A DNA stretch of 39,775 nt from a virus. Where the stretch lies: the IMG/VR virus record IMGVR_UViG_3300044545_000032. One strand, given 5' to 3'. Shown here in pieces: positions 1 to 39,775 of this stretch. The notes under the pieces are model-generated. The model ran no database searches. It was not told the origin of the DNA and saw only the letters and a program-made list of their open reading frames with translations. The position numbers and the translations under genes are program-made. The first letter of the stretch is position 1; every line of letters begins with the position of its first letter.

Positions 1-127
1 GTTGCCGGCGCGGACGGATCGGCGAAAAGCCTGATGGTGGACGGCGTGGTGGCCGGCGGCGATCGAGTCAAGGCGGAGTTCACGACGCAAATCGATTCAG
101 TGAGCGAAAGCGTCGCCAACGTGTCAG
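1..127. repeat. Terminal overlap: bases 1-127 are identical to 39649-39775 (closure of a circular or circularly permuted contig)
   Basis: Direct comparison of the two ends. The repeat lies inside one reading frame, which continues seamlessly across the junction. 127 is a common maximum assembler k-mer. Confidence 0.95.
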
Positions 128-561
128 AAGTGGTCTATGGGATCGACGGTCAAGTGCTGGACCTGTCCGAAAAAGTGGATTCTGCGAACACACAAATTAT
201 TGAAATTGTTTCAAAACAACTCAAAGCGGAGCAGACCGAAGAGGAGTTCCGCGCGAGCGTCACAGCCCTGCAAAAAGTCACAGAGGGTCAAAGCGAGACC
301 CTCAAGGAGTTCACCGAGTGGGTCGCCTTCGACGAGACCGGCATGGCCATCGGGAACTCGGACAGCGGGCGCAAGGTCAAGATCAACGAGCAGGCCGTGG
401 AGTTTAAAAACGCGGCAGGCGAGACCATCGCCCGCTTCGCTGAAAAGGCCGAGATCCACGACCTTGAAATCGCGGATGGCGGCACCTTTGCCATGGGCAA
501 CTGGGCGTGGATCCCGCGATCGAACGGCAATCTATCCCTGAAATGGATTGGAGGACACTAA
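1..561 (+). CDS. C-terminal part of a junction-spanning tail fibre / minor structural protein (gp58-like); the N-terminal part is at 39418-39775
   Basis: Frame 1 is open from base 1 and in phase with the open frame at the contig end. Central coiled-coil-like region. C-terminal motif FAMGNWAWIPRSNGNLSLKW is typical of siphophage gp58-type fibre proteins. Confidence 0.8.
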   Translation, partial: VAGADGSAKSLMVDGVVAGGDRVKAEFTTQIDSVSESVANVSEVVYGIDGQVLDLSEKVDSANTQIIEIVSKQLKAEQTEEEFRASVTALQKVTEGQSETLKEFTEWVAFDETGMAIGNSDSGRKVKINEQAVEFKNAAGETIARFAEKAEIHDLEIADGGTFAMGNWAWIPRSNGNLSLKWIGGH

Positions 562-2363
562 TGGCCAGCGGCACGATTAACGGATCAACCAACAATCAAT
601 ACATGGCGGTCCGGATCACCTGGTCGTCGTCGACCAACGTGGCGGGCAACTACAGCAACGTGACCATGCATCTGCAGTACCGGCGCACCAACGGCTATAC
701 GACGCACGGAACGGTGGCTGGATATATCAACATCAATGGGCAAACTGGAAATTATAGCAAATCGGTATCCATCGGCAGTGGCTGGGTGGATGTGGCCAGC
801 GGAACAATCCACGTAAATCACAACAGCGATGGCACGAAAAAATGTTATATCGGCGCATCCGGCGGCATCTCCGGGACGTCCTTTACGTTCACCTCCTGCG
901 GAAAAGTGGTTGCGCTGGACACCATCCCCCGGGTGTCCGGCATGGCGCTGTCCGCTTCGTCTGTGGACGCCGGGGTGGCCTTTACGGCGACCATCAGCCC
1001 CCACAGTGGCAGCTTCTCCCACTGGATCGATATCACCGGTGTGGGCGATCAAATCACCTATGAAGTGGCCGCTGGGGTTAAGACCTGCACGTGCGTGGTC
1101 CCCCGGGATCGCGTTGCTAAATGGTCAAACGCCACTGCGGCGACGGCGACGGTCTGGGTCAACACCAAAACCGGTGCCGGACATGACACTAAAATCGGTG
1201 TAGTTTCCAAAACGATCCAGATCACCACCCCCGCCGATATCGTCCCGTCCACCGGCGCCATCGCCATCGCGGACAGAAAAAACGCCGGCACCAACCTGTA
1301 CGGCGACGCGAACCTGTACGCGGCTGATTTTTCGGTCTTAACCGTCACCATCCCGGCAGCGGCCTATAGCGGCGACTTCGCGGATACGGCCACAATCAAA
1401 TCGATCACGACCACCTATGCCGGCAAGACCTATACTGGCAGCCCGGTCACACTCACGCCGACTGCCGCCGGCACGTCGGACATGGTGGTCACCGTCACTG
1501 ACAGCCGGGGACGCACGGCCACGACGACCAAAACGCTGACCGTTCGGGCGTACAGCCCGCCGACGATCCACGTCACCGCTTTGCGTTATGCTGACGCAGC
1601 CGGGCAGACCTCGGACGATACCGGGTCCTACGCCAAAGTGACGATCACCGGCACGCTGGATACGGCGGGTGTCACCGGTAACAGCGGAACGGTTACCTTA
1701 TCGTGGCAGGACATCGATCAGGCCGAAGCGGTACAGACCAAGACCTATACCGTCACCGATGGAACGTGGACCCTGTCGCAGATGATCGCGGCATCCGACA
1801 CCAAGGCCTATACCATCACGGCATCGATCGCCGACAAGGGCAGCACGCATCAAGCGGCCATGATCCTGTCCAACGGAGATGTGCCCGTGGACTTCCTCGC
1901 CGGCGGCAAGGGCGTGTGCTTCGGAGCCACGGCCACCCGCGAGGGTTTTGGCATTGAGATGGCCCCAATGTACGGAAAGGCCCTGCTGGACTATGTGCAT
2001 CCGATCGGTAGTTACTATATCAGCGATAACGCCACCAGCCCGGCAGAGATTTTCGGCGGGACGTGGGAGTCTATAACTGCTAAAGATTTTGCTGAATTTC
2101 AAGTAACGACAATGTTAATATCAGGATTGAAATCTAACAATGGCAAAACGATATCCCCACAGTCGCCAGGCGACAATTGGGAATTTATAACGCACTTGGC
2201 GACCTATACATCAGGTTTCATCAGTGCATCATATATTAACTCCCCAAATAATTTAAATGGACAATTGTGGGTGCTGAATCCACCGAATGATACAGTCGGT
2301 GTATGGGTGCCGACGCTGTGGGGGAAACGAAACCAAAACTACATGTGGAAACGCATCGCGTAG
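561..2363 (+). CDS. Tail fibre / receptor-binding protein with a DUF859-like N-terminal domain
   Basis: ATG at 561 overlaps the upstream TAA (taATG); RBS GGAGGA. N-terminus (NQYMAVRITWSS...NYSNVTMHLQY...ALDTIPR) resembles the siphovirus DUF859 family. C-terminus has HPIGSYYIS..FGGTWE and ends YMWKRIA, as in fibre tips. Confidence 0.8.
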   Translation: MASGTINGSTNNQYMAVRITWSSSTNVAGNYSNVTMHLQYRRTNGYTTHGTVAGYININGQTGNYSKSVSIGSGWVDVASGTIHVNHNSDGTKKCYIGASGGISGTSFTFTSCGKVVALDTIPRVSGMALSASSVDAGVAFTATISPHSGSFSHWIDITGVGDQITYEVAAGVKTCTCVVPRDRVAKWSNATAATATVWVNTKTGAGHDTKIGVVSKTIQITTPADIVPSTGAIAIADRKNAGTNLYGDANLYAADFSVLTVTIPAAAYSGDFADTATIKSITTTYAGKTYTGSPVTLTPTAAGTSDMVVTVTDSRGRTATTTKTLTVRAYSPPTIHVTALRYADAAGQTSDDTGSYAKVTITGTLDTAGVTGNSGTVTLSWQDIDQAEAVQTKTYTVTDGTWTLSQMIAASDTKAYTITASIADKGSTHQAAMILSNGDVPVDFLAGGKGVCFGATATREGFGIEMAPMYGKALLDYVHPIGSYYISDNATSPAEIFGGTWESITAKDFAEFQVTTMLISGLKSNNGKTISPQSPGDNWEFITHLATYTSGFISASYINSPNNLNGQLWVLNPPNDTVGVWVPTLWGKRNQNYMWKRIA

Positions 2364-2387
2364 AGTAGAAAGGAGCGTTGAGCATTT

Positions 2388-2840
2388 ATGAGAATTTTAG
2401 ATCAAGCCGGCCAAGAAATTTTTGATCCGGACCTGACCAAGGGGCATCTGGAAACGGAAACCATCGTCACCGCCCATCACGACGCGGTGCCGGCTTCGGC
2501 CGGGGTATCCCATATTGAAGTGGTCAAGACCTACGATAACGGCGGGCAGGACGTGGTGCGGGTGTGGGATGAAAAACCCACCGAGGCCAAAGCGGCCTAC
2601 GATGAGATCGAGACCATCCAGCGCTATATCCCTTACACGGAGCTGGAGCTGGCCCAGATGGGCGTGGAGCAGGACAAGGCGGAAAAGGCCGCGCTGACGC
2701 CGACGGGCGACGATCTGTCGAATGCCGCAGTCGATCTGGCTCAAGGCAACGCGGACAACGAGGACGCGATTGTTGAGCTGAGCGAGTACGTGACTACACT
2801 GGAAGAAAGAATTGCAGAACTGGAGGCAAACAATGGCTAA
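2388..2840 (+). CDS. Hypothetical protein, tail-fibre-associated position, C-terminal coiled coil
   Basis: 150-aa ORF with upstream AAAGGAG. Sits between the fibre and lysis genes. Confidence 0.6.
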   Translation: MRILDQAGQEIFDPDLTKGHLETETIVTAHHDAVPASAGVSHIEVVKTYDNGGQDVVRVWDEKPTEAKAAYDEIETIQRYIPYTELELAQMGVEQDKAEKAALTPTGDDLSNAAVDLAQGNADNEDAIVELSEYVTTLEERIAELEANNG

Positions 2841-2943
2841 AATATTTTATAAGCGGATTAAGGCGGAAATCATGACCATCGACGAAGTGCCGGCGAAATG
2901 GCGGCACAAGGTACAGGCCCTGCTGGACGCGGATAACGCGTAA
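2833..2943 (+). CDS. Small hypothetical protein (36 aa) of the kind found between fibre and holin genes
   Basis: My own translation: MAKIFYKRIKAEIMTIDEVPAKWRHKVQALLDADNA. GGAGG lies 6 nt upstream. Overlaps the preceding stop codon. Too short for the ORF track. Confidence 0.5.
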   Translation: MAKIFYKRIKAEIMTIDEVPAKWRHKVQALLDADNA

Positions 2944-2965
2944 AGCGAAAGAAGGTGACAGCACG

Positions 2966-3295
2966 ATGAGCCCTTTAGATATCAACCTACTGACCGCAGC
3001 AATCCCATCCCTGATCTCGGGGGTGGGATTGTATTTTGTGACTAAAAAACTCAACAAGCATCAAGCCGACCGCGACAAAAAAGAACAGGATCGCATTCAA
3101 AGCGAAATCCACATGATGGACACGGTGATCGCGACGGCCGAGTGTACCCGCGCCATCGCGAAAGCGGTCCAGCGCATCCCCGATGCCCACTGCAACGGCG
3201 ATATGCACGCGGCGCTGGCTGAAATGGATGATGCACTAAAAAAACAGCGAAAATTTTTGAGAGTTAAGTCAATCGAAAGCACCGAAAAGGAGTAA
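2966..3295 (+). CDS. Membrane-anchored protein, lysis-cassette associated (possible holin accessory)
   Basis: RBS GAAGGTGA. One N-terminal hydrophobic segment (LLTAAIPSLISGVGLYFV). Immediately upstream of the holin. Confidence 0.55.
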   Translation: MSPLDINLLTAAIPSLISGVGLYFVTKKLNKHQADRDKKEQDRIQSEIHMMDTVIATAECTRAIAKAVQRIPDAHCNGDMHAALAEMDDALKKQRKFLRVKSIESTEKE

Positions 3296-3299
3296 AAGC

Positions 3300-3608
3300 A
3301 TGACAAAAATTAACTGGAAACTGAGACTAAAAAACAAAGCGACGCTGGCAGCCCTGTGCGTGATCGCCCTGACAGTGGTCTATCAAATGCTGGGGTGGTG
3401 CGGCATTACCCCCGGAGTTACCCAGGATGCCGTGCAAAATGTGATCGAACTGATCGTCAAGGCCCTGGTGCTGCTGGGAGTCGTTGTCGACCCCACCACC
3501 GAGGGCGCCGGAGATAGCACCCAGGCGCTGGGCTACGACTATCCCGCGCAAACAGCCCCAACTGCGGCGGCCGAAGAAATTAAAAATACAGAAGAAGGTG
3601 ACGCATAA
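3300..3608 (+). CDS. Holin (Phage_holin_1 / phi LC3-LL-H type)
   Basis: [10 protein letters not shown] start, two hydrophobic segments, and the signature [25 protein letters not shown]. Confidence 0.8.
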
Positions 3609-4516
3609 TGTTATACGGAGTGGATATCTCTAATTATCAACGGTCGGTGGATTACAGTAAATATGCATTTTATATCATCAAAGCCAGCGAAGGTCGCACC
3701 TTCAAGGACCCAATGCTTGATAAGCACTATAATGCAGTTAAAGCAGCTGGGAAGCCATATGGTTTCTATCATTATGCTCGTCCAGAAAATAATTCTTGGA
3801 AAGCCGAAGCAGATCATTTCTTATCTTTGGTCGGCCATCATGCGCATAAAGCTATTTTTGCGCTGGATTGGGAAGGCAACGCCTTGCGATACAATTACTC
3901 CTGGGCCCTTAACTGGCTGAATTACGTTTATCAAAAGACGGGCGTCCGTCCTTTATTTTATTGCCAGGGCTCGGCTTTAAGCCGATATCCTCAAATTGCT
4001 AAAGCTAATTATGGCCTTTGGGTTGCAAGCTACGGCACTAAAAACCCGCAAAAGGGCTCCTGGGGCGCTTATGCGATTTGGCAGTACGGTGACAAACCCA
4101 TGGATATGGATGTGTTTAATGGGGATATTGGCACCTGGAACGCCTATGCCGGCGTGAAGGGAAACGCCAACAAAGGTCAATCGATCCCCGCGGCGACGGT
4201 GAAGGCAACCCGAAAATCCAATGCCGAAATCGCCCAGGAAGTCATCGCCGGCAAATGGGGCGACGGGAATACCCGAAAAGTGAAACTGGCGGCCGCTGGC
4301 TATGACTACAACGCGGTGCAGGCCGAAGTCAATCGGCGGCTGGGTGCAAGCGGCAGCAAAAAGGCTGCGGCGAAAGTGTATTACACCGTACGCAGAGGCG
4401 ACACGCTGTCGAAAATTGCGGCCAAGTATAAAACCACCTGGCAAAAATTGCAGCAGATGAATGGCATCCGGAATGCTAATAAAATTTATGTGGGACAGGT
4501 AATTCGCGTAAAATAA
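3608..4516 (+). CDS. Endolysin: GH25 muramidase + Cpl-7 (CW_7) + LysM
   Basis: YGVDISNYQ...IIKASEG...LDWE matches GH25. [32 protein letters not shown] matches CW_7. [16 protein letters not shown]...[15 protein letters not shown] matches LysM. The start overlaps the holin stop (taATG). Confidence 0.9.
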
Positions 4517-4565
4517 CCGGGGCGCGCCTGACAGGCAACCCCCGGCATTTTTCTCTCCCTTTTCA

Positions 4566-4593
4566 CCCACCTGTAACCAGGTGGGCTTTTTTT
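4566..4593 (+). terminator. Intrinsic terminator of the lysis operon
   Basis: Perfect 8-bp stem CCCACCTG / CAGGTGGG, loop TAAC, followed by a T7 run. Confidence 0.8.
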
Positions 4594-4648
4594 ATTGCGG
4601 AAAAACGACATTTTTTTATTTTTTTCAAAAAAAACAGGCCAAAAACTC

Positions 4649-4677
4649 TTGACAATACTATTAAATGATAGTATAAT
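4649..4677 (+). promoter_or_regulatory. Promoter-operator cassette, copy 1 (TTGACA-17-TATAAT with inverted repeat ATACTAT-TAAATG-ATAGTAT)
   Basis: Consensus -35 and -10 with a 17-bp spacer. A 20-bp inverted repeat (4655-4674) fills the spacer and overlaps the -10. Diverged copy of the 5198 and 6438 cassettes. Confidence 0.75.
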
Positions 4678-4709
4678 ATAGATATAAAATGAACAGGGGG
4701 AAACATAAA

Positions 4710-5057
4710 ATGACAAATTGGAAAAACGAAAATCTGGCAATCATTGATTTTGGCTACATCGGCAAAGACACAAAAACCGGAGAAATCGTTAGAACTGGCG
4801 ATGAAGAAAAAATGATTGCAAAGATCGAATTACCGGAGCTAACTGGAACGGAAAAACAAATAGCCTGGGCCATCGATATTCGTGCAGATAAAATTTACGA
4901 AATCGAACAGACAGTTGAAAGATTTGGCTTTGAAACTGCATTAAGCCAATTCAAAGTTGAAACAGCACAAGACGTTTTCGATATGATTCTAGCAGGTCCG
5001 AAATACAGCTGGTTGGCAACAACGGTAAACGCACACGACGTCATCGAAAAAAGATAA
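4710..5057 (+). CDS. Hypothetical protein (115 aa), accessory island unit 1
   Basis: ATG at 4710 lies 8 nt after GGGGGA, so it is preferred over the track start at 4689. No family recognised. Contains LTGTEKQIAWAIDIR. Confidence 0.6.
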   Translation: MTNWKNENLAIIDFGYIGKDTKTGEIVRTGDEEKMIAKIELPELTGTEKQIAWAIDIRADKIYEIEQTVERFGFETALSQFKVETAQDVFDMILAGPKYSWLATTVNAHDVIEKR

Positions 5058-5063
5058 AACAGC

Positions 5064-5092
5064 GGTGGGGGCGAAGCCTCCACCATTTTTTT
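5064..5092 (+). terminator. Intrinsic terminator after accessory unit 1
   Basis: Stem GGTGGGGGC / GCCTCCACC (one mismatch), loop GAA, followed by ATTTTTTT. Confidence 0.7.
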
Positions 5093-5197
5093 AATTAAAA
5101 GGGAAAAAATGACAGACGAAACAAAAGAACCGCTTTACAAAAAACACAGAAAGGCGGGTTTTAAATAGCGATTTTCGCAAAAAAATCCAAAAACATC

Positions 5198-5226
5198 TTG
5201 ACAATACTATTGAATAATAGTATAAT
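5198..5226 (+). promoter_or_regulatory. Promoter-operator cassette, copy 2 (TTGACA-17-TATAAT with inverted repeat ATACTATT-GAAT-AATAGTAT)
   Basis: The 55-bp block 5197-5251 is identical to 6437-6491. The operator palindrome is at 5204-5223. Confidence 0.8.
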
Positions 5227-5286
5227 ATAGACAAGATAAAGAGAGGGAAACAAGAAATATAACACCTCTCAAGAAAGGAAAGAAAA

Positions 5287-5856
5287 ATGAAACCTTACGA
5301 ATACGAAAAAGAAAATTTAACAAAAGAGCAAAAATCTAACATTAAGATTTGGGTTCAAAAAAGTAAAGAAGCTAATTTCAATATTAACTATGGATTTTCA
5401 GCAAATCAAAACATTGAACGCGGCGACTATGAAGCATTGGCTATCTCAAACTACCAAGGATATATGGAGGGTAGAAATTCAAATAAAACTTTCGACGAAT
5501 GGTTGATTTGTGGAATCGAATATGCTGAAAAAAGCATCAAAGAACACAACGAGGCCTGCGAAAGCGCAAAAAGTATTCGCGATTTCGATTTCGCATTTGA
5601 AAATGAAAAAGTCGGATTTCTTGAAAAGCTTCAGTTAGATAAGAAAATTGATAAGATTAAAATCAATTTGATAAAAAACGAACAGAATTCAGTTAAACTT
5701 GAGGCAATCCGAATTGCCACCGGAAAAGCCCATGCGTTTGTCAGAAAAGCGGAACAGCAGCCACAGGTACGCGACAGCTCCGCCGGAGTTACTGGCCCGA
5801 TCTATGATGATGATAGCAATCCGACGTACTACGACGAAAAAATGAACGAAATTTAA
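5287..5856 (+). CDS. Hypothetical protein (189 aa), accessory island unit 2
   Basis: RBS AAAGGAAAG. AT-rich coding. No family recognised. Confidence 0.6.
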   Translation: MKPYEYEKENLTKEQKSNIKIWVQKSKEANFNINYGFSANQNIERGDYEALAISNYQGYMEGRNSNKTFDEWLICGIEYAEKSIKEHNEACESAKSIRDFDFAFENEKVGFLEKLQLDKKIDKIKINLIKNEQNSVKLEAIRIATGKAHAFVRKAEQQPQVRDSSAGVTGPIYDDDSNPTYYDEKMNEI

Positions 5857-5869
5857 GAGGAGAGAAAAA

Positions 5870-6235
5870 ATGAAACCTTATAGAGATTTAACAAAATTCC
5901 GAATTTACCAGGTCCGGTTAGGTTTTTTCGGCAGGTTTAAAGAATTTGAACCCCGGGTTGTCCAGAACAACCCGGATACTTTTATCGACAGAATTGGCGA
6001 TTTTAAGAGCGAAAAAGACGCCGTAGAAGTTTTTGATCACAGCTGCTCCGAAACGGAATTTTCCACTTTTTTTCAAGAACCGGAGCATAAAAACATCACT
6101 AGGCTCTTCTTGACGAAGGAAAAGGTTAGGATTTTTAACTTCGGTAATAATCAAGGAGAACAAGTTTTATCTCAAGAAATTTTGAAAGAATCTGTTTTGA
6201 CACCTTCGGAGGCAAAAATATGGGAAAACTTATAA
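5870..6235 (+). CDS. Hypothetical protein (121 aa), accessory island unit 2
   Basis: RBS GAGGAGAG lies 6 nt upstream. No family recognised. Confidence 0.6.
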   Translation: MKPYRDLTKFRIYQVRLGFFGRFKEFEPRVVQNNPDTFIDRIGDFKSEKDAVEVFDHSCSETEFSTFFQEPEHKNITRLFLTKEKVRIFNFGNNQGEQVLSQEILKESVLTPSEAKIWENL

Positions 6236-6441
6236 GCATTACAGAATACGCGAAAAAACATAATCGCAACCGCTACACGGTTATACAAAAAATCGAACGC
6301 GGCGGGTTTAAGACGGCCCGAAAAATTGGCAGAATGTGGGTGATCGATGAGGACGAACCTTATATCGACGGCCGCGTGAAAAGCGGAAAGTACAAAGGCT
6401 TTCGCAAAAAAAATTCAAAAAAATCTCCAAAAGCCCCTTGA
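6220..6441 (+). CDS. Small HTH DNA-binding protein (excisionase/MerR-like HTH_17 type) with a basic tail; candidate regulator of the repeated operator, or Xis
   Basis: ISITEYAKKHNRNRYTVIQKIERGGFKTARKIGRMWVIDEDE fits the excisionase-family HTH pattern. Overlaps the upstream ORF by 16 nt. The stop TGA lies inside the -35 of promoter copy 3. Confidence 0.65.
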   Translation: MGKLISITEYAKKHNRNRYTVIQKIERGGFKTARKIGRMWVIDEDEPYIDGRVKSGKYKGFRKKNSKKSPKAP

Positions 6442-6466
6442 CAATACTATTGAATAATAGTATAAT
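6438..6466 (+). promoter_or_regulatory. Promoter-operator cassette, copy 3 (identical to copy 2)
   Basis: TTGACA 6438-6443, operator 6444-6463, TATAAT 6461-6466. Identical 55-bp block to copy 2. Confidence 0.8.
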
Positions 6467-6513
6467 ATAGACAAGATAAAGAGAGGGAAACCTCAAAGAA
6501 AAGGAGAAAAAAG

Positions 6514-6801
6514 ATGAAGTACACAAGAAAACAATTAGTAGCTATGATTTTAGATGAAAATTCTAAAATCTACGACCAGCTTGGCGGCGACGCCGAAATG
6601 GTCAAAGAAATCAAAAATCTAGAAGCCGGCCGAGACTACGACGGCAGCGAAAATTGGAAATTCAACTATCAAGAAAATCCAAACGCCGCCGAAAACATCA
6701 GAATTGCTCAAGAAGATTTAGCGGTAGAAATTGCTCAAGAACTTGAAGGCCTCGGGCTGATGGCCGAAGATGAAGACGGCGAGTGGGAACTGAAATTCTA
6801 G
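6514..6801 (+). CDS. Strongly acidic hypothetical protein (95 aa), accessory island unit 3
   Basis: RBS AAGGAG. By my count 23 D/E versus 10 K/R. C-terminus is AEDEDGEWELKF. Confidence 0.6.
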   Translation: MKYTRKQLVAMILDENSKIYDQLGGDAEMVKEIKNLEAGRDYDGSENWKFNYQENPNAAENIRIAQEDLAVEIAQELEGLGLMAEDEDGEWELKF

Positions 6802-6839
6802 GGGCGGGTAACCGCCCCTTCGAAAAAAAGGAGAAAAAA

Positions 6840-7019
6840 ATGAAAAGGCAGCTGTTAGACGCGATGCCGTTCGACAAGGTTTTCTATGTCGACGGCAATG
6901 AAGAATTTTGTCATGCAACGGGGTATGAAGTATATTTCGGTGAAGACGGAACTAATGACCCCGCCGATTGGTGGAATGAGTATATTGATAGCAACGGAGA
7001 CTATCAATATGGTCGATAA
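6840..7019 (+). CDS. Strongly acidic, aromatic-rich hypothetical protein (59 aa), accessory island unit 3
   Basis: ATG at 6840 after AAAGGAGA, preferred over the track start at 6783. 13 D/E versus 4 K/R. Confidence 0.5.
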   Translation: MKRQLLDAMPFDKVFYVDGNEEFCHATGYEVYFGEDGTNDPADWWNEYIDSNGDYQYGR

Positions 7020-7050
7020 AATTTATCCATATTATTATCTATTAAAATTT

Positions 7051-7080
7051 AGGGGTTAAAGGCCCCTATTTACTTTTTTT
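7051..7080 (+). terminator. Terminator-like hairpin after accessory unit 3
   Basis: Stem AGGGG / CCCCT followed by ATTTACTTTTTTT. The T-tract overlaps the next promoter. Confidence 0.5.
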
Positions 7081-7097
7081 ATAAATTTTGGTATAAT
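7070..7097 (+). promoter_or_regulatory. Promoter with extended -10 (TTACTT-16-TGgTATAAT) for the candidate small RNA
   Basis: Sequence match to sigma-A consensus with a TGn extension. No protein gene lies downstream. Confidence 0.6.
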
Positions 7098-7103
7098 GTA
7101 AAT

Positions 7104-7276
7104 ACATTCTGGGGGCGCAGGCATGCGTGAAAAGGAAGGCTTGAGCTCGGCTGGACCCGGAACCCACTTCGCGCCAAGCGCACCGCAATATCCGCGGGAA
7201 TAATTATTGCGAAGTGGTTAATTTCAAGACGCGCCAGCTTCCTTTCTTTATTTTATCGAAATGGCGCGTTTTTTTA
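7104..7276 (+). ncRNA. Candidate structured small RNA (about 170 nt), family unknown
   Basis: Bounded by the 7070 promoter and by terminator ACGCGCCA (7229-7236) / TGGCGCGT (7262-7269) plus T7. Internal helices are CACTTCGC / GCGAAGTG and CCGC / GCGG. Only a 26-codon ORF is present. Confidence 0.45.
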
Positions 7277-7277
7277 T

Positions 7278-7297
7278 TTACGCTACTTTTACGCTAC
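7278..7297 (+). repeat. Arm-type integrase site candidates, left arm: TTACGCTAC x2, 11-bp phasing
   Basis: Direct repeats at 7278-7286 and 7289-7297. The same motif recurs on the other side of the core. Confidence 0.55.
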
Positions 7298-7337
7298 CTT
7301 GCTAAAATTCTTTGATTTTATGCATATTTTATACTCT

Positions 7338-7382
7338 CTCTTAATCAGGGTGTCCAGGGTTCGAGTCCCTGATGGCCCACCA
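7338..7382 (+). other. attP core: 3' portion of a tRNA-Lys(CUU) gene (anticodon loop to CCA)
   Basis: The segment reads CTCTTAA, TCAGG, GTGTC, CAGGG, TTCGAGT, CCCTG, ATGGCCC, A, CCA. These parse as anticodon loop, stem, variable loop, T-arm, acceptor stem and CCA. It closely parallels Bacillus tRNA-Lys. The 5' half of the tRNA is absent (upstream ACTCT cannot pair with TCAGG). Confidence 0.75.
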
Positions 7383-7397
7383 TCTCAAAATGTAGGA

Positions 7398-7430
7398 AAA
7401 CCGCCATTTTAGGCGGTTTCTTTGCGTTTA
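7398..7430 (+). terminator. Hairpin terminator downstream of the tRNA fragment; also placed to end int transcription from the opposite strand
   Basis: Stem AAACCGCC / GGCGGTTT, loop ATTTTA, with T-rich flanks on both strands. Confidence 0.6.
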
Positions 7431-7486
7431 AGATATTTTTTTATGTCAATTCGATTTTGCTGTGTTTCGCTCTGTTGCGCTGTGTT

Positions 7487-7506
7487 TTACGTTACTTTTA
7501 CGTTAC
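7487..7506 (+). repeat. Arm-type integrase site candidates, right arm: TTACGTTAC x2, 11-bp phasing
   Basis: Direct repeats at 7487-7495 and 7498-7506, in the same orientation as the left-arm pair. They overlap the int stop codon and last codons. Confidence 0.55.
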
Positions 7507-8608
7507 TTTTTTGAATGGTGAAAAATTCATAGTCTGGAAAAATTGTATTTTCCTTAAGCCATTCTGTAGTATAGTGCGAATAGTTCGCGTCGGTTAACCC
7601 TTTTAAGGAATGGCCGCCTTGAAGATCAACCACGCGCCGATCAGGATTGACTTCGCGCATCAAGGTGAACCATGTGTGACGCAACTCGCCGGGGAGCAGC
7701 GCCGGAATGCTGGGATAAGCATCTGAAAAATCCGCTATAAATTTTTTCCACGGTCCGCGCGTCCATGCCCGGGGTCCCATGAAGTCCCGACGGCTGCGGT
7801 TTGAATGTGGTGGAAAAAGGAAAGTGCCTTTGTGCCCGTTCACGCGCCCGTTGAGATAGAAAAGTGCATCAGGGTCAAGCAAGATGGTTCGCAAAGCCGT
7901 TGCTGTTTTGCCGGCGGTTTTAACTTCCGGATAACCGGCGGCATCGGTGATAGTCCGGTGCAGGGTGAGTGTGCCTTGGGAAAAGTCAAAATCGGAAGCG
8001 GGTTTAATGCCTATCATCTCGGACGGGCGCAAGCCAGTGTGGAGCAGGATATATGCGCCCAAACCGTGAGGGTGCTGCTTTGCGAACTCGGAAAATATTT
8101 TCGCCTGTTCGATGGTGTACGCGCGTTTTTGTTTTGGCTGTGTGCCACCTGTCACCCGGTAGGACCGCACCGGGTTGTGAAAAATGTGGCCGTTATCACA
8201 CGCCGCTTTCATGATGGCCGAAAAGGTGTTGCGGACTTTTCGCAACATAGAAGGTGAGTAGTTCGTACCGTCCGACTTTTTAAATTTTGCGAAAAATTGG
8301 CGCACATGTGTCGGCTTTATGGATTGAATCGGAATTTTCCCAAAGTGTTTGTTTAGGTAGTCGATGGCCAGTTCGTAGCCGTTTAGGGTGGCGGCGCTTA
8401 GGCCGTTGTTTGCCGGATAAAGTTTAAACCACTCTTCGGCCCAATCGCGAAACAGGATCACATGCTCAATTTCTGGGCTGTTCAAATCCTGCAAAAATTT
8501 GTTGGCCTTTTCGCGGGCAATGCGCTTTGTTTTGCCGTAAAAACTTTTTTGCCGGCGGATGCCATCAAGATCGGTGTAATTTAATATATATCTATATTTA
8601 CTCGCCAT
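7487..8608 (-). CDS. int: Tyrosine recombinase / phage integrase
   Basis: 373 aa. N-terminal SAM-like domain. C-terminal HTGLRPSE, LRHTWFT and GHS...YSHY motifs (R..HxxR..Y). Adjacent to the tRNA-derived attP. Confidence 0.92.
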   Translation of the reverse strand: MASKYRYILNYTDLDGIRRQKSFYGKTKRIAREKANKFLQDLNSPEIEHVILFRDWAEEWFKLYPANNGLSAATLNGYELAIDYLNKHFGKIPIQSIKPTHVRQFFAKFKKSDGTNYSPSMLRKVRNTFSAIMKAACDNGHIFHNPVRSYRVTGGTQPKQKRAYTIEQAKIFSEFAKQHPHGLGAYILLHTGLRPSEMIGIKPASDFDFSQGTLTLHRTITDAAGYPEVKTAGKTATALRTILLDPDALFYLNGRVNGHKGTFLFPPHSNRSRRDFMGPRAWTRGPWKKFIADFSDAYPSIPALLPGELRHTWFTLMREVNPDRRVVDLQGGHSLKGLTDANYSHYTTEWLKENTIFPDYEFFTIQKSNVKVT

Positions 8609-8729
8609 TTTTCCATCCTTTTTTTTAGATTTTGGGCGTAAAAATGCCCGGGCATTGAAAATCCCCGGGATGGATGGTAAAATATAGTTGTGAACCGTGT
8701 ATTCCTGCCATCCAGCGGGGATATGCTGG

Positions 8730-8765
8730 CCGCCCCGGTGTTGGTGGCACTGGGGCGGTTTTTTT
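8730..8765 (+). terminator. Strong intrinsic terminator oriented on the + strand, between int and hicB
   Basis: An 11-bp stem CCGCCCCGGTG / CACTGGGGCGG followed by T7 on the + strand. On the - strand no U-tract follows the hairpin. Confidence 0.6.
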
Positions 8766-9180
8766 ATTGTGCAATATGCAATTTTTCAATTAATGCGTCT
8801 TGCAAAACTTGTGAAAAATTCAAATTATGATCGGACGCGGTGGCTTCCAGCCATGCCGGAATGGTTAAATTTTTCTTGACTGTTTGCTTTCCATATCGCC
8901 TTGAATACTCCGCAATATCTAAAACGATAAACTGGACAAATCCGTTTAGGCCGATATTCTCATCGGGTTCGATAACGCCGCGAGCACTTGGCGGGGGAAC
9001 GGGGCGTTTATCTTCCAATTCTCCCAAAATCCAGCCGCCGGCTGCGTCTTCGGCCATCCGGATTGCATCTGCCATACTTTCCCCCTCGGTGGTGCAGCCC
9101 GGAAGATCGGGAACTTCAACAGTGTATCCGCCGCTGTCATTTGGATAAAAAACAGCGGGATAAGCAATTCTATTTGCCAT
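8764..9180 (-). CDS. hicB: HicB-family antitoxin (HicB fold + C-terminal RHH-like domain)
   Basis: YPAVFYPNDSGGYTVEVPDLPGCTTEGESMADAIRMAEDA is the canonical HicB N-terminus. RBS AGGAG. Directly downstream of hicA. Confidence 0.85.
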   Translation of the reverse strand: MANRIAYPAVFYPNDSGGYTVEVPDLPGCTTEGESMADAIRMAEDAAGGWILGELEDKRPVPPPSARGVIEPDENIGLNGFVQFIVLDIAEYSRRYGKQTVKKNLTIPAWLEATASDHNLNFSQVLQDALIEKLHIAQ

Positions 9181-9215
9181 AATAAACTCCTATCTATAAA
9201 ATACAAGCAATGGGG

Positions 9216-9401
9216 CTATTTCAGCCCCGCTTGCTTGCGAATACTTTTTACCGTTTGCTTGTCAAGGTCTTTTCCACCGTGATTTGGAATTGTGACCTTT
9301 CCCGGTTTCGTTGGATGCCGGTATTGATAGTGCGATCCGACGGCTTTCACGAAATACCATCCATCCGCTTCAACCATTTTGACAACCTCTCGAAATCTCA
9401 T
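9216..9401 (-). CDS. hicA: HicA-family mRNA interferase toxin (61 aa)
   Basis: MRFREVVKMVEADGWYFVKAVGSHYQYRHPTKPGKVTIPNHGGKDL matches HicA. The start at 9401 follows GGGGGAAAG, so the track start at 9476 is rejected. Confidence 0.85.
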   Translation of the reverse strand: MRFREVVKMVEADGWYFVKAVGSHYQYRHPTKPGKVTIPNHGGKDLDKQTVKSIRKQAGLK

Positions 9402-9422
9402 CTTTCCCCCTTTCTTGATTAT

Positions 9423-9473
9423 ATTATACGCATTATACGTATAAAAGTCAAGGGAAAAAATACGTATTATGCG
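9423..9473 (-). promoter_or_regulatory. hicAB promoter (TTGACT-17-TATAAT on the - strand) with flanking 14-bp inverted repeats
   Basis: On + coordinates the -10 is at 9423-9428 and the -35 at 9446-9451. CGCATTATACGTAT (9429-9442) and ATACGTATTATGCG (9460-9473) form an imperfect inverted repeat bracketing the -35. Confidence 0.6.
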
Positions 9474-9518
9474 CATTTTTTATCGAGTGTATTTTTAAAT
9501 TGTAAAAAATATTTTGTA

Positions 9519-10349
9519 TTAACTGATCATGATTAAAATATCCATGTTGACGCGTTCTCTTTCTGTCATGTCGCTAATATCTTCTAATTCTTTTCGGAGT
9601 GAAACTATTTTAACGTCATACCCTTCTTTTACAAAATTCAAAACCTTATTGCTAATGGATTTTTTTAAAAAACCTATTTGATCTCCTGAACGCGAAGACC
9701 ATATTTCATAGCGTTCATGTTCTTCATCGTATTCACCTGATAAAATTTCGCCATTATAGGTCATCCAAGCATTTTCTTCCATTTCTCTTGAATGCCCGGA
9801 CAATCGAATAATTTCATAAAAATCAAAAGATTGGCAGGTTTGATAAAAAGCGAGCCCAATTGTAGCGACTGTTTTTTCTTTGTTTATTTTATAAATCCAT
9901 GCGACGACCGAACGGCTTGCATTTATAAAGTCGCAAATCATCCGGTAAAATTGCTGCCCTTCAAATATTGAACCTAAATAATACCTTTGATCATCTGATG
10001 CATGAAAAAATAATTCAATTTCTTTATCGCTTTGTACAGCATCTAAGACTGATCCAGCATAAATTTGTGGCAGATAATTTTTCGTGCATTTACGAGTATC
10101 GATCTGAACGTCGTTATATATATATCTTAATTTTTCGCTGTCAATTTCAATTGGAAAATCTTCAATCTCAAAACTTTTCTTTGAATGTAACATTTCAATT
10201 TTTTGTGGTTCTGTGTCTTTTTTCGGTGGTTCAGCCTGCATTTGTTGTTGATCTGTCTGCGGGTTTTGAACACTTTTTTTAGTACTTTTTGATGAAATGG
10301 CAGCAACAATCACAAATAAAATGATAACCAGAAATAATAACGCAACCAT
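9519..10349 (-). CDS. N-terminally membrane-anchored orphan protein (276 aa), co-transcribed with cI; candidate superinfection-exclusion or abortive-infection factor
   Basis: RBS AGGAGG in the 17-nt gap after the cI stop. TM segment VALLFLVIILFVIVAAISS, a Q/P/K-rich linker, then two similar soluble modules. Confidence 0.7.
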   Translation of the reverse strand: MVALLFLVIILFVIVAAISSKSTKKSVQNPQTDQQQMQAEPPKKDTEPQKIEMLHSKKSFEIEDFPIEIDSEKLRYIYNDVQIDTRKCTKNYLPQIYAGSVLDAVQSDKEIELFFHASDDQRYYLGSIFEGQQFYRMICDFINASRSVVAWIYKINKEKTVATIGLAFYQTCQSFDFYEIIRLSGHSREMEENAWMTYNGEILSGEYDEEHERYEIWSSRSGDQIGFLKKSISNKVLNFVKEGYDVKIVSLRKELEDISDMTERERVNMDILIMIS

Positions 10350-10366
10350 AATATTACCTCCTAAAT

Positions 10367-11029
10367 TTAAAAACTACGTCGTAATTCTATAACTTTCCCC
10401 ACAATCGCAACCGGCAATTCGGTAACTTCTTGTGGTGTAAAAAACATTGGTTCATAGGCAGGATTACGAGAGATTAAAGTTATTCCCTCAGGCGATTTCT
10501 TGAGTTTTTTACATACACCTTCATCTCCGTTTATAGTGACGATCACGATCTCGTCATTTTCAGCATCCGGCTGCTGCCGGACGATAACCACGTCCTTATT
10601 CTTAATATCCGGCGCCATGGAATCACCCTTGATTTTAAGTCCGAAATATTCGCCGCGGACTGCCATTTCTTTTGGGATTTCTTCCCAATCAATAATTTCT
10701 TCAATGGCATCAATCGGAACGCCAGCCGCTACGTAGCCAAGCACCGGGATGCGAACGCCTTTATGCTTTTCAAATGTGATCGGCTTCGCGTTATCGGATC
10801 GCGCTATTTTTGGTGAATCTTCGATGAGGTCGGATTTTTCAATACCAAAATAATTGGCCATAAGTTCAATCTTATCTATTCTTGGATAAGTATTTCCCTT
10901 AACCCAGTCTGTGAAAGTGGTGTATTTCACCCCTAAAGCTTCACACATTTCTTTTCTTGTTTTATTGTGTATATCCATATACCGCTGGATATTTTTTGCC
11001 ATTATTTTTTTGTTACCGAGGTTGCTCAT
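10367..11029 (-). CDS. cI: cI-type repressor: XRE HTH + S24 (LexA-like) autopeptidase
   Basis: N-terminal HTH (IQRYMDIHNKTRKEMCEALGVKYTTFTDWVKG). C-terminal GDSMAPDI...K motifs. The start at 11029 follows GAGAGGGA, so the track start at 11152 is rejected. Confidence 0.9.
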   Translation of the reverse strand: MSNLGNKKIMAKNIQRYMDIHNKTRKEMCEALGVKYTTFTDWVKGNTYPRIDKIELMANYFGIEKSDLIEDSPKIARSDNAKPITFEKHKGVRIPVLGYVAAGVPIDAIEEIIDWEEIPKEMAVRGEYFGLKIKGDSMAPDIKNKDVVIVRQQPDAENDEIVIVTINGDEGVCKKLKKSPEGITLISRNPAYEPMFFTPQEVTELPVAIVGKVIELRRSF

Positions 11030-11060
11030 TTTGTCCCTCTCTTCATTAAAGATTATAATC

Positions 11061-11089
11061 ATTGTACGACATTGCCGTAAAAAAATCAA
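11061..11089 (-). promoter_or_regulatory. Candidate maintenance promoter for cI (TTGATT-17-TACAAT on the - strand)
   Basis: Read on the reverse complement. On + coordinates the -35 is at 11084-11089 and the -10 at 11061-11066. Confidence 0.5.
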
Positions 11090-11168
11090 TATAAAAAATA
11101 AAAAAATACGGTTTTCCCGTTGACAATTCCAAAGAGACAAGCTATAATTCAATTAACGGTTAAACCGT
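11066..11168. promoter_or_regulatory. Three 13-bp operator-like palindromes in the cI/cro switch
   Basis: ACGACATTGCCGT (11066-11078), ACGGTTTTCCCGT (11108-11120) and ACGGTTAAACCGT (11156-11168). All fit ACGnn-N3-nnCGT dyad symmetry. They overlap the two divergent promoters. Confidence 0.55.
11120..11148 (+). promoter_or_regulatory. Early rightward promoter (TTGACA-17-TATAAT)
   Basis: Perfect consensus hexamers at 11120-11125 and 11143-11148, upstream of cro. Confidence 0.75.
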
Positions 11169-11196
11169 AATATGATAAGAAAGGAAACTATCACCG

Positions 11197-11433
11197 ATGG
11201 AATACCAAAATAGAAAGCTGAAACTGTCTGCGGCGCGAATTAATATAGGCATGACGCAATCAGAAGCGGCAAAAGAGCTCGGAATCAGCGTAGAAACGCT
11301 CAGCAATTATGAACGCGGAAAATCTTTTCCAGACGTTCCGATCATCAAGAAAATAGAAGTTCTCTATGGCGTACCTTTCAATGATATTATTTTTTTGCCG
11401 GATGATTACGATAAAACCGTAGAAATGATTTGA
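11197..11433 (+). CDS. cro: Cro-like XRE-family HTH regulator
   Basis: MTQSEAAKELGISVETLSNYERGKSFP is an HTH_3 motif. Divergent from cI. RBS AAAGGAA. Confidence 0.8.
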   Translation: MEYQNRKLKLSAARINIGMTQSEAAKELGISVETLSNYERGKSFPDVPIIKKIEVLYGVPFNDIIFLPDDYDKTVEMI

Positions 11434-11519
11434 CCACCGACACGGCGGCGGGTGAAATGATTTGACAGAAAGGAAAAATATTGTGTGAGAAAGTGAAAAA
11501 ACATACAACAGGAAAGAGA

Positions 11520-11798
11520 ATGATGAACAATTTAAAAATCTTTAAAAATGAAGAATTTGGCAACCTTCGAGCGATCGAGATTGAAGGCGCACCATGGTTT
11601 GTTGGGAAAGACGTTGCGGAAGCGCTGGGGTACACAGACACCAATCAAGCGATCAGAAAGCATATTGATAATGAGGATAAGCTGAGCCGTCGTTTTGGCG
11701 GGTCAGGTCAAAGACGTGAAATGACGATTATCAACGAATCCGGCCTTTACAGCCTGATCCTCTCCAGTAAGCTTCCGACCGCAAGGCGGTTTAAGTAG
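11520..11798 (+). CDS. Bro-N domain protein (antirepressor N-terminal module), truncated at the FKxWV motif
   Basis: IFKNEEFGNLRAIEIEGAPWFVGKDVAEALGY...INESGLYSLILSSKLPTARRFK followed by a stop. ATG at 11520 after GGAAAGAGA. Confidence 0.7.
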   Translation: MMNNLKIFKNEEFGNLRAIEIEGAPWFVGKDVAEALGYTDTNQAIRKHIDNEDKLSRRFGGSGQRREMTIINESGLYSLILSSKLPTARRFK

Positions 11799-11816
11799 TG
11801 GTGAAGGGAGAAAACA

Positions 11817-12584
11817 ATGACAAATATTCAGATTTTCAAAAATGGAACAATCAATTTACAGATCAAGGAAGTTGACGGAGAAATTTATTTTGACGCCGAA
11901 CAGACAGCGATTGGATTAGGGATTTCGTTCGTTGCCAAAAGTGGCAACGAGGTAGCTCGGTGGGAACGAGTTCGCAAATACTTAAATTCTCCACAAGTGG
12001 AGAAAGGCGACTTCATCACAGAACCGCAATTTTACAAGTTGGCAATTAAAGCTAACAACGAAACTGCAGAGAAATTTCAAAACTGGGTAACGTCCGAAGT
12101 GCTGCCAGCCATCCGAAAACATGGCGCCTACATGACGGACGAAAAAGCTTTTGATGTTGTGCATAACGCAAGCGGGTTAGCCGATCTGCTTCAACAGGCG
12201 GCGGAGCAGTTAAAACAAAAGGACATGCAGATTGAGCGGATGCGCCCAAAGGAAATTTTCAGCGACGCGGTAGCCACTTCGCACACCGACATCCTGATCG
12301 ACGAACTGGCCAAAATCCTCAAAGGAAACGGCATTGAAATCGGGCAGAATCGCCTTTTTGCATGGATGCGGGAAAACGGCTATTTGATCCGGCGAAAGGG
12401 CACGGACTACAACATGCCAACGCAAAGGGCGATGGAAAGTAAGCTGTTTCGTATCAAGGAAACCGCCATCACACACAGCGATAGTCATGTGAGCGTCAGT
12501 AAAACACCGAAGGTCACAGGATCGGGACAAGTTTATTTTGTAAACAAGTTTTTGAAAATGAAAGCACGCGGTGAAATTGCATGA
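11817..12584 (+). CDS. ant: Antirepressor (Bro-N/AntA-like N-terminus + KilAC C-terminal domain)
   Basis: FQNWVTSEVLPAIRKHGAYM marks the Bro-N end. The C-terminal part (LIDELAKILKGNGIEIGQNRLFAWMRENGYLIRR) is KilAC-like. Confidence 0.8.
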   Translation: MTNIQIFKNGTINLQIKEVDGEIYFDAEQTAIGLGISFVAKSGNEVARWERVRKYLNSPQVEKGDFITEPQFYKLAIKANNETAEKFQNWVTSEVLPAIRKHGAYMTDEKAFDVVHNASGLADLLQQAAEQLKQKDMQIERMRPKEIFSDAVATSHTDILIDELAKILKGNGIEIGQNRLFAWMRENGYLIRRKGTDYNMPTQRAMESKLFRIKETAITHSDSHVSVSKTPKVTGSGQVYFVNKFLKMKARGEIA

Positions 12585-12742
12585 TTGAAAAAACAACATT
12601 TTCAAATCCAGCATTTGGTAAGCCGAAAATTCAAATCAGCTTCAAACTGTCGCAAAAAAGTTTTGAAAAATTAAAAAAATCAAAACATTGGGGCTGGGTC
12701 GAACGGTATATCGACTATTTACAAAGAAAGGAAGAACCATGA
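12581..12742 (+). CDS. Small hypothetical protein (53 aa), translationally coupled on both sides
   Basis: My own translation: MIEKTTFSNPAFGKPKIQISFKLSQKSFEKLKKSKHWGWVERYIDYLQRKEEP. ATGA overlaps at both ends. Confidence 0.45.
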   Translation: MIEKTTFSNPAFGKPKIQISFKLSQKSFEKLKKSKHWGWVERYIDYLQRKEEP

Positions 12743-12999
12743 CAAGCAAAGATGCAGCCATCTTGGCGAAAAAGGAAAGAGACACGCATTTTTGGGATGC
12801 CGTTTCGCGAGATAACGCGGCGGTGATCACAGTCGAAGATGCCGCAGACGCGCTGCAAGTAACAGCCAATTCGCTGCGATGTGGGTTGGAAGATGGAACG
12901 CTTTCGACAATTGGCTTCATGCACCGGGGGACGCGAAAGAACAACAGATATTGCGTAATTCTGCGGTCGAAGCTGATCGACTGGTACACGAACAGGTGA
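12739..12999 (+). CDS. Small DNA-binding protein (excisionase-like HTH), function unassigned
   Basis: ITVEDAADALQVTANSLRCGLEDGTL...ILRSKLIDWY resembles the HTH_17 pattern. ATG at 12739 after AAAGGAAGA. Confidence 0.55.
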   Translation: MTSKDAAILAKKERDTHFWDAVSRDNAAVITVEDAADALQVTANSLRCGLEDGTLSTIGFMHRGTRKNNRYCVILRSKLIDWYTNR

Positions 13000-13004
13000 A
13001 AAAT

Positions 13005-13169
13005 ATGAAAAAAAGGACTAAAGAAATGCTGATTTTATCAGCTATTGGCGTGCTGATCGCCGCGATAGTATCAGCAGCTCGCGCACAGCCGGCATTTGGC
13101 GGTGAATTTTGTTTGCCGATCCTGCTGCCGTTCGCGTGGCTATGGTTTTGCCAAATCCGCGACGACTGA
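13005..13169 (+). CDS. Small hydrophobic protein (54 aa, two predicted TM segments)
   Basis: MKKRTKEMLILSAIGVLIAAIVSAA...FCLPILLPFAWLWFC. Internal start chosen within track ORF 12879..13169. Confidence 0.45.
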   Translation: MKKRTKEMLILSAIGVLIAAIVSAARAQPAFGGEFCLPILLPFAWLWFCQIRDD

Positions 13170-13340
13170 AAAGCATAAAAAACCACCATTAGAGGCGGCC
13201 CAAAGTTCAATTACAGTATAGCCCGAACCGCGGGCATTTGTCAAGGTGGCATCAAAACAAGTGTTTTCCTCCTTCAAAACAAAAAACGTCTTTTGGTGTT
13301 TCATACCGCGCCGCCTTGACTTTTTTAGAAAGGATAGAAA

Positions 13341-13523
13341 ATGAAAATTTTGGAAGCAGCTCACCGGCTGCGCGTTTATAAAAAAGCGCATTCACCCTAT
13401 GGCGATGAAGCCTTTGACATTGCCATCGCAGCATTAATGACGCTCGCGAACTGGCAATGCAGTGCAACAATTTACGAAAAGGGAAACGCAAATACAAACA
13501 AAGAAACTCAAAAACGACTTTGA
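13341..13523 (+). CDS. Hypothetical protein (60 aa)
   Basis: RBS AAAGGATAG. Overlaps the next ORF by 62 nt, so one of the two boundaries is uncertain. Confidence 0.4.
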   Translation: MKILEAAHRLRVYKKAHSPYGDEAFDIAIAALMTLANWQCSATIYEKGNANTNKETQKRL

Positions 13524-13794
13524 ATTGGTACGCAACATTTGCAAGGTTATTGAGCCGGATTTTTTCGACGACGAAAACAACGATTGCTATATCAATCGCA
13601 TTACCATCGATAATACCGGCGAAAGGTTGAAACTTTCAATCTGGCTGGCATACGGATTGGATGAATTGGCTGAACAGTATGGCGAACTAATCGAGACGGA
13701 TTACGGTGTAAATGGCGTTAAAATGCGCTTTTTCACACATAAAAAAATGAAATTTTTGAAGGGAGAATGTGGAGATGAACATTTACGAAATTGA
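13462..13794 (+). CDS. Hypothetical protein (110 aa); the start may instead be TTG at 13525
   Basis: Long open frame with acidic content. No clear RBS at either candidate start. Confidence 0.45.
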   Translation: MQQFTKRETQIQTKKLKNDFELVRNICKVIEPDFFDDENNDCYINRITIDNTGERLKLSIWLAYGLDELAEQYGELIETDYGVNGVKMRFFTHKKMKFLKGECGDEHLRN

Positions 13795-14236
13795 CGCAGC
13801 CATCACGGCATGTGTCGATCAAGAGACCGGAGAAATCCTGGACGAGGCGGCGCTTGATGCGCTAGTTATGGAACGCGATAAAAAGATTGAAAATGTTGCG
13901 TGCTGGATCAAGGATTTAAAGGCGGAAAGCAACGCAATCCGCGAAGAGGAAAAGGTGCTTGCTGAACGACGCCACAGTTCCGAAAGCAAAGTAGAAAGCC
14001 TCAAGAAGTGGTTGGCCTACGCGCTTAACGGCGAAAAATTCAAAACCGCAAAAGTGTCTGTTTCATACTGGAAAAGCAAATCGGTACAAGTGACGGATGA
14101 AAAAGCGATTGATGAAAAGTTCTTTATCCCGCAACCGGCAAAGCTTAATAAGAAAATGGTGAGTAAATACCTCAAAGATGGGATGCCCGTTCGCGGATGC
14201 GAATTGGCAGAAAAAACGAGTTTACAAGTGAGGTGA
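13775..14236 (+). CDS. Siphovirus Gp157-family protein
   Basis: IYEIDAAITACVDQETGEI...IENVACWIKDLKAESNAIREEEKVLAERR is the typical Gp157 pattern. Precedes the AAA_24 ATPase, as usual. Confidence 0.75.
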   Translation: MNIYEIDAAITACVDQETGEILDEAALDALVMERDKKIENVACWIKDLKAESNAIREEEKVLAERRHSSESKVESLKKWLAYALNGEKFKTAKVSVSYWKSKSVQVTDEKAIDEKFFIPQPAKLNKKMVSKYLKDGMPVRGCELAEKTSLQVR

Positions 14237-14240
14237 TTGT

Positions 14241-14888
14241 ATGAATCCAATTTTAATTATGGGTGACAGCGGATCAGGAAAGACAACGTCCATGCGAAAC
14301 CTGGATCATAAAACAACGTTTTACATTGACGCTGATAAAAAAGGCCTGTCGTGGCGTGGCTGGCGAAAGCAGTATTGCAAAGAGCATGGTAACTATATGC
14401 GCAGCAGCAAAGCCGAAAGCATCATGAAGGCCATGGCACGCATTAACAGCGAAAAAAAAGAGATCAAAACCATTGTCGTCGATACCCTTAACTGGGTCAT
14501 GATTGACGACGAAACAGAGCGCCGGAAAGAAAAAGGTTACGACAAATGGGCCGACCTTGCCTTTTCGATCGTGGGAATTATCTCCATGGCGAAAAATTTG
14601 CGGGAAGATTTAACAGTGGTCTTCACCGCACACACCCAGACGGATCGCGACGATTCCGGCTATATGTATACCCGGATGAAAACGAGCGGGAGAAAGCTGG
14701 ACAAAATCTGCCCAGAATCCATGTTCACGACGGTGCTCATTTCGCGCTGTAAGGATGCCGCGAAACAGGAATATATTTTTGAAACGCAAAGCAATAATTC
14801 GACGGCGAAATCGCCAATGGGCCTTTTCGATACGGTCGAGATTCCAAACGACACGGCTATGGTTTTGAAAGCATTGCAAGAATATTAA
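14241..14888 (+). CDS. AAA_24-type ATPase (Sak4-like recombination protein)
   Basis: Walker A ILIMGDSGSGKTTS, Walker B-like TIVVDTL. Gene context is Gp157-ATPase-DUF669. Confidence 0.8.
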   Translation: MNPILIMGDSGSGKTTSMRNLDHKTTFYIDADKKGLSWRGWRKQYCKEHGNYMRSSKAESIMKAMARINSEKKEIKTIVVDTLNWVMIDDETERRKEKGYDKWADLAFSIVGIISMAKNLREDLTVVFTAHTQTDRDDSGYMYTRMKTSGRKLDKICPESMFTTVLISRCKDAAKQEYIFETQSNNSTAKSPMGLFDTVEIPNDTAMVLKALQEY

Positions 14889-14901
14889 AGGAGTTTTAAG
14901 T

Positions 14902-15432
14902 ATGAAGAATATTGATTTTTCGCAAGTTGAAGAAGCAAAGGACTTTGAGTTGCTGTCAGTTGGCGGGTATATTTGCAAAATTTTAAGAATTGAAGATCAC
15001 CCAGACCGCGAGTATCTGCGGATTGAATTTGACATAGTGGATGGCAAATATAAGAACTATTTTCTGGATAACACCTTTGGCGATTACTGGCCGGGCAACT
15101 TTATTCGCAGTTATAAACCTACGGCTTTGCGCTTCTTCAAAAGCATGTTGACTGCTATTGAAAACAGCAACCCCGGCTTCTCGGCAGATGCCTTTGACGG
15201 CAATGAAAAAGAACTGATCGGAAAAACAATCGGTTTAACAATCGGGCATGAAAAATACTGGAACGGCGAGGGAAAGGAGCGTACCCGCATCTATGTAGAT
15301 CAAATACGGTCGGTCGATGCCATTAAATCCGGCAAATTTAAAATGCCGGAAGATCGGGTGAACGAGTATAACAAACCACTTGAAAGTACACCGAGTTATC
15401 CGATCGCCAATGAAGACGACGTACCGTTTTAA
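14902..15432 (+). CDS. DUF669-family protein (ssDNA-binding-like)
   Basis: FELLSVGGYICKILRIEDHPDREYLRIEFDIVDGKYKNYF matches the DUF669 pattern. Conserved context. Confidence 0.7.
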   Translation: MKNIDFSQVEEAKDFELLSVGGYICKILRIEDHPDREYLRIEFDIVDGKYKNYFLDNTFGDYWPGNFIRSYKPTALRFFKSMLTAIENSNPGFSADAFDGNEKELIGKTIGLTIGHEKYWNGEGKERTRIYVDQIRSVDAIKSGKFKMPEDRVNEYNKPLESTPSYPIANEDDVPF

Positions 15433-15435
15433 GTT

Positions 15436-15879
15436 ATGCCCAACACTATCATAGAGGATACGCGCAATCAGGTCGGCAAACACAAGGCACTCAACGCCTA
15501 TCTGCAAGAAAACGGGATTGAAGTTTTGCGATCCAAAATCATCGTGGGCGACTACACAAAGCCGCCTGCGGTGGCGATTGACACAAAAGCCGGATTCGAG
15601 GAGCTGGTTACAAATTTTTGTTCAAAGGACCGGCACCGCGTCAAGCGGGAAATCTTAAAAGCACAAGCGATTGGCACGCAGCTGATATTTTTGGTCATCG
15701 ACGAAAAAGCCACATGCATCGAGGACGCGAAGAAATGGAAAAACCGTTACGGCAAAGTGAAGGGCGAAACCCTATATAAGACGTTGGACACCTTCGTGAA
15801 GCGGTACGGCGTTCAGTTTGAGTTTGCAACTCCAGAAGAAAGTGGAAAAAGAATTGTTGAACTGTTGAGCGAGGCGTGA
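15436..15879 (+). CDS. ERCC4/Mus81-like PD-(D/E)XK nuclease
   Basis: IIEDTRNQ...IIVGDYT...AIDTKAGFEELVTNF...LIFLVIDE follows the ERCC4-domain motif order. Confidence 0.6.
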   Translation: MPNTIIEDTRNQVGKHKALNAYLQENGIEVLRSKIIVGDYTKPPAVAIDTKAGFEELVTNFCSKDRHRVKREILKAQAIGTQLIFLVIDEKATCIEDAKKWKNRYGKVKGETLYKTLDTFVKRYGVQFEFATPEESGKRIVELLSEA

Positions 15880-15880
15880 T

Positions 15881-16423
15881 ATGCGCGAGAAAGACCTGAT
15901 TTTAGAGACAATTTCAATGCCGGACGTACTTCGAGACTTCGCGGGCGTTGAAGGAAAGCATCGCCGACTGAACGAATGCCCGATCAACGGCTGTGCCGCA
16001 CACGACGGGTTCGCATATACAGACCGCGTTTTCCACTGTTTTGTCTGCGGCGCGAAGGGTGACGTTATCGGATTTGTAATGGCCTATTTGGACTGCGATT
16101 TTAAAACAGCATTGATTGAGATCAATCGTCGTTATCGCCTATGGGATGACGGCGACGTCAAAGGCATGGATGCCGATTTGCAAAAGAAAGCCCAAATTCG
16201 CGCTGAAAGACGCCGACAAGCCAAAATGGTACAAGAATACCGGCAAAGGCAAGAAAATGCGTTAAACGACGAATTAGAGCGTTTAACAGCCAACAAAGTT
16301 AAATTTTCGCCGCGAAACATTGGAGACGAACTGGACCCGCGCTATGTTGAAGCACTACAAAGATTGCCAACGCAAGAATATATCGTCGAATCTGACACGG
16401 GGGGGCATCATGGATCAAGCTAA
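15881..16423 (+). CDS. CHC2 zinc-finger protein (primase-type zinc finger)
   Basis: CPINGCAAHDGFAYTDRVFHCFVCGAKGDVIGFV is a DnaG-like CHC2 finger. Confidence 0.7.
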   Translation: MREKDLILETISMPDVLRDFAGVEGKHRRLNECPINGCAAHDGFAYTDRVFHCFVCGAKGDVIGFVMAYLDCDFKTALIEINRRYRLWDDGDVKGMDADLQKKAQIRAERRRQAKMVQEYRQRQENALNDELERLTANKVKFSPRNIGDELDPRYVEALQRLPTQEYIVESDTGGHHGSS

Positions 16424-18344
16424 AGAAAAAAACATCATCATCACCGCTACCGATCAGGTAAATAGCGAAAATGTCTTGGACGATGAGGTGTTCGACTATC
16501 TGTTCTCGATCGAGGACTGGCAGATCAGGCAAGAAGAAAAGCTAAAAATCGGCGATATTGCGAAAAAGGCGCGCAAAAAAGGCGAATTTTTAAAGTTTTA
16601 TAAAGCCTATGAAGAAGAATGGGCGGCAAAATTTAAAAGCAAACAAGCCACTGGGAAAACGCAATTTTTCGACGACGAACCAGACAAAGAGTTGAATTGC
16701 GGCCCCTGGATCGCGAACAGTTCCGGTGTGAAGCGCGTTGAAGTGAGTAAGGGCGGCGTTCAGGAAATGAATGCCTGCCCGGTGCCGGTGACCATCAATC
16801 GATTTTTTGAGAACCGCCAGACCGCCGAAGAAAAAGTGGAGTTGGCCTTTAAGAAAAATGGCAAGTGGAAAACCATCACCCCTGCGAAATCGACGATCGC
16901 AAGTGCGAATAAAATTGTTTCGTTGGCGGACGTTGGATTACCGGTAACGTCCGAATCGGCGCGGTTGCTGGTCCAATTTTTGGCAGACCTTGAAGCGTAC
17001 AATCCCGGAAAGATTGTTTATCAACCATCCACCTCAAAACTGGGGTGGATGAAGGTAAAAGACAAACTGAAATTTGTGCCGTATAGCATGGACGGCATCA
17101 GCTTTGATGCCGAGGAACGCTTCAAGAAGACATTTGATGCGATCAAACCTCATGGCGATAAAGAAAAGTGGCTGTCACTGGTTCGCGGCATCCGGGCATC
17201 CTACCGGATCGAGCCGCGGGTGATGCTGGCCGCATCTTTCGCGTCGGCGCTGATTGGCCCGCTGAATTTGCTGCCGTTCGTGGTCCACCTATACGGGCGG
17301 ACCGAAGGCGGTAAAACGGTGTGCGCCATGCTGGCCACATCGGTATGGGCGAACCCGGACCGCGGCGCATCCTACTTCGCGGACTTCATGACGACACAGG
17401 TGGCGCTTGAGGCGCGGGCAGACCTGCTGAACAACATGCCCCTTGTCATCGATGATACCGCCAAAGTCTCGAAAAAAATCGGAGACGACTTTTCCGAACT
17501 GATCTATATACTTTGCTCAGGAACGGGAAAAGATCGCTCTAACGTCAATCTGGGACTTCGTAGGACCAATACGTGGGAAAACTGTATCTTGACGACCGGA
17601 GAGCATCCAATTTTGGACGTTTCGGCACAAGGGGGCGCGATCAACCGCGTAATCAGCGTCGAAGCAGGGCACACACGTATTTTTCGGGATGGCCATGCCG
17701 TGGCTGAGTGCTTGAAAGAAAACTACGGTTTCGCCGGCGAATTTTTTACTGAGTATCTAAGTCTCAAAGGTTTTGACTGGTGCAAAAGGCGGTATGAAGA
17801 AATTTTCGCCGAACTAAAAAGCGGCAAGATGGAAAAGCAGGCCATGGCTATGAGCGCGATTCTGCTTGCCGATGAAATCGCCACAAGTTGCCTTTTCGCG
17901 GATGGCAAGGCCCTGATTATCGATGACGTGAAGGACTGCGTGCGATCTGAAAACGACATTTCGGAAGAACTGCGCTGTTATCAGTACGTGTGCGAGCAGG
18001 TGATGGTGAATAACGCGAATTTTTACGATGACGACGCCGAATTTAAATCACCACATGTGGTCTGGGGGCGGATCAACAACGACGTTGTGTATTTTATCCC
18101 GACGATTTTAAAACAAATCACCAAAGATGCCAGATTTTCGCTTGACGGATTCGTGAAATGGGGCATCCGAAAGGGTGTGATACAGCATCAAAGAGACAGA
18201 CAAACTTATAAAGCACGGCTTTTCCCGAATGAGATTGATCCAAAGCAAAAAGTTTGCTATGCGATTGAAATTGCGACACCAAACGCACTCAAAGTTTTAG
18301 GTGAAGATAACGACGATGATTTGCCGGATGAAATCAAATTTTAA
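16410..18344 (+). CDS. DUF927-type superfamily-3 replicative helicase / initiator
   Basis: Walker A YGRTEGGKTV, Walker B PLVIDD. ATG at 16410 after GGGGGG, preferred over the track start at 16320. Followed by the iteron region. Confidence 0.8.
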   Translation: MDQAKEKNIIITATDQVNSENVLDDEVFDYLFSIEDWQIRQEEKLKIGDIAKKARKKGEFLKFYKAYEEEWAAKFKSKQATGKTQFFDDEPDKELNCGPWIANSSGVKRVEVSKGGVQEMNACPVPVTINRFFENRQTAEEKVELAFKKNGKWKTITPAKSTIASANKIVSLADVGLPVTSESARLLVQFLADLEAYNPGKIVYQPSTSKLGWMKVKDKLKFVPYSMDGISFDAEERFKKTFDAIKPHGDKEKWLSLVRGIRASYRIEPRVMLAASFASALIGPLNLLPFVVHLYGRTEGGKTVCAMLATSVWANPDRGASYFADFMTTQVALEARADLLNNMPLVIDDTAKVSKKIGDDFSELIYILCSGTGKDRSNVNLGLRRTNTWENCILTTGEHPILDVSAQGGAINRVISVEAGHTRIFRDGHAVAECLKENYGFAGEFFTEYLSLKGFDWCKRRYEEIFAELKSGKMEKQAMAMSAILLADEIATSCLFADGKALIIDDVKDCVRSENDISEELRCYQYVCEQVMVNNANFYDDDAEFKSPHVVWGRINNDVVYFIPTILKQITKDARFSLDGFVKWGIRKGVIQHQRDRQTYKARLFPNEIDPKQKVCYAIEIATPNALKVLGEDNDDDLPDEIKF

Positions 18345-18453
18345 AATTAACTTTAAAAAATATTATTTTAAATGTATGTTAAATGACAAAAAATTACCCT
18401 TTTCAACGAAAAATCTATGAAATTATGTTGTTTCTACAACAAAAACAACGAAA

Positions 18454-18746
18454 TATCCCGCGTATCCCGTGGCATATCCCGTTTGGCGGTTTTTCTGAAA
18501 CCCGCATAAATAGTGCGTTTGAGAGGTTTTATCCCGTATATCCCGTATATCCCGCTATTTTCACCCCATATATATATACGTAAAAAAAAATAAAATAAAA
18601 GTTTTTTTCTCGCGCGTATAAGGTGGCGGAATTTTACGGGATATACGGGATAACGGGATATAAGGCGTGAAACCCGCATAAACACTAAGGTTTTCATATC
18701 CCGTCAAAAAAATACTTTACGGGATAAAAGCGCAAAAAACGGGATA
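18454..18746. repeat. Origin of replication: 12 TATCCCG/CGGGATA iterons around an AT-rich unwinding element
   Basis: Forward copies start at 18454, 18463, 18475, 18530, 18539, 18548 and 18697. Reverse copies start at 18637, 18646, 18654, 18720 and 18740. An A/T run lies at 18566-18608. The 14-bp direct repeat GAAACCCGCATAAA is at 18497 and 18669. Confidence 0.75.
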
Positions 18747-18936
18747 TGAGCCCTAAAAACACCGCTTTTTTGTCCAAAAGAGTAAAATCTTGTCATTTTT
18801 CAAGCGAAAAAGTAAGAATATATGAACGTTGATTCATATAATGATTTTGTGAAACATTATTAAAAACAATAAACTATATTAAATAAATTATATAAAGTTG
18901 TATTGTACACAATTAATTTAAAGAAAGGAATTACTC

Positions 18937-19278
18937 ATGAAAAAGACGTACGCCGAAAAGGTCTTAGAAATTGTCAATAAAGCATGGCAAACGGTAAAAC
19001 CGTACGCAATCATGCTGGACGATCAAAAAAAGTTCAGCGATGCAACCATCCACGAAATGGCAGAAAAAGTAGAACACTTCGCGACCGACAACCACATACA
19101 AGACACGCTTCGTGAAACCGGATGCTTGGATGCTGAAATCAACGGTGTGTGCGGATGTTTGATGACGGTCATTTCTGGCTTGGCCGCGCGAAAAGGTCTA
19201 ACGGCACAACCGCCAGAGCCGGAACAAATCCCGGGTCAAACGGATATGTTGAATTTGGCAGGTAAAAATCATGGCTAA
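18937..19278 (+). CDS. Hypothetical protein (113 aa)
   Basis: RBS AAAGGAA. First gene after the origin. Confidence 0.6.
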   Translation: MKKTYAEKVLEIVNKAWQTVKPYAIMLDDQKKFSDATIHEMAEKVEHFATDNHIQDTLRETGCLDAEINGVCGCLMTVISGLAARKGLTAQPPEPEQIPGQTDMLNLAGKNHG

Positions 19279-19348
19279 GTATCAATCCTACATGCGCAAA
19301 TAAAATCCTGATGACTACCTGTGTAACAACCGCCAATGCCGGGCGTGC

Positions 19349-19555
19349 GTGTATGGCGCCGCTTTTACGCGAGATGGTGGAGAGTGTACATACTTGGCGA
19401 AAGTTGAACATTTCCGAGGGTGTGAGATTCCGTTTTGCGAGCGGTTCGAGTTGAAGAAAGGCAAGCGCCGACCAACAAATTTAACAAAACGCGATTTTAA
19501 ACGCTGGTTCAAAGCGTACGGGAGCGAAGATGAGCAGAACGAAGCTAAAGCATAA
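19349..19555 (+). CDS. Cys-rich hypothetical protein; start uncertain
   Basis: GTG start in the track. The same frame is open from 19304 and encodes additional Cys pairs (CNNRQCRAC) without a canonical start. Confidence 0.4.
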   Translation: MYGAAFTRDGGECTYLAKVEHFRGCEIPFCERFELKKGKRRPTNLTKRDFKRWFKAYGSEDEQNEAKA

Positions 19556-19883
19556 AGTGAAGCCGGTCAAGCTACCTCCGGGGATGATGAAGCCAGTCGC
19601 GAAACAAATTAGCGACGAAGCAACCATCTTGGCACGCGAAATGATGGAAAAATCAAGGCGGGATGCCACCCGCGACGTATTGGAGCTGTTGATGACGCTG
19701 CCCACGATCGTTATTTTGGATAGCTTCGGAAAGCTAATGCCGAAAAAAGGCCGTGTTGAAAAATTTATCGAACTGGTGGAAGAACAACTGCGATATATAG
19801 AAAACGGTGAAGTGCAGCTGGATGAGTTAAAAGAACAGATTGAAAGCGAAATTGGGTACAAGACTGCATGGAGATTTGAGTGA
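19530..19883 (+). CDS. Hypothetical protein (117 aa)
   Basis: RBS GGGAG 5 nt upstream. No family recognised. Confidence 0.55.
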   Translation: MSRTKLKHKVKPVKLPPGMMKPVAKQISDEATILAREMMEKSRRDATRDVLELLMTLPTIVILDSFGKLMPKKGRVEKFIELVEEQLRYIENGEVQLDELKEQIESEIGYKTAWRFE

Positions 19884-19893
19884 GGATAGGAAA

Positions 19894-20793
19894 ATGAATA
19901 AAAAAGAATTACAAGAAATTTTGGAAAAGCATTTGAAGTGGTTAAAAGACTCTAAGGGTGGAAAACGCGCCGACTTGCGGGGCGCCGACTTGCGGGGCGC
20001 CGACTTGCGGTACGCCGACTTGCGAGGTGCCTACTTGCATGGCACCGACTTGCGGTGCGCCAACTTGCGGGACGTCAACTTGTTGGACGCCAACTTGCGA
20101 GACGCCAGCTTGCAGGGCACCGACTTGCGGTACGCCGACTTGCGAGGTGCCTACTTGCATGGCACCGACTTGCGGTGCGCCAACTTGTTGGGCGCCAACT
20201 TGCGGGACGTCAACTTGTTGGACGCCAACTTGCGAGACGCCAGCTTGCAGGGCACCGACTTGCGGTACGCCAACTTGCAGAGCGCCGACTTGCGGGGCGC
20301 CGACTTATGGGGCGTCAACTTGTTGGACGCCAACTTGCGAGACGCCAGCTTGCAGGGCACCGACTTGCGGTACGCCAACTTGCGAGACGCCAGCTTGCAG
20401 GGCACCGACTTGCGAGACGCCTACTTGCAGGGCGCCGACTTGCAGGGCGCCGACGGAATCCCGCTGACCTGTCCTGAAGAAGGAGCCTTTATCGGATGGA
20501 AAAAGGCATATAAAGATCAAATTGAGTACTTAGTAAAGCTTGAAATTACAGCGGATGCGAAAAGATCATCCGCGGCAGGGAGAAAGTGCCGGTGCGATAA
20601 AGCGGAAGTTCTCGAAATTTACACGATGGGCGGCGAGGCTTTTGAAGAAACGGTATACAGCAGATACGATAATAATTTTTTGTATGAAAAGGGCAAAACT
20701 GTAAGCGTTGATGACTTTGAGGAAGATCGGTGGTTTGAGTGTGCGCCCGGCATCCACTTTTTCATCACAAAGCAGGAAGCGGTCGATTATTGA
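19894..20793 (+). CDS. Pentapeptide-repeat protein (32 tandem A(D/N)LXX units) with a C-terminal globular domain
   Basis: ADLRG/ANLRD/ASLQG/TDLRY units from 19969 to 20448. ATG at 19894 after GAGGAT, preferred over the track start at 19840. Confidence 0.85.
   Translation: MNKKELQEILEKHLKWLKDSKGGKRADLRGADLRGADLRYADLRGAYLHGTDLRCANLRDVNLLDANLRDASLQGTDLRYADLRGAYLHGTDLRCANLLGANLRDVNLLDANLRDASLQGTDLRYANLQSADLRGADLWGVNLLDANLRDASLQGTDLRYANLRDASLQGTDLRDAYLQGADLQGADGIPLTCPEEGAFIGWKKAYKDQIEYLVKLEITADAKRSSAAGRKCRCDKAEVLEIYTMGGEAFEETVYSRYDNNFLYEKGKTVSVDDFEEDRWFECAPGIHFFITKQEAVDY
19969..20448 (+). repeat. Coding tandem repeat: 15-bp units with nested larger duplications
   Basis: 32 x 15 bp. The block GTCAACTTGTTGGACGCCAACTTGCGAGACGCCAGCTTGCAGGGCACCGACTTGCGGTACGCC recurs at 20074, 20209 and 20314 (offsets 135 and 105 bp). 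Confidence 0.9.
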
Positions 20794-20904
20794 AGCCGCG
20801 CTATATCGTTTTTACATTTTTCGATGGCATCTCCCGTCGAAAAATAAAAGATTTTGGAGATAGGAAAGAGAAAGTATGAGAAAAGAAAAAAGATGAGGTG
20901 ATCG

Positions 20905-21261
20905 ATGGCGATTAACAGTAGACAAAAGGGCGCCCGCTATGAGCGGGAGCTGGCCCGGGCCTTTTGCAATGAGGGCTACGCGGCCAGACGCGGGCAACAG
21001 TTTTCCGGGGCCAACGGCGATGCCGATGTGATTGGCCTGCCAGGGATCCATGTGGAAGCCAAACACGTGGAGCATTTGAACATCCACCACGCCATGGATC
21101 AGGCCGTGCGCGATGCCAGAGAAGAGGAGTTGCCGGCGGTGTTTCATCGGAAGAATAACTGTGAAACGCTCGTTACGATGCGGCTGGCGGACTGGTTTCA
21201 AGTTTACCGCGAATGGGAAGCGGGGAAAATACAAGGAAAAAACATAATTATTTGCGATTAA
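20905..21261 (+). CDS. Holliday-junction resolvase, archaeal Hjc-like PD-(D/E)XK type
   Basis: SRQKGARYERELARAF...GDADVIG...HVEAKH has the motif order of phage Hjc-like resolvases. RBS GAGGTGA. Confidence 0.7.
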   Translation: MAINSRQKGARYERELARAFCNEGYAARRGQQFSGANGDADVIGLPGIHVEAKHVEHLNIHHAMDQAVRDAREEELPAVFHRKNNCETLVTMRLADWFQVYREWEAGKIQGKNIIICD

Positions 21262-21284
21262 AAGAAAGTAGGAGAGTAAAGCAA

Positions 21285-21608
21285 ATGACAGACGAAGAAA
21301 GAAAAGCATTAAACGCTATCGGCAAGCATGAAGCGGCACCTGCGGTGACCGAGCGCGAAAAGCTGTTGGATGAAGCCAAGGCGATTGTCTGTGGCGACCG
21401 CGATCAGCAGTACGGGAAGCCAGAGGATAGTTTTTATGTAATTGCCAAGCTTTGGAGCGATTACATAATGAGCTATCTTGATGAACGCGATGTGGCCATG
21501 ATGATGATTCTACTCAAGGTGGCTCGGGATGTATCCGGAGAAAGCAAGCGCGACAACTTGGTGGACATCGCCGGCTATGCAGCATGCGCGGCGGAGTGCA
21601 AGGCATGA
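21285..21608 (+). CDS. Conserved phage protein, DUF6378-like
   Basis: AIVCGDRDQQYGKPEDSF..IAKLWS...DVAMMMILLKVARD...RDNLVDIAGYAACAAE resembles that family. ATG at 21285 after GTAGGAGAG. Confidence 0.55.
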   Translation: MTDEERKALNAIGKHEAAPAVTEREKLLDEAKAIVCGDRDQQYGKPEDSFYVIAKLWSDYIMSYLDERDVAMMMILLKVARDVSGESKRDNLVDIAGYAACAAECKA

Positions 21609-21778
21609 AAATCACAACGTTCAAACCATATGAAGATCCAGAAGCAAACGCGTTTGAATGTAAAAACTGCGGATTTGTACTACAGCTGTCTGATGGTGAT
21701 TTAGAAGAAAACAACTATAACTATTGTCCACATTGCGGGGCGAGGATTGTAAATGTTGAGGAGGGTGCTGTGGAATGA
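21605..21778 (+). CDS. Zinc-ribbon protein (57 aa)
   Basis: CKNCG...CPHCG pair. ATGA overlap with the upstream gene. Confidence 0.55.
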   Translation: MKITTFKPYEDPEANAFECKNCGFVLQLSDGDLEENNYNYCPHCGARIVNVEEGAVE

Positions 21779-22032
21779 AGAAGTCAGTCATATTAACGTT
21801 GGCCATCACGGCCAGCATGATCATCGCCGGTGTGGTGGCGGTACAGGCCAAGACTGTGACGCCGCCGAGCAAGCCGGAGTTTTCGGCCTACGAGGCGACC
21901 TTTGAGAAAGGCGACAGCGGGATTAAGAAAGTGATCGTGCTGCAAGACAATAAGCACAAGCAGGAATTTATATTGGTGCCGGGGTACGGGATGCAGTTCA
22001 GATGGCAGGATTCAGGAGAAGTAGGAGAATAA
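21775..22032 (+). CDS. Secreted or membrane-anchored small protein (85 aa)
   Basis: N-terminal signal-like segment MKKSVILTLAITASMIIAGVVAVQA. RBS GAGGAGGG. Confidence 0.55.
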   Translation: MKKSVILTLAITASMIIAGVVAVQAKTVTPPSKPEFSAYEATFEKGDSGIKKVIVLQDNKHKQEFILVPGYGMQFRWQDSGEVGE

Positions 22033-22036
22033 CGAC

Positions 22037-22141
22037 ATGAAGGTATTTATTAGTCAATCAATGAGAAACAAAACGATAGAAGAAGAACTGGCAGAACGAA
22101 AAGAAATTGTTCGGCAGATTAAAGCAGAATATGGAAATTGA
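22037..22141 (+). pseudogene. 34-codon ORF that looks like the N-terminal remnant of a larger gene
   Basis: My own translation: MKVFISQSMRNKTIEEELAERKEIVRQIKAEYGN followed by a stop. It resembles the start of nucleoside 2-deoxyribosyltransferase-like phage proteins, from memory only. Confidence 0.25.
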
Positions 22142-22171
22142 AATTATTTACGATTAGAGGAGGGGATAACG

Positions 22172-22261
22172 ATGCTGAAAGTCATTGGAATTGAGATCAT
22201 CGCAGCGTTGGCTGTACTGATCTGGTATGAGGTTTTGTGTGTGAAAGATAAATTGAAATAA
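22172..22261 (+). CDS. 29-aa hydrophobic peptide
   Basis: AGAGGAGGGG RBS 6 nt upstream. MLKVIGIEIIAALAVLIWYEVLCVKDKLK. Confidence 0.4.
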   Translation: MLKVIGIEIIAALAVLIWYEVLCVKDKLK

Positions 22262-22276
22262 AATTGTTTTTATTTA

Positions 22277-22305
22277 TTGACATTGATAAATAATAATTTT
22301 ATAAT
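22277..22305 (+). promoter_or_regulatory. Consensus promoter (TTGACA-17-TATAAT) for the late regulator gene
   Basis: Hexamers at 22277-22282 and 22300-22305 in an AT-rich spacer. Confidence 0.65.
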
Positions 22306-22357
22306 ATTATTGGGTTATTATAATCAAAATAATAAAATTCAAATTTAAGTGGTAATT

Positions 22358-22816
22358 ATGACAAAAGAAGAGTTATTTAAAATCAAATGGTTAAAACAAT
22401 ATCACTATCTAAAAGGCAGGGCTGCTGATTGTGAAAGAAGAATTAAAGTTATCAAAGAGGATATGTATAATAAAGACCTACACCCTCAAAGAATAACTGG
22501 TATGCCAACGGGAAATGGTGGTGGCAATTGCGAACTGGAAAAGATGCTCGATCAGTTGGACAAAGTCATCCATTCCGAAATATATTATAAGCACAAAGCT
22601 TATAATCAAAACGAGCAAATCCACAAAGTTATATGTAATTCAACCAATGATCAGCTTTTACAATGGCTTCTCGAGCTTCGTTATCTTAGCTGGGACGAAC
22701 GTTTTAACTGCCCTTTAACCTGGGAACAGATCGGCCATCGAATTGGTTACGAATCAACCCGTGTCAAGCAACTGCACCACAAAGCATTAAGCACAATACA
22801 GATTCCAAAAGAGTGA
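22358..22816 (+). CDS. Late-gene transcriptional regulator (RinA/ArpU-like, sigma-70 region-4-type HTH)
   Basis: The C-terminal segment LTWEQIGHRIGYESTRVKQLHHKALSTI is a region-4-like HTH. Sits immediately upstream of the packaging genes. Confidence 0.65.
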   Translation: MTKEELFKIKWLKQYHYLKGRAADCERRIKVIKEDMYNKDLHPQRITGMPTGNGGGNCELEKMLDQLDKVIHSEIYYKHKAYNQNEQIHKVICNSTNDQLLQWLLELRYLSWDERFNCPLTWEQIGHRIGYESTRVKQLHHKALSTIQIPKE

Positions 22817-22847
22817 CTATTAGTGACCATTGGGTCGGTGCTATAAT
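22813..22847 (+). promoter_or_regulatory. Candidate activator-dependent late promoter: GTGAC x2 (10-bp phasing), poor -35, TATAAT
   Basis: GTGACTATTAGTGACCATT at 22813-22831. TATAAT at 22842-22847. The -35 position reads ATTAGT. Confidence 0.4.
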
Positions 22848-22852
22848 GCTAT

Positions 22853-22947
22853 TGTAAAAGATTGGGTAAAATGAATTGCGTATCCTACGGATAAATGTAT
22901 TTCCATAATCTTGCGACAACATATTTCATTTTGATTAATCTTTTGCA
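22853..22947 (+). promoter_or_regulatory. Structured leader: roughly 95-nt long-range hairpin
   Basis: TGTAAAAGATT...TAAAATGAA (22853-22875) pairs with TTCATTTTG...AATCTTTTGCA (22925-22947) as 11 + 9 bp including G-U pairs. An inner TATCC / GGATA hairpin is present. Confidence 0.4.
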
Positions 22948-22973
22948 CTTCATTTAATTTCCTTTCTTTTAAA

Positions 22974-23003
22974 AGCCTCGGAGACACCGGGGCTTTATTT
23001 ATT
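22974..23003 (+). terminator. Intrinsic terminator inside the late leader, upstream of the first late gene
   Basis: Stem AGCCTCGG / CCGGGGCT (one U-G pair), loop AGACA, followed by TTATTTATT. Confidence 0.55.
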
Positions 23004-23029
23004 CAAGTTATTTATGAGGTGGAGAAATT

Positions 23030-23284
23030 ATGAGTGTCTATGATGATATGCACGAATGCGACACGAATCTTCTTAAGAAGCCATACTATTTATGTAACCG
23101 CAAAAAGTGTGGCGACAAATGCATTGACGAGTGTTATTTAACATCCGACTTATTTTATGCTGCGGACGGCATCGACAGAAGCCAATATGAAGCGTATCGG
23201 TTTTTTTCTGATTTGAGCGATGAGCCGCATAGGCCGTCATTCAAATCTAAACTATTAAATCCATATAAAGCAGATGACTTCTAA
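23030..23284 (+). CDS. Cys-rich hypothetical protein (84 aa)
   Basis: RBS GAGGTGGAG. CNRKKCGDKCIDEC cluster. Confidence 0.55.
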   Translation: MSVYDDMHECDTNLLKKPYYLCNRKKCGDKCIDECYLTSDLFYAADGIDRSQYEAYRFFSDLSDEPHRPSFKSKLLNPYKADDF

Positions 23285-23606
23285 AGAAACGCAAACATTT
23301 TATGTGTCCGCTGCGTGGCAACGCAAACGTGAAGAGATACTCAAACACGATCACTATGAGTGCTATCTATGCCGAACGGGTAAAGGGTATGCACATAGGC
23401 CAATGCATTCACGCGCAGAGATTGTGCATCATGTCAAACACTTAAGGGATAGACCGGACCTACGACTATCAGACACTTACATAGACAATAACGGCGTTAG
23501 TCATAGACAACTCATAAGTGTATGCAAGCGCTGCCACGAAGAGGTGTGTCATCCGGAACGTTTGAGGCACCGAAAAAGCAAGCCTGTGACGTGCGAGCGG
23601 TGGTGA
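23274..23606 (+). CDS. HNH endonuclease (packaging-associated)
   Basis: CYLC...HHVKHL...CKRCHEEVCH motifs. Immediately upstream of the terminase genes. Confidence 0.85.
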   Translation: MTSKETQTFYVSAAWQRKREEILKHDHYECYLCRTGKGYAHRPMHSRAEIVHHVKHLRDRPDLRLSDTYIDNNGVSHRQLISVCKRCHEEVCHPERLRHRKSKPVTCERW

Positions 23607-23762
23607 TCGTCGCGCGCGTGATTAAAAAAAATGAAGACCCCCGGCCTGAAAAAAGTAAAAATTAATTTATAGTGGCTTAGTCGGGGCTGTACCCGACATT
23701 TCAAAAATTGATTATGCGCGATTTTAATATCCGCGCCGATATCAATTAAAGGAGGTGACAAT
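23607..23762. other. Candidate cos / packaging-initiation region
   Basis: 156-bp non-coding gap between HNH and TerS. Contains the hairpin GTCGGG-GCTGTA-CCCGAC (23680-23697) and GC-rich blocks. The position is typical for HNH-dependent cos phages. Confidence 0.35.
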
Positions 23763-24089
23763 ATGGCTGAATCGAAGTTGAGAAAAGCGATCAAAAATGA
23801 TTTACGCGATCAAATTTTAGCGCGAAACGGTGGCGTGATGGACGAAGCGACCGAGGATATGATCGAGACCTATATGGATATGTGGGACTGCAAAGAAGGA
23901 TTGACAAAAGATATCGAAAAACGAGGGACTAAAGTTATTGTCACAACGTCGACCGGAACGAAAAACACCAGAACGAACGATAGCGTGCAGGATCTGAATA
24001 AGTTGATTGGACAGATGCTGAAAATGCGCGCGCAAATGCATCTTGACGAACCGGCGCCGAAGGTGGATGACCTGGACGATGAAATGTGA
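23763..24089 (+). CDS. terS: Terminase small subunit (P27 family)
   Basis: RBS AAAGGAGGTGA. Size, sequence pattern and position before TerL. Confidence 0.8.
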   Translation: MAESKLRKAIKNDLRDQILARNGGVMDEATEDMIETYMDMWDCKEGLTKDIEKRGTKVIVTTSTGTKNTRTNDSVQDLNKLIGQMLKMRAQMHLDEPAPKVDDLDDEM

Positions 24090-25728
24090 GTATGTAGATG
24101 ATTTTTTATTGCCGATCTCCCGGGGCGAAAAGGTAGCCAGCACAGAAGTACTGGCGGCTGTTGACTATATTTATAAAACCATTGGCGAAAATGGAATTGA
24201 CCTGCATGTAGAAAAAACAGCAAAGGCCATTTCGTTGATGGAAAAGTATTTTAAATATCAGCTTTTCCTATGGGAAAAATGCGAGATTGCGCTGATGCAT
24301 GCAGAATATCCGGATGGCAGTTTGGTCTTTAACGAATTTTTCACCATGATGGGCCGCGGGAATGGGAAAAACGGGTTTATCAGTCCGGTGGCGTGGTATC
24401 TGACCACGAAATATCACGGCGTTGATGGGTACAACGTTGACATCATTGCAAATAGTGAGGACCAGGCGAAAACGTCGTTTTTTGATGTGTATGGCATGTT
24501 GGAAAGAACGGCAGCAACGTCAAAAAAATGGTTTCGATGGAATCGAACTGAGATTATCAACCGGAACACCGGCAGTTATATCAAGTACAACACCAGCAAT
24601 GCCAACACGAAAGATGGTAAGCGATCCGGGTGTTTGATTGTCGATGAAGAACATGCTTATGAATCATCTGAAGCGTTAGGAACATTTCAATCTGGGTTCG
24701 GGAAAGTGCCGCATAGTCGTACGTTCAAGATCACGACGAACGGATATGTGCGCGATGGCGTGCTGGACAAAGATTTGGAAGTTGCCAGGGACGTACTGAA
24801 AGGCAAGACAAAAGGCTTAAGGCTTTGCCCATTAATTTTCAAGATTGACAGTGAAGAAGAAGCTGACGATCCCGAAATGTGGGAAAAGGCCAATCCGTCA
24901 TTGCCGTACTTGCCAAACTTAAGATTTCAGATCGAGCAAGAAAATATTAAGCGAAAAACCGACGCAAGAACCAACTTGGAATTTATGACCAAGCGCATGA
25001 ATTTTCCAAAAACAGATATGGAGCTGGCCGTTACCGAATGGGAAAATATCGCGGCGACCAATCGCCCGTTACCCAATATGGACGGTTGGTTATGCACGGT
25101 CGGAATCGACTACGCAAGTATGCGAGATTGGGCGGCTGTTGTTTTCCACTTCAAGCGCGGGAAAGAACGATTTGACATTTGCCACTCGTGGTTGTGTGTT
25201 CGCAACCCTGAACTTTTCCGGATCAGGGCACCGTGGCGCGAATGGGCGGCAGCTGGCATGATCACCCCAGTAGACGCGGTGGAAATTGCGCCAGAACTTT
25301 TGACCGACTACATTCGCGAAATGGGGAAAACCTATGCCATTCAGAGTATCGCTCTTGACGGGTTCCGGTATGCCCTCATGAGAACGACCCTTGCGAAAAT
25401 TAGCTTTGACGCCGATACCTACGACAATGTAAAACTGGTTCGTCCATCGGACGTTATGCGGATACAACCAATCATAGATAGCTGCTTTAACAAGCAGCTT
25501 TTTTGTTGGGGAGATAATCCGGTTTTGAGATGGGCAACCAATAACACCATGCTGATACCATCCACGAAAAAGAACGGAGTTGATACTGGCAATTTTATTT
25601 ACGCAAAGATCGAAGCGAAAAGTCGAAAAACAGACCCGTTCATGGCGCTGGTGGCGGCAATGACCATCGAGGATTTGTTGGGAGATAGCGCGAGCATCGA
25701 TCAAATTAAAGTATTCAGTTCATTTTAA
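24079..25728 (+). CDS. terL: Terminase large subunit
   Basis: Walker A-like MMGRGNGKNG, LIVDEEHA, and a C-terminal nuclease domain. ATG at 24079 after AAGGTGGA, preferred over the track start at 24043. Confidence 0.9.
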   Translation: MKCEYVDDFLLPISRGEKVASTEVLAAVDYIYKTIGENGIDLHVEKTAKAISLMEKYFKYQLFLWEKCEIALMHAEYPDGSLVFNEFFTMMGRGNGKNGFISPVAWYLTTKYHGVDGYNVDIIANSEDQAKTSFFDVYGMLERTAATSKKWFRWNRTEIINRNTGSYIKYNTSNANTKDGKRSGCLIVDEEHAYESSEALGTFQSGFGKVPHSRTFKITTNGYVRDGVLDKDLEVARDVLKGKTKGLRLCPLIFKIDSEEEADDPEMWEKANPSLPYLPNLRFQIEQENIKRKTDARTNLEFMTKRMNFPKTDMELAVTEWENIAATNRPLPNMDGWLCTVGIDYASMRDWAAVVFHFKRGKERFDICHSWLCVRNPELFRIRAPWREWAAAGMITPVDAVEIAPELLTDYIREMGKTYAIQSIALDGFRYALMRTTLAKISFDADTYDNVKLVRPSDVMRIQPIIDSCFNKQLFCWGDNPVLRWATNNTMLIPSTKKNGVDTGNFIYAKIEAKSRKTDPFMALVAAMTIEDLLGDSASIDQIKVFSSF

Positions 25729-25746
25729 CTGAAAGGGGGTGACTAT

Positions 25747-27000
25747 TTGGCGAGTTTAACAGATTGGATTAAAACGCACATTTTTAGGCGAACGGTTGAA
25801 AACGGAACGATTGCGGACGTGCCATTTACCGATGATGAATTTGCAAACCTGCTGAGACAAGGCGCAGAGATTCAACGGATCGCGTTCGACCAGTGCGTTT
25901 TGCTGATCGCAAATGCTGTTGGCAAATGTGAGTTCAAAACCTATATGGGCGATGAGGAAATATTTGGCGATGAATATTATTTGTGGAATGTGGCTCCCAA
26001 TGTCAATCAGGGGTCATCCGAATTTATTCACAAATGGATAAAAAAGCTGATGACAACCGGTGAAGCGTTAATCGTCGAATTGAAAGCAACTGACGCGATA
26101 ACCGGCAAACATTATGGTCAACTGCTGGTGGCGGATAGCTATACCGTGGATCAGTACGCGGCGAAAGAGGCGGTTTTTCGGGACGTAACATTTCATGGGC
26201 GCGGAAACGCACAAGATTTGAGATTGAGACGCGAATTTTTACAGCATGAAGTTTTGTACTTCAAAATGCCGGCGGGAAACACGGCTCGATGGGTTGGCGC
26301 GTTTTTGACGAATTATCAAAAATTGTTGGATTATGCGATGAGCGCGTTTGTTAAGAGCCGTGGGAACCGCGGCATCCTATACATGAAAGGGCTGAACGCC
26401 GGCAACGATGAAACGCGAAAGGCTTTGCTTGAAGCCTATTCGCAAAGCTTTAAGGATTTTTATGCCAAAGAATCATCCGCGATGCCATTGGATGACGCAA
26501 TGCGTTATGAAGAACTATCGCAAAAAACATATAATAATGAACAGTCCCGGGATATAAGGGCGCTAATCGACGACGTGCGAGACGTCACCGCGCAGGCGTT
26601 TGGCATCCCGCCGGAAATCCTGAACGGCCGCGTCGAGGGAACGTCGGATGCTATCGACAATTTTTTGACGTTTTGCATCGATCCGCTGTGCATCATGATC
26701 CAGGAAGAGATCACCGCGAAAAGGTATGGCCGCGACCAGTTCGAGAAGGGCAATTGCGTTAAGATCGACACGTCGCGGATTAAGCATATCGACATTATGA
26801 GCACCGGTGACGCGATCGACAAGCTGATCTCGAGCGGCGCGTTCACGATCAATCAGGTGCGCCGGAAGCTGGGCGAGGATCAGATCAACGAACCATTCGC
26901 GGATCAACACTATATCACAAAAAACTATGAGCCGATTGAAATGGCTGGGCAAGAATCACCCGGTGGAAGTCCGGACGGAACAGGAGGCAATAATGAGTAA
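25747..27000 (+). CDS. Portal protein (HK97 family)
   Basis: TTG start after AAAGGGGGTGA. Size and position between TerL and the prohead protease. Confidence 0.85.
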   Translation: MASLTDWIKTHIFRRTVENGTIADVPFTDDEFANLLRQGAEIQRIAFDQCVLLIANAVGKCEFKTYMGDEEIFGDEYYLWNVAPNVNQGSSEFIHKWIKKLMTTGEALIVELKATDAITGKHYGQLLVADSYTVDQYAAKEAVFRDVTFHGRGNAQDLRLRREFLQHEVLYFKMPAGNTARWVGAFLTNYQKLLDYAMSAFVKSRGNRGILYMKGLNAGNDETRKALLEAYSQSFKDFYAKESSAMPLDDAMRYEELSQKTYNNEQSRDIRALIDDVRDVTAQAFGIPPEILNGRVEGTSDAIDNFLTFCIDPLCIMIQEEITAKRYGRDQFEKGNCVKIDTSRIKHIDIMSTGDAIDKLISSGAFTINQVRRKLGEDQINEPFADQHYITKNYEPIEMAGQESPGGSPDGTGGNNE

Positions 27001-27775
27001 AAGAAAAATGTTTTATGCGTTAAATCAAAGTGATGACAATGCAGAATTACATATTTTTGGAGACGTCACAAGCTGGCCATGGCTGGAGAGTGACGTGTCG
27101 GCAACCATGCTGTCAAACAAGCTAAAAGAAGTCACCGCATCGCATATCGACGTGTGGATCAACAGCATGGGCGGTGAAGTGGCTGAGGGTTTGGCCATTT
27201 ATAATGCACTGAGGAATCACAGCGCAAGCGTTACAACGCACTGCGAGGGTTTCGCATGTTCGATCGCATCGGTAATTTTCATGGCCGGCGACGAGCGAGT
27301 CATGGAACACGCATCGCTGCTGATGGTCCACCATCCTTGGACGATGGCCGCTGGCAACGCTGATGACATGCGAAAAACTGCCGACGATTTGGACAGCATC
27401 GAGCAGGCTATCAAAGCGGCATATCGCCGTGGTGTGAATTTAGAAGATGATGAACTGAACCAGCTGCTGGATGGCGAAACGTGGATCGGGCCGGAAGACG
27501 CGACCGCGTGGGGTTTTGCAACAAGCATCAACGAAGATATCGATGAACCAGATGGGATCGCCGCAAGCGCGGCGCGAAAGGTTATCGATCTGATGCGAAA
27601 AGGTGCGGCCTATCGCAAAAGGCCAGAAGCATTAACTAAAGCAGATATTAAAGACGTCGTGAATGCGGCGCTTTTTAATTTTTTGAAGGTTGACGGCGAG
27701 CCGGAAAAACCGCCGGAGCCCAAACTCACCCAGCCAACAGAAAATAAGCTAATTGAATTATTAAGTAAACTTTAG
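26993..27775 (+). CDS. Prohead maturation protease (ClpP/S14 family)
   Basis: INSMGGEVAEGLAIYNAL...GFACSIASVIFMAGD...LLMVHHP matches the ClpP fold motifs. ATG at 26993 after AGGAGG. Confidence 0.85.
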   Translation: MSKRKMFYALNQSDDNAELHIFGDVTSWPWLESDVSATMLSNKLKEVTASHIDVWINSMGGEVAEGLAIYNALRNHSASVTTHCEGFACSIASVIFMAGDERVMEHASLLMVHHPWTMAAGNADDMRKTADDLDSIEQAIKAAYRRGVNLEDDELNQLLDGETWIGPEDATAWGFATSINEDIDEPDGIAASAARKVIDLMRKGAAYRKRPEALTKADIKDVVNAALFNFLKVDGEPEKPPEPKLTQPTENKLIELLSKL

Positions 27776-27791
27776 GAAAAGAGGTATGTTA

Positions 27792-28991
27792 ATGAAATCC
27801 GAAGATCTGAAAAAACAGGCCATCAAAAATCTTGGCGACGCCGTACGAGATGGCGATACTGAAAAATTTGAAAAAGCGTTTGTGGAATACGCAGATGCGA
27901 TTCAAACGGCAGTCATGAACGAAGCCAAAGGCATCATCAACGCAAACGACATGGCGGTGCTGTCGCGCCGCGGTGTGAACGCGCTGACGTCTGAAGAGGT
28001 TGAATATTACAATAGCGTTGCCGAAATGGTCAAAGCGGGGCGTCCAATGAACGCCATCACTGGCGAAGAAGTTGAAAAGGTTATGCCGAAAACGACCATT
28101 GATCGTATTTTCGACGACCTTCAACAGCAGCATCCGCTCTTGGCGGCGATCAATTTTCAAAATGTTTCCGGGCTTGTGGAAATTTACTTGAACAATGATC
28201 CGGGGACGCTGGCCACCTGGGGCGAACTGACGGGAACTATTTCGACCGAAATCACGTCTGGTTTTACGAAACTGGATTTGACACACAACAAACTGTCCGC
28301 TTTCCTGCCGATCGCGCAGTCGATGGTTGACCTCGGACCGTCCTATCTGGATCAGTATATCCGAACCGTTCTGTCCGAAGCCATCGCGCTCGGCCTTGAA
28401 AAAGCCGCTGTTCAGGGTTCCGGTAAAAACGAACCGATCGGCATGATGAAGCAGGTCGCCGAAGGAGTATCGGTGTCCGGCGGTGTGTATCCGGATAAGA
28501 CCGCAATCAAAGTAACCGACTTTGACGCGGCCACTCTGGGCAAGATCGTTGCAAAAATCGCAAAAACCGAAAAAGGCAAATCCCGAACGGTTACTGATCT
28601 GGCACTGATCGTCAATGATGGCGACTACTGGGAAAAAGTCATGCCGGCGACGACCATCATGGCACCGGACGGCACCTACAGAAACAACGTGTTGCCGATC
28701 CCGGCGCAGATTATCCCGTCTTCGCAGGTCCCGGCCGGCAAAGCCGTTCTGGGTATGCCCGCGAAATACTTCTTCGGGCTTGGCACCGGCACCGGTATGG
28801 GCGGAAAACTGGAATACTCCGATCAGTACCAATTCCTCGAAGATAACCGAGTTTATAAGATCAAACTTTACGGCACTGGCCGCGCTTGCGGCGATACCGA
28901 TTTTCAGGTGCTCGACATCTCGAAGTTGAACCCGCTGGCATATAGCGTTAAAAATCTGACGACCAACGCGACCAGTTCGCCTGGTGCCTAA
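27792..28991 (+). CDS. Major capsid protein (HK97 fold)
   Basis: Position after the protease; HK97-MCP-like sequence. The start is 27792 (or 27786). Confidence 0.85.
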   Translation: MKSEDLKKQAIKNLGDAVRDGDTEKFEKAFVEYADAIQTAVMNEAKGIINANDMAVLSRRGVNALTSEEVEYYNSVAEMVKAGRPMNAITGEEVEKVMPKTTIDRIFDDLQQQHPLLAAINFQNVSGLVEIYLNNDPGTLATWGELTGTISTEITSGFTKLDLTHNKLSAFLPIAQSMVDLGPSYLDQYIRTVLSEAIALGLEKAAVQGSGKNEPIGMMKQVAEGVSVSGGVYPDKTAIKVTDFDAATLGKIVAKIAKTEKGKSRTVTDLALIVNDGDYWEKVMPATTIMAPDGTYRNNVLPIPAQIIPSSQVPAGKAVLGMPAKYFFGLGTGTGMGGKLEYSDQYQFLEDNRVYKIKLYGTGRACGDTDFQVLDISKLNPLAYSVKNLTTNATSSPGA

Positions 28992-29011
28992 GCGAAAAGA
29001 GGTGATCCGGC

Positions 29012-29326
29012 ATGAGCGTCGTCGATGACGTGAAAAACTATATGGATATCACGTGGCAAGATGACGCCACGGATAAAAAGGTTGCCGGCATCGTGGCCAG
29101 AGGGCAGGCCTATCTTGACCGCCTAACTGGAGAATCGAATAATTACGAATCCGAGGGCAGCGCACGCGCGCTGCTTTTTGATTACGTACGATATGCCTTT
29201 GCAGAAGTCCTCGAAGATTTTGAAAAGAATTTTTGCGGAGAACTGGCGCAATTAAGGCAAGATGCTGTTTTGGCGCGAAAAATCGCAGCCCAAAAGGCAG
29301 GTGACGTCGATGCTGGACAGGGATAA
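29012..29326 (+). CDS. Head-tail connector protein (gp6-like)
   Basis: VKNYMDITWQDDATDKKVAGIVARGQAYLDRLTG is typical of gp6-like connectors. Confidence 0.7.
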   Translation: MSVVDDVKNYMDITWQDDATDKKVAGIVARGQAYLDRLTGESNNYESEGSARALLFDYVRYAFAEVLEDFEKNFCGELAQLRQDAVLARKIAAQKAGDVDAGQG

Positions 29327-29681
29327 ATCACAAACTTTCAACGATGGCCTTGTAAAAATTTATCGTTTAGACAGCGACGACGGGGACGGCGGCATGCCGA
29401 CACGAATGCCAAAGCTGGTGACGGCTTTGCGGTTTCGCGAACTGGGATTGACCATGCGGCGGCAATATGAAGCTAAAGCGATCAACATAAACATTGACCG
29501 AATTATTCGGGTACCCGGAAAGCCGGGCATCCAGTCGGATTTTTTGGCAGTTGTGACCGATCGTGACGGCACTGAACAATACCGAGTCCGAACGGTCGAG
29601 CGCATCACGCAGACCACACCACCGACGCTGACGCTAAGCTTGGAGAAAGAGGGCGATCACTATGAATTTGAAACGAATTAA
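29310..29681 (+). CDS. Head closure protein (SPP1 gp16-like)
   Basis: FNDGLVKIYRL... then RQYEAKAININIDRIIRV pattern. ATG at 29310. Confidence 0.65.
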   Translation: MLDRDKSQTFNDGLVKIYRLDSDDGDGGMPTRMPKLVTALRFRELGLTMRRQYEAKAININIDRIIRVPGKPGIQSDFLAVVTDRDGTEQYRVRTVERITQTTPPTLTLSLEKEGDHYEFETN

Positions 29682-29997
29682 TCAGGTTAAAAATGCATTA
29701 TTAAATTTCAAATCAGAAACCGGGACGCCCATCTATCACTACTTCAACAGCAATCCCAAAGGGGACTATGTTACGTGGTCGGAGGATATGTACGGTGAAG
29801 TCCTCGGCGGTGATGGCGGTCTGAAAGGTACCAGCATACAAGGCACGATCGATTATTTCACGAAACGTGAAAATAACGATGCCGACATGCTGGAAAATGC
29901 CATCGTCGCGGCGGGCATCCCGATTATCGGCATGATGGTGCTGTACGAAGATGACACCGGGTACATTCACTACACCTGGACATGGGAAGTGGTTTAA
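29662..29997 (+). CDS. Neck / head-tail joining protein (tentative)
   Basis: 111-aa ORF with an RBS, in the neck-module position. Confidence 0.55.
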   Translation: MNLKRINQVKNALLNFKSETGTPIYHYFNSNPKGDYVTWSEDMYGEVLGGDGGLKGTSIQGTIDYFTKRENNDADMLENAIVAAGIPIIGMMVLYEDDTGYIHYTWTWEVV

Positions 29998-30510
29998 ATG
30001 GTTGTGAAATTTGAATCAAAAGATCGGCGAGCGTTCACGTCGGATGACGATTTTATAATTGCACTCAACCGTTTCGAGGCTCACGCAGACGCTATCGCAA
30101 AGCGGGCAATCTATGACGGCGCAAAAGTCATGTACGAAAAGGTGAAAGTCGCGATCGAAGCGATCCCGGAAGAGAAATTCAGATATTTGCGGGATGGGGA
30201 TAGTTATCAGTATGTCACTCCTGACGAAAAGCAAGACCTGATCGAATCACTGGGGATCACCAAGATTGAGGGCAACGTATTTAACGGGTGGAACGCAAAG
30301 ATTGGGTTCGACGGGTACGGGTCACATCAGACAAAAAAATATCCAAACGGCGTTCCAAATCAACTAATCGCCCGATCGTTGGAAAAAGGTACATCTGTTC
30401 GCGGTAAGTATCCCTTTATGCGGCGAACAGTTAACCGATACAGAAAGCAGATCAAGGAAAAAATGAGCGCGTCCGTCAATGAGACGTGCGAAATGTTAGC
30501 GAAAAAATAA
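29998..30510 (+). CDS. HK97 gp10-family neck/tail component
   Basis: N-terminal pattern (FIIALNRFEAHADAIAKRAIYDGAKVMYEKVK) and position. Confidence 0.65.
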   Translation: MVVKFESKDRRAFTSDDDFIIALNRFEAHADAIAKRAIYDGAKVMYEKVKVAIEAIPEEKFRYLRDGDSYQYVTPDEKQDLIESLGITKIEGNVFNGWNAKIGFDGYGSHQTKKYPNGVPNQLIARSLEKGTSVRGKYPFMRRTVNRYRKQIKEKMSASVNETCEMLAKK

Positions 30511-30527
30511 AAGGAGAATTTAACAAT

Positions 30528-31145
30528 ATGGCAAAATTACCTGAATACAAACCGGAAAGCGCATTTGTTAACGTTAAGCGGCCTGTGTATGCCATGCTGA
30601 CCACAGAGAGCGCAACGTCTGAACAAAATGTATACGGCGCCATTAAGGCCGTCTCGCCGATGATGAGCGTTAAAATGAATTCCGACATTAACAGCGATAC
30701 CCTTTATGGTGACGGCGTTTCTCAAGCAATCGCTGAAACGAAGGGGGCAACCACTTTAGAGATTGGTGTCAATACTGTTTCGCAAGAGTTCCTTGCGGAT
30801 ACGCAGGGGCATGAGCTGAAAAATGGCGTTTTAATCGAAAAGGATGACGACGTCTCCAAGTACATTGCCATCGGCTTTGCGATTGAAAAGGAAAATGGAA
30901 AACACCGCGCCTATTGGCTGCTTAAAGGCAAAGTCGAAGAAACTGATGTTGACGCTTCGCAAAAAGAAGAAAAAATTAGTTTTTCCACGCCAACGCTCAA
31001 AGGTTCTTTTGTAGCTCGGAAAGATAAAATTAGAATCGTGAGTTTTGATGAGGAAACAGACGCTGGAACTGCGCCGTGGACTAACTACGAAGAATTTTTG
31101 GCTGAGGTTCCTTTGAAGCCTAAGACTGAAAAAGCGGGCGGCTGA
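30528..31145 (+). CDS. Major tail protein
   Basis: ATG at 30528 after AAAGGAGA. Immediately upstream of the chaperone pair and the TMP. Confidence 0.75.
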   Translation: MAKLPEYKPESAFVNVKRPVYAMLTTESATSEQNVYGAIKAVSPMMSVKMNSDINSDTLYGDGVSQAIAETKGATTLEIGVNTVSQEFLADTQGHELKNGVLIEKDDDVSKYIAIGFAIEKENGKHRAYWLLKGKVEETDVDASQKEEKISFSTPTLKGSFVARKDKIRIVSFDEETDAGTAPWTNYEEFLAEVPLKPKTEKAGG

Positions 31146-31179
31146 TATTTTAAGTTTGGCAATGAGGAGTTGAGGAAAA

Positions 31180-31551
31180 ATGAAAAAAGTAAAAAAAATG
31201 TGCGCGGTTCTGCATCGTGGCGAACCGGATGAAAAACGTGTTTATATTGGGAAGCAGACGGGCCGAGTGGTCTTCGAAGCCAGCCAGCTGCAAAAGGATA
31301 TCATGAACATGGAAACCCGCGAGCAGTACGACGAAGTGGTCAACACCGTTTGCGGGTGGTATGACGGGCTAACCTATGACGACGTTATGGACAAGATGGA
31401 CAGTCGGGACGTGATCCCTTTCTTGTATGATTCCTGCACTTTCCTTGTCGAAAGTATGATTGGGATTTACAGCGATCTGCTGGATATTGCGGACGAAGAA
31501 GATAACACAGAAAAAAACGCAGGACCCGCCGCCGAAAAAGCGGCGGGATAA
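31180..31551 (+). CDS. Tail assembly chaperone (G-like)
   Basis: Position between the major tail protein and the TMP. Acidic C-terminus. Confidence 0.75.
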   Translation: MKKVKKMCAVLHRGEPDEKRVYIGKQTGRVVFEASQLQKDIMNMETREQYDEVVNTVCGWYDGLTYDDVMDKMDSRDVIPFLYDSCTFLVESMIGIYSDLLDIADEEDNTEKNAGPAAEKAAG

Positions 31552-31796
31552 AAAACAGCGCGCCGGGGCCGTCCGTTGAGGATCGTTCCGGCGTTTCTTT
31601 TGGTGACTGGGTGCTTAGCCTTTTCGACGAACTGATGAAGCAAGGCTATAAATTGCATGAGATTAACGACATGGACTTAATGCAGTATGCTGAAATTATG
31701 CGGTTTGAAGCTAAAGAGCGGAAAAAGCAAGTTATCGAGGAGCAAAAGAAAATCGAACAAGAAAACAGAAATCGCCTCATCGCGTACTTGGGGTAA
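31180..31796 (+). CDS. Tail assembly chaperone GT-like fusion, made by -1 frameshift at A_AAA_AAC (31512-31518)
   Basis: The -1 frame is open from 31506 to 31796. The slippery heptamer lies in the zero frame as gaA AAA AAC. Conserved gene logic in siphophages. Confidence 0.6.
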
Positions 31797-31815
31797 TTTT
31801 TTTATGAGGTAAAAC

Positions 31816-34800
31816 ATGGCGAGCAATGAGTATAGCGTCGGTCCGCGGATCAGCATCGAGGGCGCTGCGGAATTTAAAGCGCACATCCGAGAAATTAATA
31901 GCGAATATCGATCTTTGCGCGCCGAAATGGCAAATGTGCAGGCCAGCTTTAAGGGGCAGGAAACGTCCGAAAAATCTTTGATGGCGCAAAAGGCGAATTT
32001 GACCAAACAGATCGAAACGCAGCGCGAAAAAATCAAAGAAACGACTGCCCAGCTGGAAAAGTACAAAGAGAGCACCGAGGCAACGACCGAGAACGTCAAC
32101 AAGTATAACGAAATGATCAGCCGGTCAAAGACTGATCTCGCGAACTTGGAAAATCAGTTAAAAGACGTTAATAAAACAATCGACATCCAAACGTCAAAAT
32201 GGGGAAAAATTCAAACCCAGATGGAAACGGTGTCGAGAAAAGCGACGGATGCTGGCAAAAAGTTTTCAACGGTCGGCAGCGCGTTGACGAAAACCCTCAC
32301 GGTTCCGATCGCGGCTGTCGGTACCGGGATGATTGCGTCGGCGAAAGAGTTTGAAGGTGGCATGGCCACGGTGATCAAAGCCACCGGCGCGTCCGGGAAA
32401 GCTGTGAAAGACTTGGAAAATGCCTATAAAAAAGCAGCATCAAACGTTGCCGGCAATATGGGCGATATCGGCGCGGCGTTAGGTGAGATTAACACGAGGT
32501 TGGGATTTTCGGGGAGCCAAGCTGAAAAGGCGACCGAAGATTTTATGAAGTTTTCAAAGGTCACGGGCACCGATGCAAAAGAATCTGTTCGACTGGTCAC
32601 GCGCGCTATGGGCGACGCGAACATGAAGTCGGATGATTATCGCAAGATGCTGAATATGCTGACGGTCGCATCTCAGAAAACCGGCATATCTGTCGAGGAC
32701 CTGACAAATAATATCACGAAATATGGCGCGCCGATGCGGCAGTTGGGCTTTACAACGCAGCAATCAGTTGCTATGTTTGCGCAATGGGAAAAAGCCGGCG
32801 TCACAACTGAAAAAGCGTTCGCTGGGATGCGCATTGCTATATCCGGATGGATGAAGCAAGGAAAAAACGCCAGCGAAGAATTTAAAAAGACGGTCAAAGG
32901 CATCCAGGACGGTACGATCTCGACAGCCGAAGCCATGGAAATCTTCGGCAAAAAGGGCGGTCCCGATATGATCGATGCGATCAAGCAGGGGCGTTTTAAC
33001 TTTGATGAATTTTCAAAATCGCTTTCCAACACCAACGGAGCGTTAGATAAAACTTACAAAAATACATTAACCAGCACGGACAAGTTGCAAATTGAGATGA
33101 ATAAGCTCAAAGTGGCATCTGCTGAATCTGGCGCAAAGATCATCAAAAGTTTGCTGCCATCTTTGACAAAAATCATGGATGCGGCGGCGGGCGCAGCTAA
33201 AAAATTCGCAGAACTGCCAGAACCAGCGCAAAACGCGGTATTGGCATTGGCTGGAATTGCAGCAGTTGCAGGTCCCGCGGCGTCTGGTGTTGGCAGTGTG
33301 ATGCAGGGCGTGGGAAAGTTGAGTGGTACGCTCAGCAAATTTGCTGGCGCGAAAGCGGCAAAGGCCGTTGCCGAAGTCGGCACCGCATCCGCGGGCGCGG
33401 CCGAAGGTATGGGTGCGGCGGCGACCGCTGCCGAAGGGTTAGGTGGCGCAACAGCCGCCGGAACAGCCGGCGCAGCTGGCTTAGGTGCGTCTTTGGGATC
33501 GATCTTAACTGTGGCTGGGCCGGTCGGTATCGGCATCGGCGCTGTGGTGATAGCGATCCGCAGCTATCGGCAACAGCAGGCCACCGCGAACCAGATGACC
33601 GACTTTGCTGTTGCGAAGGCTGATAAACTGGCAAATTCAACCAACACTTTAACTGCACGCGTTAAAGGGTTGAACGGTTCGTTTACCAGTTCGGTCGCAA
33701 CGGTGCGGGCACATGCGGCACTGGCGGACAATCTGAACGATAAACTTCAAAATTTGGTTGCGACGCAAGGCCGAACAGCCGGCGGGCAAGCCCAGATCAA
33801 ACAGATGGTTGATAAGCTCAACCAAATTGTGCCCGGGCTTAATCTGGCTTACGATGCACAAACAAATAAGTTGAGCCAAATTAACAAGGAGATTAAAAAC
33901 CATATCAACAATATGGTCAAAGAAGCCAAACAAACGGCGGCTCAAGAAGTCTTAGTTAAAGCTTACAAAGCGCAGTACGAAGCGCAGTATAAGCAGGCGC
34001 AGATCGAAACACAGCTTAGCGCTAACAAGAAAAAGCTTAATGCACTTGACGAAAAACGAAAGGACTTGATGTCAGACGGCGGATGGGCGCGCCATGGCAA
34101 GGAACTGACCAAAATTAAGGGCGCATCCGACAAGTTAAACGAAAATAACAAATCGCTTAACAGTTCGCTGTCGAAGGTCAAGAAAAATTATACAGATTCC
34201 GGGAATGCAGCAAAAGCCGCCGAAAAGGTACTAAACGGATCGGCGAAAAACATGGGCGCAGCCTTTGCGCAGATGAAAAACAAGTCTAAAGGCACTGGCA
34301 AAGCGGTTGAAAAGAACGTTAAAATCGATTCAAAGGCGGTAGCCAAAAATACGAGCGCGGTAGTAAACCAGTCTCGAACGGCTTTTAATAAAATTCCAGC
34401 AGCGGCTAAAACGTCGGCGAAAGGCGCAACGGCGGCCTTTAACAGCCAAAACGGCGCAATGGGCGCAGCCGGTCGGGCAGCCGGTAATCGCTATGCGGCC
34501 GGTGTTCGCTCGAAGCGTGGGAACGCGCACAGCGCAGGGGTTAACGTTACAACCGGGCTGAATAACGGGATTAAATCAAAAATTCCTGCCACGAAAAAGA
34601 CGACGGGTGATTTGGTTAGCGCAATCAAAAAGACGTTTGTCAAAGGATTAGGCATTCATTCGCCATCACATGTTACCTATGAATACGGTCGTTATACCGG
34701 ATTAGGTTTCATTAACGGGTTAAGCAGTACGCAGATCGGGAAATACACCCGCGCGACCGTTAACGACATGAAAAAGGCGTTCTCGAAGAACAAATTTTCC

Positions 34801-36078
34801 GCCGAAGCCAACGTTAACTATCTGGATGATAACGCGAAAAAAGAAGTCACATGGATGCGCAAGTACGACGGCGGGTCGATCGTCAAAGGTGCGGACGGCG
34901 GCAAAGGCAATCGATTCATCAATACCATGCTGGGGTTAGTCAATAATAACTCGCACGGTTATTCGCAAAGCGACCGTTGGGGACCGGATTTTGACTGTTC
35001 AAGTTCCATTATCTACTCCCTAAAAAAGACCGGGTTCGCAGTTGGCGGCGCCAGCTACACCGGGAACATGTCGTCCGAATTAACCAAACATGGTTGGGCG
35101 CGCATCCCGAACAATGGCAAGCCGAAAAAAGGCGATATCTTGCTCAACGATGCCAAACACGTCGAACTATCTCTTGGCGGCGGTAAAACCGCCGGTTTTC
35201 ATGGAACCTATGGTCACCCCGAAAAGGGCGACCAAACGGGGAAAGAGGCCAGTGTCGGAAAATACTATAATTTTCCGTGGAACGCATATCTGCGTTACAA
35301 AAAAGGCTTCGGCGACAGTCTGGCGGATGCCATCGAAGAGGTTTATAACTTTAAAAAGTACGGCATCGCCAGCGGCGATATATACGGCGCGGACGGCGAC
35401 GGCGGCGGCTTCGGTGGCGGTAAAGTTTCCGGGAAGCTGGGCGACTGGGTAAAACAGGCGTTAAAACTTACCGGCCAGCCGATGAGTTTGGCGGCCGGGC
35501 TGGTTCGCGCGGCCAAAGCTGAATCTGGCGGCAACCCGCGAGCGGTCAATAACTGGGATATTAACGCCCGGTTAGGTCACCCGTCGAAAGGGCTGATGCA
35601 GACCATTGATAGCACATTCAACGCCTACAAGATGAAGGGCCACGGAAATATCTGGAATCCAGTTGACAATTTGATTGCGTCAATCCGATATATGATCGCG
35701 AGATATGGCAGTGTGGCGAATGTTTTGCGTCCGCGTGCCCGCAGGTGGTACGGATATGACGTTGGCTCGCGGTATATCCCTTACACCATGCCGGCTATTG
35801 TCCATGAAGGCGAAATGATTATCCCGAAGTCGGAAAACCCCTACCGAAATTCAAAGGGGTCTATCACCGGCGCGATGTTCGGAGACCAGGCCGTGATGAG
35901 CATCGGCGGTGCGATTGATCGGCTGTCCGGTTCGGTCAGATCGGCAATCGCGGCCAGCGGCGGGGTTGTTGTCAATGTTTATGGTGTAGCCGGACAGGAT
36001 GTTGACGACTTGGCCGATCAGGTAGTTGATAAAATCATTAAAGTTTACAGTGGAAAGGCGGCGATGATCAGTGCCTAA
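31816..36078 (+). CDS. Tape measure protein with C-terminal NlpC/P60-like peptidase and SLT lytic transglycosylase domains
   Basis: 1420 aa with coiled-coil and Ala/Gly-rich hydrophobic stretches. FDCSSSIIY...GDILL..AKHVELS is NlpC/P60-like. AESGGNPRAV...SKGLMQTIDSTF...IRYMIARYG is SLT-like. Confidence 0.9.
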   Translation: MASNEYSVGPRISIEGAAEFKAHIREINSEYRSLRAEMANVQASFKGQETSEKSLMAQKANLTKQIETQREKIKETTAQLEKYKESTEATTENVNKYNEMISRSKTDLANLENQLKDVNKTIDIQTSKWGKIQTQMETVSRKATDAGKKFSTVGSALTKTLTVPIAAVGTGMIASAKEFEGGMATVIKATGASGKAVKDLENAYKKAASNVAGNMGDIGAALGEINTRLGFSGSQAEKATEDFMKFSKVTGTDAKESVRLVTRAMGDANMKSDDYRKMLNMLTVASQKTGISVEDLTNNITKYGAPMRQLGFTTQQSVAMFAQWEKAGVTTEKAFAGMRIAISGWMKQGKNASEEFKKTVKGIQDGTISTAEAMEIFGKKGGPDMIDAIKQGRFNFDEFSKSLSNTNGALDKTYKNTLTSTDKLQIEMNKLKVASAESGAKIIKSLLPSLTKIMDAAAGAAKKFAELPEPAQNAVLALAGIAAVAGPAASGVGSVMQGVGKLSGTLSKFAGAKAAKAVAEVGTASAGAAEGMGAAATAAEGLGGATAAGTAGAAGLGASLGSILTVAGPVGIGIGAVVIAIRSYRQQQATANQMTDFAVAKADKLANSTNTLTARVKGLNGSFTSSVATVRAHAALADNLNDKLQNLVATQGRTAGGQAQIKQMVDKLNQIVPGLNLAYDAQTNKLSQINKEIKNHINNMVKEAKQTAAQEVLVKAYKAQYEAQYKQAQIETQLSANKKKLNALDEKRKDLMSDGGWARHGKELTKIKGASDKLNENNKSLNSSLSKVKKNYTDSGNAAKAAEKVLNGSAKNMGAAFAQMKNKSKGTGKAVEKNVKIDSKAVAKNTSAVVNQSRTAFNKIPAAAKTSAKGATAAFNSQNGAMGAAGRAAGNRYAAGVRSKRGNAHSAGVNVTTGLNNGIKSKIPATKKTTGDLVSAIKKTFVKGLGIHSPSHVTYEYGRYTGLGFINGLSSTQIGKYTRATVNDMKKAFSKNKFSAEANVNYLDDNAKKEVTWMRKYDGGSIVKGADGGKGNRFINTMLGLVNNNSHGYSQSDRWGPDFDCSSSIIYSLKKTGFAVGGASYTGNMSSELTKHGWARIPNNGKPKKGDILLNDAKHVELSLGGGKTAGFHGTYGHPEKGDQTGKEASVGKYYNFPWNAYLRYKKGFGDSLADAIEEVYNFKKYGIASGDIYGADGDGGGFGGGKVSGKLGDWVKQALKLTGQPMSLAAGLVRAAKAESGGNPRAVNNWDINARLGHPSKGLMQTIDSTFNAYKMKGHGNIWNPVDNLIASIRYMIARYGSVANVLRPRARRWYGYDVGSRYIPYTMPAIVHEGEMIIPKSENPYRNSKGSITGAMFGDQAVMSIGGAIDRLSGSVRSAIAASGGVVVNVYGVAGQDVDDLADQVVDKIIKVYSGKAAMISA

Positions 36079-38362
36079 TATCAAAGACGGCGTTTATTAT
36101 ATCATTTCGGCATTGTCGGCCAATTTGGCACTGGACGTTAAAGGTGCCAGCGACAAAAGCGGCGCCAATGTGCAAATTTATACGAGGAATACAAGCGACG
36201 CGCAAAAATTCGGCGTCACAAACTATTCGGACAGGGTGCAAATCGCTTGCGCCCTGTCTGGCCGGTGTTTGGACTTAGCGAATAACAATTTCACCAACGG
36301 CGCGAATGTTCGCCAGTGGGAAGATAACAATTCCCACGCCCAGCGATGGGATATTGTGCCGGATGGCAAAACTGTGACCATTGGCGGGAAACCCTATGAT
36401 ACCTATCTGATCAAATCCCACGGGACAAACTATGTTTGCGATGTGGATCACCTCAACACGAAACCGGGAACCAATGTAATGATCCACGCGGCCAACGGCG
36501 GCGATAATCAGCGGTGGGCTTTTGTAAAACTGGACACCTTTCAAATTTTAAGCGCCGGCTGTACCTATAAAATTGTTTCGGCGGTTGATGAAGATATGGT
36601 GCTGGACGTTAAGGGTGAATCCACTGCGAACGGGGCAAACGTCATGATCCACCCGGACCATGACGGGCCTAATGAGCGTTTCGTGGTACAGCTTCACGAT
36701 GACCAGACTTATAAAATCATCGATGCGCAATCTATGATCAAAGGTTCAAAGGTGCTTAAATGCTTGGACGATAAAAACGGTGGAACTGTGAAAGGCTCGA
36801 ACGTGCAAATTTATCAAGATAACGGAACGCCGGCACAATCTTTTCTTATAACACCTTTCGGGTCGATGGTTGTCGACGGTCAAAATGTTCAAACCTTTCA
36901 AGTCGAATCACAATGCGGGCAAAATTTATATCTTGATTTGCAAGACGGCAAAGGCCAGCGCGGGCAAAATGTTCGCCTGTGGCCGCACAACACCTCGAAG
37001 GCTCAGCAGTGGGCTTTTGTACCGTCATCGTGTATCGATACGACCTTGCCAACGCCGGCTTCACTCACGCCACAAACGGCAGCGATCAATAATAAAAATT
37101 CGTTTGCATTAACTTTTATCTGCAATTATCGAGAGTTTCAAGCCCGCTGCCGATACCGCATCGTGTCCGAAAGCGCAAAGGGCACCGGCGCGTGGTCGTC
37201 CTGGAAGTGCCCGCTCGACGGATTGGGCGGCAATCAGGGCTGGGGCGATGCGTGGGCGCCGACACTGAAACTAAGTATCGAAAATGGCGACCAGAAATCA
37301 ACGGATATACCGATGCCGGAAGGATATGTGATTGATGGCAGCACGGTAACCGCGGTCGAAGTGTGCGTGCAAATCAGAGCCTACAAGGGTTATGAAAATA
37401 TTCAAACACACGGTAACTCAGCATCAAAAAATTTAACATTTTATTTCAAGCCGACCGTTCGCGTAACCGCCGCGAAGCTGCACGGCACCGGTTTGCGAAT
37501 TTACTATGAGTCAGACTTGCTGGACGGCGGATGCGCCGTCACTGTGTCGGCGATGGGGCAGACCATCACCGAATCGGGCAAATACGGCGGCAGCGGTTAT
37601 GTACTGATACCGTATGACAAATTGGCCCATGTGCCAACTGGGGAGATCGACGTAACCGCGACGGTCACGAAAGGCATATCGTCCGACGTGGCCAGCGCGA
37701 AAATCGCCGTAACAGATGAACCAAAACGCGACACTCGAGAAATCGCCATCACTGAATCATCGTATGGCACCTATTTCGTGACGGTGCCAACCGTTTCGAC
37801 CGATGATGATGTAACGCTAAACGTTACCTGCGGCGAAATGGTGGCGGCAACAGCGATTAAATTGAAAACAGAGACAACGCGTGTTTATGAATCGGTGCCG
37901 CCGCTGCATAAAAAAGCTTGTGTGATTTTGTGGGCTGTCAAGACAGATGGTACATGGATTGCGGTTGAAAAAGAACTCGTCGGTATCTTCGATCACAGCT
38001 ATGTATGGACGTTTGACGGTGGCGCGTGTGTTTTAGACCTGTCAAACAGCAAACCGGGCGCAACGCAAGAAGATAGCATTTCGCGCGATGTGCAGGATTA
38101 CAAGATTATATCCCGTGATTATCATGCATACCGTTTCAGTAAAACGAAAGAGCGCGATTTAAGTGTGACCGGCGCGATTGCAGATGACCTGCCCGAAAAG
38201 GGATCGTGGAATGATTTTGATGCCCTGCTCGCGGCGGGACACGCTACCTTCCGCAACGCGCGGGGCGAAATTTTACCGGTAGCCGTGACGGCCATTTCTC
38301 GCCCAGATTCGCACAAAGGCTGGTCTGAGGTCAAAGTGACACAGAAAGAGGAAAGCCGATGA
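36071..38362 (+). CDS. Tail protein in the distal-tail (Dit) position carrying two N-terminal ricin-type beta-trefoil lectin domains
   Basis: GTG start overlapping the TMP end. Six LDV..GANVQIY...Q(x)W/F repeats (AQKF, AQRW, NQRW, NERF, AQSF, AQQW) in the first ~330 aa. Confidence 0.75.
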   Translation: MPNIKDGVYYIISALSANLALDVKGASDKSGANVQIYTRNTSDAQKFGVTNYSDRVQIACALSGRCLDLANNNFTNGANVRQWEDNNSHAQRWDIVPDGKTVTIGGKPYDTYLIKSHGTNYVCDVDHLNTKPGTNVMIHAANGGDNQRWAFVKLDTFQILSAGCTYKIVSAVDEDMVLDVKGESTANGANVMIHPDHDGPNERFVVQLHDDQTYKIIDAQSMIKGSKVLKCLDDKNGGTVKGSNVQIYQDNGTPAQSFLITPFGSMVVDGQNVQTFQVESQCGQNLYLDLQDGKGQRGQNVRLWPHNTSKAQQWAFVPSSCIDTTLPTPASLTPQTAAINNKNSFALTFICNYREFQARCRYRIVSESAKGTGAWSSWKCPLDGLGGNQGWGDAWAPTLKLSIENGDQKSTDIPMPEGYVIDGSTVTAVEVCVQIRAYKGYENIQTHGNSASKNLTFYFKPTVRVTAAKLHGTGLRIYYESDLLDGGCAVTVSAMGQTITESGKYGGSGYVLIPYDKLAHVPTGEIDVTATVTKGISSDVASAKIAVTDEPKRDTREIAITESSYGTYFVTVPTVSTDDDVTLNVTCGEMVAATAIKLKTETTRVYESVPPLHKKACVILWAVKTDGTWIAVEKELVGIFDHSYVWTFDGGACVLDLSNSKPGATQEDSISRDVQDYKIISRDYHAYRFSKTKERDLSVTGAIADDLPEKGSWNDFDALLAAGHATFRNARGEILPVAVTAISRPDSHKGWSEVKVTQKEESR

Positions 38363-39402
38363 TCGACGCGAAATGGAAAGACGTTAGGCACGAACCGGAG
38401 CTGCATGTGTACATGATCGATCCGCACAACTTGGAAGTCATTCGCGGTGAGCTAACGGGCGTCACCGCCTGCACAATTACCGATGGCTACGAAAGCGACA
38501 CAAAGATATCCGGGTCCATCACAACGATTGCCGATAACTACATCGGTGGCAGTTGGTTAAGAATAACTGTTGATGGTGAAGAAGTGGCCACGCTTGGTGT
38601 TTCAAATATAGCTGCCACGCAGGCACCCGAAGGGGGCGAGCAAGTCACCTACACCTTGCAATCAGTTTTGTGGATGTTGGATGCCGATTTGGCATTTAAT
38701 TTGTACACAATCGGAAAAAACACAAAAGTTAAAGACGTCATCACCGCGGTTTGTAAAACATGTGGAAAATCTGTAGTGTTTCAAGGTGACGCGAAAAATT
38801 CAACCTATAGTGCTGCGAAAGCCTATGAGCGAACTGACAGCTATCGCGCCATCCTTGCCGACAATGCCAGCAAAGCAGGAAACCAGCTCTCTGCGGATGG
38901 TCATGGGCGCATATCTGTATCAGCCTATGTTGCGCCAGGGTCAAAAGCGGTTTCGTACGTGCTGGACGCGGACGCCAAAGACGGCATCATCTTAGACCCG
39001 GGTTATGAAGATACGGATCAGACCGGCGAAGCGTACAACCGAACGGTGGTCATCGCCACGAACAACAGCGGCGACAAAGAAAAAGTGTTGACCGCACACA
39101 GCGATGCCCCGGCATCGTCGCCCATTTCGTCGGCTTATCGTGGATGGACGCGCACGCAAGTGCACGATGTTCAGGATATGTCGCCATTCACGCAATCGAA
39201 AGCCAATTCGTTAGTTAATACGTACATTTCAGACGACCGTTCGCGCGGTATCACACGGTCGGCGACGACCATGTACTTTTCGTGTACTGGCGGCGAGATC
39301 GTAGAGTGGAAGCAAGACGGCAAAACAAAAAAGTATCAGATACAGACAGTCGAAAGCGACCTTGTGGCGTGGACGTCAAAATTTACATTGAAATTAATTT
39401 GA
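38359..39402 (+). CDS. Tail / baseplate hub protein (Tal-like N-terminal domain, tentative)
   Basis: RBS AAGAGGAAAG. ATGA overlap with the upstream gene. Position between the Dit-position gene and the fibres. Confidence 0.6.
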   Translation: MIDAKWKDVRHEPELHVYMIDPHNLEVIRGELTGVTACTITDGYESDTKISGSITTIADNYIGGSWLRITVDGEEVATLGVSNIAATQAPEGGEQVTYTLQSVLWMLDADLAFNLYTIGKNTKVKDVITAVCKTCGKSVVFQGDAKNSTYSAAKAYERTDSYRAILADNASKAGNQLSADGHGRISVSAYVAPGSKAVSYVLDADAKDGIILDPGYEDTDQTGEAYNRTVVIATNNSGDKEKVLTAHSDAPASSPISSAYRGWTRTQVHDVQDMSPFTQSKANSLVNTYISDDRSRGITRSATTMYFSCTGGEIVEWKQDGKTKKYQIQTVESDLVAWTSKFTLKLI

Positions 39403-39417
39403 TTGGTGGTGAAACAG

Positions 39418-39775
39418 TTGGACACAATAGAAAAAGCGGCATTGCTGTTCGGCAAGGGCCAGCAGACAAACCAAGGCGCAACGCATAGCGCAAACGTTAC
39501 CACCATCACCGGGGTTGCGACGTCGGACAGTGAGGATGGTGCTGTCATGGTGGATGTTGGCGGCGCAACTATATCGCAGGATGATGTTCAAGCCGTCGAA
39601 CTGCCAACCACGTGCGACGTACGCGATGGCGACACCGTTCAGATCAAGGTTGCCGGCGCGGACGGATCGGCGAAAAGCCTGATGGTGGACGGCGTGGTGG
39701 CCGGCGGCGATCGAGTCAAGGCGGAGTTCACGACGCAAATCGATTCAGTGAGCGAAAGCGTCGCCAACGTGTCAG
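39418..39775 (+). CDS. N-terminal part of the junction-spanning gp58-like tail fibre gene (continues at 128 after removing the duplicated 127 bp)
   Basis: The frame is open from 39403. TTG at 39418 follows GGTGGTGA. It is in phase with ORF 34..561 across the circular junction. Confidence 0.65.
   Translation, partial: MDTIEKAALLFGKGQQTNQGATHSANVTTITGVATSDSEDGAVMVDVGGATISQDDVQAVELPTTCDVRDGDTVQIKVAGADGSAKSLMVDGVVAGGDRVKAEFTTQIDSVSESVANVS
39649..39775. repeat. Terminal overlap, second copy (identical to 1-127)
   Basis: Direct comparison of the contig ends. Confidence 0.95.

Follow-up and report, generated by a model that had tools for sequence, protein, structure and literature searches.

The phage genome analysed here (a window of 39.8 kb, meaning the whole stretch of DNA examined) carries six small ORFs in three cassettes of 1, 3 and 2 genes between its endolysin gene and attP. 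We consider it probable (roughly 0.6) that these are three tandem accessory-gene cassettes under one phage-encoded autorepressor, with cargo that most likely serves anti-defence. Comparative evidence at the sequence level argues strongly for one autorepressor serving all three cassettes; DNA binding, repression, timing and an anti-defence role we infer, the last being plausible. The phage is temperate, and its host is a gut or oral member of the Eubacteriaceae. Phages of Clostridia make up a large share of the gut phage community; to our knowledge, only a small number of their anti-defence genes have been characterised, and the promoter/operator array would provide a new handle on such genes.

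The GC content of the island is 38.2%, compared with 54.5% in positions 1-4516 and 47.2% in the whole window, in agreement with the AT-richness relative to the flanks remarked on in the initial annotation. The partition into three units, the six ORFs and the two hairpin terminators, one after cassette 1 and one after the array, were likewise as described there (Table 1).

Table 1. Features of the island and its flanks (positions in the window)
Feature	Position	Strand	Details
Endolysin	3608-4516		GH25/CW_7/LysM; left flank
Intrinsic terminator of the endolysin gene	4566..4593	+	Left boundary of the island; terminator scan
A-tract 5' of P1, UP-element-like	4625..4648	+	Part of repeat D1
Promoter P1	4649..4677	+	-35 4649-4654, -10 4672-4677, 17-bp spacer; 12/12
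Operator copy 1 (putative)	4655..4674		ATACTATTAAATGATAGTAT; fills the spacer and first three -10 bases
ORF1	4710..5057	+	115 aa; motif LPELTGTEKQIAWAIDIR; phrog_16123, 4e-10
Intrinsic terminator closing cassette 1	5064..5092	+	9-bp stem, 7 G-C pairs, T run
A-tract 5' of P2	5174..5197	+	Repeat D1
Promoter P2	5198..5226	+	-35 5198-5203, -10 5221-5226; 12/12
Operator copy 2 (putative)	5204..5223		ATACTATTGAATAATAGTAT
5'-leader stem-loop, P2 transcript	5241..5270	+	GAGAGG...CCTCTC; fold -9.2 kcal/mol, z = -3.8
ORF2	5287..5856	+	189 aa, all-helical orphan; conserved motif GVTGPIYDDDxNPTYY at the C-terminus
ORF3	5870..6235	+	121 aa, orphan; 3' end shares 16 nt with the HTH gene
HTH protein (proposed Aca-like autorepressor)	6220..6441	+	73 aa, winged helix, excisionase fold; HTH_17, phrog_629
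Promoter P3	6438..6466	+	-35 6438-6443, -10 6461-6466; 12/12
Operator copy 3 (putative)	6444..6463		Same sequence as copy 2
ORF5	6514..6801	+	95 aa, acidic (pI 4.2), orphan
ORF6	6840..7019	+	59 aa, acidic (pI 4.1), orphan
Terminator-like hairpin closing the array	7050..7080	+	Terminator scan
attP core	7349-7382		tRNA 3'-end-like; common to relative L017
Tyrosine integrase	7487-8608	-	Right flank

The block reported as duplicated in that annotation is identical over exactly 55 nt at 5197-5251 and 6437-6491, and over the stretch that starts at the -35 and runs on beyond the -10, its diverged third copy (4648-4703) matches at 33 of 36 positions. At lower identity the copies extend to an 89-nt repeat family, D1 (4625-4713, 5174-5262 and 6414-6502; identities of 69, 100 and 87%), which includes the shared A-rich upstream stretches. 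Comparable A/T tracts were found 5' of the homologous promoters of other loci, and, judged from the known consensus, the A-tract of P1 may act as an UP-element. P1, P2 and P3 each match TTGACA-17-TATAAT at 12 of 12 positions, and at all three the 20-bp inverted repeat fills the spacer and reaches into the -10, as first described. In the window, ATACTAT-N6-ATAGTAT is present three times, each time in one of these promoters (0.07 occurrences are expected from shuffles); this dyad was found neither in the CI/Cro region nor in the remainder of the phage. In the related locus L004, the equivalent of operator copy 2 has the same arms with a different centre (ATACTATTGAACAATAGTAT), and P3 has lost spacer and operator (ttgacttttataat), so the P3 copy is dispensable.

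The last gene of the P2 operon (the ORF at 6220-6441) encodes the proposed regulator; its TGA stop codon falls inside the -35 of P3, and the A-tract of P3 (6414-6437) doubles as coding sequence for the C-terminal tail of the protein. It was the only product assignable at the outset, and in Pfam, NCBIfam and PADLOC no family was found for ORF1, ORF2, ORF3, ORF5 and ORF6. The HTH ORF matched the profiles HTH_17 (E 5e-3) and phrog_629 'excisionase' (E 1.8e-5). Its AF2 model (pLDDT 78, with the C-terminal 25 residues modelled at low confidence) has the topology beta-alpha-alpha-beta-beta, and the fold search suggested in the initial annotation returned excisionase-type winged-helix proteins, the best matches being lambda Xis (rmsd 1.7 A over 51 residues to the Xis-DNA structure 1rh6), BldC, RdfS, Pukovnik Xis and P2 Cox; BFVD 'Excise' proteins matched as well. 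The attP core is 0.9 kb away from the gene, the integrase gene is convergent across attP, and in L009 the counterpart of the HTH gene ends about 80 bp from the core. Because of the excisionase fold and the adjoining attP, the protein may also serve as a recombination directionality factor; conversely, proteins with an excisionase fold that carry the annotation 'Xis' near attP may act as transcription regulators. The 73-aa protein lacks an evident dimerisation element, which makes its reading of a dyad hard to explain and counts against the circuit. Its AF2 model shows no long helix after the wing.

Homologues of the HTH protein were found in 66 IMG/VR loci and 28 genome loci, about 100 phage or prophage loci of Clostridia, with Pseudoramibacter and other Eubacteriaceae as the nearest hosts. 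Most of these loci keep the order promoter, 1-3 ORFs, HTH, and a consensus promoter with a spacer palindrome precedes the HTH gene by 0.3-1 kb; the closest upstream same-strand promoter matches the consensus at 11-12 of 12 positions with a 17-bp spacer, and the axis of the palindrome falls exactly between positions 10 and 11 of the spacer. A consensus promoter was not detectable in several loci of the family, and no convincing centred palindrome was seen in some members, among them L021, L022 and L085 of P. alactolyticus. At least five of the seven inner pairs were complementary in 37 of 57 HTH-proximal promoters, compared with 13 of 63 other strong promoters, and about 10 of these 13 are extra copies within HTH islands. 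The centre is fixed and the arms differ between phages, yet all copies inside one phage share their arms: the window has ATACTATT... three times and L017 has ATACGCGCGAACGAGCGTAT twice, its HTH protein being 67% identical to the 73-aa protein with a different recognition helix. Operator copies change in the same concerted manner in L071 and L041.

Operators covary with the recognition region among 45 unique pairs (Mantel r = 0.65, p = 2e-4; partial correlation 0.40 given the rest of the protein, with 0.14 for the converse), values which are inflated to some degree since the sequences are related and not independent. Among the residues, number 19, which begins the recognition helix (N-terminus of helix 2), shows the highest mutual information with half-site positions 5-7: the half-sites read TAC where this residue is A, TAT where it is Y, GC where it is R and A[TAC]C where it is I/V, and the pattern recurs in differing protein architectures. 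These about 45 natural regulator/operator pairs point to a simple code by which a very small DNA-binding fold recognises its site, a code that could be exploited to build orthogonal repressors. The co-occurrence of HTH gene and palindromic promoter, the fixed centre, the compensatory arms, the concerted copies and the residue covariation are why we propose control by an autorepressor. The single repressor postulated in the initial annotation, recognising the palindrome and co-regulating the three cassettes, thus has strong support from comparative data (operator/HTH co-occurrence, concerted change and covariation), and binding and repression themselves stay predictions.

In the proposed circuit, each cassette starts with a maximal sigma-A promoter (A-tract, TTGACA, 17-bp spacer, TATAAT and an AT-rich discriminator), at which host RNA polymerase alone should suffice, with no need for a phage factor. 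Entry of the DNA would lead to a burst of cargo expression, after which the 73-aa protein would bind the 20-bp dyad as a symmetric pair, occlude RNA polymerase at P1, P2 and P3 and shut expression down to a low autoregulated level, also in the lysogen. The cargo, exchangeable between related phages, would act against host defences.

Among the cargo, ORF1 (RBS GGGGG 9 nt upstream) offers the most concrete lead. A profile of its family motif, searched against the PDB, matched only AcrIF23 (E 1.4e-4) and AcrIE7 (E 4e-3), over 22-26 residues; profile positions 30-71 align to AcrIF23 residues 51-93, and in AcrIE7 only the first 23 residues are aligned. There is no whole-protein homology of ORF1 to either Acr, the remainder being unrelated. 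The motif G-[TS]-E-K-Q-x-x-W-A of ORF1 is common to both, and AcrIF23 (PDB 7FIA) and AcrIE7 (PDB 9N3X and others) share with ORF1 the longer pattern L-x-G-[TS]-x-[KR]-Q-x-x-W-A-x-x-I. DNA cleavage of the Cas3 type is blocked by either Acr, and the invariant Lys of the ORF1 family aligns with K6 of AcrIE7, which is needed for ssDNA binding (PMC12002350); the Cas2/3-binding loop of AcrIF23, as mapped, lies outside the region similar to ORF1. Larger proteins with the same motif adjoin SNF2 helicases (L014-16, L065) and PAPS reductase (L013-16), which agrees with a report on Aca-regulated operons that carry distant homologues of acrIF23 (PMC13551039). An 86% identical homologue lies directly 5' of the HTH gene in L017, and in L117 a homologue is paired with a different (XRE) HTH. 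From its sequence, ORF1 is probably anti-nuclease or anti-CRISPR-like cargo, and its motif link to two Acrs that block Cas3-mediated cleavage makes it a concrete candidate.

The comparison of relatives, which the initial annotation had called for, revealed modular cargo in L001, L004, L017 and L112. ORF2 has only 9 relatives among 1.84 billion representatives, and in L001 it follows directly after a different lysin and the same promoter type; the model of ORF2 (AF2, pLDDT 82) had no match in the PDB fold search, so that the structure search of cargo advised at the start gave no lead for it. ORF3 was found solely in this phage and in L004, which has a 61-aa ORF in place of ORF6. ORF5 has weak similarity, by eye, to the N-terminal part of an acidic 159-aa cargo protein of L017. 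In the deletion variant L112, the first half of the endolysin terminator hairpin is fused to sequence 5' of ORF6, the sole remaining island gene. For four of the five cargo proteins, the searches gave no functional lead. The cargo of related loci includes small membrane peptides, for which host-directed functions or superinfection exclusion are a better fit than the functions of classical Acr proteins.

The likeness to acr-aca operons pointed out in the initial annotation holds for the architecture and less so for the anti-defence part, for which the evidence is a short motif in ORF1, guilt by association and cargo turnover. As in acr-aca loci (Aca1/Aca2 predictions, Aca11/13, Aca14; PMC13551039, PMC12282945, PMC9410906), a strong promoter with an inverted-repeat operator precedes small variable cargo, the operon closes with a gene for a small DNA-binding protein, neighbouring operons have the same operator on their 5' side, and cargo swaps regulators between elements (ORF1 with the XRE HTH of L117); one Aca controlling several adjacent operons has been documented (PMC13551039). 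Unlike in acr-aca loci, where the Aca is an XRE-type HTH or RHH protein, the regulator of the island is an excisionase/MerR-type winged-helix protein, a single dyad is placed precisely within the 17-bp spacer, the cassettes run head to tail, the hosts are Clostridia (Eubacteriaceae) and there is no validated acr gene. We know of no characterised Aca in Clostridia (Eubacteriaceae). A 2026 survey of Aca proteins contains no mention of excisionase, winged or HTH_17.

The Listeria acrIIA loci (10.1101/787200; PMC9410906) resemble the island in their position 3' of the endolysin at the prophage end and in a palindromic operator within the promoter, with the HTH autorepressor (AcrIIA1) encoded within the locus. 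However, AcrIIA1 is an Acr in its own right that carries a fused XRE-like HTH, and the island regulator is a stand-alone 73-aa Xis-fold protein; the sequences are unrelated, and the Listeria loci have one promoter instead of three. MerR proteins, whose winged-helix fold is related, likewise have their dyad operator between the -35 and the -10, but they activate by DNA distortion at 19-20-bp spacers and possess an effector domain as well as a coiled-coil helix for dimerisation. With the optimal 17-bp spacer of the island promoters and neither of these elements in the HTH protein, repression is to be expected. Among the Xis-fold regulators, P2 Cox, 186 Apl, Streptomyces BldC and RdfS share the small beta-alpha-alpha-beta-beta fold and provide precedent for promoter repression. 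They bind direct-repeat arrays as head-to-tail oligomers, whereas the island sites are single inverted repeats.

The combination of a consensus promoter, a centred spacer dyad and then a wHTH with a KSGKYKNWRKK tail is a searchable signature for guilt-by-association mining, and about 100 loci with dozens of cargo families have been collected. A bolder generalisation, which we advance tentatively and at somewhat unfavourable odds, is that Xis-fold wHTH proteins with the C-terminal RVKSGKYKNWRKK tail form a new, widespread Aca-type class of repressors in Clostridia phages, with operator specificity reprogrammed largely via one recognition-helix residue, that their spacer operators flag hundreds of uncharacterised anti-defence genes of gut and oral phages, and that ORF1 is the first AcrIE7/AcrIF23-like module in Firmicutes, guarding DNA from Cas3-type nucleases.

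An unlikely reading, still a serious one, keeps the circuit and changes the cargo: the genes might be lysogenic-conversion or superinfection-exclusion 'morons', expressed from the prophage for the lysogen's benefit and not as counter-defence during infection. A position between lysin and attR, own promoters and terminators, and low, deviant GC, all found here, are those of the classical moron region of Firmicutes siphophages; membrane peptides of 33-36 aa are the first cargo in related loci, a Ricin-lectin protein lies farther downstream in L010-12, past the attachment-site sequence, and an autorepressor would give steady low expression in a lysogen. However, a maximal promoter with a negative autoregulator marks genes for a burst at entry, the PDB matches of ORF1 are Acr proteins only, the PADLOC defence search had no hits, and the cargo proteins are mostly small, acidic and cytoplasmic.

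It seems improbable that the 73-aa protein is primarily an excisionase, with the dyads unrelated to it or reflecting a secondary repressor role like that of P2 Cox or 186 Apl. Its best folds (lambda Xis, RdfS, Pukovnik Xis and P2 Cox), the PHROG 629 match and the position of its gene, facing the integrase across attP and close to the core in L009, would suit this reading. Nevertheless, no cluster of half-sites (ATACTATT with at most one mismatch, or TACTAT) was found in 7020-7490, and the inverted repeats lie precisely in promoter spacers and are not direct repeats of att arms; moreover, the family includes paralogue pairs (L018), fusions to unrelated C-terminal domains and members with no integrase seen nearby (L013-16), and the actual Xis could be encoded in the early region, by a second, weakly matching HTH_17 ORF at 12688-12999. 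We give hardly any credence to the notion that a strong promoter was merely duplicated and that the palindrome is a by-product of the -10 (ATAGTATAAT) with no dedicated regulator. The -10 TAT does fix the three outer pairs of the dyad, and of the 11 consensus promoters in L002, an AT-rich phage that is not related, one is similar; yet the inner seven pairs are complementary too, with compensatory changes over about 45 operator types around the fixed centre, and such palindromes are strongly enriched beside the HTH gene relative to other consensus promoters.

The 39.8 kb of the window make up the full, circularly permuted genome of a temperate siphophage, in which the island, an array of small genes, occupies the interval from the lysin terminator to attP. 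No full tRNA was found at the attP core by ARAGORN, and an identical copy of the core 34-mer adjoins the integrase of L017, one of the loci compared from other phages and prophages (L001-L117). The initial annotation had described a promoter cassette with an operator dyad in three copies, together with small ORFs, terminators and low GC content, and this was borne out in every particular. The blocks at 5197-5251 and 6437-6491 are identical over 55 nt, the copy at 4648-4703 matches at 33 of 36 positions across the promoter core, and the repeat reaches 89 nt at lower identity, taking in the upstream A-tract. The three promoters (P1, P2 and P3) all score 12/12 against the consensus TTGACA-17-TATAAT, and the dyad in their spacers, ATACTAT-N6-ATAGTAT, occurs in the window only at these three sites (0.07 expected). 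The GC content of the island is 38% vs. 54.5% in the lysis and tail genes.

Features of the island and its surroundings in the window
Feature	Position	Strand	Remark
Endolysin GH25/CW_7/LysM	end at 4516		own terminator after it
P1	-35 at 4649		drives one ORF
ORF1	4710-5057
P2	-35 at 5198		drives three ORFs
ORF2	5287-5856
ORF3	5870-6235
HTH gene	6220-6441		73-aa winged-helix protein, proposed autorepressor
P3	-35 at 6438		drives two ORFs
ORF5	6514-6801
ORF6	6840-7019
Extended -10 promoter, TTTACT-17-TGgTATAAT	7069-7097	+	small unit
Strong terminator	about 7226-7272	+	small unit
attP core	7349-7382		3' end of tRNA-like sequence, between endolysin and integrase
Tyrosine integrase	7487-8608	-

In DNA comparisons with GenBank phages the island had no match, the single match (44-49 nt) being to the tRNA-like attP core, and no credible RNA family was found by Rfam in the window or the island, at the gathering threshold or with E up to 1. 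All six island proteins bear the database name "hypothetical protein". Pfam, PHROGs, NCBIfam and PADLOC returned for them only a weak HTH_17 match and PHROG 629 "excisionase" (E 1.8e-5) for the HTH protein, and an unannotated PHROG for ORF1; a BrxP match (E 0.0025) was sub-threshold and was not trusted. Elsewhere in the window, a HicB antitoxin/HicA toxin pair lies beside the integrase within the lysogeny module (8764-9476, minus strand), and a further 12/12 consensus promoter without the island-type dyad was located at 22277-22305, in a very AT-rich patch (22001-22500, GC 0.30) that immediately precedes the packaging genes.

The AlphaFold2 model of the HTH protein (pLDDT 78; about 90 across residues 1-45) has the topology beta-alpha-alpha-beta-beta, as in winged helices of the excisionase/MerR type. 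Structure comparison, proposed in the initial annotation for the island proteins, was fruitful for this protein, with lambda Xis on DNA, BldC, RdfS, Pukovnik Xis and P2 Cox as the best PDB matches and "Excise" or HTH proteins as the best viral matches; for ORF2, the model of which is a confident all-helical bundle, it gave no fold match in the PDB. The profile of the HTH family found nothing significant among PDB sequences, and fold comparison alone was informative. The first 16 nt of the HTH gene are also the last 16 of ORF3. The gene ends with a TGA codon within the P3 -35 hexamer, and the A-tract of P3 encodes its C-terminal tail. Homologues, encoded on 66 contigs of IMG/VR and in 28 bacterial genomes (nearest hosts Pseudoramibacter porci, P. 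alactolyticus and Eubacteriaceae MAGs, more distant ones Lachnospiraceae and Oscillospiraceae), conserve the wing and the C-terminal RVKSGKYKNWRKK tail and vary in the helix 1-helix 2 region. The only tblastn match among GenBank phages was a hypothetical protein of Bifidobacterium phage BigBern1; judged by these searches, records of cultured phages contain almost no members of the family. The winged-helix domain was also seen fused to several unrelated C-terminal domains (L025-L052, L059-L062, L107/L109, L018/L031, L090), in proteins of 138-184 aa, with Zn-ribbon repeats (L018, L031) or in a 646-aa protein (L090); in the 180-182-aa fusions of L107 and L109 the C-terminal half is nucleotidyltransferase-like by eye. 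Such fusions recall HTH-Acr fusions such as AcrIIA1 and AcrIIA13-15.

Where gene calls existed, the HTH gene of the relatives stood directly downstream of an endolysin or holin at the prophage end, and a lysin homologue was present upstream in at least 26 of the 106 loci. In most loci the nearest upstream promoter on the same strand lies 0.3-1 kb away, matches the consensus at 11-12 of 12 positions with a 17-bp spacer, and is separated from the HTH gene by one to three small ORFs. The centre of the spacer palindrome always falls between spacer positions 10 and 11, and the arms vary between phages (ATACTATTGA|ATAATAGTAT in the window, ATACGCGCGA|ACGAGCGTAT in L017, ATACGCCGAT|ATAGGCGTAT in L088, TACTACGCT|AGCGTAGTA in L045, CATGAT|ATCATG in L009 and ACACTAT|ATAGTGT in L103), one operator sequence being common to all copies within a phage. 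As a control, complementary pairs were counted among the inner seven dyad positions, which are those not fixed by the -10: five or more were present in 37 of 57 HTH-proximal promoters vs. 13 of 63 other strong promoters of the same loci, and about 10 of these 13 were extra copies within the same islands. L017 shares its lysin family and attP with the window and has an ORF1 that is 86% identical; the two HTH proteins are 67% identical and differ in helix 2, and the operator ATACGCGCGAACGAGCGTAT is present in both L017 promoters, upstream of ORF1 and just past the HTH gene. The exact 29-nt promoter pattern had no match in IMG/VR and a degenerate pattern had three; the one in L002, an unrelated AT-rich phage rich in consensus promoters, was dismissed as chance. 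A remnant of the 3' end of an HTH gene was sought upstream of P2, where the alignment past the A-tract was too weak to claim one.

Over 45 unique protein/operator pairs, operator distance correlated with the distance of the recognition region (Mantel r = 0.65, p = 2e-4; partial 0.40 given the rest of the protein, converse partial 0.14; all uncorrected for phylogeny). Residue 19, in the first turn of helix 2, was the protein column sharing most mutual information with positions 5, 6 and 7 of the half-site (A with TAC, Y with TAT, R with GC, I/V with A[TAC]C), and these pairings recur across differing protein lengths and domain architectures, which speaks against common descent as the sole cause. 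Between the two half-sites, the specificity positions lie about 9-10 bp apart, one helical turn, which would fit two recognition helices in successive major grooves. On these comparisons the finding is real and conserved, and the comparative support for the regulatory circuit is unusually clean.

We estimate at about three in four the probability that the dyad is the binding site of the HTH protein and that this protein represses P1-P3. The proposal of the initial annotation that one repressor controls three cassettes has gained comparative support from the fixed centre, the concerted arms within each phage and the covariation of residue 19. P1-P3 show every feature of maximal sigma-A promoters and would therefore need no activator; a protein lying across the spacer and the first three -10 bases would keep RNA polymerase out. 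The simplest account is that the HTH protein represses its own operon (negative autoregulation) and, along with it, P1 and P3, under which a repressor-free cell would see a burst of expression at DNA entry and a low set-point afterwards, also in the lysogen. This autoregulatory logic was shown for Aca proteins, and for most Aca families it was predicted, for Aca14 also demonstrated, that one Aca controls neighbouring operons (PMC13551039). The CI/Cro region has its own rightward promoter at 11120, followed by a different palindrome, ACGGTTAAACCGT, unrelated to the island dyad. MerR regulators share the spacer-operator geometry but have 19-20-bp spacers and dimerisation and effector domains, all of which are absent from the island system. 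The P2 and P3 transcripts carry short stem-loops close to their predicted 5' ends (5241-5270 and 6483-6494; z about -3.8 and -3.2), and L009 has comparable leader hairpins. Their role may be to stabilise the mRNA or, as reported for Aca1/Aca2, to serve regulation at the RNA level.

The fold of the HTH protein and its position next to attP would also allow it to be an excisionase, or to have a dual role like P2 Cox. However, the attP region (7020-7490) contains no operator half-sites, and the proposed binding sites are promoter-borne inverted repeats instead of direct repeats in an att arm. Furthermore, members of the family occur as tandem paralogues with distinct operators (L018) and joined to unrelated domains, and the early region of the window has another weak HTH_17 ORF (12688-12999). 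A promoter-bound repressor remains our preferred reading of the HTH protein.

The cassettes are, by comparison of the loci, modular between relatives: the variation in gene content between conserved promoters that the initial annotation proposed to look for was observed among L001, L017, L004 and L112. In L001 a different lysin is followed directly by the promoter and ORF2, and L017 has the order promoter-ORF1-HTH-promoter, followed by genes for two membrane peptides and for a 159-aa acidic protein. In L004 the lysin differs, five genes are the same as in the window, and an unrelated 61-aa ORF replaces ORF6. L112, on the same phage backbone, has lost the whole array between two hairpins and retains ORF6 alone. 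L112 (2372-2475, Logan SRR31316415) is a natural deletion variant, in which the lysin terminator hairpin runs straight into the hairpin that follows ORF5; all three promoters are gone, as are five genes, and ORF6 has no promoter of its own. In L004, the closest relative, the third promoter (8215-8240, TTGACttTTATAAT) is inactivated by deletion of spacer and operator; it is therefore dispensable, and ORF5 must depend on read-through from P2.

A search of 1.84 billion representative proteins gave ORF2 only nine relatives, all with the motif GVTGPIYDDDxNPTYY after a low-confidence linker in the C-terminus (window 5779-5856 in ORF2); this peptide looks like a short linear docking motif and is a candidate for partner binding. 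ORF3, ORF5 and ORF6 are orphans, the latter two strongly acidic. Pfam recognised only ADP-ribosylglycohydrolase, DUF7698 and DUF3560 among 20 cargo proteins of related loci. The ADP-ribosylglycohydrolase (L041 2291-3370, E 1e-68), encoded between a dyad-bearing promoter and the HTH gene, could reverse ADP-ribosylation by host defence. In L009 (5727-5999) and L017 (5282-5560) the first cargo consists of two hydrophobic peptides of 33-36 aa (e.g., ...GLLVAWISKHI) with a hairpin after each, a type not expected for classical anti-CRISPRs.

ORF1 is the exception among the cargo ORFs in offering a lead. It had no tblastn match among GenBank phages, and its central motif, LPELTGTEKQIAWAIDIR, recurs in a 44%-identical protein of another phage (L117, with an XRE HTH as its partner), in the first cargo of L054/L055, and in 378-418-aa proteins adjoining SNF2 helicases (L014-16, L065), with PAPS reductase also in L013-16. 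A profile of the motif region, run against 177,635 distinct PDB sequences, found two families only, AcrIF23 (E 1.4e-4) and AcrIE7 (four sequences, E 4e-3 to 8e-3). The aligned Lys of AcrIE7, K6, is required for ssDNA binding and protection of DNA from Cas3 (PMC12002350), and AcrIF23 blocks DNA cleavage by Cas2/3 (PMC9270243); the gene neighbourhood of the motif is the same as that reported for distant acrIF23 homologues in operons under Aca control (PMC13551039). Because the match is short and, in AcrIF23, lies outside the mapped Cas2/3-binding loop, the likeness is treated as a lead suggested by sequence, not an assignment. In L065 (514-3184) and L014 (3436-5998) the ORF1/AcrIF23/AcrIE7-like motif of the larger proteins comes after a Cys/His-rich segment at their start; their genes directly adjoin those of the SNF2-family helicases, and PAPS-reductase/DUF3440 and ParB_N genes are also present in L013-16.

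The anti-defence reading of the initial annotation is favoured by the ORF1 motif; ORF3, ORF5 and ORF6 had no meaningful match among PDB sequences. That the cargo is mainly anti-defence is a tentative view, somewhat short of even odds; the combined statement of an HTH-dyad circuit with anti-defence cargo has somewhat better than even odds. The island works like acr-aca loci; its closest counterparts are the Aca cases with several operons and the acrIIA1 loci that follow the lysin in Listeria. The island contains no validated Acr, and its regulator belongs to a fold class different from the HTH and RHH of described Aca families, and we therefore do not file it as a member of acr-aca.

Between the island and attP lies a separate small transcription unit (7069-7278, plus strand), about 170 nt of GC-richer sequence with a possible 26-codon ORF. 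A candidate sRNA within it (7104-7278) had no Rfam match; its fold z-score was only -1.5, and its conservation is limited to the near-identical phages L111-L115.
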